A DNA stretch of 64,000 nucleotides from Gammaproteobacteria bacterium (GCA_036986275.1 BTRG01000001.1:27042-91041), one strand, 5' to 3'. Positions 1 through 64,000 are shown, numbered from the stretch's first letter. The notes: generated from the sequence alone by a model not told the origin. Numbers and translations are program-made.

Positions 1-507
1 CGGGCGCAGTGCTACGGGCAAGGGTTCTATCGCCAGGCTGGCGCGCAGCAAAACGTTGAATTCGGCCTCTGACTTGGGCAACTCCTGTTTGAGAGACAAT
101 TCCAGGTCTTCCAGTGTCCCCATATATGCAAGGGCCTGTTGTAGTGAAGTAAAGCTTTCTGTTTTGTCGGGTTCTTTGGCGTGACCCTTCACCAGATATT
201 GTCCGGATAGCGCGTGGTAGCGAATCTTGTGACGAAACTCCCATTCCTGCACAAGCTGATCCCAGATGAAGGGACGCTTACGATAGAGTTGTAATTCTAT
301 GATGACTTCCAATGGTATGCCCTTACTCAGGGCCTCTTCGGTCTTTTCGCTGAGGCCAAGATCAAGCTCGCCATTCAGCAGCAGGGATTGGTCCTTGATG
401 ACAGGGGTTAGCTGCGTCACACTAAACTCGGCAGTGGCCGTGAGCGGTAAAAGGCTGATCACGAACAAAACAGTATATAGCGCGCTAACTTTTTTTGAGC
501 AACGCAT
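1..507 (-). CDS. DUF4390 domain protein (3' end runs off window)
   Basis: Manual translation from ATG at 507: MRCSKKVSALYTVLFVISLLPLTATAEF...LSEKTEEALSKGIPL...IRYHALSGQYLV; signal peptide; usual position downstream of rsmB. Confidence 0.75.
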   Translation of the reverse strand, partial: MRCSKKVSALYTVLFVISLLPLTATAEFSVTQLTPVIKDQSLLLNGELDLGLSEKTEEALSKGIPLEVIIELQLYRKRPFIWDQLVQEWEFRHKIRYHALSGQYLVKGHAKEPDKTESFTSLQQALAYMGTLEDLELSLKQELPKSEAEFNVLLRASLAIEPLPVALRP

Positions 508-1780
508 AATAGAATCCATCATGTTCCCCATCACCCGGCAAGAGTTGGCACCCCGTTTGTAGGCGATGGCCAAAAGATAACGGAATCTCGGTGGCGTCCG
601 TGTGTTGTTGAAGAAAGGCCGACAGTTGTTGTTCATTTTCTTCCGGCAGTACAGAACAGGTGATGTACAGGAGCTTACCGCCGGAGGCCAGTAACGGCCA
701 TAGGGCATGCAGTATTTGTCGTTGTATCGTGCCAAGTTGGGCCAGGTCCCGGGACGTACGATGAAGTTTGATATCTGGGTGTCTTCTTATTATGCCGGTG
801 GCCGAACAGGGAGCATCGACGATGATATGGTTATAAGGTGTTTGGTCCCACCAGTCACCAGGTTGCCTGGCATCGCCGATTACAATATTGGCTTGCAGAC
901 CCAGACGTTTGAAGTTGTCTTGTATGAGATGGCCACGTACCGCTTCCTTTTCCAGTGCCGTCAGTACGATGCCGGGATAATGCTCCAGTAAGTGCGCACT
1001 CTTGCCGCCCGGGGCGGCGCAGGCATCCAGGACACGTTGCCCCGTCTGCATGGAAATTATGGAGGCCGCGCGTTGTGCGCCCTCGTCCTGAACCGAGACC
1101 CAGCCCAGGTCGAACCCGGGTAAGTGGGACACGGGACAGGATGAGGGCAGATAAATCCCGCAATCCGTATGATCCATGGGCTTCCATGTTATGCCGGATG
1201 TGTCCAGGGTCTGCCCGTATTCCTCACGGCTCGTTTTCAGCGCATTGACCCGCAACCCCATGGGCGGGCGCTGGTTGTTGGCGGCTAGCATCCCCTGCCA
1301 GTGTTGGGGCCAGTTCGTTTTCAGTGTTTCGACCAGCCATTTCGGGTGCGATTGGGAACTTTGCCGCAGGGCCGATGGCCAGAGCGTATCGCGTTCACGC
1401 TGGAAGCGTCGCAAGCAGGCGTTGATAAGGTTGCGTGCCCAGGTTTTATTGAAAGCAACACAGGCATTGACGGTTTCATTGACCGCTGCATGAGGCTTGA
1501 TGTCCAGAAACTGGAGTTGATACAGGCCGATCATGATAAGTATCTGCAGGTCAAGATCCTTGGTCTTGAGGGGCTTCTGCAATAGGGTTTTGAGTACCGA
1601 TTCCAGGGCGAAATACCAGCGTATGGCGCCATAGCTGAGCTCATGAACCAGGGCACCGGTATGCTGGTCTTGTTCGCGCAATCGATTACGTACCCTGTCC
1701 AGGACCTGATCAAGGAAGCCGCCTTGCACTACATCGAGAACGATGCGAGTGGCCAATACGCGAGGATCGGAAGGAGTCAC
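485..1780 (-). CDS. rsmB: 16S rRNA (cytosine967-C5)-methyltransferase
   Basis: NusB-like N-terminus, VQDEGAQ, VLDACAAPGGKS, DAPCSATG, YITCS; follows def-fmt; GTG start at 1780 avoids overlap with fmt. Confidence 0.95.
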   Translation of the reverse strand: MTPSDPRVLATRIVLDVVQGGFLDQVLDRVRNRLREQDQHTGALVHELSYGAIRWYFALESVLKTLLQKPLKTKDLDLQILIMIGLYQLQFLDIKPHAAVNETVNACVAFNKTWARNLINACLRRFQRERDTLWPSALRQSSQSHPKWLVETLKTNWPQHWQGMLAANNQRPPMGLRVNALKTSREEYGQTLDTSGITWKPMDHTDCGIYLPSSCPVSHLPGFDLGWVSVQDEGAQRAASIISMQTGQRVLDACAAPGGKSAHLLEHYPGIVLTALEKEAVRGHLIQDNFKRLGLQANIVIGDARQPGDWWDQTPYNHIIVDAPCSATGIIRRHPDIKLHRTSRDLAQLGTIQRQILHALWPLLASGGKLLYITCSVLPEENEQQLSAFLQQHTDATEIPLSFGHRLQTGCQLLPGDGEHDGFYYALLKKS

Positions 1781-1787
1781 GACGAAA

Positions 1788-2729
1788 CTAGCCCGTTGGT
1801 TTGCCCAGGGTGTCGCCGGCCCGTAAGGGGTGGCCATTGAGGAAGACCGCTGACTCCAGGGGTTTGCCGCCTTCCGCTTGTAGCTGAGTAATCAACAGCC
1901 GGCCTTTCCCGGTTTGAACGGTGATGCCTTTTGCCGAGATATCTAGCACGGTACCCGGCGATTCGCGCGTATGGTCTGAAAGGGCTTCGGCGCGCCAGAT
2001 TCGTAAACGCTTGCCGGCATGGTGAGTGCTGGCCACCGGCCAGGGGTTAAAGGCCTGTATTTTACGCGCGAGAGATTTCGCCGGCAGCGACCAGTCGATT
2101 GCGGCTTCAGCCTTGCTGAGTTTGCGCGCGTAACTTGCCTGCGCATCATCTTGTTGTATTGCAGCGATACCGCCTTTTTCCAACCGGCTCATCACGGATA
2201 CGATGCGCTCGGCACCCAGTTGCGCCAGCCTGTCATGCAGTGTCTGCGCGGTATCTTCAGGCTGGATGGGCGTTTCGGCCCGGTCCAGCATTGCGCCGGT
2301 ATCCAGACCGGTGTCCATTTGCATAATTGTGATGCCGGAGACGGTGTCTCCTGCTTCTATGACACGCTGAATCGGTGCCGCACCGCGCCAGCGAGGCAAT
2401 AAAGAGGCATGGATATTCAGGCAACCCAGACGCGGCAGGGTCAGTACTTCGATCGGCAGTATCAGACCATAGGCCACGACGACCATTAGGTCTGGTTTGA
2501 GGGCTGACAGGGCGGCGATGTCATCGGCATGTTTGAAGTTTTCGGGCTGATATATAGGGATACCCTGTTTCTCGGCATAGTCCTTCACCGGGCTGGGCGT
2601 CAGCTTTCGGCCCCGGCCCGCGGGTCGGTCGGGCTGAGTGTAGACGGCCAGAATCGTATGACCGGCGAGGATCAGGGCCTCCAGGGGAGGGACGGCGAAA
2701 TCAGGGGTACCGGCAAAAATGATGTTCAC
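1788..2729 (-). CDS. fmt: Methionyl-tRNA formyltransferase
   Basis: IFAGTPDFA, TQPDRPAGRG, NIHASLLPRWRGAAPIQR. Confidence 0.97.
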   Translation of the reverse strand: MNIIFAGTPDFAVPPLEALILAGHTILAVYTQPDRPAGRGRKLTPSPVKDYAEKQGIPIYQPENFKHADDIAALSALKPDLMVVVAYGLILPIEVLTLPRLGCLNIHASLLPRWRGAAPIQRVIEAGDTVSGITIMQMDTGLDTGAMLDRAETPIQPEDTAQTLHDRLAQLGAERIVSVMSRLEKGGIAAIQQDDAQASYARKLSKAEAAIDWSLPAKSLARKIQAFNPWPVASTHHAGKRLRIWRAEALSDHTRESPGTVLDISAKGITVQTGKGRLLITQLQAEGGKPLESAVFLNGHPLRAGDTLGKPTG

Positions 2730-2736
2730 GGCAGGC

Positions 2737-3240
2737 CTACATTGCAACGCGTTGCTGTTTCTCCAGTTTTTTCTGGATGCGTTGCTGTTTCAGGCGAGAC
2801 AGGTAGTCAACAAACACCTTGCCATCGAGGTGGTCGATTTCATGTTGTATGCAAACTGCTAGCAGGCCCTCAGCATCCAGCTCAAAGGTTTCTCCGTCTC
2901 TGTTCTGCGCGCGAACCCGGACGCGCTTAGCACGGGTGACGGAGCCAAAGATGCCGGGGACGGATAAACAGCCCTCCTCCATGGTTTCCTCGCCTTCCCG
3001 GGACACTATTTCCGGATTGATAAATACATTCAAAAGGTCATGATTTTCGGAGATATCTATTATTATGACCCGTAAATGGACGTCGATTTGGGTTGCGGCC
3101 AGGCCGATACCGGGTGCGTCATGCATGGTTTCGGCCATGTCATCGACCAGGGTGCGGATCGTATCATCGATGTTGTCAACCGGTTTGGCTACCGTGCGCA
3201 GGCGGCGATCCGGGTAATGCAGTACATGTCTTATGGCCAT
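2737..3240 (-). CDS. def: Peptide deformylase
   Basis: [24 protein letters not shown]. Confidence 0.98.
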
Positions 3241-3424
3241 AGTGGATATCGCGACAAGGGCCTGGGATGGCCATCAGTTCCCATTCTTACTAAACTGGTT
3301 TATTATTAATTCAGAGGCTACTGAATAACAAGCGAAAATAGTCTAAAAAACCCAGAACATTTCTTGGTGTTGCCGAGCATCATCGACTACACTTTTGCTA
3401 AAAGATTACACGGAAAGATCGCGT

Positions 3425-4555
3425 ATGTCGCCTGTCCACACTCCTAAATTCGCCGCTCTGCTCTTGGTGGCCTTGTTTCTGGCCCTCCCGGCCCGCGCCG
3501 ACGTACTCGAATTACAACCGGGACATCCCGATCGATACACTGTGCAGCGTGGCGATACCCTTTGGCATATTGCAACAACATTTCTTAAGAGCCCGTGGCA
3601 TTGGCCCAAGATCTGGAAAATTAACGAACAAATCGAAAACCCACACCTTATATATCCGGGCGATGTAATCTTGCTGCGCTGGGTTGAGGGCCAGCCTGAG
3701 CTGACGGTCTTGCGTAGTGAAAAGGTGGCGCCGCCGGTCTCCGATCAGGAAGTCACCATAGATCCGGATGTGCCGGTCGATAAAGGCCACGCCTTTCCAG
3801 AGCGTCGTGCAGTGGGGGGGCGCCTGAAACTGAGACCCCAGGTGCGGGGCCGCGATCGCAAGGAGGCGATACCGACCATACCACCCGGTGACATCGGGCC
3901 CTTTTTAACGCGCCCATTGATCGCCACCGAGGATATGCTGGAAGATTCCGGTTATGTCACGATAGGGCTGGACGATAGACTCGCCCTGGGTAATCTCAGT
4001 CCGTTCTATGCGCGTGGTTTGAAGAACAAAGACCATAAGTTTTACGTGGTGTACCGCAAAGGCCGCAAGCTGAGAGATCCGCATAGTAACAGCATATTAG
4101 GATATGAGGCGATCTACCTGGGGGATGCCAGGCTGGAGCGCTATGGCGACCCCAGTAAGTTAGTGCTTACCAGTGCGGGGCGAGAGATATTAGCAGGCGA
4201 TTATTTGTTTGAGGTGGATGATATCCCGCCCTTGCCCATCTATCACCCCCATGCCCCGGATAAAAAAGTCGAGGGCGCCATCCTTGCCGCCCAGGATGCA
4301 CTCTCAGAATTTGGTTCCCTGACGGCGGTGGCCGTGAATTTGGGAGAACGTGACGGGATGGAACAGGGACATATCCTGCGTATTTGGCGTGATGCCGGCA
4401 AACGTCGTGATCCGATCACGCGAAGATTTTATAAACTGCCCTTGGAAGAATCGGGTTTGTTGATGATTTTCCGCACCTTTAAGCGCGTCAGCTATGGCCT
4501 GATATTGCAGGCCGATCAACCGATTTCCATACTCGATCGCGTCACCACACCCTAA
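3425..4555 (+). CDS. LysM peptidoglycan-binding protein (TsaP-like)
   Basis: Signal peptide, YTVQRGDTLW...NPHLIYPGD LysM motif; conserved position between def and dprA. Confidence 0.85.
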   Translation: MSPVHTPKFAALLLVALFLALPARADVLELQPGHPDRYTVQRGDTLWHIATTFLKSPWHWPKIWKINEQIENPHLIYPGDVILLRWVEGQPELTVLRSEKVAPPVSDQEVTIDPDVPVDKGHAFPERRAVGGRLKLRPQVRGRDRKEAIPTIPPGDIGPFLTRPLIATEDMLEDSGYVTIGLDDRLALGNLSPFYARGLKNKDHKFYVVYRKGRKLRDPHSNSILGYEAIYLGDARLERYGDPSKLVLTSAGREILAGDYLFEVDDIPPLPIYHPHAPDKKVEGAILAAQDALSEFGSLTAVAVNLGERDGMEQGHILRIWRDAGKRRDPITRRFYKLPLEESGLLMIFRTFKRVSYGLILQADQPISILDRVTTP

Positions 4556-4655
4556 GAGACTACGAACAGATAAGGATAGGCACCAGGCAACCGAAACGGT
4601 TACACTGGTGCTTCGTTTGCGCGATCTTTCGTTGTGACACAAGGAGGTGTGGCAT

Positions 4656-5765
4656 ATGGATCAGGACATATTGTCTTGCTGGCTGGCGTTGCAGCGTACA
4701 CCCGGTCTGGGTGCAAGGTCTTTGGATAGGCTTTTGGGGCACCTCCCAAACATAAAATCCATCTTTCATTCAGCACGTGATGAGCGGGCAGAAATATTGG
4801 GCTCCGGACACAGGGCCGTGGGTGGTCTGTGTGAGCCTGTCAATGACCGGGAACTGGATGCCGTTCAGGCATGGTTGCAGACCTCTCCTTACCACCACGT
4901 CTTGTGTTGGACAGATAGCGACTATCCAGCGCTATTGAAAGAAATCCAGGGTGCACCCCTGATCCTCTATGTCAGGGGCCGGCCTGAAGTGTTGGCCATG
5001 CCGCAACTCGCCATTGTTGGCAGTCGCAATCCCACATGTGGCGGCAACGAAAATGCCCATCATTTTGCTTACGAGCTGGCTAAGTCCGGTCTGGGTATCA
5101 CCAGCGGCCTGGCATTGGGTGTGGATGCCGCTGCACACCAGGGGGCATTGGCTGCCGGTGGCATGACGGTGGCCGTGGCAGGCACCGGCCTGGGCCGGGT
5201 TTATCCTGCGCAACACATGGCACTGGCTGAGGCCATACAGGAGCAGGGGGCACTCATCTCGGAATTTCCACTGGACGCCAGCCCGCGACGGGAGCATTTT
5301 CCCAGGCGAAATCGTCTCATCAGCGGCCTGTCATTGGGAGTCCTGGTCATTGAGGCCGCGGTGCGTAGCGGTTCGCTGATTACCGCGCGGCTGGCCGCCG
5401 AACAAGGACGTGAAGTCTTTGCGCTACCGGGCTCCATACATTCACCCCAGGCGAGAGGTTGCCACCGCTTGATACGCGAGGGTGCAAAGCTGGTGGAGTC
5501 ACTGCAGGACGTGCTCGAGGAGTTGGGGCCCCTGGCGCAGTTGGCATTGAATGCGTGCGGCCAGGCGCAAGACAGACAGAACATCGAGCCGGGGCCGGAC
5601 TATGGACTGCTGGAATATATCGATTTTGACCCAATATCAGTGGATATGCTTGTGAATCGCAGCGGATTGACGGCAGATGTGATTTCCTCCATGCTCTTGC
5701 GCATGGAGCTGGGTGGCCTGGTTGAGGCCTGCCCCGGGGGTATGTACCAGAAAATCGCGCACTGA
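4656..5765 (+). CDS. dprA: DNA-processing protein DprA
   Basis: AIVGSR, ITSGLALGVDAAAH, FPRRNRLISGLS, SGSLITA; AGGAGG at 4642-4647. Confidence 0.96.
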   Translation: MDQDILSCWLALQRTPGLGARSLDRLLGHLPNIKSIFHSARDERAEILGSGHRAVGGLCEPVNDRELDAVQAWLQTSPYHHVLCWTDSDYPALLKEIQGAPLILYVRGRPEVLAMPQLAIVGSRNPTCGGNENAHHFAYELAKSGLGITSGLALGVDAAAHQGALAAGGMTVAVAGTGLGRVYPAQHMALAEAIQEQGALISEFPLDASPRREHFPRRNRLISGLSLGVLVIEAAVRSGSLITARLAAEQGREVFALPGSIHSPQARGCHRLIREGAKLVESLQDVLEELGPLAQLALNACGQAQDRQNIEPGPDYGLLEYIDFDPISVDMLVNRSGLTADVISSMLLRMELGGLVEACPGGMYQKIAH

Positions 5766-5812
5766 GGCGCTTCATTCTTGCCTGAACCGGGCGGCGCGAT
5801 GAAAGAGGCAAC

Positions 5813-6298
5813 ATGAAAGAAAAGATTTTTGATGTATTGATGTACTTGTTTGAGAACTATATGGACGATGCACAGGAGATCGGACCGGATCAGGATGCAC
5901 TCATCGTCGAGTTATCTCAGGCAGGCTTTCCTCGTGGTGAAATCAATAAGGCCTTCCTTTGGCTGGAGGAATTGTCGACGCTTCGCGATGCGATGCCGAC
6001 GGGTATGATATCGGCGGCACGCTCAGACACGACACGTTACTTTATCGCAGAAGAAATAGAAAAGATTGGTCAGGAAGGTCTGGGGTTTTTATTGCAGCTT
6101 GAAAGACGGGGCGTGCTGGATGCCTTGTCCCGGGAGATCATCATCGACCGCATTATGGCGCTTGATACCTACGATATTGAGCCGGAACACCTGAAGTGGA
6201 TAGTGTTGATGGTGCTCTACAATCAGTCGGGTCAGGATCAGGCCTACAACTTGCTTGAGGATCTTGTGCTCAGTGACCAGGAAGATTGCCTGCACTGA
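5813..6298 (+). CDS. smg: Protein Smg (DUF494)
   Basis: FDVLMYLFENY, LKWIVLMVL; dprA-smg-topA synteny. Confidence 0.9.
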   Translation: MKEKIFDVLMYLFENYMDDAQEIGPDQDALIVELSQAGFPRGEINKAFLWLEELSTLRDAMPTGMISAARSDTTRYFIAEEIEKIGQEGLGFLLQLERRGVLDALSREIIIDRIMALDTYDIEPEHLKWIVLMVLYNQSGQDQAYNLLEDLVLSDQEDCLH

Positions 6299-6417
6299 TC
6301 AATGTATCCTCGCGGATGGTGTCCGCTGTGTATACGCCCTAGTCGGTTGACCTATTATCAATCCTAAGCTAATTAGTGAAACAAGGATGCTACCAATTCG
6401 TTTGGTGGGTTTCAGTT

Positions 6418-8715
6418 ATGCCTAAACATTTAATTGTCGTTGAATCACCCGCCAAGGCCAAGACCATGACCAAGTATTTGGGCAAGGATTTTACGGCCCT
6501 GGCGTCCTATGGGCATGTGCGCGATTTGATTCCCAAGCAAGGTGCGGTGGAAACCGAGGCCGACTTCAATATGAAGTACGGGCTCATAGAAAAAAATGCC
6601 AAGCATGTAGAAGCCATCGTCAAGGCCATGAAAAGGGCTGATGCCCTGTATCTTGCAACAGACCCGGATCGGGAAGGCGAGGCGATTTCCTGGCATTTGC
6701 AGCAGATATTGCAGGACAGGGGCGTACTGGACCATAAGCCGGTGCACAGGGTTGAGTTTCACGAGATCACCAAGAAAGCGATAAAAAATGCCATTGAACA
6801 CCCCCGGGAGCTGTCCAATAACCTGGTGGATGCCCAGCAAGCTCGCCGTGCACTGGACTATCTCGTCGGCTTTAACCTCTCGCCTTTATTATGGAAAAAA
6901 GTACGCCGGGGTTTATCGGCCGGGCGTGTACAAAGCCCGGCCTTACGCATGATAGTCGAGCGTGAGCAAGAGATAGAGCGTTTTGTGGCAAAAGAATACT
7001 GGACCATAGAGTCTGATGTATCGGCAGAGAAAAAGAATTTCAAGGCCAGATTGACACACTTTGAGTCGGAAAAGCTTGAGCAATTCTCCATTACTAATGA
7101 TGGGCGTGCGACGGAAGTTGAGCAGGCCTTGCTTGAGAAGGCACAAGGCAAACTCAAGGTTATCAAGGTCGAAAAGAAACAACGTAAACGCAATCCGGCG
7201 CCACCCTTTACCACTTCAACCTTGCAGCAGGAGGCATCACGCAAGCTTGGGTTTACTGCCCAGCGCACCATGCGCGCGGCTCAGCAACTGTATGAAGGTG
7301 TTGAGATCGAAGGCGAAACGGTTGGCCTGATTACCTATATGCGTACCGATTCCGTGAATCTTGCGGCTGAGGCAGTGGAAGAGATGCGCGAGTTGATAAC
7401 GCAGCGCTATGGTTCCGAGAACCTGCCGCAAGAGTTTCAAGTCTATAAGAGCAAATCCAAGAATGCCCAGGAGGCCCACGAGGCTATACGCCCGACGGCT
7501 TCGGCGCGCACTCCCGAGGATATGAAGAAATTGCTTACAGCTGAGCAATTCAAATTGTATGGTCTCATCTGGAAACGCACCGTCGCCTGTCAGATGGTCC
7601 ATGCCACTTTGGATACCATGGCCATTGATCTCGAGGCCGGCAGCGGCAATATCTTCCGGGCGACCGGTTCCACTGTGGTCAAACCAGGTTTTATGGCGGT
7701 ATACGAAGAAGGTAAAGATGATGCCAAGACAGACGAAGAAGACGCATCCCTGTTGCCACCGATTAAGGAAGGTGAGTCGATTGAGTTGAAAGCGATACGC
7801 AAAGAGCAGCATTTTACAGAGCCACCACCACGCTATACGGAAGCGAGTCTCGTAAAGACCCTGGAGGCGTATGGCATAGGACGTCCTTCCACTTACGCCA
7901 GTATTATTTCCACATTGCAACAACGAGAATATGTGTTACTGGAGAAGCGCCGCTTTGAGCCCACTGATGTCGGCCGAGTCGTGAACAAGTTTCTGTCGCA
8001 GCATTTTGAAAAGTATGTGGATTACGATTTTACGGCAAATTTGGAAGATCAACTGGATGCCGTGTCACGCGGCGAAAAAGAATGGAAACCTTTATTGAAG
8101 GATTTCTGGGTCGAATTCAAACGGCAGGTGGATTCCAAGGAGGATGTTGAGCGTCCGGGTGTGGAATTGCTGGATGAGGACTGTCCCAAGTGCGGCAAGA
8201 AGGTAGCCAAACGCCTGGGCAGAAATGGCTATTTTGTTGGCTGTACCGGTTACCCGGAATGTGATTATACGCGCAATGTGGATGATGCCCCGGGCTCTAC
8301 CAACGAGCCCGAAGTGGTTGAAGGACGCAAGTGTCCTGAGTGTGAGTCGGATCTGGTTATCAAGCGTGGCCGTTACGGTAAGTTTATTGGTTGCAGTAAT
8401 TACCCCAATTGTCGCCATATGGAACCGCTGGAGCCACCGGAAGATACCGGCGTGCCCTGCCCCGAGTGTCGCCAGGGCAATATGCTCAAACGCAAGTCAC
8501 GTTATGGCAAGGTCTTTTTTTCCTGCGCCCGTTATCCGGATTGCAAGTATGCCGTCTGGAACCGACCGTTGAATGAACCATGTCCTGATTGCGGTCATCC
8601 CATGCTGACGATAAAGACCACCAAGCGCCGGGGTACGGAAAAAGTCTGCCCGCAAAAGGAATGCAAATACGCTATTCCCTATGAGGATTACGAAGAGGAA
8701 GCGGAAGAATCCTGA
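6418..8715 (+). CDS. topA: DNA topoisomerase I
   Basis: VESPAKAK, LATDPDREGEAI, SAGRVQS, ITYMRTDS, C-terminal zinc ribbons. Confidence 0.98.
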   Translation: MPKHLIVVESPAKAKTMTKYLGKDFTALASYGHVRDLIPKQGAVETEADFNMKYGLIEKNAKHVEAIVKAMKRADALYLATDPDREGEAISWHLQQILQDRGVLDHKPVHRVEFHEITKKAIKNAIEHPRELSNNLVDAQQARRALDYLVGFNLSPLLWKKVRRGLSAGRVQSPALRMIVEREQEIERFVAKEYWTIESDVSAEKKNFKARLTHFESEKLEQFSITNDGRATEVEQALLEKAQGKLKVIKVEKKQRKRNPAPPFTTSTLQQEASRKLGFTAQRTMRAAQQLYEGVEIEGETVGLITYMRTDSVNLAAEAVEEMRELITQRYGSENLPQEFQVYKSKSKNAQEAHEAIRPTASARTPEDMKKLLTAEQFKLYGLIWKRTVACQMVHATLDTMAIDLEAGSGNIFRATGSTVVKPGFMAVYEEGKDDAKTDEEDASLLPPIKEGESIELKAIRKEQHFTEPPPRYTEASLVKTLEAYGIGRPSTYASIISTLQQREYVLLEKRRFEPTDVGRVVNKFLSQHFEKYVDYDFTANLEDQLDAVSRGEKEWKPLLKDFWVEFKRQVDSKEDVERPGVELLDEDCPKCGKKVAKRLGRNGYFVGCTGYPECDYTRNVDDAPGSTNEPEVVEGRKCPECESDLVIKRGRYGKFIGCSNYPNCRHMEPLEPPEDTGVPCPECRQGNMLKRKSRYGKVFFSCARYPDCKYAVWNRPLNEPCPDCGHPMLTIKTTKRRGTEKVCPQKECKYAIPYEDYEEEAEES

Positions 8716-8756
8716 TATTCCGCAACGGCGCATCTGTATTGACTCGTGGGTTCAAT

Positions 8757-9938
8757 ATGATAACGAATAATATTGCCTCTCAGTTTCATACCGGCCACCG
8801 TGTCCTGCCGCACTTTATTAAGAAGGGCCCGCACAAACAATTATTTGTGGTCCTGGCCGTAATAATATTGAGCACGGCCTGTGTTCATCTGGTAGAACAA
8901 AAGCCCGGTCTGGGCGCGGTCATCGCCTGGAGTGAAATCAATGGTTGGGCCGAAGACGATCATGCCCAGGCCTGGCCCGGCCTGCGGCACAATTGTTCGC
9001 GGGCCGCGCTGAGTGCTGTCTGGCAAGAGCTGTGTACAGAGATAGCGCTGATATCTGAGCCGGATAATGACATTGCCCGGGCCTTCTTCGAGACACATTT
9101 TGTCGCTCGTGAACTGCTGGCGGAGAATGGCGATGAGGGTTTAATTACCGGTTATTATGAACCGTTGCTAAAAGGCAGCCTGACCAGACAAGACAACTTC
9201 CGTTACCCGATTTACCGGCGCCCGCCGGATTTGATCAAGGTCAACCTTGGTGAATTATACCCTGAGCTGAATGGGCAACCGGTTCGTGGTCGCCTCGTCA
9301 ATAATGAAATCGTGCCCTATTTCAGCAGAAAGGATATCGATAACGGCAGGGCGCGCCTGGGCGGCCTGGAAATTGCCTGGGTGGACAATGCAATTGATGT
9401 GTTCTTTCTTCATATACAGGGTTCGGGACGCATACGGCTTGAAGATGGTCGAGAGATTGTTGTTGGTTATGCCGATCAGAATGGTCATCCCTATGAGTCT
9501 ATAGGTGGGAGCCTCATCCGGCGCGGGGCCATGGAACCGGAACAGGTCAGCATGGACAGCATTAAGGACTGGCTGCAACAGAATCCGGTTGATGCCAGTG
9601 ACGTATTGTATGGCAATTCCAGTTATATATTTTTTGAGCAACGGGATGCAGCAAAACCCGGGCCAATAGGATCGTATAATGTGCCGTTGACGGCGGAACG
9701 AAGTATTGCGGTGGACAGGCGTTATATCGAGCTTGGCTCCCCGGTGTGGCTGGATACCACCTTGCCAATAGAGAATACGCCTTATCGCCGCCTGATGCTT
9801 GCCCAGGACACAGGCGGTGCTATCAAAGGTGTTGTCAGAGCCGACGTGTTCTTCGGGCGCGGACAGTTGGCGCGTGAGCGTGCCGGCATGATGAAACAGC
9901 CTGGCCGCCTTTATGTGCTCGTGCCGGCAGCCAGGTAA
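8757..9938 (+). CDS. mltA: Membrane-bound lytic murein transglycosylase A
   Basis: TGYYEP, HIQGSG, AQDTGGAIKG..RADVFFG; start uncertain. Confidence 0.92.
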   Translation: MITNNIASQFHTGHRVLPHFIKKGPHKQLFVVLAVIILSTACVHLVEQKPGLGAVIAWSEINGWAEDDHAQAWPGLRHNCSRAALSAVWQELCTEIALISEPDNDIARAFFETHFVARELLAENGDEGLITGYYEPLLKGSLTRQDNFRYPIYRRPPDLIKVNLGELYPELNGQPVRGRLVNNEIVPYFSRKDIDNGRARLGGLEIAWVDNAIDVFFLHIQGSGRIRLEDGREIVVGYADQNGHPYESIGGSLIRRGAMEPEQVSMDSIKDWLQQNPVDASDVLYGNSSYIFFEQRDAAKPGPIGSYNVPLTAERSIAVDRRYIELGSPVWLDTTLPIENTPYRRLMLAQDTGGAIKGVVRADVFFGRGQLARERAGMMKQPGRLYVLVPAAR

Positions 9939-9997
9939 TGCCGGTAATCAATATACGGGTCTGCAGTAGCCATGAGTACAGTCATAGGCCATTTGTG

Positions 9998-10426
9998 ATG
10001 CAGCTTAAAATATTATCGTTGGGTTTTTATTTGCTATTAGCCCTTGCCGCCTGTACGGAAAAACAGGATATACAAAGTGGCGCTTTGGCCATTACCCGCG
10101 CCCTGGTGGAGCCGCAAGCCGTAAGTAAGGCATCTGCCTGGTGGGAGCCAGAACGCTATGCGGAGCCGTCTGCCTTTATCAAAGATATGCAACAAGTCAA
10201 CGTCTATACCTATCTCAAGGCCCGCCGCCGCCAGGGCGCAGACATGCGATACAAGGTGGCTGCAGTCACACAGGAATCGAAGACTGCGTTCAGGGCAGAA
10301 GTATTTATAGATATCGTCAGCCATGACCAGACTGCGAAGTCAGATCGTTACCGGGTAAGTCTGGGCTTCAAAGCAGAGGAGCCGGATATCTGGAAGCTAA
10401 ACTCGCTCAGTATAGACAAGGAGTAG
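9998..10426 (+). CDS. Hypothetical lipoprotein
   Basis: Hydrophobic N-terminus with LAAC lipobox; fills the gap in a co-directional run. Confidence 0.6.
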   Translation: MQLKILSLGFYLLLALAACTEKQDIQSGALAITRALVEPQAVSKASAWWEPERYAEPSAFIKDMQQVNVYTYLKARRRQGADMRYKVAAVTQESKTAFRAEVFIDIVSHDQTAKSDRYRVSLGFKAEEPDIWKLNSLSIDKE

Positions 10427-10429
10427 GAC

Positions 10430-10942
10430 GTGTACTATCTGAAACTTTTTCTCGATATATGCCTGTGGCGCGCCAAACCCCAGGATGTGCCGACATCCAT
10501 TACCCTGTTGGCGTTGGCGCTTTTTATCAATCTGGTTCTCAGCGTGCTGAGTTTACTGGGCAAGCTGGAAATGGGTGCTGCGTTAAAAGTGGCTGTGGCC
10601 GACCTGGTGCTTTTGGTGGCGTTGGTGCACACAGCACTCTTGTTGCGCAACAAGGGAGTACGTAGCCAGCAAACCTTATCGGCCCTGGCCGGGATCGGGG
10701 TGTTTTTCCTGTTGTTGAGCTGGATAGCAGATTTCGCATTCTCTGGCATTACCAATAATACTGGAGCCATTTTACAGTTTGTAATTCTGGGTTGGTATCT
10801 ATTTATCTTCGCAAACATAGTCAAGCAGGCAATGGAGTTCCCGTTACCCATCGGCATAGCCTTCGCGGTATTTTATCTTTTGCTTTCCATGGGTCTATCC
10901 GGCGCCCTGGCCCCGGAGCTGATATCCGAGGCCAGGGGCTGA
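10430..10942 (+). CDS. Hypothetical inner-membrane protein
   Basis: About five hydrophobic segments, N-terminal DICLWRAKPQDVP; stop overlaps the mpl start. Confidence 0.7.
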   Translation: MYYLKLFLDICLWRAKPQDVPTSITLLALALFINLVLSVLSLLGKLEMGAALKVAVADLVLLVALVHTALLLRNKGVRSQQTLSALAGIGVFFLLLSWIADFAFSGITNNTGAILQFVILGWYLFIFANIVKQAMEFPLPIGIAFAVFYLLLSMGLSGALAPELISEARG

Positions 10943-12309
10943 TGCATATTCATATAATAGGTATATGTGGCACCTTCATGGGCGGCCTGGCCATACTGGC
11001 CAAGGAGCTGGGTCATACCGTGAGCGGTTCAGATATCGCTGTCTATCCGCCCATGAGTGTGCAATTGCAAGAGCAAGGCATCAGGCTTATGGAAGGCTTC
11101 TCTGCCGACAATCTTGAGCCCCGACCCGACCTCGTAATCATTGGTAATGCCTTGTCACGCGGAAACCCGGAAGTCGAGGCGGTGTTGAATCGAGGCCTGT
11201 CCTATACCTCAGGCGCGCAGTGGCTGGGCGAGAACGTGCTCTATAAGGACAGGTATGTCCTGGCTGTGGCCGGCACCCATGGTAAGACCACGACGGCCAG
11301 TATATTGGCCTGGATACTGGAGGCGGCGGGGTACAAACCGGGTTTCCTGATCGGCGGTCTGCCGGGGAATTTTGGGGTCTCCGCCAAGCTGGGCGCCTCC
11401 TCATTTTTTGTGATTGAAGCCGATGAATATGACACCGCCTTCTTTGATAAGCGCCCGAAGTTTATCCACTATCGCCCACGTACGTTGGTGCTGAATAATC
11501 TTGAGTTTGATCATGCGGATATCTTTGCTGATATCGGCGCTATCAAACTACAATTCCACTACTTGTTACGCACGGTTCCGCAACAGGGTCAGGTTATCAT
11601 TAATGCCGACGAACCGGAATTAAAAGATGTTCTCGATCAGGGTTGCTGGAGTCAGACACAGTTTTTTAATCAGCAAGCGGGTTGGCAGGCCAGGTCCCTG
11701 GCCGAGGATGGCAGCAGGTTTGAGGTATTGTTGGGTGGTCAGGCCCAGGGGGCAGTATGTTGGGGTATGGTTGGACGGCATAATGTATCCAATGCACTGG
11801 CTGCCATGGCAGCCGCTGCCCATGCCGGTGTGACAGCGGAAACCGCTATTGCTGCCTTATCATCGTTTGCGGGGATAAAGAGACGGCTGGAATTGCGAGG
11901 CACGGTGAATGATATCGCGGTGTATGATGACTTCGCCCATCATCCTACGTCGATACGGGAGACCTTGGCGGCCATGCGGGTGCGGGCAGGGGATCAACGC
12001 ATCGTCGCCGTGATGGAGCCACGTTCCAATACCATGCGCCAGGGTGTACATAAGAAGACGTTGGCGCCGGCCTTATCCATAGCGGATAAGGTGATTATGG
12101 TTGCTGATCCCGATATGACCTGGTCACCGCAAGAAGTCATTGATGCATTGGGTGCCAAGGCTAAACTGGTCAACAATGTCGATGAGGCCCTGACGCAGCT
12201 GATGGGTTTGCTGGAACCCAATGATACTGTCGTGGTGATGAGTAACGGTGGCTTCGGTAATATACATGAACGTTTGTTGCGGCGCCTGGGCGAGCAAGTG
12301 CCTGCCTAG
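10942..12309 (+). CDS. mpl: UDP-MurNAc:L-Ala-gamma-D-Glu-mDAP ligase
   Basis: MHIHIIGICGTFMGGLA, AGTHGKTTT, EADEYDTAFFDKR, DDFAHHPT, EPRSNTM. Confidence 0.96.
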   Translation: MHIHIIGICGTFMGGLAILAKELGHTVSGSDIAVYPPMSVQLQEQGIRLMEGFSADNLEPRPDLVIIGNALSRGNPEVEAVLNRGLSYTSGAQWLGENVLYKDRYVLAVAGTHGKTTTASILAWILEAAGYKPGFLIGGLPGNFGVSAKLGASSFFVIEADEYDTAFFDKRPKFIHYRPRTLVLNNLEFDHADIFADIGAIKLQFHYLLRTVPQQGQVIINADEPELKDVLDQGCWSQTQFFNQQAGWQARSLAEDGSRFEVLLGGQAQGAVCWGMVGRHNVSNALAAMAAAAHAGVTAETAIAALSSFAGIKRRLELRGTVNDIAVYDDFAHHPTSIRETLAAMRVRAGDQRIVAVMEPRSNTMRQGVHKKTLAPALSIADKVIMVADPDMTWSPQEVIDALGAKAKLVNNVDEALTQLMGLLEPNDTVVVMSNGGFGNIHERLLRRLGEQVPA

Positions 12310-12472
12310 GGATGTTGAACTCACTTGCTCGAGTGGGTACTAACTGGATGTTGAAAAAGTCCTTTCGTGGCCTTCTTGACTCGCAAAGCAAAAGCGTGGT
12401 TTTTTACTTTGTTTCATTTTTTACTAATCCATCCTTTAATAGGGATGAGTGCTTTGTAGACTGGAGAGTGCA

Positions 12473-13096
12473 ATGAGCAGTGTTCGAACATGGTTTTTAC
12501 TGATAGGTATAATGTTCCCTGTATTGAGTATGGGGGGATATGAAGAGGGCGTACACTTTATCGAGATCCCCTTCAGTGAGTCTCCGGAAACCGGTAACAA
12601 AGTAGAGGTGCGTGAGTTCTTCTGGTACGGCTGCCCATATTGTTACAGTCTGGAGCCTGTTTTGGAGCGCTGGCTCAAGAACAAACCCAAGGCAGTCACG
12701 TTCGTACGCACCCCGGCTTTCATGCCCAGACGCATAAATCATGGCAAGGCCTACTATGCGTTTGAGGCGCTGGGTAAGTTGAACACCATGCACGGCAAGT
12801 TTTTTTCCGCGGTCCAGTCCGATGCCAATCGACTGGAAAAGGTGGCGCGCATCGTGGCTTTTGTGGAAAAGAATGGTATCGACAGCAAGGCCTTTAACAA
12901 GGCCTACAATTCATTCGATGTGGACCGCAAAGTCAAACTGGCCACACAATTAGCCCAGAAATATGGCATAAATTCCGTGCCTACCATGGTTATCGACGGG
13001 CGCTATTTGACCAACGGCAGCATGGCGGGTGGACATGAGGGTCTTTTGAAGGTGGTGAACTATCTGGTTAAACGTGTAGCCGCGGAAAAGAAGTAG
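12473..13096 (+). CDS. dsbA: Thiol:disulfide interchange protein DsbA
   Basis: Signal peptide, EFFWYGCPYC, SVPT cis-Pro loop. Confidence 0.9.
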   Translation: MSSVRTWFLLIGIMFPVLSMGGYEEGVHFIEIPFSESPETGNKVEVREFFWYGCPYCYSLEPVLERWLKNKPKAVTFVRTPAFMPRRINHGKAYYAFEALGKLNTMHGKFFSAVQSDANRLEKVARIVAFVEKNGIDSKAFNKAYNSFDVDRKVKLATQLAQKYGINSVPTMVIDGRYLTNGSMAGGHEGLLKVVNYLVKRVAAEKK

Positions 13097-13213
13097 CTCC
13101 GCGGTGTGACAATTGTTTTCGTAAGAAACAGGCCAACCCAGGGCAATTCAGTTATATATACAGGGTATTGTAATGTTAGCTGGCAGATTGGCCGTATTAC
13201 TGGGAAGTGATCA

Positions 13214-14845
13214 ATGAAAGCCGCCATACTTTTTGTGAAATGCCTGGAGCAGGAAGACGTGGAATACATCTTCGGTATTCCCGGCGAAGAAAATCTGGAC
13301 GTCATGGATGCGCTGCTGGACTCACCTGTCCGATTCATCACCACGCGGCATGAACAGGGTGCGGCCTTTATGGCCGACGTCTACGGCCGACTCACGGGCA
13401 AGGCCGGTGTTTGTCTGTCTACCCTGGGTCCCGGCGCCACCAATCTTGTTACCGGTGTCGCCGATGCCAATATGGACAACGCCCCGGTTATCGCTATTGC
13501 TGGTCAGGCCGCGACGACCCGCTTGCATAAAGAGTCCCATCAAGTCCTGGATCTGGTTAATATGTTCAGGCCGCTCACCAAGTATGCCGCCCAGATATTG
13601 GAGCCTGAAATTATTCCCGAGGTTGTGCGCAAGGCCTTCAAGCTGGCGCAGGTGGAAAAGCCCGGCGCGTGTTTCATAGATTTTCCAGAAAATATCGCCG
13701 AGATGGACACCAGCGCGGAGCCCCTGCATGTGCAGTCTGCCATGCTGCCCAGCCCGACCTCCGATCGTATTGAATATGCGGCCGAGATTATTTCCAGGGC
13801 CAAGTTTCCTTTGATCATGGCCGGCAACGGTGTCATTCGCGCCCGTGCCTGCGAGGCATTGGTGGCGTTTGCGGAGAAAATGAATATCGCCGTGGCCACG
13901 ACCTTCATGGCCAAGGGCGCCATCCCTGGTTCGCATGACCTGAGTCTGGGCACGGTAGGTCTGCAATCGCATGATTACGTGTCCTGTGGCTTTGACAGGG
14001 CCGATGTCATTATTTGTGTGGGCTATGACATCGTCGAATACCACCCTTACCTGTGGCACAAGACCAAAGATAGAAAAATTATTCATATTGATACGCGTCC
14101 CGCGGAAGTCGACGCCCACTACATTGTCGCCGCCGGTGTCATAGGGGACATTGGTGAATCCATGCGCGCCTTATCCGCCATGGCCCAGCGTCATGATGGC
14201 AATGATTATGATGGTCTGCATGATGTCATTATGAAGGAGCTCAACTGGCATGCCGATGGTAATGATTGCCCGCTTAAGCCCCAGCGTATCATGCTTGACC
14301 TACGAGAGGCGTTGGACAGTAAGGATATTGTTATTAGTGACGTGGGTGCACACAAGATGTGGATCGCGCGCATGTATCAGGCGGAAGAACCCAACACCTG
14401 TATCATTTCAAATGGTTTTGCCAGCATGGGGATAGCGGTGCCGGGTGCTATTGCCGCGCGCTTGGCCAGGCCTGAAAGCAAGGCCGTGGCCGTTACCGGT
14501 GATGCCGGTTTTTTAATGAATTCGCAAGAGATTGAAACCGCCATACGGCTGGGCATATCCATCGTGATACTCATATGGACGGACAGCGCCTATGGACTGA
14601 TTGAATGGAAACAACGTGTCCAGTTTAATCGCACTTCCGGTATTGATTTCAAGAATCCCGATTTTGTGAAATATGCCGAAGCCTTTGGCGCCAGGGGCTA
14701 TCGCATAGAAAAGGCGGATGAGCTATTGCCAACACTCAAGAAGGCGCTGGCCGATACTACCGTGAGTATTATCGATTGCCCGGTGGACTACAGCGAGAAC
14801 TTGAAGCTCACGGAAAAACTGGGCGAGAAGATTTGCCCGATCTAG
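13214..14845 (+). CDS. Acetolactate synthase large-subunit family ThDP enzyme
   Basis: FGIPGEEN, RHEQGAAFMAD, GDAGFLMN; no small subunit adjacent. Confidence 0.88.
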   Translation: MKAAILFVKCLEQEDVEYIFGIPGEENLDVMDALLDSPVRFITTRHEQGAAFMADVYGRLTGKAGVCLSTLGPGATNLVTGVADANMDNAPVIAIAGQAATTRLHKESHQVLDLVNMFRPLTKYAAQILEPEIIPEVVRKAFKLAQVEKPGACFIDFPENIAEMDTSAEPLHVQSAMLPSPTSDRIEYAAEIISRAKFPLIMAGNGVIRARACEALVAFAEKMNIAVATTFMAKGAIPGSHDLSLGTVGLQSHDYVSCGFDRADVIICVGYDIVEYHPYLWHKTKDRKIIHIDTRPAEVDAHYIVAAGVIGDIGESMRALSAMAQRHDGNDYDGLHDVIMKELNWHADGNDCPLKPQRIMLDLREALDSKDIVISDVGAHKMWIARMYQAEEPNTCIISNGFASMGIAVPGAIAARLARPESKAVAVTGDAGFLMNSQEIETAIRLGISIVILIWTDSAYGLIEWKQRVQFNRTSGIDFKNPDFVKYAEAFGARGYRIEKADELLPTLKKALADTTVSIIDCPVDYSENLKLTEKLGEKICPI

Positions 14846-14899
14846 TTAGCCAAATAGTTAATAGCGCCCGGCGTCGGATGAAAGCGCGCGCAAGAAGTA

Positions 14900-15090
14900 C
14901 TGGCGAAAGGGGTCATGGTCGTTGCCCCGACCGGCTGATGATGGACATGAATCCGGCCGGCCAAACCATGCCGGGTTATTCGCTAGCGGAAATCACCGGG
15001 CAACCGACGGAGATGCTCCATGCGCACTATGTTGAGTTTGGCGACAGGATTCGTACGGCCTTCAACCAGGGCGAGGCTGTCCAGATTGAG
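14900..15090 (+). pseudogene. Degenerate PAS-domain fragment paralogous to 16718-16920
   Basis: DRLMMDMNPAGQTMPGYSLAEITGQPTEMLH vs DRKMVNMNPAAQAMLGYSQVEIAGQPTAIVH; frameshift near 14928 and 9-nt deletion. Confidence 0.75.
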
Positions 15091-15145
15091 AGTTATTGTT
15101 ATTGTTTTCAAACTTTTGCGCTTAATTAGATATTCCTAATCGAAT

Positions 15146-18100
15146 ATGTCCGTCACCAAGCAAAAGGATATTGCCACCGACGGGTTGTGGTATGTAGCAC
15201 ATGCCGTGGGCGGCTTGGTGATATTGCTGGGTGGCGTGGTCATGATGGGCTGGTTTATGGACTCAACCACCCTGGTACAGCTGCGGCCGCAGCTGGTGCC
15301 GATGCAATTCAACTCCGCGCTGGGATTTGTACTGTGCGGCGCGGGTCTGTTGTCGCTGCTCTATCACCGATCGCGCTTGGCCATGGGGTGTGGCGGTTTG
15401 TCGGCGGGGCTTGCCCTGGTAGTGCTGTTGCAATATCCCTTTGGCGCCGATTTCGGTATCGACCGCCTCCTGTTCGAGCCTGATATCACCACCAAGACCG
15501 CCGCCCCCGGCCGCATGGCGCCAGGCACGGCCCTGGCCCACCTGATGAGCGGACTGGTCCTGCTGGCGCTGGCCGCGCGGTGGTGGCCGCGCCTATATTT
15601 GCTGATGGCGCGGGTGTTTGGCATGGGTGTTTTTGCCCTGGGGCTGGGGAACCTGCTGGGCTATGCGGTGGGTGGAGAGACGCCTTACGGCTGGTCACAC
15701 CCCACCTACATGGCGGTCCATACCGCGGCTGGATTCATGCTGCTCGGGGCCGGACTGCTGGCCTACATCTGGCGCCCGATCACAGGGCCAGATCAGAGAA
15801 CGTCCCGCAGCCTGGCCCTGGAGAGTGGCATCGGGCTGGCCATCCTGGCCGTGATTCTGTGGCAGTCGCTGCTGGCCCGGGAGCGTTTCCAGCTGCAACA
15901 GAATATCGAAAGGCAGTGTACACATCTTGCGCGCATGATCGAGGAGACCATCGAATCCGAGATCCTGGCAATCATGCGCATGGCCCGGCGTTGGGAGCAC
16001 CAAGGTGGCACGCCTCAGGCCCTCTGGAAGACAGATGCCGCACGCTATATTGAACATAACCCGGGGCTTCAGGCCCTCTCGTGGGTGGATCCTTCCATGT
16101 ATGTGCGCTGGATCGAACCCTTGCAGGGCAATGAAGCCGCCAAGGACTTGTATCTCCCCTTTGAGCCACGCCGGGCACAGGCACTGGAGACCGCCAGACT
16201 GAAACGTGTAACCACCGCGACGCGCAACATCGAACTAGTGCAGGGAGGCACGGCCATTATTGTCTATGTCCCCCTCTATATTGATGACCGTTTTGATGGT
16301 TTTATCGGTGGAGTATTCCGCATCGACAAACTACTCGCACCCATCGTTACCAGCCTGGCGCGCAAGGATTTTCGGCTCGAGTTGTTTGAAGGCAACGAAG
16401 AAATCTACCGTCGAGTGGAGCCAGGCGCGGTTTATGAGCCGAGCCTGAGCCAGGAACAAACGTTTGGCATCGTCAACCTCGACTGGCGTCTGCGTCTCCA
16501 GCCCAGCCAGGCACTGCTGGCGGAACTAGGGTCACCGTTGCCACCGATTGCGTTGATGGCCGGTCTGCTGATGGCCCTGTTGCTGGGTTTGGCGATGGAC
16601 CGCGCCCACGCGGCGCGGCAACAGGCCGGCATCCTGGCAATAGAGGTCGCTGAACGCAAACGCGCGCAAAAGGCGCTGGCGGAATCCGAATTGTGGCAGC
16701 GGGGCATTTTCAATGCCCTGGAGGAAGGCGTGCTGGTCGCCACTCCCGACAGGAAAATGGTCAATATGAACCCGGCGGCGCAAGCAATGCTGGGTTATTC
16801 CCAAGTGGAAATTGCCGGCCAACCGACGGCAATTGTCCATGTAGACCCTGATCATGTTGTGGAATTCGGCAGTCGCATCAAGGCGGCCTTCGACAAAGGA
16901 GAAGTCGCCCGGTTTGAATTCGAACTCAAACGCAAAAACGGCGAGCTCTTTCCAACCGAACACACAGTCTCACTGCTTAAGAATGAGCAGGGGGAAGCGA
17001 TCGGCATCGTCAGCACCCTGCGCGATATCACAGTGCGCAAGCAGGACGAGGAGGAGTTGCGCAGGCATCGCCAACACCTGGAAGAACAGGTAAGGGAGCG
17101 GACCCGTGAGCTGCGGTTACGCAATGAGCAACTACAAAGTGAGATTGTTGAACGCAAGCAGTCGGAAGATCAATTGAAGGCGCAAACCCTGCGTAATGAA
17201 GTTATTTTGGCGACTACGCAGGACGGATTCTGGATGGTCGACCTTGAGGGTAATGTATGCGATGTGAATGAGGCTTACTGCCGGATGGTGGGCTACACCC
17301 GGGAGCAGTTACAAGCGATGACCGTGGCGGATCTCGAGGCGAGTGAAAGCCCGGAAGAGGTTCAACTTCACATTCAAAGGATACGTTCCCAAGGTTATGA
17401 TCGCTTTGAATCACGGCACCGGAGCAAAGACGGCACACTCATTGATCTGGATGTCAGCGTCACGCTGGCAAATTTGGGGGGGACGCAGGTCTTTTTCACC
17501 TTCTTTAGGGATATCAGTGAACGCAAGCAGATAGAAATTGACCTGAACGCATCCAGGGAAAATCTTCAGCGGCTTACCGCGCACTTGCAAACGGTTAGGG
17601 AGGAAGAGCGCACCTTGATTGCACGGGATGTTCATGACGAACTCGGTCAGGTCCTGACGGCATTGAATATGGATGTGTATTGGCTGCGAGAACATATTCC
17701 TGAGGGTCAGACGGAAGTAAAGCGAAAGGTTCTGTCTATGCTCCCTCTCATTGTATCCGCTATCGAGTCGGTGCAACGCATTACCTCAGAACTCCGGCCC
17801 GCCATGCTGGATGAGCTGGGCCTGGGGCCAGCAATACAATGGTATATGGAGGAATTCCAGAACAGGAATGGAATCAAGTGCCAGGTTTCTATTGAACTCG
17901 ACAAAGTGCAGCCTGATACAGACCGAGACACGGTGGTGTTCCGGATTCTGCAGGAGGCACTGACCAATGTGATACGGCATGCAGGAGCGAGCCGGGTAAG
18001 TCTGAATATCAACAGTGGGGATGATTATATTGATATGTGGTTGACAGACAATGGAACGGGAATCGACCCGTCAGCATTAGATCAGGAGAACGCTTTTGGT

Positions 18101-18223
18101 CTTTTGGGTATGCGGGAACGTGCTCTCACCTTTGGCGGCAATGTTGATATCAAGGGACGCTTAGGTGAGGGCACCACGATTATGTTGCATTTGCCGATGA
18201 GCCATGATCCCACAGGGATGTGA
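15146..18223 (+). CDS. Membrane sensor histidine kinase (multi-TM, CHASE-like, 2 PAS, HisKA_3/HATPase)
   Basis: EEERTLIARDVHDELGQ, LQEALTNVIRHA, DNGTG, GLLGMRER. Confidence 0.9.
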   Translation: MSVTKQKDIATDGLWYVAHAVGGLVILLGGVVMMGWFMDSTTLVQLRPQLVPMQFNSALGFVLCGAGLLSLLYHRSRLAMGCGGLSAGLALVVLLQYPFGADFGIDRLLFEPDITTKTAAPGRMAPGTALAHLMSGLVLLALAARWWPRLYLLMARVFGMGVFALGLGNLLGYAVGGETPYGWSHPTYMAVHTAAGFMLLGAGLLAYIWRPITGPDQRTSRSLALESGIGLAILAVILWQSLLARERFQLQQNIERQCTHLARMIEETIESEILAIMRMARRWEHQGGTPQALWKTDAARYIEHNPGLQALSWVDPSMYVRWIEPLQGNEAAKDLYLPFEPRRAQALETARLKRVTTATRNIELVQGGTAIIVYVPLYIDDRFDGFIGGVFRIDKLLAPIVTSLARKDFRLELFEGNEEIYRRVEPGAVYEPSLSQEQTFGIVNLDWRLRLQPSQALLAELGSPLPPIALMAGLLMALLLGLAMDRAHAARQQAGILAIEVAERKRAQKALAESELWQRGIFNALEEGVLVATPDRKMVNMNPAAQAMLGYSQVEIAGQPTAIVHVDPDHVVEFGSRIKAAFDKGEVARFEFELKRKNGELFPTEHTVSLLKNEQGEAIGIVSTLRDITVRKQDEEELRRHRQHLEEQVRERTRELRLRNEQLQSEIVERKQSEDQLKAQTLRNEVILATTQDGFWMVDLEGNVCDVNEAYCRMVGYTREQLQAMTVADLEASESPEEVQLHIQRIRSQGYDRFESRHRSKDGTLIDLDVSVTLANLGGTQVFFTFFRDISERKQIEIDLNASRENLQRLTAHLQTVREEERTLIARDVHDELGQVLTALNMDVYWLREHIPEGQTEVKRKVLSMLPLIVSAIESVQRITSELRPAMLDELGLGPAIQWYMEEFQNRNGIKCQVSIELDKVQPDTDRDTVVFRILQEALTNVIRHAGASRVSLNINSGDDYIDMWLTDNGTGIDPSALDQENAFGLLGMRERALTFGGNVDIKGRLGEGTTIMLHLPMSHDPTGM

Positions 18224-18547
18224 GCCCCGGAAAATCAAGAGCACATACTGTCTCCCCGAATGCCCTATGGTTCATTCGAGTGACTTGCCCACATAACTGG
18301 CGAGGAGGAGTCTGTGGCCAAGCATGATCACTATTCATGTCATAATCAACTTCACTGGGGTAGGGCAATTATTGATCAAGGGATTGCTGTATCGGTGGCT
18401 GAGTTAGACAAAAGCAGTGGTGATCTAAGGCAAACACCAATAACAAGATAAGACATATACCGATAGATCGAATATCCTGATCTTGTAGTATTTTGTTTAG
18501 GTATACTTGCTATGCAGGGAATGTGAGCAAACCAGGGAGAAAACTGA

Positions 18548-19288
18548 GTGGGACTATCTACCACGGGGTCTAAAACACCCCATGAAACCGATCACAGTAA
18601 GCGATCACCGGGTCGCGAGCGATTCAGGGTACTGATTGCTGATGACCATGCCATCGTGCGCGCGGGATTGAGGCAACTGTTGGGTGAATGCCCGGATGTG
18701 GCAGTCATAGGTGAAGCCACTAATGGTAATGAGGCACTGAGAAAAATTCGTGAACAGGACTGGGATGTGGTGATACTGGATATTTCCATGCCAGGGAAAA
18801 ACGGACTGGAAACCTTGAAACAGATCAAGAGCGAACGGCCCAGGCTTGCTGTGCTGATTTTGAGCATGCATGCTGAGAACCAGTATGCCCTGAGGGCGCT
18901 CAAGGCCGGCGCCGCCGGCTATCTAACCAAGGGCTGTATCCCCGAGCAATTGCTGGCGGCGATCGCTAAGGTGGTCAGGGGCGGTAAATACATCACCCCG
19001 GTTTTGGCGGAGAAGTTGGCCAACGCGCTGGATCCCAACGTGGGGGAGGCGCCGCATGATGCCCTTAGCAACCGGGAACTCCAGGTCTTTCAACTGCTGG
19101 CCGCCGGTAAACAGGTGAGCCAGATCGGAGAGGAGTTGTCGCTCAGCACCAAGACCATCAGTGCCCACCGGGCCAATATCTTGAAGAAAATGCACATGAA
19201 GAACAATGCCGAATTGATGTTTTATGCCATCGACAATGGTCTGGTCAGCCGTGACCAAGTTTCGCAGATTGTGAAAGAACCACGCTAA
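18548..19288 (+). CDS. NarL/UvrY-family response regulator (REC + LuxR HTH)
   Basis: IADDHAIVRAG, LDISMP, LSNRELQV...LSTKTISAHRANI; start uncertain. Confidence 0.92.
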   Translation: MGLSTTGSKTPHETDHSKRSPGRERFRVLIADDHAIVRAGLRQLLGECPDVAVIGEATNGNEALRKIREQDWDVVILDISMPGKNGLETLKQIKSERPRLAVLILSMHAENQYALRALKAGAAGYLTKGCIPEQLLAAIAKVVRGGKYITPVLAEKLANALDPNVGEAPHDALSNRELQVFQLLAAGKQVSQIGEELSLSTKTISAHRANILKKMHMKNNAELMFYAIDNGLVSRDQVSQIVKEPR

Positions 19289-19317
19289 TGTATCGGGCCC
19301 ACCCTGCCCCGAGTAAT

Positions 19318-19406
19318 GCCGCACACGGGTTGTGGCGAAGCGAAATCCTGAAACTACTTTCAAAATAACCACTGACCCCGGATAGCGACAACCCCATCCG
19401 GGCCAC
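19318..19406. repeat. Degenerate REP-like palindrome pair
   Basis: CCCGGAT(19377-83)...ATCCGGG(19396-402) hairpin, read GTGGCCCGGAT on minus; decayed partner ...GCGAAGCGAAATCCTG upstream. Confidence 0.4.
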
Positions 19407-20114
19407 TTGCTTATTTCGTCTTGCCGGGCTTATGCCCACAGGGCACAGCATACTATCAATCATTGAAATCCCTGGATTTCGGTCGTTTCGTATATCCGTG
19501 TACGCAAATGCTCTGACGACATTCGTACTTCCCGGTCATTGTTAACGCGATACTTGCCTTGCACCCGACTAGGTATTTTCTGCAGCACCCTCAGCCTAAC
19601 TCTGAGCTACATACCATCAAAACGCCTAGTTGGATTGGTTGCTACTTCCTATTCACTGTGTAAGGCAAAGCGTCTAGTAAATATGTATAGAAGGACATGA
19701 TGCGCACGGGTGCATAAGACCTAACAATGCTGATGCTACTGAACCAAGGCAGACATTACGGTATTGAAAGTAAGGAAAGTACTTAAAGTAAGGGGTGAAT
19801 GGATTATGTTGCTGGCTGAGGCCAATAACAGACACGTCCCTTTTCTTTCATTTCATATGGAGGTTTTCAGTCATCTGACGCGGAAGGATTAAGGCACCAC
19901 TGATAACTTCTTTAGAAGTTTCTAAAAGATACTACGTGCTCACGGATGTTGATGGCATCAGACAAACACCGATTCAATGCTCAGCCTGATACGTAAGGAA
20001 CAAGCCGCGTTTCCCTGATTAAGATTTATGGTTAGTGATCCGACAAGGAGAATCAACCGCAAATGAACATGGTCCGTAAGTTGGCAAGACAGACATGGAA
20101 AGGATAATAGAAAT

Positions 20115-21323
20115 ATGGGTACAGCAACAGACAACCACATTAGCTGGATGAGTTACAAGAGGTATTGGATTGCTCCCGTGTTACAGGGGGTGATGGCGTC
20201 ATCGATACTCCTGGTTCTCAATCCAGTGAACCTGGTGCTACTTGTCGCAATCGCCTTGATTGTAGTTACCGCGATCGTGGTTTCAATGTGGTTATCAAAA
20301 TCGTTCACGCAGTTCAAAGAGAAAAAACAGCAGGCCTCCCCGGCATGGTTTCTTACGGATGACGCGGAAGGACGAGAGGATGAGGAGTTGCTGCAGAAAA
20401 CCTTGCAGATCTGGGAAAGGCAAATTGAAACGGCCCGCGGTCAAACCCGAACCGCCATTACGGATCTGGCAACCCGATTCTCGGATCTGGCGCTGGACCT
20501 GGAAAAGGCCGTGACGGCCGCACGCAGGGCAACCGAAGAAGTGGATAGCGACGACAACACCGGCGGCATCGTCGAGTTGTTCAATAAAAGTGAGACGGAA
20601 CTGGCATCGGTGATTTCTGCCTTGAATGAGGCCCAACTGTCGAAGCAGGACATGGTCAGGGAGATCAGCGAGCTGAGTGTGCACATGGAGAAACTGGTGA
20701 TCATGGGGGATGAGGTGGGCAGCATTGCCCGACAAACCAATCTGCTCTCCATCAATGCGGCTGTCGAAGCGGCCCGGGCGGGTGAGGCCGGGCGGGGCTT
20801 TGCCGTCGTGGCGGACGAAGTGCGCAAACTCTCGACAGAATCAGCAGACACCAGTAAGAAAATCACCGAACTGGTACTGAACATAACCAGCTCAATGACT
20901 ACGGTGGTCGATCTGACGGACAAGACCGCGCAGCAGGATCAGGAATCGGTCAGGACATCAGAGCAATCGATACACACTGTCATGGGGCGGTTTCAAAAAG
21001 TTACCACGTCATTGATGGATTCAACAACAGAACTGGCGGATGCGGGCACGGGTATACAAAATGAAATCTCTGACGTGTTGGTGTCATTGCAATTCCAGGA
21101 TCGTGTCTCGCAAATATTAGAGCACGTCATAAAACACATTACAGTACTACGTGAAAGGCTCGAACTTCTGGAAGCCACGGGCGATTTCGACAGCGTTGCG
21201 CCTATCAATGTGCAGTCATGGCTGGACGAAATGGAATCAAGCTATACCACAGTTGAGCAGAAGCAGAATCACCGGGGAATCGACAATCACAACCCCGCTA
21301 AAACACAAGTGGCATTTTTTTAA
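20115..21323 (+). CDS. Short MCP-like protein
   Basis: [36 protein letters not shown] hairpin tip; N-terminal TM, no ligand domain; C-terminal LQFQDRVSQ. Confidence 0.88.
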
Positions 21324-21347
21324 GGACCTCTTTCCAGGACAAATACT

Positions 21348-21716
21348 ATGAGCAAGACCATTCTTATTGTTGATGACTCGTCGTCCATTCGCCAAGTCGT
21401 GGGGCTCGCCCTCAAGCGCGAGGGTTATGAAGTGATCCAGGCCGAAGATGGCGTGGACGCACTCAGTAAACTCGATGGCGCCAAGATTCATCTCATTATC
21501 AGTGATGTCAATATGCCTAATATGGACGGCATTACTTTTGTCAAGGAAGTCAAGAAAATGCCTAACTATAAATTTACGCCTATTTGTATGCTCACCACGG
21601 AATCGGAGCAAAGCAAGATGCAAGAGGGCAAGGCGGCCGGTGCCAAGGCGTGGGTGGTTAAGCCTTTTCAGCCGCCGCAACTTCTGGATGCCGTGTCCAA
21701 ACTGGTTTTGCCGTGA
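21348..21716 (+). CDS. cheY: Chemotaxis response regulator CheY
   Basis: Single REC: VDDSSS, SDVNMP, LTTES, VKPF; in che operon. Confidence 0.9.
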   Translation: MSKTILIVDDSSSIRQVVGLALKREGYEVIQAEDGVDALSKLDGAKIHLIISDVNMPNMDGITFVKEVKKMPNYKFTPICMLTTESEQSKMQEGKAAGAKAWVVKPFQPPQLLDAVSKLVLP

Positions 21717-21720
21717 CTTC

Positions 21721-21864
21721 GACGAAACGGGGAAACGGCGAAATAACGAAACGGGGAAATAACGAAACGGCGAATCACAAGCCACGAATAAGGAAAGCAC
21801 AAATGAATAACTATCAAGTCAATGACACGCCACCATTGCCGCTTCACCGGCTCGCCGTTTCGTT
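21721..21864. repeat. 8-mer tandem array plus inverted arm (GAAACGGC family)
   Basis: Six 8-mers at 21724-21771; AACGAAACGGCGA 21761-73 is perfectly inverted at 21852-64. Confidence 0.85.
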
Positions 21865-21906
21865 TATGAGCAACGAATTACAAACAAAGAACCACGAGAC
21901 AGCGAA

Positions 21907-22254
21907 ATGAACATAAAGGCGCGTACAGTCAAGGGCAAATGCAAGGCGAAGATAGAGGGTGATATGACCGTCTATACGGCTTGTGAGATGAAAGAAAAGT
22001 TGCTGCAAAAACTAGCCAAATGTCAGGCCATGGAGCTGGATCTTTCGCAGGTGGTGGAATTCGACACAGCCGGTTTTCAATTGTTGGTATTGCTGAAGCG
22101 TGAGGCGGAACATAAGGAGACGCCGCTGTTAATGAAAAGCCACAGTCCCGCAGTGCAGGATTTCTTTGAACTTTATCACGTCAGCGAACAGGTCGAACGG
22201 GATTTGGCCGGCCGTGACCATGCAAAGACGACGATGGGAGAACAATCGGCATGA
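21907..22254 (+). CDS. STAS-domain protein
   Basis: IEGDMTVYTA, LDLSQVVEFDTAGFQLL; between cheY and cheA. Confidence 0.85.
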   Translation: MNIKARTVKGKCKAKIEGDMTVYTACEMKEKLLQKLAKCQAMELDLSQVVEFDTAGFQLLVLLKREAEHKETPLLMKSHSPAVQDFFELYHVSEQVERDLAGRDHAKTTMGEQSA

Positions 22255-24446
22255 ATCAGGACGAAGATGTGCAGTTGTTTGAAACGGAAGCCAACGAGTT
22301 GCTGGATGACATGGAACAATCATTACTGCAACTGGAAGATGATCCAAACGATATGGATCACATCAATTCCGTTTTTCGTGCCGCCCATACCATCAAGGGA
22401 TCGGCTGGACTTTTTGCTTACGAGGCGGTTATCAGTTTTACGCATGGCGTGGAGAGTGTATTAGATCGCACGCGGGCCGGGGAACTGGAGATTTCAAAAG
22501 ACCTGTTGTCGCTATTACTGGCCTGCCGGGATGTCATGGGACAATTGGTGGATGCCGCCATCGCCGGACACGATGGTGGCGATGCTGAGGTGCAGCAAAA
22601 AGGCCGTGCCCTGTCCGCACAACTTAATACTTATCTGCAAGACTCATCGTCTGTCCCTGAACACGACCCGGCAGCAAGCGACCAGAACACGGACAGGGAG
22701 AGTATAGCGGCCGATACCACTCAGAGCGATTACTGGCTTATCTCCATCCACTTTGGGCACGATGTACTGCGCAACGGCATGGACCCCCAGTCCTTCATTC
22801 GCTATCTGGGTACGCAGGGCGACATCGTCAGCCTGATCACCTTATGGGACGAGATGCCCGCGGCCGGAGAAATGGATCCGGAGAGTTGCTATCTGGCTTT
22901 TGAAATCGAGTTCGACACGGAGCTGGACAAGCAGTCCATTGAGGACATATTTCAGTTTGTCATTGATGACTGCCGCCTGCACATCCTCCCTCCAATGACA
23001 AACTTGTCTCGATATCAAACCGCTATCGAGGAAAGCGTCACCGATGAGCAACAACGCCTAGGCGACATCTTGGTCGACAGCGGCGCCGCCACGCCACGTG
23101 AAATCGACGTGGCCTTGCAAGAACAGGCGGCCGCGCAAACGGGCTCCGAACCTCATGAACCCATCGGCAAGGTATTGCAACGGGATGGCGTGGTGTATCC
23201 GGAGGTGGTCGAGACCGCGGTGAAAAAACAACAGCAGGTCAGGCTGGCCAACAAGTCTATCCGCGTCAGCGCAGACAAACTGGAACAGCTCATCGACCTG
23301 GTGGGTGAGCTGGTGATCTCCAGTGCCAATACCAAGTTATTGGGAGACCGTACCCAGGACACGGCGTTGATGGAATCGTTGGAGAATATGTCACGTCTGG
23401 TCGAAGACATTCGTGACACCGGCTTAGGGTTGCGCATGGTGCCCATCGGCGAGACCTTCAATCGCTTTCGGCGCGTAGTGCGGGATGTCAGTCAGTCCAT
23501 GGGCAAGGACATCGAGTTGCAAATCAGTGGCGCTGACAAGGAACTGGACAAGACCGTAGTGGAAAAGATCGGCGACCCACTGATGCATCTTGTACGCAAT
23601 TCAATCGATCACGGCATCGAAGCGGCCGAGATACGCCAGCAGCACAACAAGCCCGCCAAAGGCAAACTGACACTCAATGCCTACCATGATTCCGGAAGCA
23701 TCGTCATCGAGGTAGAGGATGATGGCGGCGGTCTGCCGCGTGACAAGATTCTGGCCAAGGCCCAGCAGCTGGGTCTGGTCAATCCGAATCAATCCCTCTC
23801 CGATCAGGAGATTTATCGGTTGATTTTCGAACCGGGGTTTTCTACCGCCGAGCAAGTCACCAATATTTCCGGCCGTGGTGTCGGTATGGATGTCGTCCGC
23901 CGCAACATTGAGGCCCTGCGAGGCCATGTGGATGTCGAGAGCTGGCCGGGTAAAGGCAGTCGTTTCAGTATTCGCCTGCCATTGACGCTGGCGATTATCG
24001 ACGGCTTCCTGGTCAGAATTGGCAACGCTTCTTACGTCATCCCCCTGGACATGGTGGAGGAATGTGTCGAGCTGCCGGAGCAGGCAGAGACTGGACAAGG
24101 CAGTAACTACGTCAATCTACGCGGTGAGGTGCTGCCCTTTATCCGCCTCGCTGAGCTATTCCGGGAGACAGGGAGCCGGACCCGGCGCGAGAACATTGTT
24201 GTCACCCATTTTGCCGGCCAGAAGGCGGGCTTGGTGGTAGACGAACTATTGGGTGAATACCAGACCGTCATTAAGCCCCTGGGCAGAATATTCACCCACC
24301 TGGAAGGTGTTAGCGGGGCGACCATCCTCGGCAGTGGTGAGGTGGCCATGATCATCGATGTCCCGGATTTGGTACAGCAGGTTGCCATCAATGGCAGCCA
24401 GAAGATCAAGGGCGGCATGGAGATGCCGTCTATGTTGGCCCATTGA
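22251..24446 (+). CDS. cheA: Chemotaxis histidine kinase CheA
   Basis: FRAAHTIKGSAG (Hpt), HLVRNSIDHG, SGRGVGMDVV, C-terminal CheW domain. Confidence 0.97.
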   Translation: MNQDEDVQLFETEANELLDDMEQSLLQLEDDPNDMDHINSVFRAAHTIKGSAGLFAYEAVISFTHGVESVLDRTRAGELEISKDLLSLLLACRDVMGQLVDAAIAGHDGGDAEVQQKGRALSAQLNTYLQDSSSVPEHDPAASDQNTDRESIAADTTQSDYWLISIHFGHDVLRNGMDPQSFIRYLGTQGDIVSLITLWDEMPAAGEMDPESCYLAFEIEFDTELDKQSIEDIFQFVIDDCRLHILPPMTNLSRYQTAIEESVTDEQQRLGDILVDSGAATPREIDVALQEQAAAQTGSEPHEPIGKVLQRDGVVYPEVVETAVKKQQQVRLANKSIRVSADKLEQLIDLVGELVISSANTKLLGDRTQDTALMESLENMSRLVEDIRDTGLGLRMVPIGETFNRFRRVVRDVSQSMGKDIELQISGADKELDKTVVEKIGDPLMHLVRNSIDHGIEAAEIRQQHNKPAKGKLTLNAYHDSGSIVIEVEDDGGGLPRDKILAKAQQLGLVNPNQSLSDQEIYRLIFEPGFSTAEQVTNISGRGVGMDVVRRNIEALRGHVDVESWPGKGSRFSIRLPLTLAIIDGFLVRIGNASYVIPLDMVEECVELPEQAETGQGSNYVNLRGEVLPFIRLAELFRETGSRTRRENIVVTHFAGQKAGLVVDELLGEYQTVIKPLGRIFTHLEGVSGATILGSGEVAMIIDVPDLVQQVAINGSQKIKGGMEMPSMLAH

Positions 24447-24538
24447 AATAGGGCACGAACGACACGACCCTGGGGTTTGCAAGGGTTAAACATTTATTGG
24501 AGGGCCATACCGGCCTGGGAAAAAGGAGAAACAACGTT

Positions 24539-27343
24539 ATGAAAACCAATATGCCAGTCACCAACAATGAGGTTCAGTTGGAAGCCGGACAGCTCATTGT
24601 CTCCAAGACGGACTTGAAGGGCATCATCACTTATGCCAACCCGGATTTTATTAAAATCAGCGGTTTTTCCGAGCAAGAACTAATCGGCAAGAGTCACAAT
24701 ATCGTTCGCCATCCGGACATGCCACCGGCGGCCTTTCAGGACCTGTGGGATACGGTCAAGGCCGACAGGCCGTGGATCGGCATAGTCAAGAATCGCTGCA
24801 AGAACGGCGATTATTACTGGGTCAGCGCCAACGTCACCCCGGTCCGGGTAAACGGTCGCGTGACGGAATACATGTCAGTACGCACCCAGCCCAGCCGGGA
24901 TCAGATTGCCCAGGCTGAGGCCCTGTACCAACAAATCAATGCGGGCAAGGCCCCCAAAGTGGGGCTGTTGGCGCGGCTCAACATTTTTAACAGCATGAGT
25001 ATCAAGCAGAAGCTTTATGGGCTGATGATCGCCGTGGTGTTGACTTTCGGCGCCATGGGTCTGGCTCACTACAACAACATTTCTGCAATGGCCGTGGTGA
25101 ACAGCGTTGCCAGTAATGCCAGTCTTGCCGAGTCTATGCGTGAGTTGATGATCGGACTGGGAGGCGCCCTGTTACTGTTGTGTGTGGCGCTGTACTGGCT
25201 GGTTGGCCACTCGATTCTGCATCCCCTGAAAAAGACCATCGACTATTTCAATGAGATCGCCGAGGGTCGGTATGACGGGGCCATCGCCATCGATCGTGCC
25301 GACGAGATCGGCGATGTGATGCGCGCCCTGAAGTCTATGCAGATCAAGCTGGCCTTCGACGTCAAAGATGCCCGGCAGCGGGCCGATGCCGCCCTGCGAC
25401 TCAAGGTGGCGCTGGATAATGTCAATACCAATGTCATGGTGGCGGATACCGACTACAACATCGTTTACCTGAACGATGCCGTGCAGCAGATGTTTACCGA
25501 CGCCGAAGATGATCTGCGCAAGGGTATCCCGGATTTTGATGCCAGCAAGCTGCAAGGGGTCTGCATTGATCAATTCCACAAGGACCCCGCCCACCAGCGC
25601 GGTATGCTGGAAAAGCTTGAGTCCACCTATCAATCCCGTGTCGAGGTCAGCGGGCGCACCTTCGACGTTATTGCCAACCCGGTCACTGATGAGATGGGGT
25701 TCAGGTTGGGCACCGTAGTGGAATGGGCCGACAAGACCGCCGAGCTTGTGGCAGAGGAGCGCGAGCAGCAGCGCCAAGAGGAAGATCGCCGCATCGCCGC
25801 CGAGAATCTGCGGGTACGGGTAGCGCTGGACCAAGTCAGTACCAATGTGATGATGGCGGACAAGGACCTCAACATCATCTACATGAACAAGGCCGTGCAG
25901 CAGATGTTCAAGCAGGCCGAAAGCGACATTCGCAAGGACCTGCCGAATTTCGATGCCGACAACCTAATGGGGGTTTGCATTGACGAATTTCATAAGAACC
26001 CGGCCCACCAGCGCGGTATGCTAGAGCGGCTGTCATCTACCTACCAGTCCACACTCGGCATCGGTGGGCGCACCTTTTCGGTGGTCGCCAACCCGGTGTT
26101 GGACACGGACGGCGAGCGTCTGGGCGCGGTTGTGGAATGGAAGGACCGCACCGATGAAGTGGCGGTAGAAGGCGAGATTGCCGATATCGTCACTTCCGCG
26201 GGTATGGGCGATTTTACACAGCGTATCGATTTAACGGGTAAGGAAGGCTTTTTCGAACGTTTGGCGACAGGCATCAATAAGGTCATGGAGACCACCGACG
26301 TCAGTCTCAACGATGTGGTACGGGTGATTCGCAGCCTGGCGCAGGGAGATCTGACCCAGACCATCGACGGTGATTATTACGGCATCTTCGGCCAACTCAA
26401 GGACGATGTGAATGGCACTATCCACAAACTGTCCGAGGTCATTACTGATGTCCACAGCAACGCCAATGGTATCTCCAGCGCCTCGGAACAGGTCAGTTCC
26501 ACTGCCGAGACCCTGAGCCAGGGCGCCAGTGAACAGGCCTCCAGCGTGGAAGAGACCTCAGCCTCGGTGGAGGAGATGAGCGCCTCCATCAACCAGAACA
26601 GCGAAAACGCCAAGGTCACTGATGGCATTGCCAACGAGGCGGCCACGTCCGCCACGGAAGGCGGCCAGGCGGTGGCGGAGACCGTGGATGCCATGAAGAG
26701 CATCGCCGACAAGATCGGCATTATCGAAGAGATTGCCTACCAGACCAATATGCTGGCCCTGAATGCGGCCATCGAGGCGGCACGCGCCGGCGAACATGGT
26801 AAAGGATTTGCTGTGGTGGCGGCCGAGGTGCGCAAGCTGGCGGAACGCAGCCAGGTGGCGGCGCAGGAGATCGGTGATCGTGCCGGCAATAGCGTCAAGA
26901 TTGCCGAGAAGGCCGGCACCCTGCTGGAGGAAATGGTGCCCAATATCACCAAGACCGCCGATCTGGTGCAGGAGATCACCGCGGCCTCAGAAGAGCAGGC
27001 CGCCGGTGCCGGGCAAATCACCAGCGCCATGAACCAGCTCGACCAGGTCACTCAGCAGAGTGCCGCCGGCTCCGAACAACTGGCGGCCACGGCCACGCAG
27101 TTACAGAGTCAGGCCGAATATCTGCAGGAGTTGATGGGCTTTTTCACGCTGAATGAGCAGGCTACCGCTGTCAACAAACGGGATTCCGACAGCAAGGGGG
27201 CCGGGCTGCGCAAGGCGGAGAAGCCTAGCGCCGCCAGGCACGGCAATGGCGATGCCCGTAAGGAAGCAAGCGTGGTCAAGCCAGTGCCGGAACCTACCGA
27301 TGCGGACGATGCGGACTTCGAACGCTTTGCCCAAGGGGGGTAG
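24539..27343 (+). CDS. Chemoreceptor: Aer-type PAS, TM, HAMP, two Aer2-type PAS, MCP signalling domain
   Basis: [18 protein letters not shown]; FHKDPAHQ and FHKNPAHQ; [27 protein letters not shown]. Confidence 0.93.
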
Positions 27344-27349
27344 GCAGAC

Positions 27350-27922
27350 ATGGCACAAGTCGCTGAACAAGAATATACCGAGCTGGATGTCGATACCGAC
27401 CAAAACCAGTTTCTGACCTTTACCCTGGGCGGTGAGGTGTATGCCCTCGAGATCCTGAGCATCCGCGAGATCATTGATTACGGCAATCTGACCACGGTAC
27501 CGATGATGCCCGCCTTTATCCGCGGTGTCATCAATCTGCGTGGTAGCGTGGTGCCGGTGGTGGATTTGGCGGCCCGTTTCGATGGCGAACCGGCAGGGAT
27601 CACCAAGCGCACGGGCATCATCATTATTGAGATCGTGGATGGCGAAACCACTATGAACATCGGGGTGGTAGTAGATGGTGTCAACGAGGTGCTGGAGATC
27701 CCACCAAGCGATATCGAACCACCACCCAGCTTCGGCGCCAGGATACGCACCGACTTTATCAAAGGCATGGGCAAGGTGGACGGCAAGTTCCTGGTGTTGC
27801 TGGATGTGTCCAATGTGTTATCCGTGGATGAGCTGTCCTTGCTTGATGGGGTACAGCACCAGACACAGGTTGAAACACCGGCAGAGACCGATCTGCCGGC
27901 GCCAGCCGGGGAAGGTGCTTGA
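27350..27922 (+). CDS. cheW: Chemotaxis adaptor CheW
   Basis: QFLTFTLG, GVINLRGSVVPVVDL, VVDGVNEV. Confidence 0.95.
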   Translation: MAQVAEQEYTELDVDTDQNQFLTFTLGGEVYALEILSIREIIDYGNLTTVPMMPAFIRGVINLRGSVVPVVDLAARFDGEPAGITKRTGIIIIEIVDGETTMNIGVVVDGVNEVLEIPPSDIEPPPSFGARIRTDFIKGMGKVDGKFLVLLDVSNVLSVDELSLLDGVQHQTQVETPAETDLPAPAGEGA

Positions 27923-28803
27923 GTTTGGCTTACCCTTTGCCAACGCAGGATATGCGCCCTGTGGTGCAGGAGGGGGATTCCACTGAGATGGCCGGGCTGG
28001 TCTTTTCCATCTCCAATGATGAGTTTTTTCGCATTCGCGACTACTTGCAAGAACAAGTCGGTATCCAGCTAACCCTCGCCAAAAAGCAGATGGTGGCCTC
28101 GCGGCTGGGCAAACGGCTCCGGCATTACCGTCTGTCCTCCTATGGGGATTATTTTCAGCAGACGATCAATGGAACTCTGGCGAATGAGCGCCAGGCCATG
28201 CTCGACTTGTTGACCACCAATGAGACCTATCTGTTTCGCGAGCCCGCCCATTTTGAGTTCCTGCGCGAGGGTATCCTGGCTAGATGGAAATTGGGACGCC
28301 AGTTTCGCGCCTGGAGTGCGGCCTGTTCCAGTGGTGAAGAGCCCTACAGTCTGGCTATGGTGGTGGCGGACAGCCTGGGAGAGACGCCGTGGGAAATCAT
28401 GGGTTCTGATGTCTCTACCCGGGTTCTGGCAGCGGCGCGTAAAGGACACTATTCCCGGGAACGGACTCAGTATATTCCCAAGGCCTATTTGCAACAATAC
28501 TGTCTCAAAGGGGTGCGTTCCCAGAGCGGAACCCTGCTGATCGACAAGCGGTTACGGCAGCGCATGCAATTCCGGCACATCAACCTAAACACACCACTGT
28601 CGGAGGACTTAGGACAATTCGATGTCATTTTCCTGCGCAACGTGCTGATCTATTTCGACGCGCCGACTCGCCAGGAGATCGTCAAACGCCTGCTGTCACG
28701 CCTGCGGCCAGGCGGCCATTTTTTTGTCAGCCACACCGAGACCATCACCGGTATTTCCAACCAACTGGAGCCGGCCGCGCCCAGTGTGTATAGGAAAAAG
28801 TAG
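27919..28803 (+). CDS. cheR: Chemotaxis methyltransferase CheR
   Basis: TTNETYLFREPAHF, WSAACSSGEEPYS, FLRNVLIYFD; start uncertain. Confidence 0.95.
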   Translation: MSLAYPLPTQDMRPVVQEGDSTEMAGLVFSISNDEFFRIRDYLQEQVGIQLTLAKKQMVASRLGKRLRHYRLSSYGDYFQQTINGTLANERQAMLDLLTTNETYLFREPAHFEFLREGILARWKLGRQFRAWSAACSSGEEPYSLAMVVADSLGETPWEIMGSDVSTRVLAAARKGHYSRERTQYIPKAYLQQYCLKGVRSQSGTLLIDKRLRQRMQFRHINLNTPLSEDLGQFDVIFLRNVLIYFDAPTRQEIVKRLLSRLRPGGHFFVSHTETITGISNQLEPAAPSVYRKK

Positions 28804-28833
28804 CGAGTAGCGAGTAGCGAGTGACTAGTTGCT
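28799..28833. repeat. 7-mer tandem repeat
   Basis: AGTAGCG x3 then AGTGACT AGTTGCT, overlapping the cheR stop. Confidence 0.75.
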
Positions 28834-28889
28834 AGGAAAAATAAAAATGACAAACAAGAATTGTAGATCGGGTTACGGCACATAGAAAT

Positions 28890-28910
28890 GTAGGGTGGGC
28901 AGTGCCCACC
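28890..28910 (+). repeat. GTAG-family REP
   Basis: GTAG + GGTGGGCA-G-TGCCCACC perfect palindrome. Confidence 0.8.
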
Positions 28911-28936
28911 CCACGTATTTAATTTTGGTTGAAAAA

Positions 28937-30061
28937 ATGACACATAAAAAAATAAAAGTTTTATTGGTGGACGATTCAGCAGTGGTGCGGCAGGCGCTGA
29001 CCAAGGTGTTCAGTACAGCGCCGGATATCGAGGTGAGCGGCAGTGTCATCGATCCCATATTCGCCATGCAGCGCATGAAGCAGCAATGGCCGGACGTGAT
29101 CGTGCTGGATGTGGAGATGCCGCGCATGGACGGCATCACCTTTCTGAAGAAAATCATGGCGGAGCACCCGACCCCGGTGGTGATCTGTTCCACCCTGACC
29201 TTGAAGGGCTCGGAGACCACCATGCAAGCCCTGAGCTCCGGCGCGGTGGATATCATTAACAAACCGACCATCGGCGTAAAGGGCTTCCTGCAAGAATCCG
29301 CGGAATTGCTCATTGATACGGTGCGGGGTGCGGCACGAGCCAATCTGAAAACCATTAAACGCAATGCCAACCGCAAATTAAAAGTACTTCCCAAGCTCAC
29401 GGCCGATGCCATGCTGGCGCCGGGCGGGTCCACCTCGTTGGCCGAGTCCACCGACAAGGTAGTGGCCATCGGCACCTCCACCGGCGGCACCCAGGCCCTG
29501 GAACTGGTGTTACCCGCTCTGCCGCGCGTGGTGCCGGGCATCGTAGTGGTGCAGCACATGCCGGAAAAATTCACGCAGTCCTTCGCTCAGCGGCTCAATT
29601 CCATTTCTCAGCTCGATATCAAGGAGGCCAGTGATAATGACCGGGTCATCCCCGGCCGCGCCCTGATCGCTCCGGGTGGAAAGCACATGCTGCTGGAGCG
29701 TAGCGGCGCCCACTACTACGTCAGGATTAAGGACGGTCCCCTGGTCAGCCGTCACCGCCCTTCGGTGGATGTATTGTTCCGTTCCGTGGCCAAGGCTGCG
29801 GGAAGAAATGCTCTGGGCATTATCATGACCGGCATGGGTGATGACGGTGCCCGGGGGCTGCGTGAGATGTTCGACGCCGGCGCCCAGACCCTGGCCCAGG
29901 ACGAGGCCACCAGCGTGGTCTACGGCATGCCGAAGGAGGCGGTTAACCACGGTGGGGTGCAGGAGATCCTGGCCCTGCACGACATCCCCCAGACCATCTT
30001 GCAGACCTTTGCCCAGGCGACTGGCAACGAGCATGTGCTTGCCCGCGTCAGGGCAAGGTAA
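28937..30061 (+). CDS. cheB: Chemotaxis methylesterase CheB
   Basis: REC + [25 protein letters not shown]. Confidence 0.96.
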
Positions 30062-30078
30062 GGGGCCGAACGAGGAGA

Positions 30079-31776
30079 TTGACCTTGAGGACACAGAACC
30101 CCACAACGCCCAACGGCGATATACACGCCACTGACCAACGTACCCTGCTACTGGTGGACGATGAAGACAATGTGTTGTCGGCACTGCAACGCCTACTGGT
30201 TCGCAGCGGCTACCGGGTATTGACGGCCAACAGCGGCCCAGCGGGCCTGACGCTGCTGGAACAGCACGACGTCGGTGTCATTATCTCGGACCAACGCATG
30301 CCCGGCATGACCGGGGTCGAGTTTCTCAGCCAGGTCAAACAGCGCTATCCCGAGATCGTTCGTCTCATGCTCAGTGGGTTTGCCGACCTCAAGGCGGTGA
30401 CCGCGGCCATCAATGAGGGCGCCATCTACCGTTTCCTCACTAAGCCCTGCGACAACGAACTGCTACGCAGCAATATAGAAGAGGCCTTCCGCCACTTCGA
30501 GATCCGGCGCGAGAACGAGCGTTTGCGCCAGGAACTGCTGGCCTCCAATCGGGCACTGGCGGATGCCCTTAATGCCACCGAGCACAAAGAGCAGGCCAAT
30601 GCGGAGTATGTTGCCACCATGAGTCATGCGCTGCGTACTCCACTGAACGGCGTACTGGGCATGGCGGAGTTGTTGCGGGAGACCACATTGGAAGCGCAAC
30701 AACAGGATTATCTCGAAACCATTGCCAGCTCGGGCCATCAGTTGCTGACACTTATCAACGATATGCTCGACGATTCCAAAGCCGAGGCCGGCAAGCTGAC
30801 ACTGGAAAGCATTGACTTCGACCTGCAGGATCTCATTGAAGGACTGGAACAACCTCTCGGGATCCAGGCCCGCCACAAGGGCCTGGCCTTTGTCACCCAA
30901 TTCAAGTCTCGGACGCCGCTTATTGTGCGGGGTAACCCCACGCGCCTGCGGCAAGCATTGATGATCCTGCTGAGTAACGCCATCAAGTTCACCCCGGCGG
31001 GGGAAGTATTGTTGAACGTGTTGCCGGTGGAAACGGCGGACGATGAGGTCCGCCTGCTTTTTGAAGTCGATGACACAGGCGTGGGTATGGATACGGCGAC
31101 GCAACACAGCTTGCTCGACTATTTTACTCAGGCCGAGAGTACCACCCACGTCTATGGAGGCGATGGTCAGGGGCTGAGTATCTGCAAACAACTGGTGATG
31201 GCCATGGACGGTGAGATAGGGCTCAGCTCGGCCCCCGGACGGGGTAGCACCTTCTGGTTCAACATCCGCCTCGCCAAGTCCGGTTCACGCCAGGACACCT
31301 CTCCGGCCATGGCGATACGCGGTCATAAGCAGGTGTTGTTGGTGGAGGACGACCCGATCGACCAGGCCGTTGCCAGCGGATTGCTGCGTGCCAACGACCT
31401 TGAGGTCGAAACGGTCTGCAACGGTCAGCAGGCCGTGGAGGCATGCTCCAGCAATCATTATGACCTGGTGTTTATGTGTTGCCGGATGCCGGTGATGGAC
31501 GGTTACGAGGCGACGCAACATATTCGTACTCAGGAAGCCCAGCGAACCACAGGGCAGGTCGGCCACACCCCCATTATTGCCCTAACCGCCAATGCCATGA
31601 GTGGTGACCGGGAACGCTGCCTGCAGGCGGGAATGGATGACTACGTCATCAAGCCGATTAACCGGCAGGTCCTGCAAACAGTGATCGACCAGTGGTTGCC
31701 CGGGCGCAACAAGCAGGTGCTCACACTCGTGCCCACACCCCCTGGTCACTCATCCCGGCAGGCACCGCAAAGGTAG
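30079..31776 (+). CDS. Atypical hybrid histidine kinase (REC-HisKA-HATPase-REC) with degenerate catalytic sites
   Basis: SHALRTPLN, LSNAIKFT, DTGVG, GGDGQGL; C-terminal REC DLVFMCCRMP lacks the Asp. Confidence 0.85.
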   Translation: MTLRTQNPTTPNGDIHATDQRTLLLVDDEDNVLSALQRLLVRSGYRVLTANSGPAGLTLLEQHDVGVIISDQRMPGMTGVEFLSQVKQRYPEIVRLMLSGFADLKAVTAAINEGAIYRFLTKPCDNELLRSNIEEAFRHFEIRRENERLRQELLASNRALADALNATEHKEQANAEYVATMSHALRTPLNGVLGMAELLRETTLEAQQQDYLETIASSGHQLLTLINDMLDDSKAEAGKLTLESIDFDLQDLIEGLEQPLGIQARHKGLAFVTQFKSRTPLIVRGNPTRLRQALMILLSNAIKFTPAGEVLLNVLPVETADDEVRLLFEVDDTGVGMDTATQHSLLDYFTQAESTTHVYGGDGQGLSICKQLVMAMDGEIGLSSAPGRGSTFWFNIRLAKSGSRQDTSPAMAIRGHKQVLLVEDDPIDQAVASGLLRANDLEVETVCNGQQAVEACSSNHYDLVFMCCRMPVMDGYEATQHIRTQEAQRTTGQVGHTPIIALTANAMSGDRERCLQAGMDDYVIKPINRQVLQTVIDQWLPGRNKQVLTLVPTPPGHSSRQAPQR

Positions 31777-31781
31777 CACCC

Positions 31782-33842
31782 ATGGAACGCACACTACTGC
31801 TGGTTGATGACGAAGCCAATATCCTTAAGGCTTTGCAGCGCCTGTTACACCGCGACGGCTATCGTATTCTCACCGCTGGTAGCGGTCGGGAGGGCCTGGC
31901 GCTGCTGGAGGACAACGAGGTGGATGTGATCATCTCCGACCAACGCATGCCGCACATGACGGGGGTGGAGTTTCTGTCCAAGGCCAGGGAGTTATGCCCG
32001 CAGACGGTGCGCATTGTACTTAGCGCCTATTCCGACTTTAGCGCCGTTACCGACGCTATTAATCGCGGTTCGATTTACAAGTTTTTTACCAAGCCCTGGG
32101 ACGACAAGTTGATGCGCGCCAATATCCAGGAGGCCTTTCAACGCTCGGAGCTGAGCTGGAAAAATAACCAACTCACACAAGTATTCGAAAGTACCCTGGA
32201 AGGCATCATAATCACCAGTTCCGAGGGCATCATCCAGGCGGTCAATCCGGCCTTCACCGAGATCACCGGTTACCTGGCCGAGGAGGTCATCGGCGAGAAC
32301 CCACGCATCCTGCACTCCGGACGTCAAAATGAAGCGTTCTATGAGGAGATGTGGCAGACCCTGTTGGCTACAGGCTGCTGGCAGGGCGAGGTTTGGAATC
32401 GACGCAAGAATGGCGAGGTATATCCCGAATGGTTGGCCATTACCGCGATCCATGACGACAATGGCAAGGTCAGTCAGTACGCGTCCCTGTTCAACGACAT
32501 TACCGAGCAGAAAAAGAACGAGGAGCGGCTGGCCCATCAGGCCTACCACGACGCCCTCACCAATTTGCCTAACCGCCTGCTGTTTCATGACCGGCTGAAC
32601 ATGGCTCTGGCCTATGCGCAACGCAACGATACCATGCTGGCGGTGTTGTTTCTGGACCTGGACCGGTTCAAGAACATCAATGATAGCTTGGGGCATTCCG
32701 TCGGCGACCGTTTGCTACAGGGCGTGGCCGAGCGACTGACCCACAGTGTGCGCCAGGAAGATACCGTGGCCCGTATGGGCGGAGATGAGTTCACCATCCT
32801 GCTGCCGCATACCCCGCACACCAGTAGCGTGGCGGAGGTGGCTGAAAAGATCCTCGACACCCTCAAGCGACCCCTGCACGTCTGTGGTCACGAGTTGTTT
32901 GTTACCGCCAGTATCGGTATCAGCATCTATCCCGGTGATACCCGGCAGGCCGAATCGTTGATGAAAAATGCGGATACCGCCATGTACCGCGCCAAGGAGC
33001 GGGGGGGCAACAATTACCAGTTCTACGCACCCGCCATGAATACCCGCGCGCTGGAAAGGCTCACGCTGGAAAACAAGTTGCGGCATGCCCTGGAACGTGA
33101 ACAGTTCCTGTTGTACTACCAGCCGCAGATGCATCTGGGCACGGGTCAGATTGTTGGCGCCGAGGCCTTGTTGCGCTGGCGCACGGAAGAAGGTGAATTG
33201 ATCTCACCGGCGGAATTCATTCCCCTGCTGGAGGAAACCGGCCTGATTATTCCGGTGGGCGCATGGGTGTTGCAACAAGCCTGTATGCAGAACGGCGCCT
33301 GGCAGGCGGCTGGTTACCACCCCCTGCGCATCGCGGTCAATCTGTCGGCGCGTCAGTTCGGGCAGGGAGATCTTGTCAGCCAGGTGCTGGATTGTCTGGC
33401 AAAAGCCGGTCTGCAAGCGTCGCATCTGGAGCTGGAAATCACTGAGAGCATCATGATGGATGCCGCGCATGCGGAGATGCTGGAGGCGTTCAAGCGGGCA
33501 GGTCTGCAACTGGCGGTGGACGATTTCGGCACCGGTTATTCCTCGCTCAGTTATCTCAAGCAACTGCCCGTCGATACCATCAAGATCGACCGGTCCTTTA
33601 TACGTAATGCGGCTCACGATTCGGCAGACGCGGCCATTGTCAAAACCATTATCACTTTGGCGCATGACCTTAAACGCAAAGTGATTGCCGAGGGGGTTGA
33701 AACCCATGAACAACTGGCGCTATTGCGCTCGCTGGGGTGTGATGAAATCCAGGGCTATCTGCTTAGCCGGCCGCTCGCAGCCGAGGTACTGCCGGCGTGG
33801 TTGGATCAACAGATGTCCGTCGAGCGCAGGGTGCAGGGGTGA
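31782..33842 (+). CDS. REC-PAS-GGDEF-EAL diguanylate cyclase/phosphodiesterase
   Basis: SDQRMP, RMGGDEF, EALLRW, DDFGTGYSS. Confidence 0.95.
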   Translation: MERTLLLVDDEANILKALQRLLHRDGYRILTAGSGREGLALLEDNEVDVIISDQRMPHMTGVEFLSKARELCPQTVRIVLSAYSDFSAVTDAINRGSIYKFFTKPWDDKLMRANIQEAFQRSELSWKNNQLTQVFESTLEGIIITSSEGIIQAVNPAFTEITGYLAEEVIGENPRILHSGRQNEAFYEEMWQTLLATGCWQGEVWNRRKNGEVYPEWLAITAIHDDNGKVSQYASLFNDITEQKKNEERLAHQAYHDALTNLPNRLLFHDRLNMALAYAQRNDTMLAVLFLDLDRFKNINDSLGHSVGDRLLQGVAERLTHSVRQEDTVARMGGDEFTILLPHTPHTSSVAEVAEKILDTLKRPLHVCGHELFVTASIGISIYPGDTRQAESLMKNADTAMYRAKERGGNNYQFYAPAMNTRALERLTLENKLRHALEREQFLLYYQPQMHLGTGQIVGAEALLRWRTEEGELISPAEFIPLLEETGLIIPVGAWVLQQACMQNGAWQAAGYHPLRIAVNLSARQFGQGDLVSQVLDCLAKAGLQASHLELEITESIMMDAAHAEMLEAFKRAGLQLAVDDFGTGYSSLSYLKQLPVDTIKIDRSFIRNAAHDSADAAIVKTIITLAHDLKRKVIAEGVETHEQLALLRSLGCDEIQGYLLSRPLAAEVLPAWLDQQMSVERRVQG

Positions 33843-33845
33843 GCC

Positions 33846-34718
33846 ATGGATGTCGCAACGCAAAATCAACCGCAACGCATCCTGCTGCTGGTGGACGACG
33901 AAGAGAACATCCTCAGTGCCCTGAGCCGTCTGCTGCGCCGTGATGGCTACCACATTCTCACTGCCAACAGCGCCCAGCAAGGCCTGGAGCTACTGGAACA
34001 GCACAAAGTGGGCGTGATTATTACCGACCAGCGCATGCCGAAGATGACCGGTTCTGAGTTTCTTTTCCGGGTCAAAGAGCGCTATCCCGATACGGTGCGC
34101 ATCGTCCTCAGTGGTTATACCGAACTCAAGAGTGTTACCGATGCCATCAATCGCGGCGCCATCTACAAATTCCTCACCAAGCCCTGGGATGACCAGTTGT
34201 TGCGCGACAATATCGAAGAGGCCTTCAGGCAGCACGAACTCCAGAGTGAAAACCAGCGCCTGACGCGTGAACTGCAGGCCGCCAATGAGGAGCTGTCGGA
34301 CATCAACCAGGATCTGGAGCGGCGCGTCGAGGAGAAGACCCAGGAAATAATACTCAATATGCACACCCTACAGATTTCTCAGGAGGTGCTGGAGCATTTG
34401 CCTATCGCCGTGCTGGGAATCGGTGATGACGATTGCGTTGCAGTGGCAAATCGCATGGCGGCCAAGCTGTTGGTCGGGGAGCGTGGTTTTCTGGTGGGGC
34501 AGACTGCACAGCAGGCCTTGCCAGCGGAACTCTACGATTTGCACCAGCAGGCCATGCAGGCAAAAGACGACGGTGCTAACTGTTGTCGGCTGGAAATCCC
34601 CACCGTTGGAACGGTGGAGGTCTGTTGCTGCTGGCTGGGGCAGACTTCCTATGCCCAAGGAACCGTCGTGGCAATGACGCCAATTCACCCTCTCACGGAT
34701 GTTGCACCGGATCGATGA
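33846..34718 (+). CDS. Response regulator (REC, coiled coil, PAS-like C-terminus)
   Basis: VDDEENIL, TDQRMP, TKPWDD; VLEHLPIAVLGIGDD..AVANRMA. Confidence 0.85.
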   Translation: MDVATQNQPQRILLLVDDEENILSALSRLLRRDGYHILTANSAQQGLELLEQHKVGVIITDQRMPKMTGSEFLFRVKERYPDTVRIVLSGYTELKSVTDAINRGAIYKFLTKPWDDQLLRDNIEEAFRQHELQSENQRLTRELQAANEELSDINQDLERRVEEKTQEIILNMHTLQISQEVLEHLPIAVLGIGDDDCVAVANRMAAKLLVGERGFLVGQTAQQALPAELYDLHQQAMQAKDDGANCCRLEIPTVGTVEVCCCWLGQTSYAQGTVVAMTPIHPLTDVAPDR

Positions 34719-35035
34719 AGACCATTTGTCAACAGCCGCTGGATCGGGTCCAGCCCGGTGAAACCCTGGGCCGCGATGTACTGGATGCCCAGGGTAATCG
34801 CCTACTGGCCGCCGGTGCCGAACTCAGTACAAAAACCCTGGCTCAGTTACAGCGGCGGGGTATCAAGAGTGTGGCGCTGAGCCAGGAAAACCCTCTGTCG
34901 GTGGAACAACAGGAAACCTGGCGGCGGACGGTGGAACAACAACTGGCGCTGCGGTTTCGCAAGGTGCAGGACCACCCCCCTATGCAACAACTGCAGGTCC
35001 TGTTGCGTGATTACCGCCTGGGAAAAACGATATGA
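34715..35035 (+). CDS. Small hypothetical protein (HD-GYP/HDOD-associated domain)
   Basis: ATG overlaps upstream stop (ATGA); VQPGETLGRDVLDAQGNRLLAAGAELS..LQRRGIKSV. Confidence 0.7.
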   Translation: MKTICQQPLDRVQPGETLGRDVLDAQGNRLLAAGAELSTKTLAQLQRRGIKSVALSQENPLSVEQQETWRRTVEQQLALRFRKVQDHPPMQQLQVLLRDYRLGKTI

Positions 35036-35043
35036 GCACGGAT

Positions 35044-35110
35044 GTGAGCTGGGCATCGCCCACCAACAGGGCATGGATAGGGCGTAATTGGTGGATGGTG
35101 CCCACCCTAC
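35044..35110. repeat. Inverted REP doublet (REPIN-like)
   Basis: GTGAGCTGGGCATCGCCCACCAA (+) and GTAGGGTGGGCACCATCCACCAA (-, 35088-35110); same family as 28890. Confidence 0.7.
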
Positions 35111-35134
35111 AACTACTACGGAGTCCAGGTTGAC

Positions 35135-36037
35135 ATGACCACTGATTTCGCATTTTCCCCGCAGGCCGAATCGGGCACGACGGCAAACCCAAAAAGGTCG
35201 CCGCTCACTCGTGCCACGCTGGAAAAGGAGATTCAGCAGTTGCCAGCACTGTCGGTGATCGTCACAGAAGTTTTGACCATGATTGACCGGGGTGATGTTG
35301 AGCTTGTGGTGATAATGCAAAAGATCGGCCAGGATCAGGCGCTGGCGGCGCGCATTCTGCGGGTGGTGAACTCACCGTTCTACGGTTTTTCCCGCCACAT
35401 CGGCTCCCTCAAGGATGCGGGCATGATGCTCGGCGTGCATACCCTGTACAACATTGTCATGGCGGCCGGCATCATGGGCCATTTTCCGCCGGGCGAGGAC
35501 CAGGGTTTCGACCGGCTGAGTTTCTGGCAACACGCCATTGGCACCGGCGTGGCCGCCAAGGTGCTGGCCGGCCATTGTGGACTGCATCAGGAAACCGCCT
35601 TCACCGCGGGACTGCTGCACGATATCGGCAAGCTGGTGATGGCGGCCTATTTTCCGGCCGATTTCGACCGGGTGCTGGCCGCACGGAACGCACAGGATTG
35701 TTTGCTGAAAGATGCGGAACAGCTGGTGCTGGGGTTCGATCACACACTGGTGGGGGCCAAGGTAGCGCAGAAATGGAAACTGCCGGTGGCGATTATCGAG
35801 GCCATACGCCATCATCACACCCCCGATTTAGTTACCGATAGACCGTACACCGCCCTGGTACATGTGGCCGATATCCTCTGCCGTGGGCTGGAGATCGGTC
35901 ATGGTGGAGACATGCTGATTCCCGCCCTGGATGTGGCGGCCATGCAGCGCCTGGGGCTGGGTTGGGAGGTGTTGCGCGCCGCCTTGTCGGAAATCGAGGC
36001 ACTGAATGCCAGCGCCAATCTCATGGCAGAGCAATGA
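35135..36037 (+). CDS. HDOD-domain protein
   Basis: LPALS, DQALAARILRVVNSPFYG, FWQHAIG, AGLLHDIGKL, GFDH. Confidence 0.92.
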   Translation: MTTDFAFSPQAESGTTANPKRSPLTRATLEKEIQQLPALSVIVTEVLTMIDRGDVELVVIMQKIGQDQALAARILRVVNSPFYGFSRHIGSLKDAGMMLGVHTLYNIVMAAGIMGHFPPGEDQGFDRLSFWQHAIGTGVAAKVLAGHCGLHQETAFTAGLLHDIGKLVMAAYFPADFDRVLAARNAQDCLLKDAEQLVLGFDHTLVGAKVAQKWKLPVAIIEAIRHHHTPDLVTDRPYTALVHVADILCRGLEIGHGGDMLIPALDVAAMQRLGLGWEVLRAALSEIEALNASANLMAEQ

Positions 36038-36053
36038 GATGGGCATCGCGGCC

Positions 36054-37706
36054 ATGTCCTTCCGGCGTAAGACCGTCCTGGGTATCGCCACTATCGAGGC
36101 GGTGCTGTTGCTGATACTGGTGGGCACCGGGCTTGGTTTTATGCACCAGAGTAACGAGCAGGAGCTGATTAAGCGTGCTACTACCACTGTCGCCCTGTTT
36201 GCTACCACAACCAAGGACGCGGTGCTAGCCACCGATCTGGCCTCGTTGGAGAGTTTTGTCCATGAGGTGGTAAAAAATCCGGGCTTGGTCTACGCGCGGG
36301 TGCGGGATAGGGACGGTATGGTATTGGCACAAGCGGGTGACGCAGCGGCACTGGCACGTCCTTTTGTCGCCGATGTGCAGGTGGACGACGCTACCGACGG
36401 TGTGCTCGATACCTACGAAGAAATCCGCGCCGCCGGTACGACCTATGGCCAGGTCGAGATGGGGCTGTCCATACGGGAGATCTATGCGGCCCTGGCGAAC
36501 GCACGTCAATGGGCCACGGGGATCGCGGTGATGGAAATGGGGCTGGTGGCGCTGTTTTCCTTCGTGCTCGGGACCTATCTTACGCGCCAGTTAAAAAGCC
36601 TTAAACAGGCCGCCGAGCGGGTTGCCGATGGGGATCTGGGTTTTCAGGTGCCGATCAAGGGCCGGGACGAACTGGCCCGCACGGCCATGGCTTTTAACGA
36701 AATGTCGCAGCGGTTACGACAGTTTAATGACGAACTGGAGCAACGGGTGGCCCAGCGCACTGCCGAACTGGTCCAGGTTCAGCGGCAGTTGCAGGACGAT
36801 CTCGAGCGACGCAAGAAAATGGGCGAGGCTTTGCATCGGGAGAAACAGCAACAAAGGGAATTGTTTCGAAAATTGGAACAGGCCCACAATCAGTTATTAC
36901 AATCCGAGAAATTGGCCTCTATCGGCCAGTTAGCCGCCGGCGTGGCCCACGAGATCAATAATCCCGTCGGCTACATCAGTTCCAATTTGGGCACCCTGGC
37001 GGAGTATCAACAGGACCTGTTCCAGGTGCTGGATGTCTATGAATCGCTGGAACCGCTGTTGCAAAACGAGGACCAGGCCTTGCAGCGCATCCATGAGGTC
37101 AAGCAAGCGGCGCGTCTGGATCACTTGCGTCAGGACGTACCGGACCTGCTCAGTGAGTCACAGCAGGGTGTGACGCGAGTGCGCCGGATCGTCGAGGACC
37201 TCAAGGATTTCTCCCACGTCGACGAGGGGGAATGGGCAGAGGCCGACTTGCACCAAGGACTGGAGAGCACCCTCAACATCGTTAACAACGAGATTAAGTA
37301 CAAGACAGAGGTGGTTAGGGAGTATGGCGACCTACCACCGGTGATGTGCCAGGCGCCACAACTCAACCAGGTGTTCATGAACCTGTTGATTAATGCCGCC
37401 CAGGCCATCGAGGAGCACGGGGTCATCACCTTGCGTACCGGCAGTGAGCACGGCTGGGTGTGGGTGGAGATCAGCGATACCGGCCAGGGCATAGAGCCTG
37501 AGCAGCTGAAACGCATTTTCGATCCCTTTTTCACTACCAAGCCGGTGGGTACTGGCACCGGGCTCGGTCTGTCGCTGTCTTACGGCATCGTCCAGGCCCA
37601 TGGCGGGCGCATCGACGTGGACAGCGAGCCTGGTAATGGCACTACCTTCCGGGTATGGCTGCCGGTGGCAGGGGACAAGGGACAGGCAGCGGGGATGGAG
37701 CGATGA
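36054..37706 (+). CDS. Membrane sensor histidine kinase (TM-periplasmic-TM-HAMP, NtrB-like transmitter)
   Basis: QSEKLASIGQLAAGVAHEINNP, NQVFMNLLINA, DPFFTTKPVGTGTGLGL. Confidence 0.92.
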   Translation: MSFRRKTVLGIATIEAVLLLILVGTGLGFMHQSNEQELIKRATTTVALFATTTKDAVLATDLASLESFVHEVVKNPGLVYARVRDRDGMVLAQAGDAAALARPFVADVQVDDATDGVLDTYEEIRAAGTTYGQVEMGLSIREIYAALANARQWATGIAVMEMGLVALFSFVLGTYLTRQLKSLKQAAERVADGDLGFQVPIKGRDELARTAMAFNEMSQRLRQFNDELEQRVAQRTAELVQVQRQLQDDLERRKKMGEALHREKQQQRELFRKLEQAHNQLLQSEKLASIGQLAAGVAHEINNPVGYISSNLGTLAEYQQDLFQVLDVYESLEPLLQNEDQALQRIHEVKQAARLDHLRQDVPDLLSESQQGVTRVRRIVEDLKDFSHVDEGEWAEADLHQGLESTLNIVNNEIKYKTEVVREYGDLPPVMCQAPQLNQVFMNLLINAAQAIEEHGVITLRTGSEHGWVWVEISDTGQGIEPEQLKRIFDPFFTTKPVGTGTGLGLSLSYGIVQAHGGRIDVDSEPGNGTTFRVWLPVAGDKGQAAGMER

Positions 37707-39631
37707 ACAGGGAAGTTTCGGCTAAGGAAAAGACACTGTTACTGATAGAGGACGAAGCGGCGAACCGCACCGCGGTAAAGCGGGCCCTGCGTGACAGCGG
37801 CCTGAACTTTTTGGAGGCGGAGCACGGCCGGCAGGCCCTGGAGATTCTTAGCGACCGGCACGTGGACCTGGTCCTCCTGGATCTGGCCATGCCGGTGATG
37901 GACGGCTTTACTTTCCTGGAACGCTTCCGGGCCATGGAGGCCAACCGGGCCATTTTGTCCGCTACGCCGGTGTGCGTCATGAGCGCCTGGTCCGACGGCG
38001 CCAACCGGCGCCGGGCCATCGAACTTGGTGCGGACGATTTTGTGAGCAAACCAGTGGACAACACAGAACTGCGGGCGCGGGTGCGCTCCCTGCTACGCAT
38101 CAGCACTTACCGTCGGCGTCTTGAGGCCTTTCAGATCCAACTGGACAACAAGGTAAGCACATCTGCCGGGCAGCACATGCCTGCTTCGGAGGCCTTGCAG
38201 GTACAGATCAACCAGTTGCAGCAGGCACGGCGGCAGCAGGAGGTCTGGTCCGAGGCGCAGCTGTGGATCACCGAGGCGCAGACTTCGCTGGCCAGCACCG
38301 AAGACCTGTCACACTTTTATCAGAAGACCGTGCATCACGCCATGGTGATGACCCGCGCGCGTCACGGCGCCCTTGTCCTGTTGGATGAGGCAGGTGAACC
38401 GGGAGAAATCATCACCCCGGGGGCGGCCAATAGCGAATTTCTCCAGCTTGCCTGCCTGGATGACGGGCAGCGAATCCTGCGCGCCCTGTTGGCGCAGGGT
38501 GATCCTTTGCGCGTCGCCGAACCGGAGGCCTGTCCCGGTTGTGAACTTACTCAGCCGGCATGCCCGGCGAGGAGCAATCTGCTGCTGATGCCACTACGTT
38601 TGAATGGCCAACTGTACGGTGCCCTGCTGCTGGCCGACAAACCCGGCGGCGAGGCATTCACGGTCCAGGACGAGAGCCTGTCGCAACTGTTTGTGATCCA
38701 GGTGGCGGGCGTACTGGAGCGCAAGGAATTGCTGGGTGCGTTGCACCGGAGTAACGCGGATCTGCATTCCGAACAGGAGGAACAGCGGGCTCTGATCAAA
38801 CGCCTGCAAGAGGCCCATGAACAGTTGTTGCAGTCCGAAAAGATGGCTTCTATCGGTCAGCTGGCCGCCGGCGTGGCCCACGAGATCAACAACCCGGTGG
38901 GCTTCGTCAATTCCAATATCGGCACCCTGCAGAAATACGTCCAGCAATTGCTGGTGGTGTTGGAGGCCTATGAACAGGCTGAGTCCTTGCTGGACGGTAA
39001 TGCCCTGCGGGACATCCACACAGCCAGGCAACAGGCCGATATCGAATTTCTCAAAGAGGATGTGCTGGCCCTGGTGCAGGAGTCCCATCAGGGCCTGACC
39101 CGGGTCAAACAGATCGTCCAGGACCTGAAGGATTTCTCCCACGTGGACGAGGGCGAGTGGCAGCAGGTGGATCTGCACAAGGGCCTGGATAGCACCCTCA
39201 ATATCGTCAGCAACGAGCTCAAGTACAAGGCCGAGGTGGTCAGGGAGTATGGCGAGTTACCGCTTACAGAATGTATCGGCCCGCAACTCAACCAGGTGTT
39301 CATGAACCTGCTGGTCAATGCCGCCCACGCCATGGAGCAGCAGCGCGGCGTGATTACGATCCGCACCGGCGCCGAGCAAGACTGGGTGTGGGTGGAGATC
39401 AGTGACACCGGCAAGGGCATCGATACCGAACACCTGAAGCGCATCTTCGATCCCTTTTTCACCACCAAGCCGGTGGGTACCGGCACTGGGCTCGGTTTGT
39501 CGCTGTCCTACGGCATTGTGGAAAAACACGGCGGGCGCATCGACGTGGAAAGCGAGCTGGGTAAAGGCACCACCTTCCGAGTATGGCTGCCAGTGTATAA
39601 AGCCGATACACCTATGGAGGTAACAGGATGA
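37703..39631 (+). CDS. REC-GAF-histidine kinase (NtrB-like transmitter)
   Basis: LLDLAMP REC; GAF-like LLLMPLRLNGQLYGALLLADK..FT; AHEINNP. Confidence 0.9.
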   Translation: MNREVSAKEKTLLLIEDEAANRTAVKRALRDSGLNFLEAEHGRQALEILSDRHVDLVLLDLAMPVMDGFTFLERFRAMEANRAILSATPVCVMSAWSDGANRRRAIELGADDFVSKPVDNTELRARVRSLLRISTYRRRLEAFQIQLDNKVSTSAGQHMPASEALQVQINQLQQARRQQEVWSEAQLWITEAQTSLASTEDLSHFYQKTVHHAMVMTRARHGALVLLDEAGEPGEIITPGAANSEFLQLACLDDGQRILRALLAQGDPLRVAEPEACPGCELTQPACPARSNLLLMPLRLNGQLYGALLLADKPGGEAFTVQDESLSQLFVIQVAGVLERKELLGALHRSNADLHSEQEEQRALIKRLQEAHEQLLQSEKMASIGQLAAGVAHEINNPVGFVNSNIGTLQKYVQQLLVVLEAYEQAESLLDGNALRDIHTARQQADIEFLKEDVLALVQESHQGLTRVKQIVQDLKDFSHVDEGEWQQVDLHKGLDSTLNIVSNELKYKAEVVREYGELPLTECIGPQLNQVFMNLLVNAAHAMEQQRGVITIRTGAEQDWVWVEISDTGKGIDTEHLKRIFDPFFTTKPVGTGTGLGLSLSYGIVEKHGGRIDVESELGKGTTFRVWLPVYKADTPMEVTG

Positions 39632-39650
39632 ATGACGAAATGGTGAGCTC

Positions 39651-40215
39651 TACGAAACGGCGAGTGGGCGAAACGGCGATTTTGGAACTAGGTGCCAGTT
39701 AACAGGTTAGATGATGAAACAGATATTAAAACAGCATGTATGTAGATATTGTCACCGGTTTGCTGATTCGCCGTTTCGTAGAAAGGGGAGAAGTAAATGA
39801 GCGAAAAAATCAGTAGTTATAAACAGCTTCGGGTTTATCAAGGAGCGATGGAACTGGCAATGGAGATATTTGAGCTTACAAAGGCGTTTCCAAAGGAAGA
39901 AAAGTACTCGTTGGTTGATCAAATGCGCCGTTCTTCACGCTCGGTCTGTGCCAATTTGGCTGAGGCTTGGCGAAAACGGCGTTATAAAGCGGCGTTTGTT
40001 GCCAAATTGAGCGATTCAGAGAGTGAAGCCTGTGAAACCCAGGTATGGATTGAGATTGCGCAACGGTGTGGATATATCTCTGAAGAGACAGCCCATCGCT
40101 TAGACGATTCATCGGAAAAAATTATGGCGCAGATTATCAGAATGATTCAGGAGGTTGATAAATGGCTAATCAAGTAATTCGCCGTTTCGCCGTTTCGCCC
40201 ATTCGCCGTTTCGTA
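39651..40215. mobile_element. Putative inverted-repeat-bounded cassette carrying a four-helix-bundle gene
   Basis: 29-bp inverted repeat with 1 mismatch (39651-79 / 40187-215); AT-richer interior; no transposase, so mobility is inferred. Confidence 0.55.
39797..40177 (+). CDS. Four helix bundle protein (23S rRNA intervening-sequence protein family)
   Basis: YKQLRVYQ, FPKEEKYSLVDQMRRSSRSVCANLAEAW, EACETQVW..A..CGY. Confidence 0.92.
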   Translation: MSEKISSYKQLRVYQGAMELAMEIFELTKAFPKEEKYSLVDQMRRSSRSVCANLAEAWRKRRYKAAFVAKLSDSESEACETQVWIEIAQRCGYISEETAHRLDDSSEKIMAQIIRMIQEVDKWLIK

Positions 40216-41055
40216 ATTGGCATGGTCTTGGCAGTCTCGGCAATGGCCCCGACACAGGCCGAGCCGCTCACCCTCACCTTCGGTATCGTCCCACAACAAT
40301 CGGCCAGCAAGCTGGCACGGTTGTGGACCCCCATCCTCGATTACCTGGGAGAGCAGACCGGCTACCGCCTGCATTTCAGGACAGCACAGGACATCCCCGC
40401 CTTCGAGCGGCGGCTGGCGGCGGGCGAGTACGACCTTTCTTATATGAATCCCTATCACTACACCACCTTCCACCGTGCGCCCGGTTACGAGGCCTTCGCC
40501 CGGGCCAAGGACAAGCGCATCAAGGGTATTATCGTGGTGCGCAAGGACAGCCCGGTTAAAGACCTGCGGGAATTTAGTGGTCAGATCCTGGCCTTCCCTT
40601 CACCCGCGGCCTTTGCCGCCAGCGTATTGCCACGCGCCTGGTTCAATACCGAAGGCATTCCGATTACCCCTAAATATGTCTCATCCCACGACTCGGTGTA
40701 CCGCACCGTGGCCAGGGGGCTGTATCCGGCCGGTGGTGGCGTGATGCGCACCTTCAACAACGTCGACCCGGCCATCAGCGATCAACTGCGTATCCTCTGG
40801 ACCACCCGGCCCTATACCCCCCACGCCATCGCCGCCCACCCGCGCGTACCCAACAAGGTGGTGCAACGGCTGCAGCAGGCCATGCTGGCCATGGATCGGG
40901 ACCCGCAGGGTAAAAAACTGCTGGCCGCGATCCGTATCAAGGGTTTTGAGCGCGGCGAGGACGGGGACTGGGACGATGTGCGGGCATTGGGCATCGATCT
41001 GCTGGATAAATTGGTAAAACAGCCGATAACAAGACAGGCGCTATATATCCAGTGA
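40162..41055 (+). CDS. PhnD-like (phosphate/phosphonate family) substrate-binding protein, no ABC genes nearby
   Basis: Signal peptide ending TQA-EP, FGIVPQQS, YMNPYHY, SSHDSVY, HAIAAHPRV; GGAGG before ATG 40162. Confidence 0.85.
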   Translation: MANQVIRRFAVSPIRRFVIGMVLAVSAMAPTQAEPLTLTFGIVPQQSASKLARLWTPILDYLGEQTGYRLHFRTAQDIPAFERRLAAGEYDLSYMNPYHYTTFHRAPGYEAFARAKDKRIKGIIVVRKDSPVKDLREFSGQILAFPSPAAFAASVLPRAWFNTEGIPITPKYVSSHDSVYRTVARGLYPAGGGVMRTFNNVDPAISDQLRILWTTRPYTPHAIAAHPRVPNKVVQRLQQAMLAMDRDPQGKKLLAAIRIKGFERGEDGDWDDVRALGIDLLDKLVKQPITRQALYIQ

Positions 41056-41176
41056 GGTGGGGTGTGAACGAACAAAGACGCAAGTTTCAACAATTCAATC
41101 ACGAGGACCTTGTTCTCGGGGCCTGGTACGCGCCGGCTATTCGTTTCGTTTTGGTCATTGAACGAGTTCCCCTGGC

Positions 41177-44100
41177 ATGAATCTGAAAATCCGACATCTT
41201 TTGTCCGTGCTGTTTGGCCTGATGGTGTTGAACGCGTTGGGCTTCATCGCTTGGGAGGCATCCGATCTGACGGCCACTTCCCGCAAAGCCGACTGGCTGG
41301 TCCAGGCCAACCGCCTGGCGGACCTGGTCATCAAGGCAAACTCGATGCAAGCCAGGGAACGCGGTCTTACCAATATCCTGATTGCCCATCCGGAGGCGGT
41401 CATGGACAAAATGCGGGTGAAAATGTTCGAGTTGCGGGTCGCGGGTGATGTCCCCTATCGCCAGGCGCTGACCATAGCCCGGGAGATCGCCGGGCGGGAC
41501 GACTCCCATCCCCTGACCGGCGGTCTGAAAATTCTCGCCAAGCGCCGGGCGGCTCTGGAAAACGCGAGAATGCTTGCTGACCGGATCATCGACAATAAAG
41601 ACATCTCCATGGGAAAGGAAACGTGGGTCAAAACCATGGATGCCTTCATCGAGTCCCTCGCCCAGGTGCGACGCGACGCGTTCGATCCCGTGGACGAGTT
41701 TGACAGGGCCTACCGCGACAATCTGCAGGCCAAGGAGATCGTATTCTCCGTCAGCGATCATGCGGGACGGGAACGGGCCATCATCGGTGCGGCCATTGCC
41801 GAAGGTCGGCCAATGTCCATGGATGATAGACACAAGCTCCTGTCTTACCGCGCTATTGTGGAAAGTGAGCTGAGACAGCTTGCGTCGAAGGTAGAGGAAA
41901 CCGACCGGGGACCGCAACTGAAAAAGGCCATGGACAGGCTCAACAAGGAGTTTCTGGGCCGTTATCAGCGGCTGCGTGCAGCGGTGTATACGGCCAGCGA
42001 ACAACGCACTGCCTATCCGATCAATGCCGCTACATGGTTCACCGAGGCCACCCGTGGCATCGACTCGATCCTGGCGGTGGCGACCGCCATCAGCCGGCGT
42101 ACGGAACAGGGTACTAGCGCAGTGCAGCGGCAGAAGATCAGGGAGGCAGTGTTGTTAATTGCACTGATATCCATAGCTCTGGTGGCTGTGTTCGCCACGA
42201 TCATGCTGGTCCGCAGGCGCATAATTCTGCCTCTACAAGTACTGGCTACGGCCTCCGAAAGGATCACGAAAGGCGACCTGCACCAGCCGCTTGCAATTTC
42301 CGGAAATGACGAATTCAGTGTGCTTGCCCGTTCATTCGAGCAGATGAGGTGTTCTTTGCTAAGTGACATCACGGAGCGTGAAAGGGTGGAAGCAACGTTA
42401 CAGGAAAGCGAAGCGCGCAGCCGGGCGATTGTGGAGACGGCGGTTGATGGCATTATTACCATTGATGAATCGGGTTTTATTGACACTTTTAATCCCGCGG
42501 CGGAAAAGATATTTGGCTACCGTGCTGATGAATTGGTTGGGCGTAATGTCACTATATTAATGCCGGCGGCCTATCGCAATGACCACCAAAACGGCCTGAC
42601 GCGATACTTGCGAACTGGCAAAGCCAGAATTCTCGGCCGCGATAAGATAGAGGTTGCAGGCTTGCGCAAGGATGGTGCGGAGTTTCCCATGGAGCTGTCG
42701 ATCAGCGCGATGCATGTGCGTGAAAACCGCCACTTCACCGGAATCATGCGCGATATCAGCGAGCGCAAGCAGGCCCAAGCGACGCTGCGCCTCAGTGAGG
42801 AGCGTTTCGCGCTGGTGGCGCGCGGCACCCAGGATGGTCTTTGGGACTGGGATCTGGTTACTGGCCAGGTCTATTTCTCACCGCGCTGGAAGGAAATGCT
42901 GGGCTACGGCGAGGCCGAGATAGCGAATGACTTTGCTGCCTTGCAGGACCTGATTCATGCGGACGATCTCGGTGTCGCCCTGGAGGCGTGGCTCGATTGC
43001 ATGGAGGGGAAAACGGATACCTTTTCCGTTGAGTACCGGCTGCGGGACAAGCAGGGGGGGTATCGCTGGATACAGTGCCGCGGCATGTCCGTGGGCGAAG
43101 GGGAAGGCGAGCCGGTGCGTATGGCCGGTTCACATACCGACATCAGCGAACGCCGGCAGGCCCAGGAGCAACTGCAAAAAACCAGCGTTCGTCTTCAGTA
43201 CCTGATGGACAACAGTCCCGCGGTAATCTACAGCGCGGTGGCATCGGGCGATTTCAGAATCACTTCTGTCAGTGAGAATGTTACCCGGTTATTGGGTTAT
43301 ACGCCTGCCGAAATGCAGGCTGATCAGAATTTTTGGCACGACCATATTCACCCCGATGACACAAAACCCGTGTTTTCTAAATTATTTACCCTATTTTTGG
43401 ATATGGAACAGACCCATGAATACCGTTTCCGCCGCAAAGACGGCAGTTATTGCTGGATCCATGACACCCTGCGGGTGAGCAGCAATGCCGATGGTGAGGC
43501 CCTGGAGGTGTTGGGTTCGTTGATGGATATCACTGAGCGCAAGCACATGGAAAACCGGTTGCAGGCGGAAAAGGACGAGCAGCAGGTATTGATCCAGAAA
43601 CTGCAAGAGGCCCAGGAACAACTGCTGCAATCAGAGAAGTTGGCCTCTATTGGCCAACTGGCCGCCGGTGTGGCCCACGAGATCAACAACCCGGTGGGTT
43701 ATATCTATTCCAACCTCAGTACCTTGCAGGGCTATACCGGCAAGCTTATTGAAATGCTGAACCTGTATGAGGTCATCGAGCCTTCATCCTCCGTAGATTC
43801 CACCATCAGGGACCAGCTTGCTACCAAGAAGGAAGAGCTTGAACTCGACTATCTGAAAGAGGACGTGCAGGACCTGGTCACGGAATCTCTGGAGGGCATC
43901 AATCGGGTCAAGCAGATCGTGCAGGACCTCAAGGATTTCTCCCACGTAGATCAGGCCGAATGGCAATGGACCGATTTGCATCGCGGGTTGGACAGTACCC
44001 TCAACATCGTCAACAACGAGATCAAGTACAAGGCCGAGGTGGTCAAGGAATATGGCGAACTGCCATTGGTGGAGTGCCTGGCCTCGCAACTCAATCAGGT

Positions 44101-44521
44101 GTTCATGAACCTGCTGGTCAATGCCGCCCACGCCATCGAGCAGCGGGGCACGATTACCATACGAACAAATACGGAAGGCGAATGGGTGTGGGTGGAGATC
44201 AGTGATACCGGCAAGGGTATCGATGCCGAACACCTGAAGCGCATCTTCGATCCCTTCTTCACCACCAAGCCGGTGGGCACTGGCACCGGCCTGGGCCTGT
44301 CACTGTCCTACGGCATCGTCAACAAGCACGGCGGGCGCATCGAGGTGGACAGCGAGCCAGGTAAAGGCACCACCTTCCGAGTGTGGCTGCCAGTGGGGCA
44401 GGCGCAGGACTCAGGTAACGACCAGCAGCAAGACAGTCCACAACAGACGCCAGAAACAAATGATGCGGAGAGTGCGGATCAGGCCACGAAAGTCGAACAC
44501 CTGAAACGCATGCACCGCTAG
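41177..44521 (+). CDS. Sensor histidine kinase (NIT-like periplasmic domain, HAMP, 3 PAS, NtrB-like transmitter)
   Basis: QARERG and AGRERA between two TMs; three PAS/PAC; AHEINNP. Confidence 0.9.
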   Translation: MNLKIRHLLSVLFGLMVLNALGFIAWEASDLTATSRKADWLVQANRLADLVIKANSMQARERGLTNILIAHPEAVMDKMRVKMFELRVAGDVPYRQALTIAREIAGRDDSHPLTGGLKILAKRRAALENARMLADRIIDNKDISMGKETWVKTMDAFIESLAQVRRDAFDPVDEFDRAYRDNLQAKEIVFSVSDHAGRERAIIGAAIAEGRPMSMDDRHKLLSYRAIVESELRQLASKVEETDRGPQLKKAMDRLNKEFLGRYQRLRAAVYTASEQRTAYPINAATWFTEATRGIDSILAVATAISRRTEQGTSAVQRQKIREAVLLIALISIALVAVFATIMLVRRRIILPLQVLATASERITKGDLHQPLAISGNDEFSVLARSFEQMRCSLLSDITERERVEATLQESEARSRAIVETAVDGIITIDESGFIDTFNPAAEKIFGYRADELVGRNVTILMPAAYRNDHQNGLTRYLRTGKARILGRDKIEVAGLRKDGAEFPMELSISAMHVRENRHFTGIMRDISERKQAQATLRLSEERFALVARGTQDGLWDWDLVTGQVYFSPRWKEMLGYGEAEIANDFAALQDLIHADDLGVALEAWLDCMEGKTDTFSVEYRLRDKQGGYRWIQCRGMSVGEGEGEPVRMAGSHTDISERRQAQEQLQKTSVRLQYLMDNSPAVIYSAVASGDFRITSVSENVTRLLGYTPAEMQADQNFWHDHIHPDDTKPVFSKLFTLFLDMEQTHEYRFRRKDGSYCWIHDTLRVSSNADGEALEVLGSLMDITERKHMENRLQAEKDEQQVLIQKLQEAQEQLLQSEKLASIGQLAAGVAHEINNPVGYIYSNLSTLQGYTGKLIEMLNLYEVIEPSSSVDSTIRDQLATKKEELELDYLKEDVQDLVTESLEGINRVKQIVQDLKDFSHVDQAEWQWTDLHRGLDSTLNIVNNEIKYKAEVVKEYGELPLVECLASQLNQVFMNLLVNAAHAIEQRGTITIRTNTEGEWVWVEISDTGKGIDAEHLKRIFDPFFTTKPVGTGTGLGLSLSYGIVNKHGGRIEVDSEPGKGTTFRVWLPVGQAQDSGNDQQQDSPQQTPETNDAESADQATKVEHLKRMHR

Positions 44522-44546
44522 GTATAAACGATTGGAGAATGTAACG

Positions 44547-45890
44547 ATGAATGCGGCCAATGCACAGACACCCGTACAGTCACAACAACAGCCACGGCAA
44601 CAGGCGACCTTGTTGTTCGTCGATGATGAGGCAAACATCCTGTCATCCTTAAAGCGGGTGTTCCGCCCGCTGGGCTACCGTATTTTTACCGCCTTGGGAG
44701 GCGCCGAGGGATTGGCAATCATGGAGCAGGAAAATATTGATCTGGTGATCACCGATATGCGTATGCCGGAAATGGATGGCGCGGAATTCCTGCAGCAGGC
44801 GACCCAACGTTGGCCCAATACCATGCGTATTCTACTGACCGGTTATGCCGATCTGACTTCCACCATCTCCGCTGTCAACAAGGGCAAGATTTATAGTTAT
44901 ATCAGCAAACCCTGGGAAGAAAATGATATTACCTTGCAAGTCAGGCACGCCTTGCAACAGCGTGCGCTGGAACAGGAGCGCCGTCACCTGGTGGCGCTGA
45001 CCCGACGGCAAAACGAGGAACTCAAGGAACTCAATACTGGTCTGGAGGCCAAGGTGGCGGCGCGCACCATGGAACTCCAGCAAACGGCGAGTTTCCTGGA
45101 ACTGGCCAACGAATCACTCAAGACAAGTTATGTCACCACCATCAAGACCTTCGTCAGTCTGATCGAGATGCGCGAGGGTAAAGGGGTGGTTGCGGGACAT
45201 TCCCGGCGGGTTGCGGAACTGACAGGAAAGCTGGCGCGGTGTCTGGGCAAGACCGGCGAGGGTGTGCAGGACCTTGTCTATGCCGCCCTGTTGCACGACA
45301 TCGGCAAGATAGGCCTGCCGGATGCGCTGGTTGGTAAGGCCTTTAATGCCATGACGCCGGATGAAAGCAAGGAGGTGCGCAAGCACCCGGTTATCGGCCA
45401 GGCCGTGCTGATGGCGCTGGAACCCCTGCATGAGGCGGCCCTCTTGATTCGCAGCCACCATGAGCGTTATGACGGCCAGGGTTACCCGGATGGGTTGAAG
45501 GGGGAGGCCATACCCCTGGGTGCACGCATGCTGTCGGTGGCCAATGATTACGATGCCCTGTTACAAGGCACCCTGGTGAACGGATGCCTGTCCGATAACC
45601 AGGCTAGGCAGTTTTTACGGGAAAACAGTGGCAAACGTTACGATCGGCAAATTGTCGATGCCTTTCTCGCCCTGCTTGATGAAGAAGGGCAGGAGAGCGG
45701 GACGCAATTCCGGCAGGTCAAAACCAACGGGCTGGTGAGCGGTATGGTGCTGGCCCGGGACCTGATGACCGAGGACGGCATTCTGTTGTTGTCCAAGGGC
45801 TATGCCCTCAACGAGGTGTTGATCGAAAAGATCCAGAACGCCGAAGAGGCCATGAATGGCGATTTCATTGTTTTGATTCGCAACACATAA
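44547..45890 (+). CDS. REC-HD-GYP c-di-GMP phosphodiesterase
   Basis: TDMRMP; GHSRRVA, LLHDIGK, HHERYDGQGYPDGL. Confidence 0.92.
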   Translation: MNAANAQTPVQSQQQPRQQATLLFVDDEANILSSLKRVFRPLGYRIFTALGGAEGLAIMEQENIDLVITDMRMPEMDGAEFLQQATQRWPNTMRILLTGYADLTSTISAVNKGKIYSYISKPWEENDITLQVRHALQQRALEQERRHLVALTRRQNEELKELNTGLEAKVAARTMELQQTASFLELANESLKTSYVTTIKTFVSLIEMREGKGVVAGHSRRVAELTGKLARCLGKTGEGVQDLVYAALLHDIGKIGLPDALVGKAFNAMTPDESKEVRKHPVIGQAVLMALEPLHEAALLIRSHHERYDGQGYPDGLKGEAIPLGARMLSVANDYDALLQGTLVNGCLSDNQARQFLRENSGKRYDRQIVDAFLALLDEEGQESGTQFRQVKTNGLVSGMVLARDLMTEDGILLLSKGYALNEVLIEKIQNAEEAMNGDFIVLIRNT

Positions 45891-45912
45891 GTTAAAGAGT
45901 AAAGGTGTGATT

Positions 45913-46446
45913 ATGTACAACATTCTGTTAGTCGACGATGAAGAGAATATTCTCAAGGCCTTACAGCGGACATTGGGTCGACAGCGGGACTGGGAGATCG
46001 AAATCTATACCCGTGCCGAGGAGGCATTGCAGCGCATGCGGGTCAAGAATTTTGAACTGGTGCTGTCGGATTACCGTATGCCGGAGATGGACGGGGTACA
46101 GTTTCTCAGCCAGGTCAAGCAACTACAACCCGATGCCGCGCGACTGATCATCAGTGGTTACACGGATCTGGACGCCTTGCTGGGGGCAATCAACGAGGCC
46201 AGTATTTACCGTTTCATCAGTAAGCCGTGGAATGATTACGATTTGGTTGCCACCCTCGAACATGCGTTGAGTTATCGCGATATGCAGGTGGAAAATCGTC
46301 GCCTGGCGGACCAGGTCAGGGAGCAACGGCAACAACTGAACCGGCAGCAGGCCGCCCTGGAGGAACTGGAGGCCAAATACCCGGGGATCACACAGGTCGA
46401 TCGGGCGCCCGATGGCTCGATCAGGCTTGATGAGGGCCAAATATGA
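45913..46446 (+). CDS. Response regulator (REC + coiled coil)
   Basis: VDDEENIL, SDYRMP, SKPWND; tail LEAKYPGITQV. Confidence 0.88.
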   Translation: MYNILLVDDEENILKALQRTLGRQRDWEIEIYTRAEEALQRMRVKNFELVLSDYRMPEMDGVQFLSQVKQLQPDAARLIISGYTDLDALLGAINEASIYRFISKPWNDYDLVATLEHALSYRDMQVENRRLADQVREQRQQLNRQQAALEELEAKYPGITQVDRAPDGSIRLDEGQI

Positions 46447-46455
46447 TGCTTAGGG

Positions 46456-47136
46456 ATGACTATGGCTGAATTCGATGAGCGTCATAAAAAGCTGACCGTC
46501 AAGCTGGTCTATTATGGTCCCGCCCTGAGCGGCAAGACCACCAACCTGATGCGTCTGCACGACCGGCTGCAAGCGGAGCTCAAGGGCGAGATGATGGTGC
46601 TGGAAACCAACGATGATCGTACCCTGTTCTTCGATCTGTTACCGCTGGGCATGACCGCACCCTCCGGTCTGTTGGTGAAACTGAAACTGTTCACCGTCCC
46701 GGGGCAGGTGGCCCATGACAGCACCCGTAAGGCGGTACTGTCCCGTGCCGACGGTGTGGTGTTCGTGGCCGATTCCCAACGCACCCAGAGCATCAACAAC
46801 GGCGTTTCCTTCGACAACCTGGCCGCCAATGCCGCGCGCGTCGGTCTCGACTTCGATCGTCTGCCATTGGTGGTCCAGTTTAACAAACGCGACCTGCCGG
46901 ATGTGCTCACGGAGCAGGAAATCCTTACACGCTGGCGGGAGACCCCCTGGCCGGTGGTGTTTAGCAGTGCCTTGCAGGACGTTGGTGTTAGCGAGACCTT
47001 CCGGGAACTGCTGCAGCAGGTGTACCGGTCTCTGGATGGGCGTTATGCCCTGGCGCAGCAGCATGCTCTGCCAGCGGCGATGTTCGTCGCCGGGGTTATG
47101 GGTGATGACGAAACAACGAGGCGTAGGTTGGGGTGA
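46456..47136 (+). CDS. MglA-family small Ras-like GTPase
   Basis: KLVYYGPALSGKTTNL, DRTLFFD, TVPGQ, DGVVFVADSQ, NKRDL. Confidence 0.92.
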   Translation: MTMAEFDERHKKLTVKLVYYGPALSGKTTNLMRLHDRLQAELKGEMMVLETNDDRTLFFDLLPLGMTAPSGLLVKLKLFTVPGQVAHDSTRKAVLSRADGVVFVADSQRTQSINNGVSFDNLAANAARVGLDFDRLPLVVQFNKRDLPDVLTEQEILTRWRETPWPVVFSSALQDVGVSETFRELLQQVYRSLDGRYALAQQHALPAAMFVAGVMGDDETTRRRLG

Positions 47137-47207
47137 GGTACGAACCCCAACATGGGTGGCATCGGAAACTATTGATTGTTGGGGTTCGCAAGCTCACCCC
47201 AACCTAC
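47123..47207. repeat. Inverted REP doublet (REPIN-like), GTAG family
   Basis: GTAGGTTGGGGTGAGGTACGAACCCCAACA (47123-52) and inverted GTAGGTTGGGGTGAGCTTGCGAACCCCAACA (47177-207). Confidence 0.85.
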
Positions 47208-47238
47208 ATGCTTTTATCTTGCAACTGCTTTTATAACC

Positions 47239-48513
47239 ATGAATGTCACTGATCCTCATAGCATACAAACGCCGGCCTTCGATCGGGAATTGAGCCTGGA
47301 GGCCTTGCTGGAGGGGTGTGACCTAGACCGCTTGATACCAGCACTCGCCACACTGCTGGGCACGCCCTTTCGCCTGCTGTCCGCTGATGGCGAGTTTGTG
47401 TGCGGCGATAAACTGGAGACCGTTGCCACGCGTGTTCCTCTGTGCATCGAGCTGGAGCCCATCGCCTATCTGGAAGTGCAGGATACCAACGAGGAACAGT
47501 TACTGGCCGCCGCCGGTCTTGTGGAGCTGGTGCTACGCGGCACGGCCCGTTACCTGATGGTGTCCGGTTTGCACAGTCAGACAGTACAGACCGATTACGA
47601 AGAACTGCAACGTCGACATCAGGCCCTGGAGGCCTCGGAACAGCGTTACCGGGAGCTGGCGAAAACCCTCGAGCAACGGGTTGCCGACCAGGTGGATACC
47701 ATCGAGACTACCCAGCGCCAGCTTTATCAGGCGGAAAAACTGTCCGCGGTGGGTCAACTGGCCGCCGGGGTGGCGCACGAGATCAATAACCCCATAGGTT
47801 TTGTCATGAGCAACCTGAATACTGCCCGCGATTATCTCGATCAGCTGACAGCTTTTGCCAAAAACCTACAGCAGGAAGCCGGGGCCGCCGCGGCTTGGCG
47901 TGAGGCCGGTCTGGATACCCTGCTCACGGATTTTCACGACCTGTTGCGGGAGAGTCTGGAGGGCAGCGAACGTGTGGCGCGGATCGTGCGCGACCTGATG
48001 GGTTTTTCCAATACCGATGCCACCATCCGGGAGTCTGTCGATATCAATGCCTGTGTGCAAACAGTCTGCAATATGACCTCCGGTGAGATCAACCGGTATG
48101 CGGAGCTGGTGCTGGAGCTGGGTGAACTGCCCTCGCTCTATTGTCAGCCGGGCTACCTGGCACAGGCTCTGCTGAGTCTGTTGCTAAATGCCGACCGGGC
48201 CGTCAGAGACACCGGTAGACAAGACGGTAAGATTCGCGTGCAGACCAGGTTTGAACCAGGACGGGACGGAGAGACGGACGAGATCGGCATTCGCATCACG
48301 GACAATGGTGCGGGCATGGCGCCGGATACCTTGACGCGAGTATTTGATCCCTTTTTCACCACCCATGATGTGGGTGAGGGCACCGGCCTGGGGCTGACCC
48401 TCAGCCGGGACATCATCCAGGCCCACGGCGGTCGCATCGAGGTGGAAAGTGAACCGGGTGTGGGGACGACGGTAAATATTTATTTACCGATAGAAGTTGC
48501 GAGTAAGGAGTGA
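47239..48513 (+). CDS. Cytoplasmic histidine kinase (NtrB-like transmitter)
   Basis: QAEKLSAVGQLAAGVAHEINNP, DNGAG, DPFFTTHDVGEGTGLGL; no TM. Confidence 0.9.
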   Translation: MNVTDPHSIQTPAFDRELSLEALLEGCDLDRLIPALATLLGTPFRLLSADGEFVCGDKLETVATRVPLCIELEPIAYLEVQDTNEEQLLAAAGLVELVLRGTARYLMVSGLHSQTVQTDYEELQRRHQALEASEQRYRELAKTLEQRVADQVDTIETTQRQLYQAEKLSAVGQLAAGVAHEINNPIGFVMSNLNTARDYLDQLTAFAKNLQQEAGAAAAWREAGLDTLLTDFHDLLRESLEGSERVARIVRDLMGFSNTDATIRESVDINACVQTVCNMTSGEINRYAELVLELGELPSLYCQPGYLAQALLSLLLNADRAVRDTGRQDGKIRVQTRFEPGRDGETDEIGIRITDNGAGMAPDTLTRVFDPFFTTHDVGEGTGLGLTLSRDIIQAHGGRIEVESEPGVGTTVNIYLPIEVASKE

Positions 48514-48518
48514 CTAGG

Positions 48519-50753
48519 ATGACCAACTACGCTCCCCTATTTACCGGCCAGCCCGCCGATGAAGGCCAAGAGTCGTCCGAGGCGCCACAGATCTATAGCA
48601 TTCTGCTGGTGGATGATGAGCCCAACGTGCTGCATGCGTTACAGCGTGTTTTTCGTCAGGAGAACTACCGCATCCATACCGCCGGCAATGGTCGGGAGGC
48701 GTTGAGCATTCTAAAGGCCCAGACCTGCCAGCTCATTATTTCCGATTATCTGATGCCGGGGATGAATGGCGGGGAATTGCTGCGCGAGGTCAAGGCCCGC
48801 TATCCGCGGACCATCCGTATCATGCTCACCGGTCATGCGGATACCAATGCAGTGGTGGCGGCTGTCAAGGAAGGCGCCATTTACAAGTTTATGCTCAAGC
48901 CCTGGAACGATGACGATATACGCGTCACTGTGGCGTTGGCGTTGGAACAGTACGATTTGGTACAGCGCAACCAGGAACTGGAAAAACAGAATACAGCCAA
49001 GGCCAGGGAGATCAACGCCTTGGCCAAGCTGGCGGTCACCAACCGCAGTCAGCTGGCCATCATGCTGCACAAACGAAGCCTGCTCAATGACAAGCAAGTG
49101 CAGGAATTGTATCAACAGCAACAGCGGCGCAAGGAACCGATGGTCAAGCTGGTCCTGGAACAGGACTGGGTCAGTGAACGGCAGTTCCGCGATATCCTGC
49201 GCCAGGAATTCATGATCGAGGAGGTGGCGCTGGCAGAGATCCAGGTTGATACGGCGGTGGCGGCCCTGTTGCCGCGTAGCTTTTGCCAACGCCAGTGGGT
49301 GTTGCCGTTACGTCAGGTCAAACGGCACTTGACACTGGTGATGGCCGACCCGCTGGACAGTGGCCTGCTCGATGAATTGCGTTTTACCACCGGCCTGGAG
49401 ATCGGGGCCGTGATGGCCCCGGTGGCCGATATCCGGGCCAAGATCGACGAGGTCTATGGTGAGGAAATTATTTCGTTCGACGAACTGGAAACCATGGTAT
49501 CCAGCGCCGACCCGTTCGAGGGCATCGAAATCATTATCGAGGATGATGATGACATCCCCCTGGACGAACTGTTGCGTGGCACCGACGAACCGCCAGCCAT
49601 CCGCCTGGTCAACGCCATTATTTTGGAGGCGGTACGCCTGCGGGCCAGCGATATTCACATTCATCCGCGCACCAAGAGCGTGGTTGTGCGCTACCGCATC
49701 GACGGCATTCTGGTGGACAAGATTCAGGTGCCGCACCACTTGTTCCTGTCGCTGGTGTCACGCATCAAAATAATGGCCGAACTGGATATTTCCGAACGTC
49801 GGCGGCCCCAGGATGGCCGCATTACCGTGAAGACCCCGTTGCGGATTCTTGACCTGCGCATTTCCGTCCTGCCCACCCTCAACGGAGAAAAGATTGTCAT
49901 GCGCTTGCTGGACCGCAATGCGGAAGTTTTTTCCCTGAGTGCATTGGGACTTTCTGACGCCAATGAGACCACCATCATGAATGTAGTCAGCAAGCCCCAG
50001 GGCATTATCCTTGCCACGGGACCGACGGGCAGCGGCAAGACCTCCACCCTGTATGCCATGCTCCAGTATCAGGCCACGCCCGAAAAGAATTATGTCACCA
50101 TCGAGGACCCCGTTGAATATTATCTGGACATGGCGGGGCAGGTAATGGTCCGGGAAAAGATCGGGTTGGATTTCAGCAGCGTCCTGCGGGCTGTGTTACG
50201 CCAGGACCCGGATGTCATCCTGCTGGGTGAGATCCGCGATAGGGAAACCGCCGAGGTGGCCTTCCATGCCGCGTTAACGGGGCACCTGGTCTACACTACC
50301 CTGCACACCAACTCGGCAATCGCCACCATTGCCCGCCTGTTTGAGTTAGGCACCAAGTCCCATACCATCGCCTCTGCTCTGGAGGCCATTATTGCTCAGC
50401 GTCTGGTACGAAAGATCTGCGAAGACTGCCGTACACCTGTTACACCCCAACGGGATCTGTTGCACAAGCTGGGGCCCGTGTTTCAGGCTGAGGACATGGT
50501 ATTTTTTCAGGGCCAAGGTTGCGACCAGTGTCACCAGGCGGGTTATCTTGGCCGCGTCGGTATCTATGAAATATTGCTGCCCAGTGAAGAAATGTGCCAT
50601 TTGATCTCATCCGGATCCAGTGTGCGCGAGATCAGCGAAATGGCCAGGCAGGAAAATTTTACTACCCTGCTTGAAGATGCACGGGAAAAAGTAAAACAGG
50701 GACAAACCACTCTCCAAGAGGTGCTGCGGGTACTCGGTCCGCAGGTACTTTGA
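48519..50753 (+). CDS. REC-fused GspE/PilB/MshE-family secretion ATPase
   Basis: REC (SDYLMP, KPW); ASDIHI, PQDGR, GPTGSGKT, TIEDPVEY, LRQDPDVILLGEIRD, GHLVYTTLHTN, CEDC/CDQC. Confidence 0.93.
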   Translation: MTNYAPLFTGQPADEGQESSEAPQIYSILLVDDEPNVLHALQRVFRQENYRIHTAGNGREALSILKAQTCQLIISDYLMPGMNGGELLREVKARYPRTIRIMLTGHADTNAVVAAVKEGAIYKFMLKPWNDDDIRVTVALALEQYDLVQRNQELEKQNTAKAREINALAKLAVTNRSQLAIMLHKRSLLNDKQVQELYQQQQRRKEPMVKLVLEQDWVSERQFRDILRQEFMIEEVALAEIQVDTAVAALLPRSFCQRQWVLPLRQVKRHLTLVMADPLDSGLLDELRFTTGLEIGAVMAPVADIRAKIDEVYGEEIISFDELETMVSSADPFEGIEIIIEDDDDIPLDELLRGTDEPPAIRLVNAIILEAVRLRASDIHIHPRTKSVVVRYRIDGILVDKIQVPHHLFLSLVSRIKIMAELDISERRRPQDGRITVKTPLRILDLRISVLPTLNGEKIVMRLLDRNAEVFSLSALGLSDANETTIMNVVSKPQGIILATGPTGSGKTSTLYAMLQYQATPEKNYVTIEDPVEYYLDMAGQVMVREKIGLDFSSVLRAVLRQDPDVILLGEIRDRETAEVAFHAALTGHLVYTTLHTNSAIATIARLFELGTKSHTIASALEAIIAQRLVRKICEDCRTPVTPQRDLLHKLGPVFQAEDMVFFQGQGCDQCHQAGYLGRVGIYEILLPSEEMCHLISSGSSVREISEMARQENFTTLLEDAREKVKQGQTTLQEVLRVLGPQVL

Positions 50754-51000
50754 ATAGGCGAGTGTCTCTGAAGAGAGAACGAAGACGATAATGGTGATGT
50801 CACAAAGATCAATCCGTGCCTGAAAAGGCTAACTATAAAATGTCATGGCCATCTATGTGACCTTGTTGTCTCTATAAATTTTTCATGGGCACACATTTAT
50901 AAAGATAGCTGGCCAAGAACATTGATACCTGCCCCATGTGGCCAGCGCCCAGGTAAACCATGGAAAGATGTAGACGGTATGTTATTGAAACAGGGAGAAA

Positions 51001-51077
51001 TGGCGCGCCCGACAGGATTCGAACCTGTGACCACCGCCTTCGGAGGGCGGTACTCTATCCAGCTGAGCTACGGGCGC
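51001..51077 (-). tRNA. tRNA-Arg (anticodon CCG)
   Basis: GCGCCCGTAGCTCAGCTGGATAGAGTACCGCCCTCCGAAGGCGGTGGTCACAGGTTCGAATCCTGTCGGGCGCGCCA folds as a cloverleaf with CCA. Confidence 0.97.
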
Positions 51078-51326
51078 TAGTGTGTTTTCTGGGTTAAAGA
51101 ATTCGTATTTATGGTCGAAGCCTTTAAATATTAAAGGTTTTTTCTCGTAATCTTGGTTGTGAACCGGGCAAGCATAACCGTCGATGCCGGTGGCGTCCAT
51201 GCCCGAATGGGTAGCTTCCTTCGGTGTAATATTAGGGTATACTCACGCACCATTTTTCAGGCCCGTGCCTTGTGAACCAGGGTGTCGGGGATCGTTTTTA
51301 TTTTAATGAAGAGGAAGGATAGAAAC

Positions 51327-51800
51327 ATGAGTGATATGAGTGATCGTGATTTTACCCGTAGTTTCACTTACATGCTGGTGGCGATGGCAGCCCTGACAGT
51401 AGTGATCTACGTTATTGCCAATAGCATAGGCGGCAAGCCCGAGAAGACCGCCGCTGTTGACAAAGATGTTGTTGCCCGCATCGCGCCCGTTGGCCAAGTG
51501 TCTATCATGGGCTCCGTTCTGAATGCCGTGATTCCTGCCGCCCAGGCGGCTGATGGTAAGGCTACATTCAACGCAAGCTGTGCCGCCTGTCACGCAACCG
51601 GTGTTGCCGGTGCACCCAAGGTGGGTGATAAGGCTAACTGGAAGGCCCGCATCGCACAGGGTAACAAGACTTTATACAGTCATGCTATCAAGGGTTATCA
51701 GGGCAAGAAGGGCTTCATGCCTGCCAAGGGCGGTAACGCCAGCTTGTCCGATGCCGCGGTAAAGGCCGCGGTCGACCACATGGTGGCTGGCTCCAAATAA
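51327..51800 (+). CDS. Cytochrome c5
   Basis: N-terminal TM, RIAPVG, CAACH, GAPKVGD, MPAKGG. Confidence 0.92.
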   Translation: MSDMSDRDFTRSFTYMLVAMAALTVVIYVIANSIGGKPEKTAAVDKDVVARIAPVGQVSIMGSVLNAVIPAAQAADGKATFNASCAACHATGVAGAPKVGDKANWKARIAQGNKTLYSHAIKGYQGKKGFMPAKGGNASLSDAAVKAAVDHMVAGSK

Positions 51801-51850
51801 GCCAAACCATTTGGTTTGATTGCGCTGGTTCGACCGACTGGTTTGACTAC

Positions 51851-51880
51851 AAACGGCCCCTGGTTCAGGGGCCGTTTTTT
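51851..51880. terminator. Intrinsic terminator between convergent genes
   Basis: AAACGGCCCCTG-GTT-CAGGGGCCGTTTTTT. Confidence 0.85.
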
Positions 51881-51889
51881 TATGCGGGA

Positions 51890-53428
51890 TCAGGATATAT
51901 TGGAGACGGCGTATTGATGTGTAGTCTGGCGATCAAGCGTACGGTATTGCACGGCTTCGGCAATATGTTCGGCCGACAGGCCACTACTACCCGCCAGGTC
52001 GGCAATAGTGCGCGCGACCTTGAGTATGCGATGGTAGGCTCGGGCGCTAAGTCCCAACCTGACCATGGCCTGATCCAGAATGGCGCGGGATTCATCATCC
52101 AGTGCGCAGTATTCTTCCAGTTCTTTCTGGCTCAGGCCCTGGTTGGTTTTTTGCTGGCGTTGATATTGGATGTTGCGTGCAGCCAGTACCCGTCCCCTTA
52201 CCGAGGCGCTGGATTCACCTGCCGGTAGCCTGGGGTTGAGCAAGGTATTGTGGCTCAGGGCCGGTACATCAACATGTAAATCAATTCGGTCCAGCAAGGG
52301 CCCGGAAATACGGCCGCGGTATCGTTGCACCTGGTCGGTTGTGCAGTGACAGCGGCCGGAGGGGTCGCCCAGGTGACCACAGGGGCAGGGATTCATGGCG
52401 GCGATGAGTTGAAAGCGGGCCGGGAAATCTGCCTGTCGGGCGGCGCGGGAAATGGTGATTCGTCCTGACTCCAGGGGTTCGCGCAGGACTTCCAGTACAC
52501 GTCTATCGAATTCCGGCAGTTCGTCGAGAAACAACACACCATTATGAGCCAGTGATATCTCACCCGGTCTCGGCGTACTCCCACCCCCCACCAGGGCCAC
52601 ACCCGAGGCAGTATGATGCGGTGCCCGAAATGGACGTTTCCGCCATAGACTGACATCAAAGCGTTGCTCACTGATGGAAAGAATGGAGGCCGTTTCCAGT
52701 GCCGCATCCTTATCCATATCCGGCAGGATGCCCGGCAGCCGTGTGGCCAGCATGGTCTTGCCAGACCCCGGTGGACCAATAAAAAGCAGGCTATGGCCAC
52801 CGGCCGCGGCAATTTCCAGCGCACGTTTCGCCTGGTGTTGGCCGCGTACATCGGTGAGATCGTCATAGTCGCTGTGCTGTGGCGATATCTCGGGGGCCTT
52901 GAGTCCGGGCAGCATGGCCGTCCCGTTGAGATGACCGACGACCTCCAGCAAGTGTGAGGCCGCAACCAGTGTTTCGGTGTCGGCCAGCGCGGCCTCTTCG
53001 GCGCAGTTGGCCGGTAAAATCAAAATGCGCCCTGTCTTGCAGGTGTGCAGGGCGGCAACCAGACTGCCGCGCACCGCGCGAATTTCTCCAGTGAGCGCGA
53101 GCTCACCGATAAGTTCATGGCGCTCTACCGTATCCCGTGATAGTTGGCCGCTGGCCACCAGGATGCCGATGGCAATAGGCAAATCAAAGCGTCCACCTTC
53201 TTTGGGTAAGTCCGCGGGCGCGAGGTTGATGGTGATGCGCCTGGCGGGGAATTCGAAACCGGCATTGATCAGTGCGCTGCGTACCCGGTCTTTGCTTTCG
53301 CGTACGGCGGCCTCCGGCAGGCCGACAATTGAAAGTGCCGGCAAGCCATTGGTTAAATGGGTCTCAACGGTGACCAGGGGTGCCGCCACGCCCGTGAGCG
53401 CGCGGCTGTAGACAACGGCAAGTGACAT
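51890..53428 (-). CDS. comM: YifB/ComM Mg-chelatase-like AAA+ ATPase
   Basis: VGLPEAAVRESKDRVRSA, GPPGSGKT, PGEISLAHNGVLFLDE, AMNPCPCG. Confidence 0.93.
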   Translation of the reverse strand: MSLAVVYSRALTGVAAPLVTVETHLTNGLPALSIVGLPEAAVRESKDRVRSALINAGFEFPARRITINLAPADLPKEGGRFDLPIAIGILVASGQLSRDTVERHELIGELALTGEIRAVRGSLVAALHTCKTGRILILPANCAEEAALADTETLVAASHLLEVVGHLNGTAMLPGLKAPEISPQHSDYDDLTDVRGQHQAKRALEIAAAGGHSLLFIGPPGSGKTMLATRLPGILPDMDKDAALETASILSISEQRFDVSLWRKRPFRAPHHTASGVALVGGGSTPRPGEISLAHNGVLFLDELPEFDRRVLEVLREPLESGRITISRAARQADFPARFQLIAAMNPCPCGHLGDPSGRCHCTTDQVQRYRGRISGPLLDRIDLHVDVPALSHNTLLNPRLPAGESSASVRGRVLAARNIQYQRQQKTNQGLSQKELEEYCALDDESRAILDQAMVRLGLSARAYHRILKVARTIADLAGSSGLSAEHIAEAVQYRTLDRQTTHQYAVSNIS

Positions 53429-53458
53429 GAATTCCTTCCGTGGATATTCGTGAATAGT

Positions 53459-53698
53459 TTATTGCGACAGTTTTTGTTCCAGTTTCGTGACGGTCTTTTC
53501 CAGCGCCTCAATTTTTTCGCGCGTGCGCTGTAATAAGGCCTTTTGGATCTCCAACTCCTCCCGCGTAACCAGGCCCATGCGGTCCAATTGGGCCTGTAGC
53601 ACCTGACGAAGATTTTTTTCTATGTCCCGTGTAATCCCCGCCGGAAAGGCCGCTGACAGGGCACGTGTGATTTCATCTATGAATTGGGGTCTGTTCAT
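53459..53698 (-). CDS. ubiK: Ubiquinone accessory factor UbiK (YqiC/BMFP family)
   Basis: LVTREELEIQKALLQRTREKIEALE; usual location between comM and glnK. Confidence 0.8.
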   Translation of the reverse strand: MNRPQFIDEITRALSAAFPAGITRDIEKNLRQVLQAQLDRMGLVTREELEIQKALLQRTREKIEALEKTVTKLEQKLSQ

Positions 53699-53857
53699 CG
53701 CCTGATGCTACCGTTTATCTTTTGTTGCCAGCCGTATAGTCCAATCATACCGCATTCATGGCCATAGTGATTTCCTTGTGTGGGCGGAATCCGTACAATG
53801 CGCACTGTTTTGGTTCACGGAAACTTTTCACGCCACATGGTCCGGGAGAAAGCGCAG

Positions 53858-54580
53858 GTGAAAGCCAATACCCCAGTTTGCTGCATATTATTAATGGCTT
53901 TGTCGATGGCGCCCATGGCGGCGCTGGCCACCGACAGTCTGAAGTCAGAAGTGGCTTTGGTCTCGGATTATGTCTTTCGGGGCATATCCCAAAGCAATAA
54001 CAAGGCGGCCCTGCAAGGCGGCGCTGAGTATCAGCACAGTCTGGGATTCTATGCCGGCGCCTGGGGTTCAATGGTGGATACCGAACCATTTAATGCGCCG
54101 GATGACGGTTCATTTATCGAGGTGGACCTGTATGGTGGATTTAGTTCCGAGATTAAAGCCATTGATCTGGGCTGGGATGTGGGCGTCATTTCCTATCAAT
54201 ACAACGACAGCGATGACACTTATAACGAAGTCTATGGCAGCGTCAGTTTCGATCCCTGGCGCGATCACCTGACAGTGGTGGGCAAGGTGTCCTATGACTG
54301 GGACAACAATGTCACCACGGCCGAGGCGCTGGCCACGCTGGATCTGGGCCGGGACATCCACCTTAATTTTCACCCGGGACAGGTGCGCTATGATGAAACC
54401 GCAGCCGAAGATTACTTCTTTGCCGAGGCGGGTGTCGGCACCCGTTTTGACTTCTCCCGCTATATCAAAACCCTGGATGTCGATATCAATTATTCGGACA
54501 CCGATCTCGATCAGGATATTGATGGCAACTCCGGTATCACACATAAAATCTGGTGGTTGGGGTTGAAGGCGCATTTTTAA
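53858..54580 (+). CDS. TorF-family putative outer-membrane porin
   Basis: Signal peptide, SDYVFRGISQS...ALQGG, GFYAGAWGS, EVDLYGG, terminal Phe; start uncertain. Confidence 0.82.
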   Translation: MKANTPVCCILLMALSMAPMAALATDSLKSEVALVSDYVFRGISQSNNKAALQGGAEYQHSLGFYAGAWGSMVDTEPFNAPDDGSFIEVDLYGGFSSEIKAIDLGWDVGVISYQYNDSDDTYNEVYGSVSFDPWRDHLTVVGKVSYDWDNNVTTAEALATLDLGRDIHLNFHPGQVRYDETAAEDYFFAEAGVGTRFDFSRYIKTLDVDINYSDTDLDQDIDGNSGITHKIWWLGLKAHF

Positions 54581-54684
54581 AGAAAAATGAAAATCGCATC
54601 GTCATTTTTCGGTTTTAGAAAACTTCCTGGATGGGCTGCCAGAGTTTCCTGAATGCATTAATTTAGGAAACCCCTGACTGCGGT

Positions 54685-54715
54685 AGGCGTGGCCGAATCC
54701 GGGCATGCCTTTTTT
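54685..54715 (+). terminator. Probable intrinsic terminator
   Basis: AGGCGTGGCCG-AATC-CGGGCATGCCT followed by a T run. Confidence 0.55.
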
Positions 54716-54738
54716 ATGTCCATAGATCCTTTCCTATT

Positions 54739-54808
54739 TGCACAAAATAAGTGCATGCACGGCTTTGGTGCTCACCATTGTGGTGCATAGCTGCGCCAAA
54801 ATGGGGAC
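54739..54808. promoter_or_regulatory. NtrC-type enhancer sites
   Basis: TGCACAAAATAAGTGCA (54739-55), TGCACGGCTTTGGTGCT (54756-72), CTCACCATTGTGGTGCA (54771-87), weaker TGCGCCAAAATGGGGAC; match TGCAC-N7-GTGCA upstream of a sigma54 site. Confidence 0.75.
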
Positions 54809-54849
54809 GACTATTATCTAATTGTTTGTTTCTTAAGACTAAAAGATGT

Positions 54850-54865
54850 TGGCACAGGAACTGCT
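54850..54865 (+). promoter_or_regulatory. Sigma54 (-24/-12) promoter of torF-glnK-amtB
   Basis: TGGCAC-AGGAA-CTGCT with correct GG-N10-GC spacing. Confidence 0.8.
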
Positions 54866-54944
54866 ACGAAAGCCGTCACGCAGGCCCCTTAGGCTTGTGG
54901 ACACGATTACTTCACCACAAACGAAACCAATCGGGAGAGAAACA

Positions 54945-55694
54945 ATGAAAACCATAAAGAAACTAGGAGGCGCAGTGGCCCTGGCTGCGACCATGGGTGT
55001 GACGCCGGTCGCCATGGCCGATTTGTCCGCCAATGCCGCGGCCACCAGTAACTATGTCTGGCGCGGTACTACACAAACCAACAACGGCGCCGCGGTATCC
55101 GGGGGTATTGATTACAGCGCACCCTTCGGCGTTTATGCGGGCACCTGGGTCTCAAATACTACTTTGGTTGGCTCTAAAGGGAATGTTTCACAAGAGCTAG
55201 ATCTCTATGCTGGATGGACTCACGAGTTTGGTCCTGTTGGTTTTGATGTCGGTGTTATCCGATACGGGTATCCGCAAAGCGAAGACATAGATTGGATCGA
55301 AGGTTATGTGGGTGCCAGCTTTAGTGCCGGCCCGGTAGACCTTTCCGCTCAGGTCAATGTGAGTAATGATGTTTTCGGCACCGATGAAAATGGGTTGTAT
55401 GTAGAGTTCTCCGCCGAAACAGAAGTAAAGGGTCTGACGCTGGCCGCGCACGTGGGCACATATGACTTTGAGTTTGGTGATAGTGATGAAGTATTGGCCG
55501 CGGGTGAAACCTATGCCGGTTATGACGATTACGTCGATTTCAGTATTAGTGTCAGCAAGGATGAATTCACGTTTGCCTTATCGAACACAACCCTGAGTGG
55601 TAATGATACCGCCGGTAATCCTTTATTCGGTCTTGACGATGATCCAAAGATTTTCGTTACCTGGGCCTCGGAGTGGGATCTGCTGAAGAAATAA
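54945..55694 (+). CDS. TorF-family putative outer-membrane porin
   Basis: Signal peptide, SNYVWRGTTQT...AVSGGIDY, GVYAGTWVS, ELDLYAG. Confidence 0.85.
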   Translation: MKTIKKLGGAVALAATMGVTPVAMADLSANAAATSNYVWRGTTQTNNGAAVSGGIDYSAPFGVYAGTWVSNTTLVGSKGNVSQELDLYAGWTHEFGPVGFDVGVIRYGYPQSEDIDWIEGYVGASFSAGPVDLSAQVNVSNDVFGTDENGLYVEFSAETEVKGLTLAAHVGTYDFEFGDSDEVLAAGETYAGYDDYVDFSISVSKDEFTFALSNTTLSGNDTAGNPLFGLDDDPKIFVTWASEWDLLKK

Positions 55695-55731
55695 GCGCTT
55701 TACACAAATTAAATAATTAGGAGAGAGGCTG

Positions 55732-56070
55732 ATGAAATTAGTAACTGCAATCATCAAGCCCTTCAAGCTGGACGACGTACGTGATGCCCTGTCAGGAGTG
55801 GGTGTGCAGGGCATTACCGTCACCGAGGTCAAGGGCTTCGGGCGGCAGAAGGGTCATACCGAGCTATACAGGGGAGCAGAATACGTGGTCGACTTCCTGC
55901 CCAAGATAAAGGTTGAGGCAGCGATAGATGCGAATTTGCTTGATCAGGTGATCGAAGCGATCGTCGGTGCCGCTAAGACCGACAAGATCGGTGATGGCAA
56001 GATCTTTGTTGCCGATATCGAACAGGTCGTACGCATACGTACCGGCGAGACCGGCAAAGATGCACTGTAA
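55732..56070 (+). CDS. glnK: Nitrogen regulatory protein PII
   Basis: AIIKPFKLDDV, GFGRQKGHTELYRGAEY, IGDGKIFV; upstream of amtB. Confidence 0.96.
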   Translation: MKLVTAIIKPFKLDDVRDALSGVGVQGITVTEVKGFGRQKGHTELYRGAEYVVDFLPKIKVEAAIDANLLDQVIEAIVGAAKTDKIGDGKIFVADIEQVVRIRTGETGKDAL

Positions 56071-56102
56071 CCCCTTCAGACGCGAATTGCGGAGGAATTA
56101 TT

Positions 56103-57380
56103 GTGGAAGCTATTGAAGCTATTAATGGTATTAAAGAACTTAGCTACGCGTTGGACACCTTTTATTTCCTGGTAACCGGTGCGCTAGTGATGTGGATGGC
56201 AGCGGGTTTCGCCATGCTGGAAGCCGGATTGGTGCGCTCGAAAAATACTGCCGAAATTCTAACCAAGAATGTGGCCCTGTTTGCCATTGCTTGTATTATG
56301 TACATGATTGTCGGATACAACATCATGTATGGCGACTCATCCAGCAGTGTTATCCCGTCTATCAGTTTTCTGTTAGGTGCGGATAATGCCAAGGATGCAG
56401 TCTTGGCCACCGGTATGGATAAGTGGTATGACGGTAGCTATTATTCCAGCATGTCGGACTTCTTCTTCCAGATGGTATTCGTGGCCACGGCCATGTCTAT
56501 TGTTTCCGGTGCCGTGGCAGAGCGCATGAAGTTGTGGTCCTTCCTGGCATTTGCCGTTTTCATGACCGGTTTAATCTATCCGGTACAGGGTTACTGGAAG
56601 TGGGGCGGCGGCTTCCTGGATCAGGCCGGGTTTAACGACTTTGCCGGGTCCGGTATCGTGCATTTATGCGGGGCCACGGCGGCGCTGGCAGGCGTATTGC
56701 TGCTGGGCGCACGTAAAGGCAAATTCGGTCCCAAGGGCGAGGTGAATGCTATCCCTGGCGCCAACCTGCCTTTGGCAACACTGGGTACTTTTATCCTGTG
56801 GCTGGGTTGGTTTGGATTCAACGGCGGTTCAGAATTGATTCTGTCCAACATCGAAGAAGCCAATGCCGTGGCCTTGGTGTTTGTGAACACCAATATGGCC
56901 GCCGCCGGGGGTGTGGTTGCGGCATTGATTACCGCCCGCCTGCTGTTTGGCAAGGCCGATCTCACCATGGGTCTCAACGGCGCGCTGGCTGGACTGGTGT
57001 CGATTACCGCTGAACCCTTGACGCCCACGCCTCACCTGGCCACCATGATTGGTGCCATCGGTGGTGTACTGGTGGTGTTTTCCATTATCGGCCTGGACAA
57101 GCTCAAGATCGATGACCCGGTGGGTGCAATCTCGGTTCACGGCTCTGTCGGTATCTGGGGCCTGATCGCTGTTGTGCTGTCTAACGGTGACGCCACACTG
57201 GGGGCACAGTTACTGGGCGTCGGTTCGATTTTCGTCTGGACCTTCGTCGCCTCACTCATAGTCTGGTTCACCGTGAAAGCGATTATGGGCATACGTGTCA
57301 GCGAAGAAGAGGAATATGAGGGCGTGGACCTGGTCGAATGTGGTCTCGAGGCCTATCCTGAGTTTACGGCTGGTAAATAA
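56103..57380 (+). CDS. amtB: Ammonium transporter
   Basis: DFAGSGIVH, WFGFNGGS, IDDPVGAISVHG. Confidence 0.96.
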   Translation: MEAIEAINGIKELSYALDTFYFLVTGALVMWMAAGFAMLEAGLVRSKNTAEILTKNVALFAIACIMYMIVGYNIMYGDSSSSVIPSISFLLGADNAKDAVLATGMDKWYDGSYYSSMSDFFFQMVFVATAMSIVSGAVAERMKLWSFLAFAVFMTGLIYPVQGYWKWGGGFLDQAGFNDFAGSGIVHLCGATAALAGVLLLGARKGKFGPKGEVNAIPGANLPLATLGTFILWLGWFGFNGGSELILSNIEEANAVALVFVNTNMAAAGGVVAALITARLLFGKADLTMGLNGALAGLVSITAEPLTPTPHLATMIGAIGGVLVVFSIIGLDKLKIDDPVGAISVHGSVGIWGLIAVVLSNGDATLGAQLLGVGSIFVWTFVASLIVWFTVKAIMGIRVSEEEEYEGVDLVECGLEAYPEFTAGK

Positions 57381-57405
57381 ATCCTTTCAGTAAGTGGTAA
57401 CAATT

Positions 57406-57437
57406 ATGGGCATCCCGACGGGGTGCCCGTTTTTTTT
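57406..57437. terminator. Intrinsic terminator after amtB
   Basis: GGGCATCCC-GAC-GGGGTGCCC followed by a T run. Confidence 0.8.
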
Positions 57438-59799
57438 AATGGGCACTGGACCGCGGTTTATTCCCATGCCCTGCAACAGGGCCGTCGGCAAAGTTCATTT
57501 TAGGCGCGGTGAGTGTTGATGAGGGCTTGCCTATGTGGTGGCCCTGAACATAGTCCACGCCGATATCCGCGAGTATTTCCAGGATAGCCGGAGATTCAAC
57601 AAACTCCGCCACCGTGCTTAGCCCCAGCTCATGGGCTACCTGAACAATAGCCTTAACAAAAATCTGGTCTTCCCGACTGCAGTCGATATGACGTATGAAG
57701 CCGCCATCGATTTTAATCTGATCAACGGGCAGGTGTTTCAGGTATGAGAAGGAAGAAAAACCGACTCCAAAATCATCCAATGAAAAATGATAGCCCAGTT
57801 TTTTCATGCGTGACAGGAAGCTCTCGGCCTTGGCCATTTCTGCTATGGCCGAGGACTCAGTGATTTCAAAAATCAGCTGATTGGGCTTGATCATGCTGGC
57901 GATGACATGTTCCTGAAAGAACTCGAACAAACCGGGTGTATCCAGTGAACGCCCTGAGAGGTTGATGGCGATGGTGCAGTCTTTATTTTCAGGGCGCGAC
58001 AGACGCTTCAACACTTGTGTCAGCACCCATTTGTCAATGTCGCTGATTTGTCCCGTTTGTTCGGCCGTTTCAATAAATTCACTGGCGGTGTATTCTTTAC
58101 CTGTTATGTCAGTCAGGCGTATGAGGGCTTCGTAATGCATGCTGCATTCACGTGAGGCCAGCGGTACGATGGACTGGAAGTCCAGGCGCAGCCTGTTGTT
58201 CTCCAGTGCTTCATGTATCAGCGTCTGCCAGTTTATGCGGTCGCGCATATTATCCAGCAGGGTATCGCTTGCATGATACACATGGTAGCGATTCTGTCCG
58301 TGAGCCTTTGCCAGCGTGACAGCACTGTCGGCATGGGCCAGCAAGGTCTCACTGTCTTGACCGCCTTCCGGATACGAGCAAATGCCGACGCCGGCGAATA
58401 ATCTGATTGCCGTCTCACCCACAGCCAGTGGCGTGGTTTCGATGGCAGCCAATAAATCCTTGGCTACCTTGCGTCCGACTTCAGCCGTTGCGCCCCGCAA
58501 CAGGATGCCAAACTCATCGCCTCCCAATCGGGCCAGGATGGCGCTATTGCCGCAATGTGCTGAAAAGATATCGGCGACGATACGCAACAAGCCATCACCG
58601 GCCATATGGCCATGGGTATCGTTGATAAGCTTAAAGCCATCCAGATCGAAAAATAAGATCGTAAGGGGTGTGTTATTGCTGGAAGACAGAAGAATCTCAT
58701 TGTCCAGCGTATCAATAAATTTATGACGCCCTAAAAGTCCCGTCAGCGCATCGTATTCGGCCAGATATAACAGACGCGATTGGTCCTGTTTGCGGCGTGT
58801 AATGTCACGCGTGACCCCGCGATAACCCACGACCATGCCGTGGTCATCCTGTATAGGCGTGCCATTGGATTCAAAAATCACTTCACCACGGGTTTTGTGT
58901 TTAACGCGGTATTCCACCCCGTAGAAAGGTTTTCTTTCCTTGTTCAGCATTTCGAAGGTGGCACGCAAGCGCTGCGCATCTTCCGGGAGCATGATCTCGA
59001 AGGCCGAGGTACCTATGATTTGATGAGGTTCATAACCGGTAAGAATCGTGACCTTTTTGGAGACATATGTATAGCGACCGGCAGTATCGGTTTCCCATAA
59101 CCAGTCGCTGGTGTTGTCAGCCATATCGCGAAAACGACGGTTGCTTTGTTTGAGGGCTTCGAGGTTAGTCCGCAGCTTTTCAGTCATATCATTGAAGCTG
59201 CTGGCCAGATCACCTATCTCATCCCGGGAATTGACAGGCACCCTGACAGCATAATTCCCCGCCGCGACTTCTTCCGCTGCCTTGGCAACCTTGTTGATAT
59301 TACGGGTCAGGAACCAGCCCAGTGTGAAGGAGATCAGGGCAACCAGCATCACTTCCAGTGCCACGATATACACATTGGAACGGGTGGTTGTGGCCAGCGC
59401 TGCTTCAGCCTGTTGCCGGGTGAGTTCCAGGTCGATGGTACCGAAGAGGCTGCCGGCAACGGTAATGGCTTCTGAAGCACGTATGGGTTGTGTGTGTTGT
59501 GATTTTGTTCCCGCCGCCGCCAGTATCTTGCCGCTATGATCACTGATAGAGACATAGGTCATATTGTGCTTGTCGATGATACCCGTCAGTAGGTGCCGCA
59601 GCTGCGCAAGATCCAGCGCCAGCAAGGGCCCGGTTGCCGAAGCCGCTACCAGTTCCGCGGTCGCCCGGGCCTGGTTGGCCAGCTGGGTCTCGAGATTGTC
59701 GCGGGTATTACTGAGATTGCTGGCCAGCAATAATCCCAGCAAGGCAATTTCCGTTACGGCAATGAGCACAACGGCCTTGTAGCGCAATGACAGTCTCAT
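57436..59799 (-). CDS. Membrane HAMP-PAS-GGDEF-EAL protein
   Basis: Two TMs + HAMP, DWLWETD PAS, RLGGDEF, YEALIRL, DDFGVGFSS. Confidence 0.93.
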   Translation of the reverse strand: MRLSLRYKAVVLIAVTEIALLGLLLASNLSNTRDNLETQLANQARATAELVAASATGPLLALDLAQLRHLLTGIIDKHNMTYVSISDHSGKILAAAGTKSQHTQPIRASEAITVAGSLFGTIDLELTRQQAEAALATTTRSNVYIVALEVMLVALISFTLGWFLTRNINKVAKAAEEVAAGNYAVRVPVNSRDEIGDLASSFNDMTEKLRTNLEALKQSNRRFRDMADNTSDWLWETDTAGRYTYVSKKVTILTGYEPHQIIGTSAFEIMLPEDAQRLRATFEMLNKERKPFYGVEYRVKHKTRGEVIFESNGTPIQDDHGMVVGYRGVTRDITRRKQDQSRLLYLAEYDALTGLLGRHKFIDTLDNEILLSSSNNTPLTILFFDLDGFKLINDTHGHMAGDGLLRIVADIFSAHCGNSAILARLGGDEFGILLRGATAEVGRKVAKDLLAAIETTPLAVGETAIRLFAGVGICSYPEGGQDSETLLAHADSAVTLAKAHGQNRYHVYHASDTLLDNMRDRINWQTLIHEALENNRLRLDFQSIVPLASRECSMHYEALIRLTDITGKEYTASEFIETAEQTGQISDIDKWVLTQVLKRLSRPENKDCTIAINLSGRSLDTPGLFEFFQEHVIASMIKPNQLIFEITESSAIAEMAKAESFLSRMKKLGYHFSLDDFGVGFSSFSYLKHLPVDQIKIDGGFIRHIDCSREDQIFVKAIVQVAHELGLSTVAEFVESPAILEILADIGVDYVQGHHIGKPSSTLTAPKMNFADGPVAGHGNKPRSSAH

Positions 59800-61466
59800 A
59801 ACGCTGCATACTCCCTGATGTAATCATGCACCATGTCATAGGTGCCCTGGGTTGCCGGCCGCAGGCCGGCAAAGCCGGCGGCTTGCATGGCCGAGTGTCC
59901 CGGTGACTGGGCGTTATAATTCAGAAGCAGCTGGCGTATATCATTATTAATATCCGCGTCCAGGTTATCGCTAAGCAACCAGGCCAGTCCCGGCATGGCC
60001 GCGCTCTTGGTAATTACGCGAACCTTGTCGGCGCCATATTTCTTTTTAAAGATCGGGCTGTTTAAGGCCAATGTGTCAACGCCGATGGCATCAACATAAC
60101 CATCTCGCAGTTTCAACATGGCCTCGGCGATCGTGCGTGGCATGGGGACTTCATAGTATTGGCCTGCCAGGCCCGAGCGCTTGAGTAGCACTTTGGGTAC
60201 GATGGTGGCAAAGAAGGAATTATTATTGCCGCTAAAAGCAATGCGTTTTCCACGCAAGTCATTCAGAGAATGAATACTGCTGTCATCCCTGACTATGATA
60301 TACCCATGCATGCCATCAACCGTGTTGACGGGCAGTTGGTGGGCAAAGATTTCATAGCCCTGTTTTGCCAGTCGTAAGGCCTGTAATGGATTGGCCATGA
60401 TGATGGCCGGTTCGGAATCAGCATAAATAGACTCCTCGAAGGCATTCATGGAATCGTAGGCCTTGATGCTCACTGTAATCTCAAGGCGCTGTTTTAAATA
60501 GGCTGCCAGGGGCAGCATTTGATGTATGGTGTCATCCGCGCCCATTCGGGGTATTACGTGAAAATCAATAGTACGCCGAACGAATGACAGGCCCAGGTCT
60601 ATTTTCCTGAAGCGTGCCAACTCATCCCTGGTGACCTCAACAAAGCGATGGAAACCCAGACGATTTAGTGTGTAACGATTATTATCAGACCTGTGCATAT
60701 TCAACAGGCGTTCACGAATATTACTGGCGACGTTTTCAGGCACGCGCGGATGGGCGGCAATAATGTGGGGCAACAGGGGCTGTGTGCGATGTAGCACCTT
60801 GAGTTTCCGGCGTATGGCAGTTGTGAGTTGATTGAATGAACGTTCTACACCGCCCGCCGCGATGTACCGGCCCTGGGCAACCGCACGGTAGGCTGATTCA
60901 TGGGTGCCGAGATAGGCAACGCTATAAGAAATATGGTTTTGCTTGAGATCCATACGTGGCAGCAGGGTGGCGCCCAGGGCACGCGGCGCCGGGAATGCCA
61001 GGGTTTGTCCCACCAATCCACTCAGTGTCACAGGGCCATTGGTGCGTGTGACGATGATACCGGTCAAGGGGCGTTCTCTTCTCACCAGGGCCCTATAGCC
61101 TGCTTTTTTTTGTGCTTCCAGGAAGAGTGCCGAATTCATATAGGCAAAGTCGAACACACCTTTCAGGCTGCGCTCCTCGAATGTCGTAATACTGGGAGCC
61201 GTGGCAAAACGTAGCGGTGCCTCATTCCCGGATGTCAGGGATTGCAGCAGGGGAATCCAGCGTTCCGCCAGTACCACGGGAGATTGTTGGGGAACGATTC
61301 CGATGTCGTATTCGGTGGCTGCCAGGGCAGTTGTCAGCAAGACATATAATCCAAAACCAGAAAGGACGGCTAAACGAATAGCGGGCACGACCAGACTCCC
61401 GGCGGTGGTGTGCTGTAGCAACGGCCGCCGCGTGAATAGATTATCGTGAGTGGCCGTCCATGGCAT
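59796..61466 (-). CDS. Tandem PhnD-like substrate-binding protein
   Basis: Two SBP units (IGIVPQQS...AAHPRVP; FHVIPR...IAFSGNNNSFFATIVP); stop overlaps the GGDEF-EAL start; start uncertain. Confidence 0.8.
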   Translation of the reverse strand: MPWTATHDNLFTRRPLLQHTTAGSLVVPAIRLAVLSGFGLYVLLTTALAATEYDIGIVPQQSPVVLAERWIPLLQSLTSGNEAPLRFATAPSITTFEERSLKGVFDFAYMNSALFLEAQKKAGYRALVRRERPLTGIIVTRTNGPVTLSGLVGQTLAFPAPRALGATLLPRMDLKQNHISYSVAYLGTHESAYRAVAQGRYIAAGGVERSFNQLTTAIRRKLKVLHRTQPLLPHIIAAHPRVPENVASNIRERLLNMHRSDNNRYTLNRLGFHRFVEVTRDELARFRKIDLGLSFVRRTIDFHVIPRMGADDTIHQMLPLAAYLKQRLEITVSIKAYDSMNAFEESIYADSEPAIIMANPLQALRLAKQGYEIFAHQLPVNTVDGMHGYIIVRDDSSIHSLNDLRGKRIAFSGNNNSFFATIVPKVLLKRSGLAGQYYEVPMPRTIAEAMLKLRDGYVDAIGVDTLALNSPIFKKKYGADKVRVITKSAAMPGLAWLLSDNLDADINNDIRQLLLNYNAQSPGHSAMQAAGFAGLRPATQGTYDMVHDYIREYAAL

Positions 61467-61558
61467 TTATCTCAGTAGTTTAGGCAGAACCGGAAGTCAC
61501 CACAATAACCATTTAATTATAAACAGATATATGGCCGGTTTTTGCTTACCGGTAGCGA

Positions 61559-62392
61559 TCAGGATTGCAGGAACCGGGGTGGAATAGCTGCGGCGGCATA
61601 GAGTTCGTGAGAGTAATAGCGGGTGTCCAGGGTGGGCCTGCGTAGCAAGTCGACGGATAGTGTACCGTTTTTAGCCGCCACAGTGGCGCTCCACCAACCC
61701 GAGGGATAAGTGCATTGCGGGAAATGAAACAGTTTTCGCTTAGCGAAACCAGCCTGACCCAGGCTGTCATCCACAGCTTGTATCAGTGAGGTGTGGAACA
61801 GTGGCGATTCGCTTTGCAGGGCCAGGATGCCGTTGTCTGTCAATGCACGGAAGCATTGCCTGTAAAATTCGATCTCAAAGAGTCCGGCGGCAGGCCCTAC
61901 CGGATCGGTGGAATCCACAAGAATGACATCGTAACGTTGTTCATCGGCGTCCTTGACCCATTTAATCCCGTCTTCGAAATGTATCGCCGCACGCGGGTCG
62001 TGGTTACTGCTGCATAATTCGGGAAAAAATTCTTCCGCGGCGTGTGTTACATCCGCGTCCAGTTCGACCATGTCCACATGTTTCACGGCCTCGTGTTTGA
62101 GGACCTCTTTCAATGTGCCGCAATCACCACCGCCTATAATCAATACCTTTTCAGGTTGCATGTGGCTGCACAAGGCCGGGTGTGTCAGCATCTCATGGTA
62201 AATAAAGTTGTCCCTGCCGGTGACCATGACCAGGCCATCCAGTGTCATCAGACGGCCGAAACTCTCGGTTTCGAAGATTTCTATACGTTGATACGGAGAC
62301 TGCAGGTCACAGAGTTTGGTTTTGATTTTAAGTGAAATGGCGCTGCCTTGATCGGCCCATTCCTCGGTATACCACGTGTCGTCTATGGCCAT
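61559..62392 (-). CDS. speE: Polyamine aminopropyltransferase (spermidine synthase)
   Basis: LIIGGGDCG, DSTDPVGPA, TYPSGWW. Confidence 0.94.
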   Translation of the reverse strand: MAIDDTWYTEEWADQGSAISLKIKTKLCDLQSPYQRIEIFETESFGRLMTLDGLVMVTGRDNFIYHEMLTHPALCSHMQPEKVLIIGGGDCGTLKEVLKHEAVKHVDMVELDADVTHAAEEFFPELCSSNHDPRAAIHFEDGIKWVKDADEQRYDVILVDSTDPVGPAAGLFEIEFYRQCFRALTDNGILALQSESPLFHTSLIQAVDDSLGQAGFAKRKLFHFPQCTYPSGWWSATVAAKNGTLSVDLLRRPTLDTRYYSHELYAAAAIPPRFLQS

Positions 62393-62517
62393 AGTGAAGT
62401 CTGATTAGAGTGTGTTGCCTAACATACTCTATCTATATCCAGGTTGTCAGGCGATTCTGATTGAACGACGCCAGAATTACCGGATAATTACCTGGACTAT
62501 GCCAGCAGAGTGATACC

Positions 62518-64000
62518 ATGAGCCAATGGACCATAAATGATGCGCGTGCGACCTATAACCTCCAGGCCTGGAGTGAGGGCTATGTAGACATTGATGCACA
62601 GGGCAACCTGCTGGTGCGTCCCGACCCCGACAACCCGGTCTCTGTAAATTTACCTGAACTGGTGTCCCGTTTGCCCGCCGCCGGTGTGCGCCTGCCCGTG
62701 CTGGTGCGTTTCTCCGGCATATTGCGTCACCGTGTGCGCTTGTTACAGCAGGCCTTTGCAGCAGCCATGGAAACACACCGGTATCAGGGTCGTTATACGC
62801 CGGTCTATCCTATCAAGGTCAATCAGCAACACAGTGTGGTGCAGGCCTTGATGCAGGAAAGTGGGGACAGCCTGGGTCTGGAAGCGGGTAGCAAGCCTGA
62901 GCTGCTGGCCGTGATTGCCAGTAGTCACGAAGACGGCATCATCGTCTGTAACGGTTATAAGGACAGGGAGTATATCCGTCTGGCCCTGATAGCCCGGGAC
63001 ATGGGTATGCAAGTCTTTCTGGTGATAGAAAAGGTATCCGAACTGGTATTGGTATTGGAAGAGAGCCGGAGCCTGGGTATTACACCTCTGCTGGGTGTGC
63101 GTGTGCGGCTGGCTTCTATCGCTGCCGGCAACTGGCAGAACAGCGGTGGCGCCAAATCCAAGTTTGGGTTGTCAGCGGCGCAAATGATGAAAGTGGTCGC
63201 GACCTTAAAGGATGCGGGCCTGTTGCATGCTTTAAGCATGATGCATTTCCATATGGGCTCGCAGATTACGGAGCTTGAGGCCATCAGCCAGGGGGCCACG
63301 GAAGCCGGTCGATACCTGGGCGTGTTGAGTCAACAGGGGGTTGTGTTGACGCACGTGAATGCCGGCGGTGGTCTGGGTATCGATTACGAGGGCACACAAT
63401 CCCGCAGTTTCTGTTCCCGAAATTACAGCATTGAACAGTATGCCGATGTTTTGGTGGCTGCGTTCAAATCAGCGGCCGAGAAATATGGGGTGTCTTGCCC
63501 CGACATCATCACCGAGAGCGGGCGCGCCATGAGCGCACACCATGCCATGCTGATTACCAATGTTATTGATCGTGAAGTGCTGGGGGATGGCGTCGTATCG
63601 CAAGCACTCTCAGACGCGGTATCAATTAGCACCTTACAGCAATTCGTGCGGGAGCTGGAAAACGGCTCTCCCGTGAACCTGTATCATGATGCCGCCCAGC
63701 TATATGAGAAGTCCCATCAGCTGTTTTTACAGGGCCAGCTGGAGCTGCAGCATTTGGCGCAGTTTGATGAACTGTATTTTTCATTTTGCAGGCAGTTGCA
63801 GGCAAGACTCACCCCGCAGAAGCATAGCCACCGGCAAGCCTGGGATAGTCTGAATGATTTATTGGCCGATAAGTATTTTGTCAATTTCTCCCTGTTTCAG
63901 TCGGCACCGGATCATTGGGCCATCGATCAGGTCTTTCCTGTCATGCCGATACATCGATTGAACGAAAAACCTGACAGGCGTGTTCGATTGCAGGATATCA
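62518..64000 (+). CDS. speA: Biosynthetic arginine decarboxylase (3' end runs off window)
   Basis: Manual translation: MSQWTINDARATYNLQAWSEGY, VYPIKVNQQ, GLEAGSKPEL, CNGYKD, HFHMGSQI, ESGRAM; divergent from speE. Confidence 0.93.
   Translation, partial: MSQWTINDARATYNLQAWSEGYVDIDAQGNLLVRPDPDNPVSVNLPELVSRLPAAGVRLPVLVRFSGILRHRVRLLQQAFAAAMETHRYQGRYTPVYPIKVNQQHSVVQALMQESGDSLGLEAGSKPELLAVIASSHEDGIIVCNGYKDREYIRLALIARDMGMQVFLVIEKVSELVLVLEESRSLGITPLLGVRVRLASIAAGNWQNSGGAKSKFGLSAAQMMKVVATLKDAGLLHALSMMHFHMGSQITELEAISQGATEAGRYLGVLSQQGVVLTHVNAGGGLGIDYEGTQSRSFCSRNYSIEQYADVLVAAFKSAAEKYGVSCPDIITESGRAMSAHHAMLITNVIDREVLGDGVVSQALSDAVSISTLQQFVRELENGSPVNLYHDAAQLYEKSHQLFLQGQLELQHLAQFDELYFSFCRQLQARLTPQKHSHRQAWDSLNDLLADKYFVNFSLFQSAPDHWAIDQVFPVMPIHRLNEKPDRRVRLQDI

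Follow-up and report, generated by a model that had tools for sequence, protein, structure and literature searches.

Intervening sequences (IVS) of 23S rRNA genes, described from Leptospira and from helix 45 of Coxiella burnetii, carry a PF05635-family gene in the loop of terminal complementary sequences, which pair into a stem of ~28-29 bp with one mismatch. They encode no transposase, show a patchy distribution and are suspected of horizontal transfer (PMC4990558, as far as the available text of that account goes). In the Coxiella IVS, RNase III cleaves the stem of 28 bp in its middle (PMC4990558, same portion). In the available portions of the literature, the family appears as IVS ORFs (PMC4990558), as relatives of Avd (PMC10053308), as genes located within cas operons, such as one between cmr3 and cmr2 (PMC3936711), and in gene lists. 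PF05635/TIGR02436 is a very large family of no known function.

Avd binds nucleic acids and acts as the partner of a reverse transcriptase. Correia/nemis elements of Neisseria and comparable MITEs are transcribed together with genes, and RNase III cleaves the hairpin formed by their inverted ends. Integron cassettes are promoterless, co-oriented single ORFs whose folded inverted repeats are recognised; the attC site is a single site at one end of the cassette and is recombined by a nearby integrase.

The Avd protein of the diversity-generating retroelement (DGR) of Bordetella phage BPP-1 has a four-helix-bundle fold homologous to that of the PF05635 proteins (available part of PMC10053308). 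Short repeat arrays are known from Beggiatoaceae, cyanobacteria and Bacteroidetes, in which polarised tandem 7-nt TAACTGA units lie just upstream of start codons, are common to distant phyla and have no known mechanism (available part of PMC4679880).

The window analysed here is a 64,000-nt stretch of DNA from a Gammaproteobacteria bacterium (GCA_036986275.1, BTRG01000001.1:27042-91041). It contains a PF05635 gene between inverted arms of tandem octamers, located in an operon of protein-coding genes. The upstream neighbour is a receiver-GAF-histidine-kinase gene that ends at 39631, and the downstream neighbour is the gene for a PhnD-type periplasmic binding protein (ORF 40162-41055), followed by that for a large PAS kinase. 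The features are listed below in window coordinates.

21719..21865, + strand: gene-less hairpin whose arms consist of the same 8-mers, flanked by a CheY-like gene (stop 21716) and a STAS gene (start 21907)
39616..39631, + strand: ancestral junction as judged from L124 and L197; GGAGG at 39616-39620, ATG at 39628-39630 overlapping the kinase stop TGA at 39629-39631, GGATGAA as in L124 and L197
39628..39702, + strand: 24-codon ORF, read as a remnant; MNDEMVS, then the arm-encoded STKRRVGETA..., running through the left arm and stopping in the spacer
39649..39679, + strand: left arm, tandem 8-mers of the type G-A-n-n-C-G-G-n, from the inverted-repeat search and the unit profile
39680..39751, + strand: AT-rich spacer, the loop of the predicted short hairpin; GC 39.3% over 39680-39796, the 117 nt separating the left arm from ATG 39797
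39752..39782, + strand: third arm, a right-arm-type copy within the element, predicted to form a local hairpin with the left arm
39785..40177, + strand: Shine-Dalgarno GGGGAG and four-helix-bundle gene, ATG 39797 to TAA 40177, 126 aa
40149..40164, + strand: AGGAGG (40149-40154), 7 nt and ATG 40162, within the cassette gene's Q-E-V-D-K-W codons
40162..41055, + strand: PhnD-type periplasmic substrate-binding protein, 297 aa, predicted hybrid N-terminus; PF12974, E 3e-66
40178..40215, + strand: right arm, ~5 8-mers of the TTCGCCGT type, stop-free

The protein encoded by the cassette gene matched PF05635 with 113.4 bits against a cut-off of 33.8 (E 7e-33, profile positions 1-104 of 106) and TIGR02436 with 106.3 bits against a cut-off of 24 (E 9e-31). 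Both scores lie far above their cut-offs and bear out the first-pass annotation, which had placed the gene in the IVS-ORF family. The PDB relatives of the protein, 2gsc and 2rld, were each deposited with 5 chains, and a Xanthomonas relative is described as a homopentamer (available text of PMC4990558). The conserved family motif GxxRxxxSxxxNxxE reported by Zhang and Ye (PMC3936711, in the portion available) is represented in the window protein by Q42..R45...S49...N53..E56, in which the first G is replaced by Q and the other four residues are kept. The GC content of the cassette gene was 44.1% and that of the spacer 39.3%; the kinase gene had 60.3% and the binding-protein gene 60.7%. The gene had been called AT-richer than its neighbours from two 60-mers, and the difference of 44.1% versus ~60% persists on whole features. 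The promoter search of the spacer gave one 9/12 match (39699-39727) at chance level, with 2 matches found against a shuffle mean of 1.0, and the cassette has no convincing promoter of its own. The ORF lists in and beside the cassette contained no transposase or integrase.

In its overall design the element resembles the 23S IVS, and its 567 nt are of similar size to the 428-444 nt given for the latter (available text of PMC4990558). The location differs: the 23S IVS sits in rRNA, whereas the window copy sits in a protein-coding operon and inside an ORF. Classification as a 23S rRNA IVS by location was rejected, since the cassette lies in a histidine-kinase/binding-protein operon and none of 105 related loci resembles or touches a 23S rRNA gene; the genome's own 23S gene lies on another contig. 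The arms of the window element repeat a conserved 8-nt unit in tandem, which the IVS account does not mention as far as its available text goes (PMC4990558), and one of the arms is predicted to be translated, unlike those of the 23S IVS. Excision by RNase III has been shown for the 23S IVS (PMC4990558, available text), whereas for the window element it is predicted from the stem.

The arms at 39651-39679 and 40187-40215, each of 29 nt, were complementary at 28/29 positions (97%) upon recomputation, in agreement with the 29-bp inverted repeat with one mismatch noted earlier, and the sole mismatch is a G opposite a T, which in the sense RNA becomes a G:U pair. Tandem 8-mers make up the two arms, as had also been claimed. 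The left arm reads CGAAACGG CGAGTGGG CGAAACGG CGA, and the right-hand array is longer than the 29-nt arm, with ~5 units of 8 nt spanning 40178-40215. The 12-mer ACGAAACGGCGA, allowing at most one mismatch, was found in 11 copies in the window against 0.29 expected, and 0/100 shuffles reached 11. The flanking inverted repeat of the window locus scored z 18.9, and 0/300 random sites of the same geometry in the genome reached z 6 (maximum 4.9). The units of the window copy follow mirror order at 23/24 positions versus 16.6 after permutation, with 0/5 permutations as good.

Over 31 nt, the third arm (39752-39782) is 81% complementary to the left arm (39649-39679), with a 15/15 match in the outer part, and it ends 2 nt upstream of GGGGAG (39785-39790), the Shine-Dalgarno of ATG 39797; an arm directly before the Shine-Dalgarno, as the first-pass annotation had described, is thus present. 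Folding of the RNA from 39640 to 40230, which had been suggested as a check, gave -197.6 kcal/mol (z -4.9; 0/100 shuffles as good) with the long stem closed. The two alternative pairings postulated for the element were both predicted, at -64.8 kcal/mol for the left arm with the right arm and -47.9 kcal/mol for the left arm with the third arm. The local hairpin of left and third arm (39645-39790) alone folded at -54.2 kcal/mol, and its enforcement costs 17.5 kcal/mol over the whole element. The Rfam scan of 39000-41000 returned nothing relevant, with one chance-level match to the raiA hairpin (E 0.67).

The insertion site was located by comparison with insert-free relatives. The window genome is the sole genome of its genus, and the best binding-protein homologues in the first set of relatives compared are 56-59% identical and not syntenic. 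Empty sites came from wider collections, namely L124, a marine-sediment contig, and L197, a gammaproteobacterial MAG, whose binding proteins are 75-81% identical to that of the window by tblastn (76% for L124 in a protein alignment). The comparison of the locus in relatives, proposed at the outset, thereby yielded two insert-free kinase/binding-protein junctions, in both of which the kinase stop overlaps the binding-protein start as ATGA after GGAGG. The last ~100 nt of the window kinase gene align well with L124 and L197. Because the window keeps the ATGA junction of these insert-free loci, the cassette is placed inside the binding-protein gene; by this alignment it enters the gene 21 nt past the old start codon, at codon 8, and on the same comparison the 24-codon ORF is the original beginning of that gene, cut off by the insert. 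The insertion boundaries are approximate, since L124 and L197 are distant and the signal-peptide regions are too diverged to align to the base. The earlier description of an IVS-like cassette within an mRNA operon holds with respect to the operon location outside rRNA, while the insert lies inside a 5' coding region and not between genes.

The segment 39649-40215 measures 567 nt, or 189 codons, and the stub and the 40162 ORF are in one frame, which by itself is weak evidence because a common frame has a one-in-three chance. No direct repeat flanking 39649 and 40215 was found that would represent a target-site duplication. A search of sequencing runs for the stretch yielded no RNA run and one DNA run, probably the source sample, whose contigs included one identical contig across 39448-40467 and no insert-free variant. 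One low-depth strand-switch joint at the arms was also seen in the run contigs and was read as an assembly effect. The proposal of a transposase-less insert agrees with the ORF lists free of transposases, the two relatives with an empty site, the foreign GC content and the finding that the nearest protein relatives occur in other phyla; judged from these comparisons, the cassette is a recent acquisition.

The binding protein has kept an intact, well-conserved mature part and therefore requires both a start and a signal peptide. Within its ORF, the earliest start is ATG 40162, which is also the only plausible one (AGGAGG-N7-ATG); the next in-frame ATG, at 40222, has no Shine-Dalgarno and would leave no charged n-region. 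ATG 40162, located within the cassette gene, is therefore probably the start now used by the binding-protein gene. From 40162 the right arm is read in frame as IRRFAVSPIRRFV of the predicted precursor; the frame through the arm gives MANQVIRRFAVSPIRRFV, followed by IGMVLAVSAMAPTQA, a hydrophobic core and an A-x-A-type end. The right arm thus appears to supply the RR-rich (arginine-rich) n-region of the signal peptide. By chance, such an upstream extension of an ORF across a stop-free arm is expected for roughly one frame in three.

The K-W codons (AAATGG) that contain ATG 40162 are conserved in the clade, and a long downstream ORF (233-504 aa) starts at the K-W ATG in 6/73 relatives with enough downstream DNA, indicating that the start-in-cassette arrangement is unusual and not unique. 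Across the octamer clade, with all frames counted, a single stop triplet occurred in the 1421 nt of right arms, and 37/38 arms were stop-free; composition-matched shuffles of the right arms gave a mean of 10.1 stops and a minimum of 4. The right arms are stop-free because the unit nCCGnnTC cannot form a stop codon. The left arms showed no depletion, with 43 stops versus 37 expected.

Repeat-armed loci were found well beyond the window. A PF05635 match was present in 29/103 genomes of the window's order, and 20 of the 25 loci with enough flank showed a flanking inverted repeat of z >= 6, with arms that were nearly all tandem 7-mers and differed in sequence between loci. For the wide set, 600 pattern hits in species-representative genomes were collected, of which 485 were confirmed and 80 kept. 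These 80 nearest relatives are 56-74% identical to the window protein and belong to many phyla and groups, including Ignavibacteria, Acidobacteriota, Desulfobacterota, Nitrospirota, Verrucomicrobiota, Omnitrophota, Chloroflexota, Bacteroidales, cyanobacteria and others. Inverted repeats of z >= 6 were detected at 42/76 wide-set loci with enough flank, and the period was 8 in 40 of the 42.

The tree comprised 97 proteins from 105 loci, 8 with a short or interrupted ORF being omitted. A single clade (SH-aLRT 98) contained all 38 period-8 rows, and the 15 period-7 rows all lay outside it, so that one change is needed, although the order set and the wide set were sampled differently, which favours such a separation. 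By the criterion used, 33/97 tree loci had no clear inverted repeat. The window copy has 8-mer arms and its protein lies in the octamer clade, while the second cassette of the same genome (contig 24, L002) has 7-mer arms and its protein lies in the heptamer clade. The arm type follows the cassette rather than the host, because the two cassettes of one genome fall on opposite sides of the tree. At the window locus, inverted tandem-unit arms surround a PF05635 gene, the unit type is common to the nearest protein relatives, and the cassette as a whole is absent from the otherwise conserved site in L124 and L197. By these sequence features the window cassette belongs to an octamer-armed clade that is spread across many phyla. 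In a literature search outside subscription journals and supplements, repeat-armed PF05635 cassettes outside rRNA were not found described.

Of 92 scored loci, 50 had both flanking genes in the orientation of the cassette gene and 10 had both in the opposite one, a ratio that fits a dependence on host transcription. An additional internal arm, no rarity in this class, was present upstream at 3 and downstream at 11 of 60 armed loci, a count that does not include the third arm of the window locus. In the 2.43-Mb genome, GAAACGGCGA clusters at only 2 loci. The expectation that the motif marks four-helix-bundle genes in general was not borne out by this genome scan, as one of the two clusters is gene-less and the second such gene of the genome has 7-mer arms. 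The gene-less hairpin at 21719-21865 folds at -38.6 kcal/mol; its spacer and that of the cassette (39649-40215) showed no alignment beyond the arms. For an empty site of this hairpin, the adjoining STAS gene had no match in 30 relatives at E 1e-5.

Other mobile and repetitive elements show partial likeness. Similar to Correia/nemis elements, the cassette is a small inverted-repeat insert at a gene junction, probably subject to read-through and a potential RNase III substrate, and the gene-less hairpin at 21719-21865 resembles an element of this type. Correia/nemis elements have no gene, many near-identical copies and target duplications, whereas the window element has a conserved gene, tandem-unit arms and two loci per genome. 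Assignment as a MITE was rejected, given 2 loci only in 2.43 Mb, spacers that cannot be aligned, no target-site duplication and the conserved gene. The cassette shares with those of integrons a single promoterless ORF co-oriented with host transcription and inverted repeats that would be recognised in folded form, but it has two flanking arms and no integrase was seen alongside. The TAACTGA arrays are direct, whereas the window unit is an 8-mer in an inverted pair, and neither a four-helix-bundle gene nor a flanking inverted pair is mentioned in the available text of the TAACTGA paper (PMC4679880).

The unit itself was profiled over 38 octamer arms, mirrored on the right. The profile gave G 0.95, A 0.86, two variable positions, C/G, G 0.90, G 0.93 and a further variable position; in 200 shuffles of the arms with the same phasing, the maxima at positions 1, 2, 6 and 7 were 0.69, 0.56, 0.73 and 0.71. 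The fixed positions are G1, A2, G6 and G7, and the array can be written as (GAAACGGC)n. Because pairing alone cannot hold particular bases, and four positions are fixed while others drift, a sequence-specific reader should exist. This reader probably travels with the cassette, and the only cassette-borne candidate for it is the cassette's own protein. In the sense strand, the arm mismatches of 64 loci showed no G:U bias (113 G:T/T:G versus 95 A:C/C:A, p 0.24), which lends no support to selection on a sense-RNA stem. Permutation of the unit order in one arm lowered the identity from 81% to 71% over 52 loci, the observed 81% being favoured by its choice as the best alignment. Most of the arm complementarity hence reflects the shared unit and not pair-by-pair covariation, since permutation lowers the identity only to 71%.

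The explanation we favour, at a probability of roughly 0.6, is that a foreign octamer-armed cassette has entered the binding-protein gene, which is now restarted from the cassette, that the cassette is transcribed by read-through, that the unit is read by the cassette's own protein, and that the arms form a stem of the RNase III type. Upon entry into the kinase/binding-protein operon, the old Shine-Dalgarno and ATG came to open the 24-codon stub. The binding-protein gene would survive through the AGGAGG-N7-ATG given by the cassette tail and through the pyrimidine-rich right arm, which cannot encode stops; the precursor would begin within the cassette and obtain its arginine-rich n-region from the right arm. 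Transcription of the cassette would be read-through from the host operon, and the cassette protein, whose solved relatives have five deposited chains and are reported as a homopentamer, would recognise its own unit. In RNA, the arms would close a 29-bp stem resembling the stem that RNase III cuts in 23S intervening sequences, and an rnc gene is present in the genome. [quoted passage not shown] By pairing with the left arm in the local hairpin, the third arm, whose transcription precedes that of the right arm, could spare the downstream gene, and ribosomes that start at the old ATG 39628 would likewise pass through the left arm. The Coxiella study concluded that the S23p protein is probably not made in vivo (available text of PMC4990558), which counts against the favoured explanation. 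The model retains from the first-pass annotation the IVS-like character, the mRNA operon, the transposase-less insert and the two pairings, and departs from it in the inter-gene position and in the motif as a general marker of four-helix-bundle genes.

The arms may instead act at the DNA level, as terminal binding arrays or as single-strand hairpins for insertion and excision, with the RNA stem as a by-product; the factor would be the cassette protein, a host recombinase or a transposase, comparable to the folding of integron attC sites or to MITEs moved in trans. This explanation is a serious minority one. It accounts for the absence of a G:U bias in the arm mismatches (113 versus 95), for the conservation of the unit sequence beyond pairing alone, for the clean insert relative to two empty sites and for the spread of the cassette across phyla, and it fits the gene-less derivative with the same arms elsewhere in the window as well as the mirror symmetry of the arms, by which a purine-rich array opens each DNA strand. 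It is weakened by the lack of a transposase or integrase in or beside the cassette, by the missing target-site duplication at 39649 and 40215 and by the occurrence of two armed loci only in 2.43 Mb, without a burst of copies; moreover, the co-orientation of 50 versus 10 suggests a dependence on host transcription that a purely DNA-level element would not need.

We consider it improbable that the cassette is a domesticated regulator whose protein binds the arrays in the operon mRNA and tunes the translation or stability of the neighbours, here the binding protein. The window copy is recent, compositionally foreign and absent from relatives, the nearest relatives lie beside unrelated genes in unrelated phyla, and no sign of a function tied to the kinase/binding-protein operon was seen; on the other hand, the second cassette lies just after rpsI, which adjoins the gene at 10/29 other loci of the order search, indicating that the rpsI-linked cassette is old and retained, alternative pairings are seen at roughly one locus in four, and a translational role has been proposed for the Beggiatoaceae heptamer arrays upstream of start codons (available text of PMC4679880). 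Least credible, to the point of near dismissal, are a DGR remnant and a chance palindrome round an ordinary small gene. The weak similarity to Avd, for which the first-pass annotation had suggested kinship, would suit a DGR remnant, and the kinship stands as far as the homologous four-helix-bundle fold is concerned. Assignment as the DGR accessory protein was nevertheless rejected, as both Avd profiles scored below their cut-offs (24.9 versus 80 bits for NF033474, 25.7 versus 40 bits for PF22296) and no reverse transcriptase (PF00078) was found in the 80%-complete genome. Chance is contradicted by the recurrence of the inverted repeat at 20/25 and 42/76 loci of relatives, compared with 0/300 random sites.

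The window locus presents a gene-in-stem design as an insert in an ordinary operon, where the empty-site comparison places a PF05635 insert inside a coding region. The insert, which would replace the start codon and the signal-peptide n-region of its host gene, would represent a natural case of tolerated insertion within genes, and in the model the choice between the competing RNA structures would decide whether the downstream gene keeps its start. The unit with its four fixed positions provides a direct handle for binding assays. The cas-operon genes of the family may be insertions of the same kind and not functional partners. A wider generalisation, which we offer tentatively, is that PF05635 proteins and arrays of 7-8 nt constitute a self-recognising module, in which a pentameric protein would read the unit specific to its clade (here G-A-n-n-C/G-G-G-n). 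The module could insert into transcribed DNA, including ORFs, without killing the host gene, since stops cannot arise in the downstream arm and a start signal stands ready in the tail of its gene; the 23S IVS would then be one landing place of a very widespread class of translation-compatible gene cassettes. The dispersed 7-8-nt arrays would thereby gain a candidate protein partner and, if this proposal is true, many of the unexplained heptamer and octamer arrays of bacteria would be the footprints of such cassettes.

A second four-helix-bundle gene of the source genome, coding for 116 aa, was found on contig 24 (locus L002, 1395-1876), where it is immediately preceded by rplM-rpsI. Its arms are built from 7-mers (27 nt, 85%), and an extra internal arm is present downstream. 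In the search of PF05635 loci from genomes of the window's order, rpsI also adjoined the four-helix-bundle gene at 10 of the 29 other loci, which makes the L002 copy look like an old one, fixed at a single site, unlike the recent copy in the window.

The 8-mer units of the cassette arms were also observed in a hairpin without a gene, located in a chemotaxis operon of the window. This hairpin starts 3 nt past the stop codon of a CheY-like gene, and a STAS gene begins 42 nt beyond its end.

Arms of the gene-less hairpin (window 21719-21865)
Left side: GAAACGGG, GAAACGGC, GAAATAAC
Right side: one matching arm

Comparison of the two octamer loci showed no alignment between the spacers of the gene-less hairpin and the cassette. 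The hairpin appears to be related to the cassette, as an emptied or miniature form of it.

The kinase content ahead of the PhnD-type binding-protein gene differs between the window (36006-39631) and L124 (717-2435), a marine-sediment contig with an insert-free kinase/binding-protein junction. L124 encodes a single HAMP kinase at this position, whereas the window encodes that HAMP kinase (36006-37706) and a second, receiver-GAF kinase (37655-39631), which overlaps the first by 52 nt. The end of the L124 kinase matches the 3' end of the receiver-GAF kinase, not that of the first kinase. It seems that a kinase gene was inserted or duplicated with the junction to the binding-protein gene kept.

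Between window 40200-40222 and L124 2476-2496, the right arm aligned at its outer end (TTCGCCGTTTCGTAATTGG) with the L124 stretch encoding the hydrophobic core of the binding-protein signal peptide (TTTGCTGTTTCTGTCGCTGG). This alignment could be due to chance, both stretches being T/C-rich, or it could hint at an insertion target resembling the arm unit. Run X1, the sole DNA sequencing run containing the window, also yielded contigs approximately 85-87% identical to the binding-protein gene, presumably from a related strain; they span window 40441-40995, and their start at 40441 places the junction outside their reach.

Genes annotated as 23S_rRNA_IVP are listed as cas operon- or array-associated in two CRISPR surveys (PMC3936711, PMC10910872), including a Pleurocapsa example between cmr3 and cmr2. 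Given the cassette design at the window locus, these cas-associated genes may, by analogy, be insertions, and the tandem-repeat arms of such insertions may even have been scored as CRISPR arrays in the surveys.
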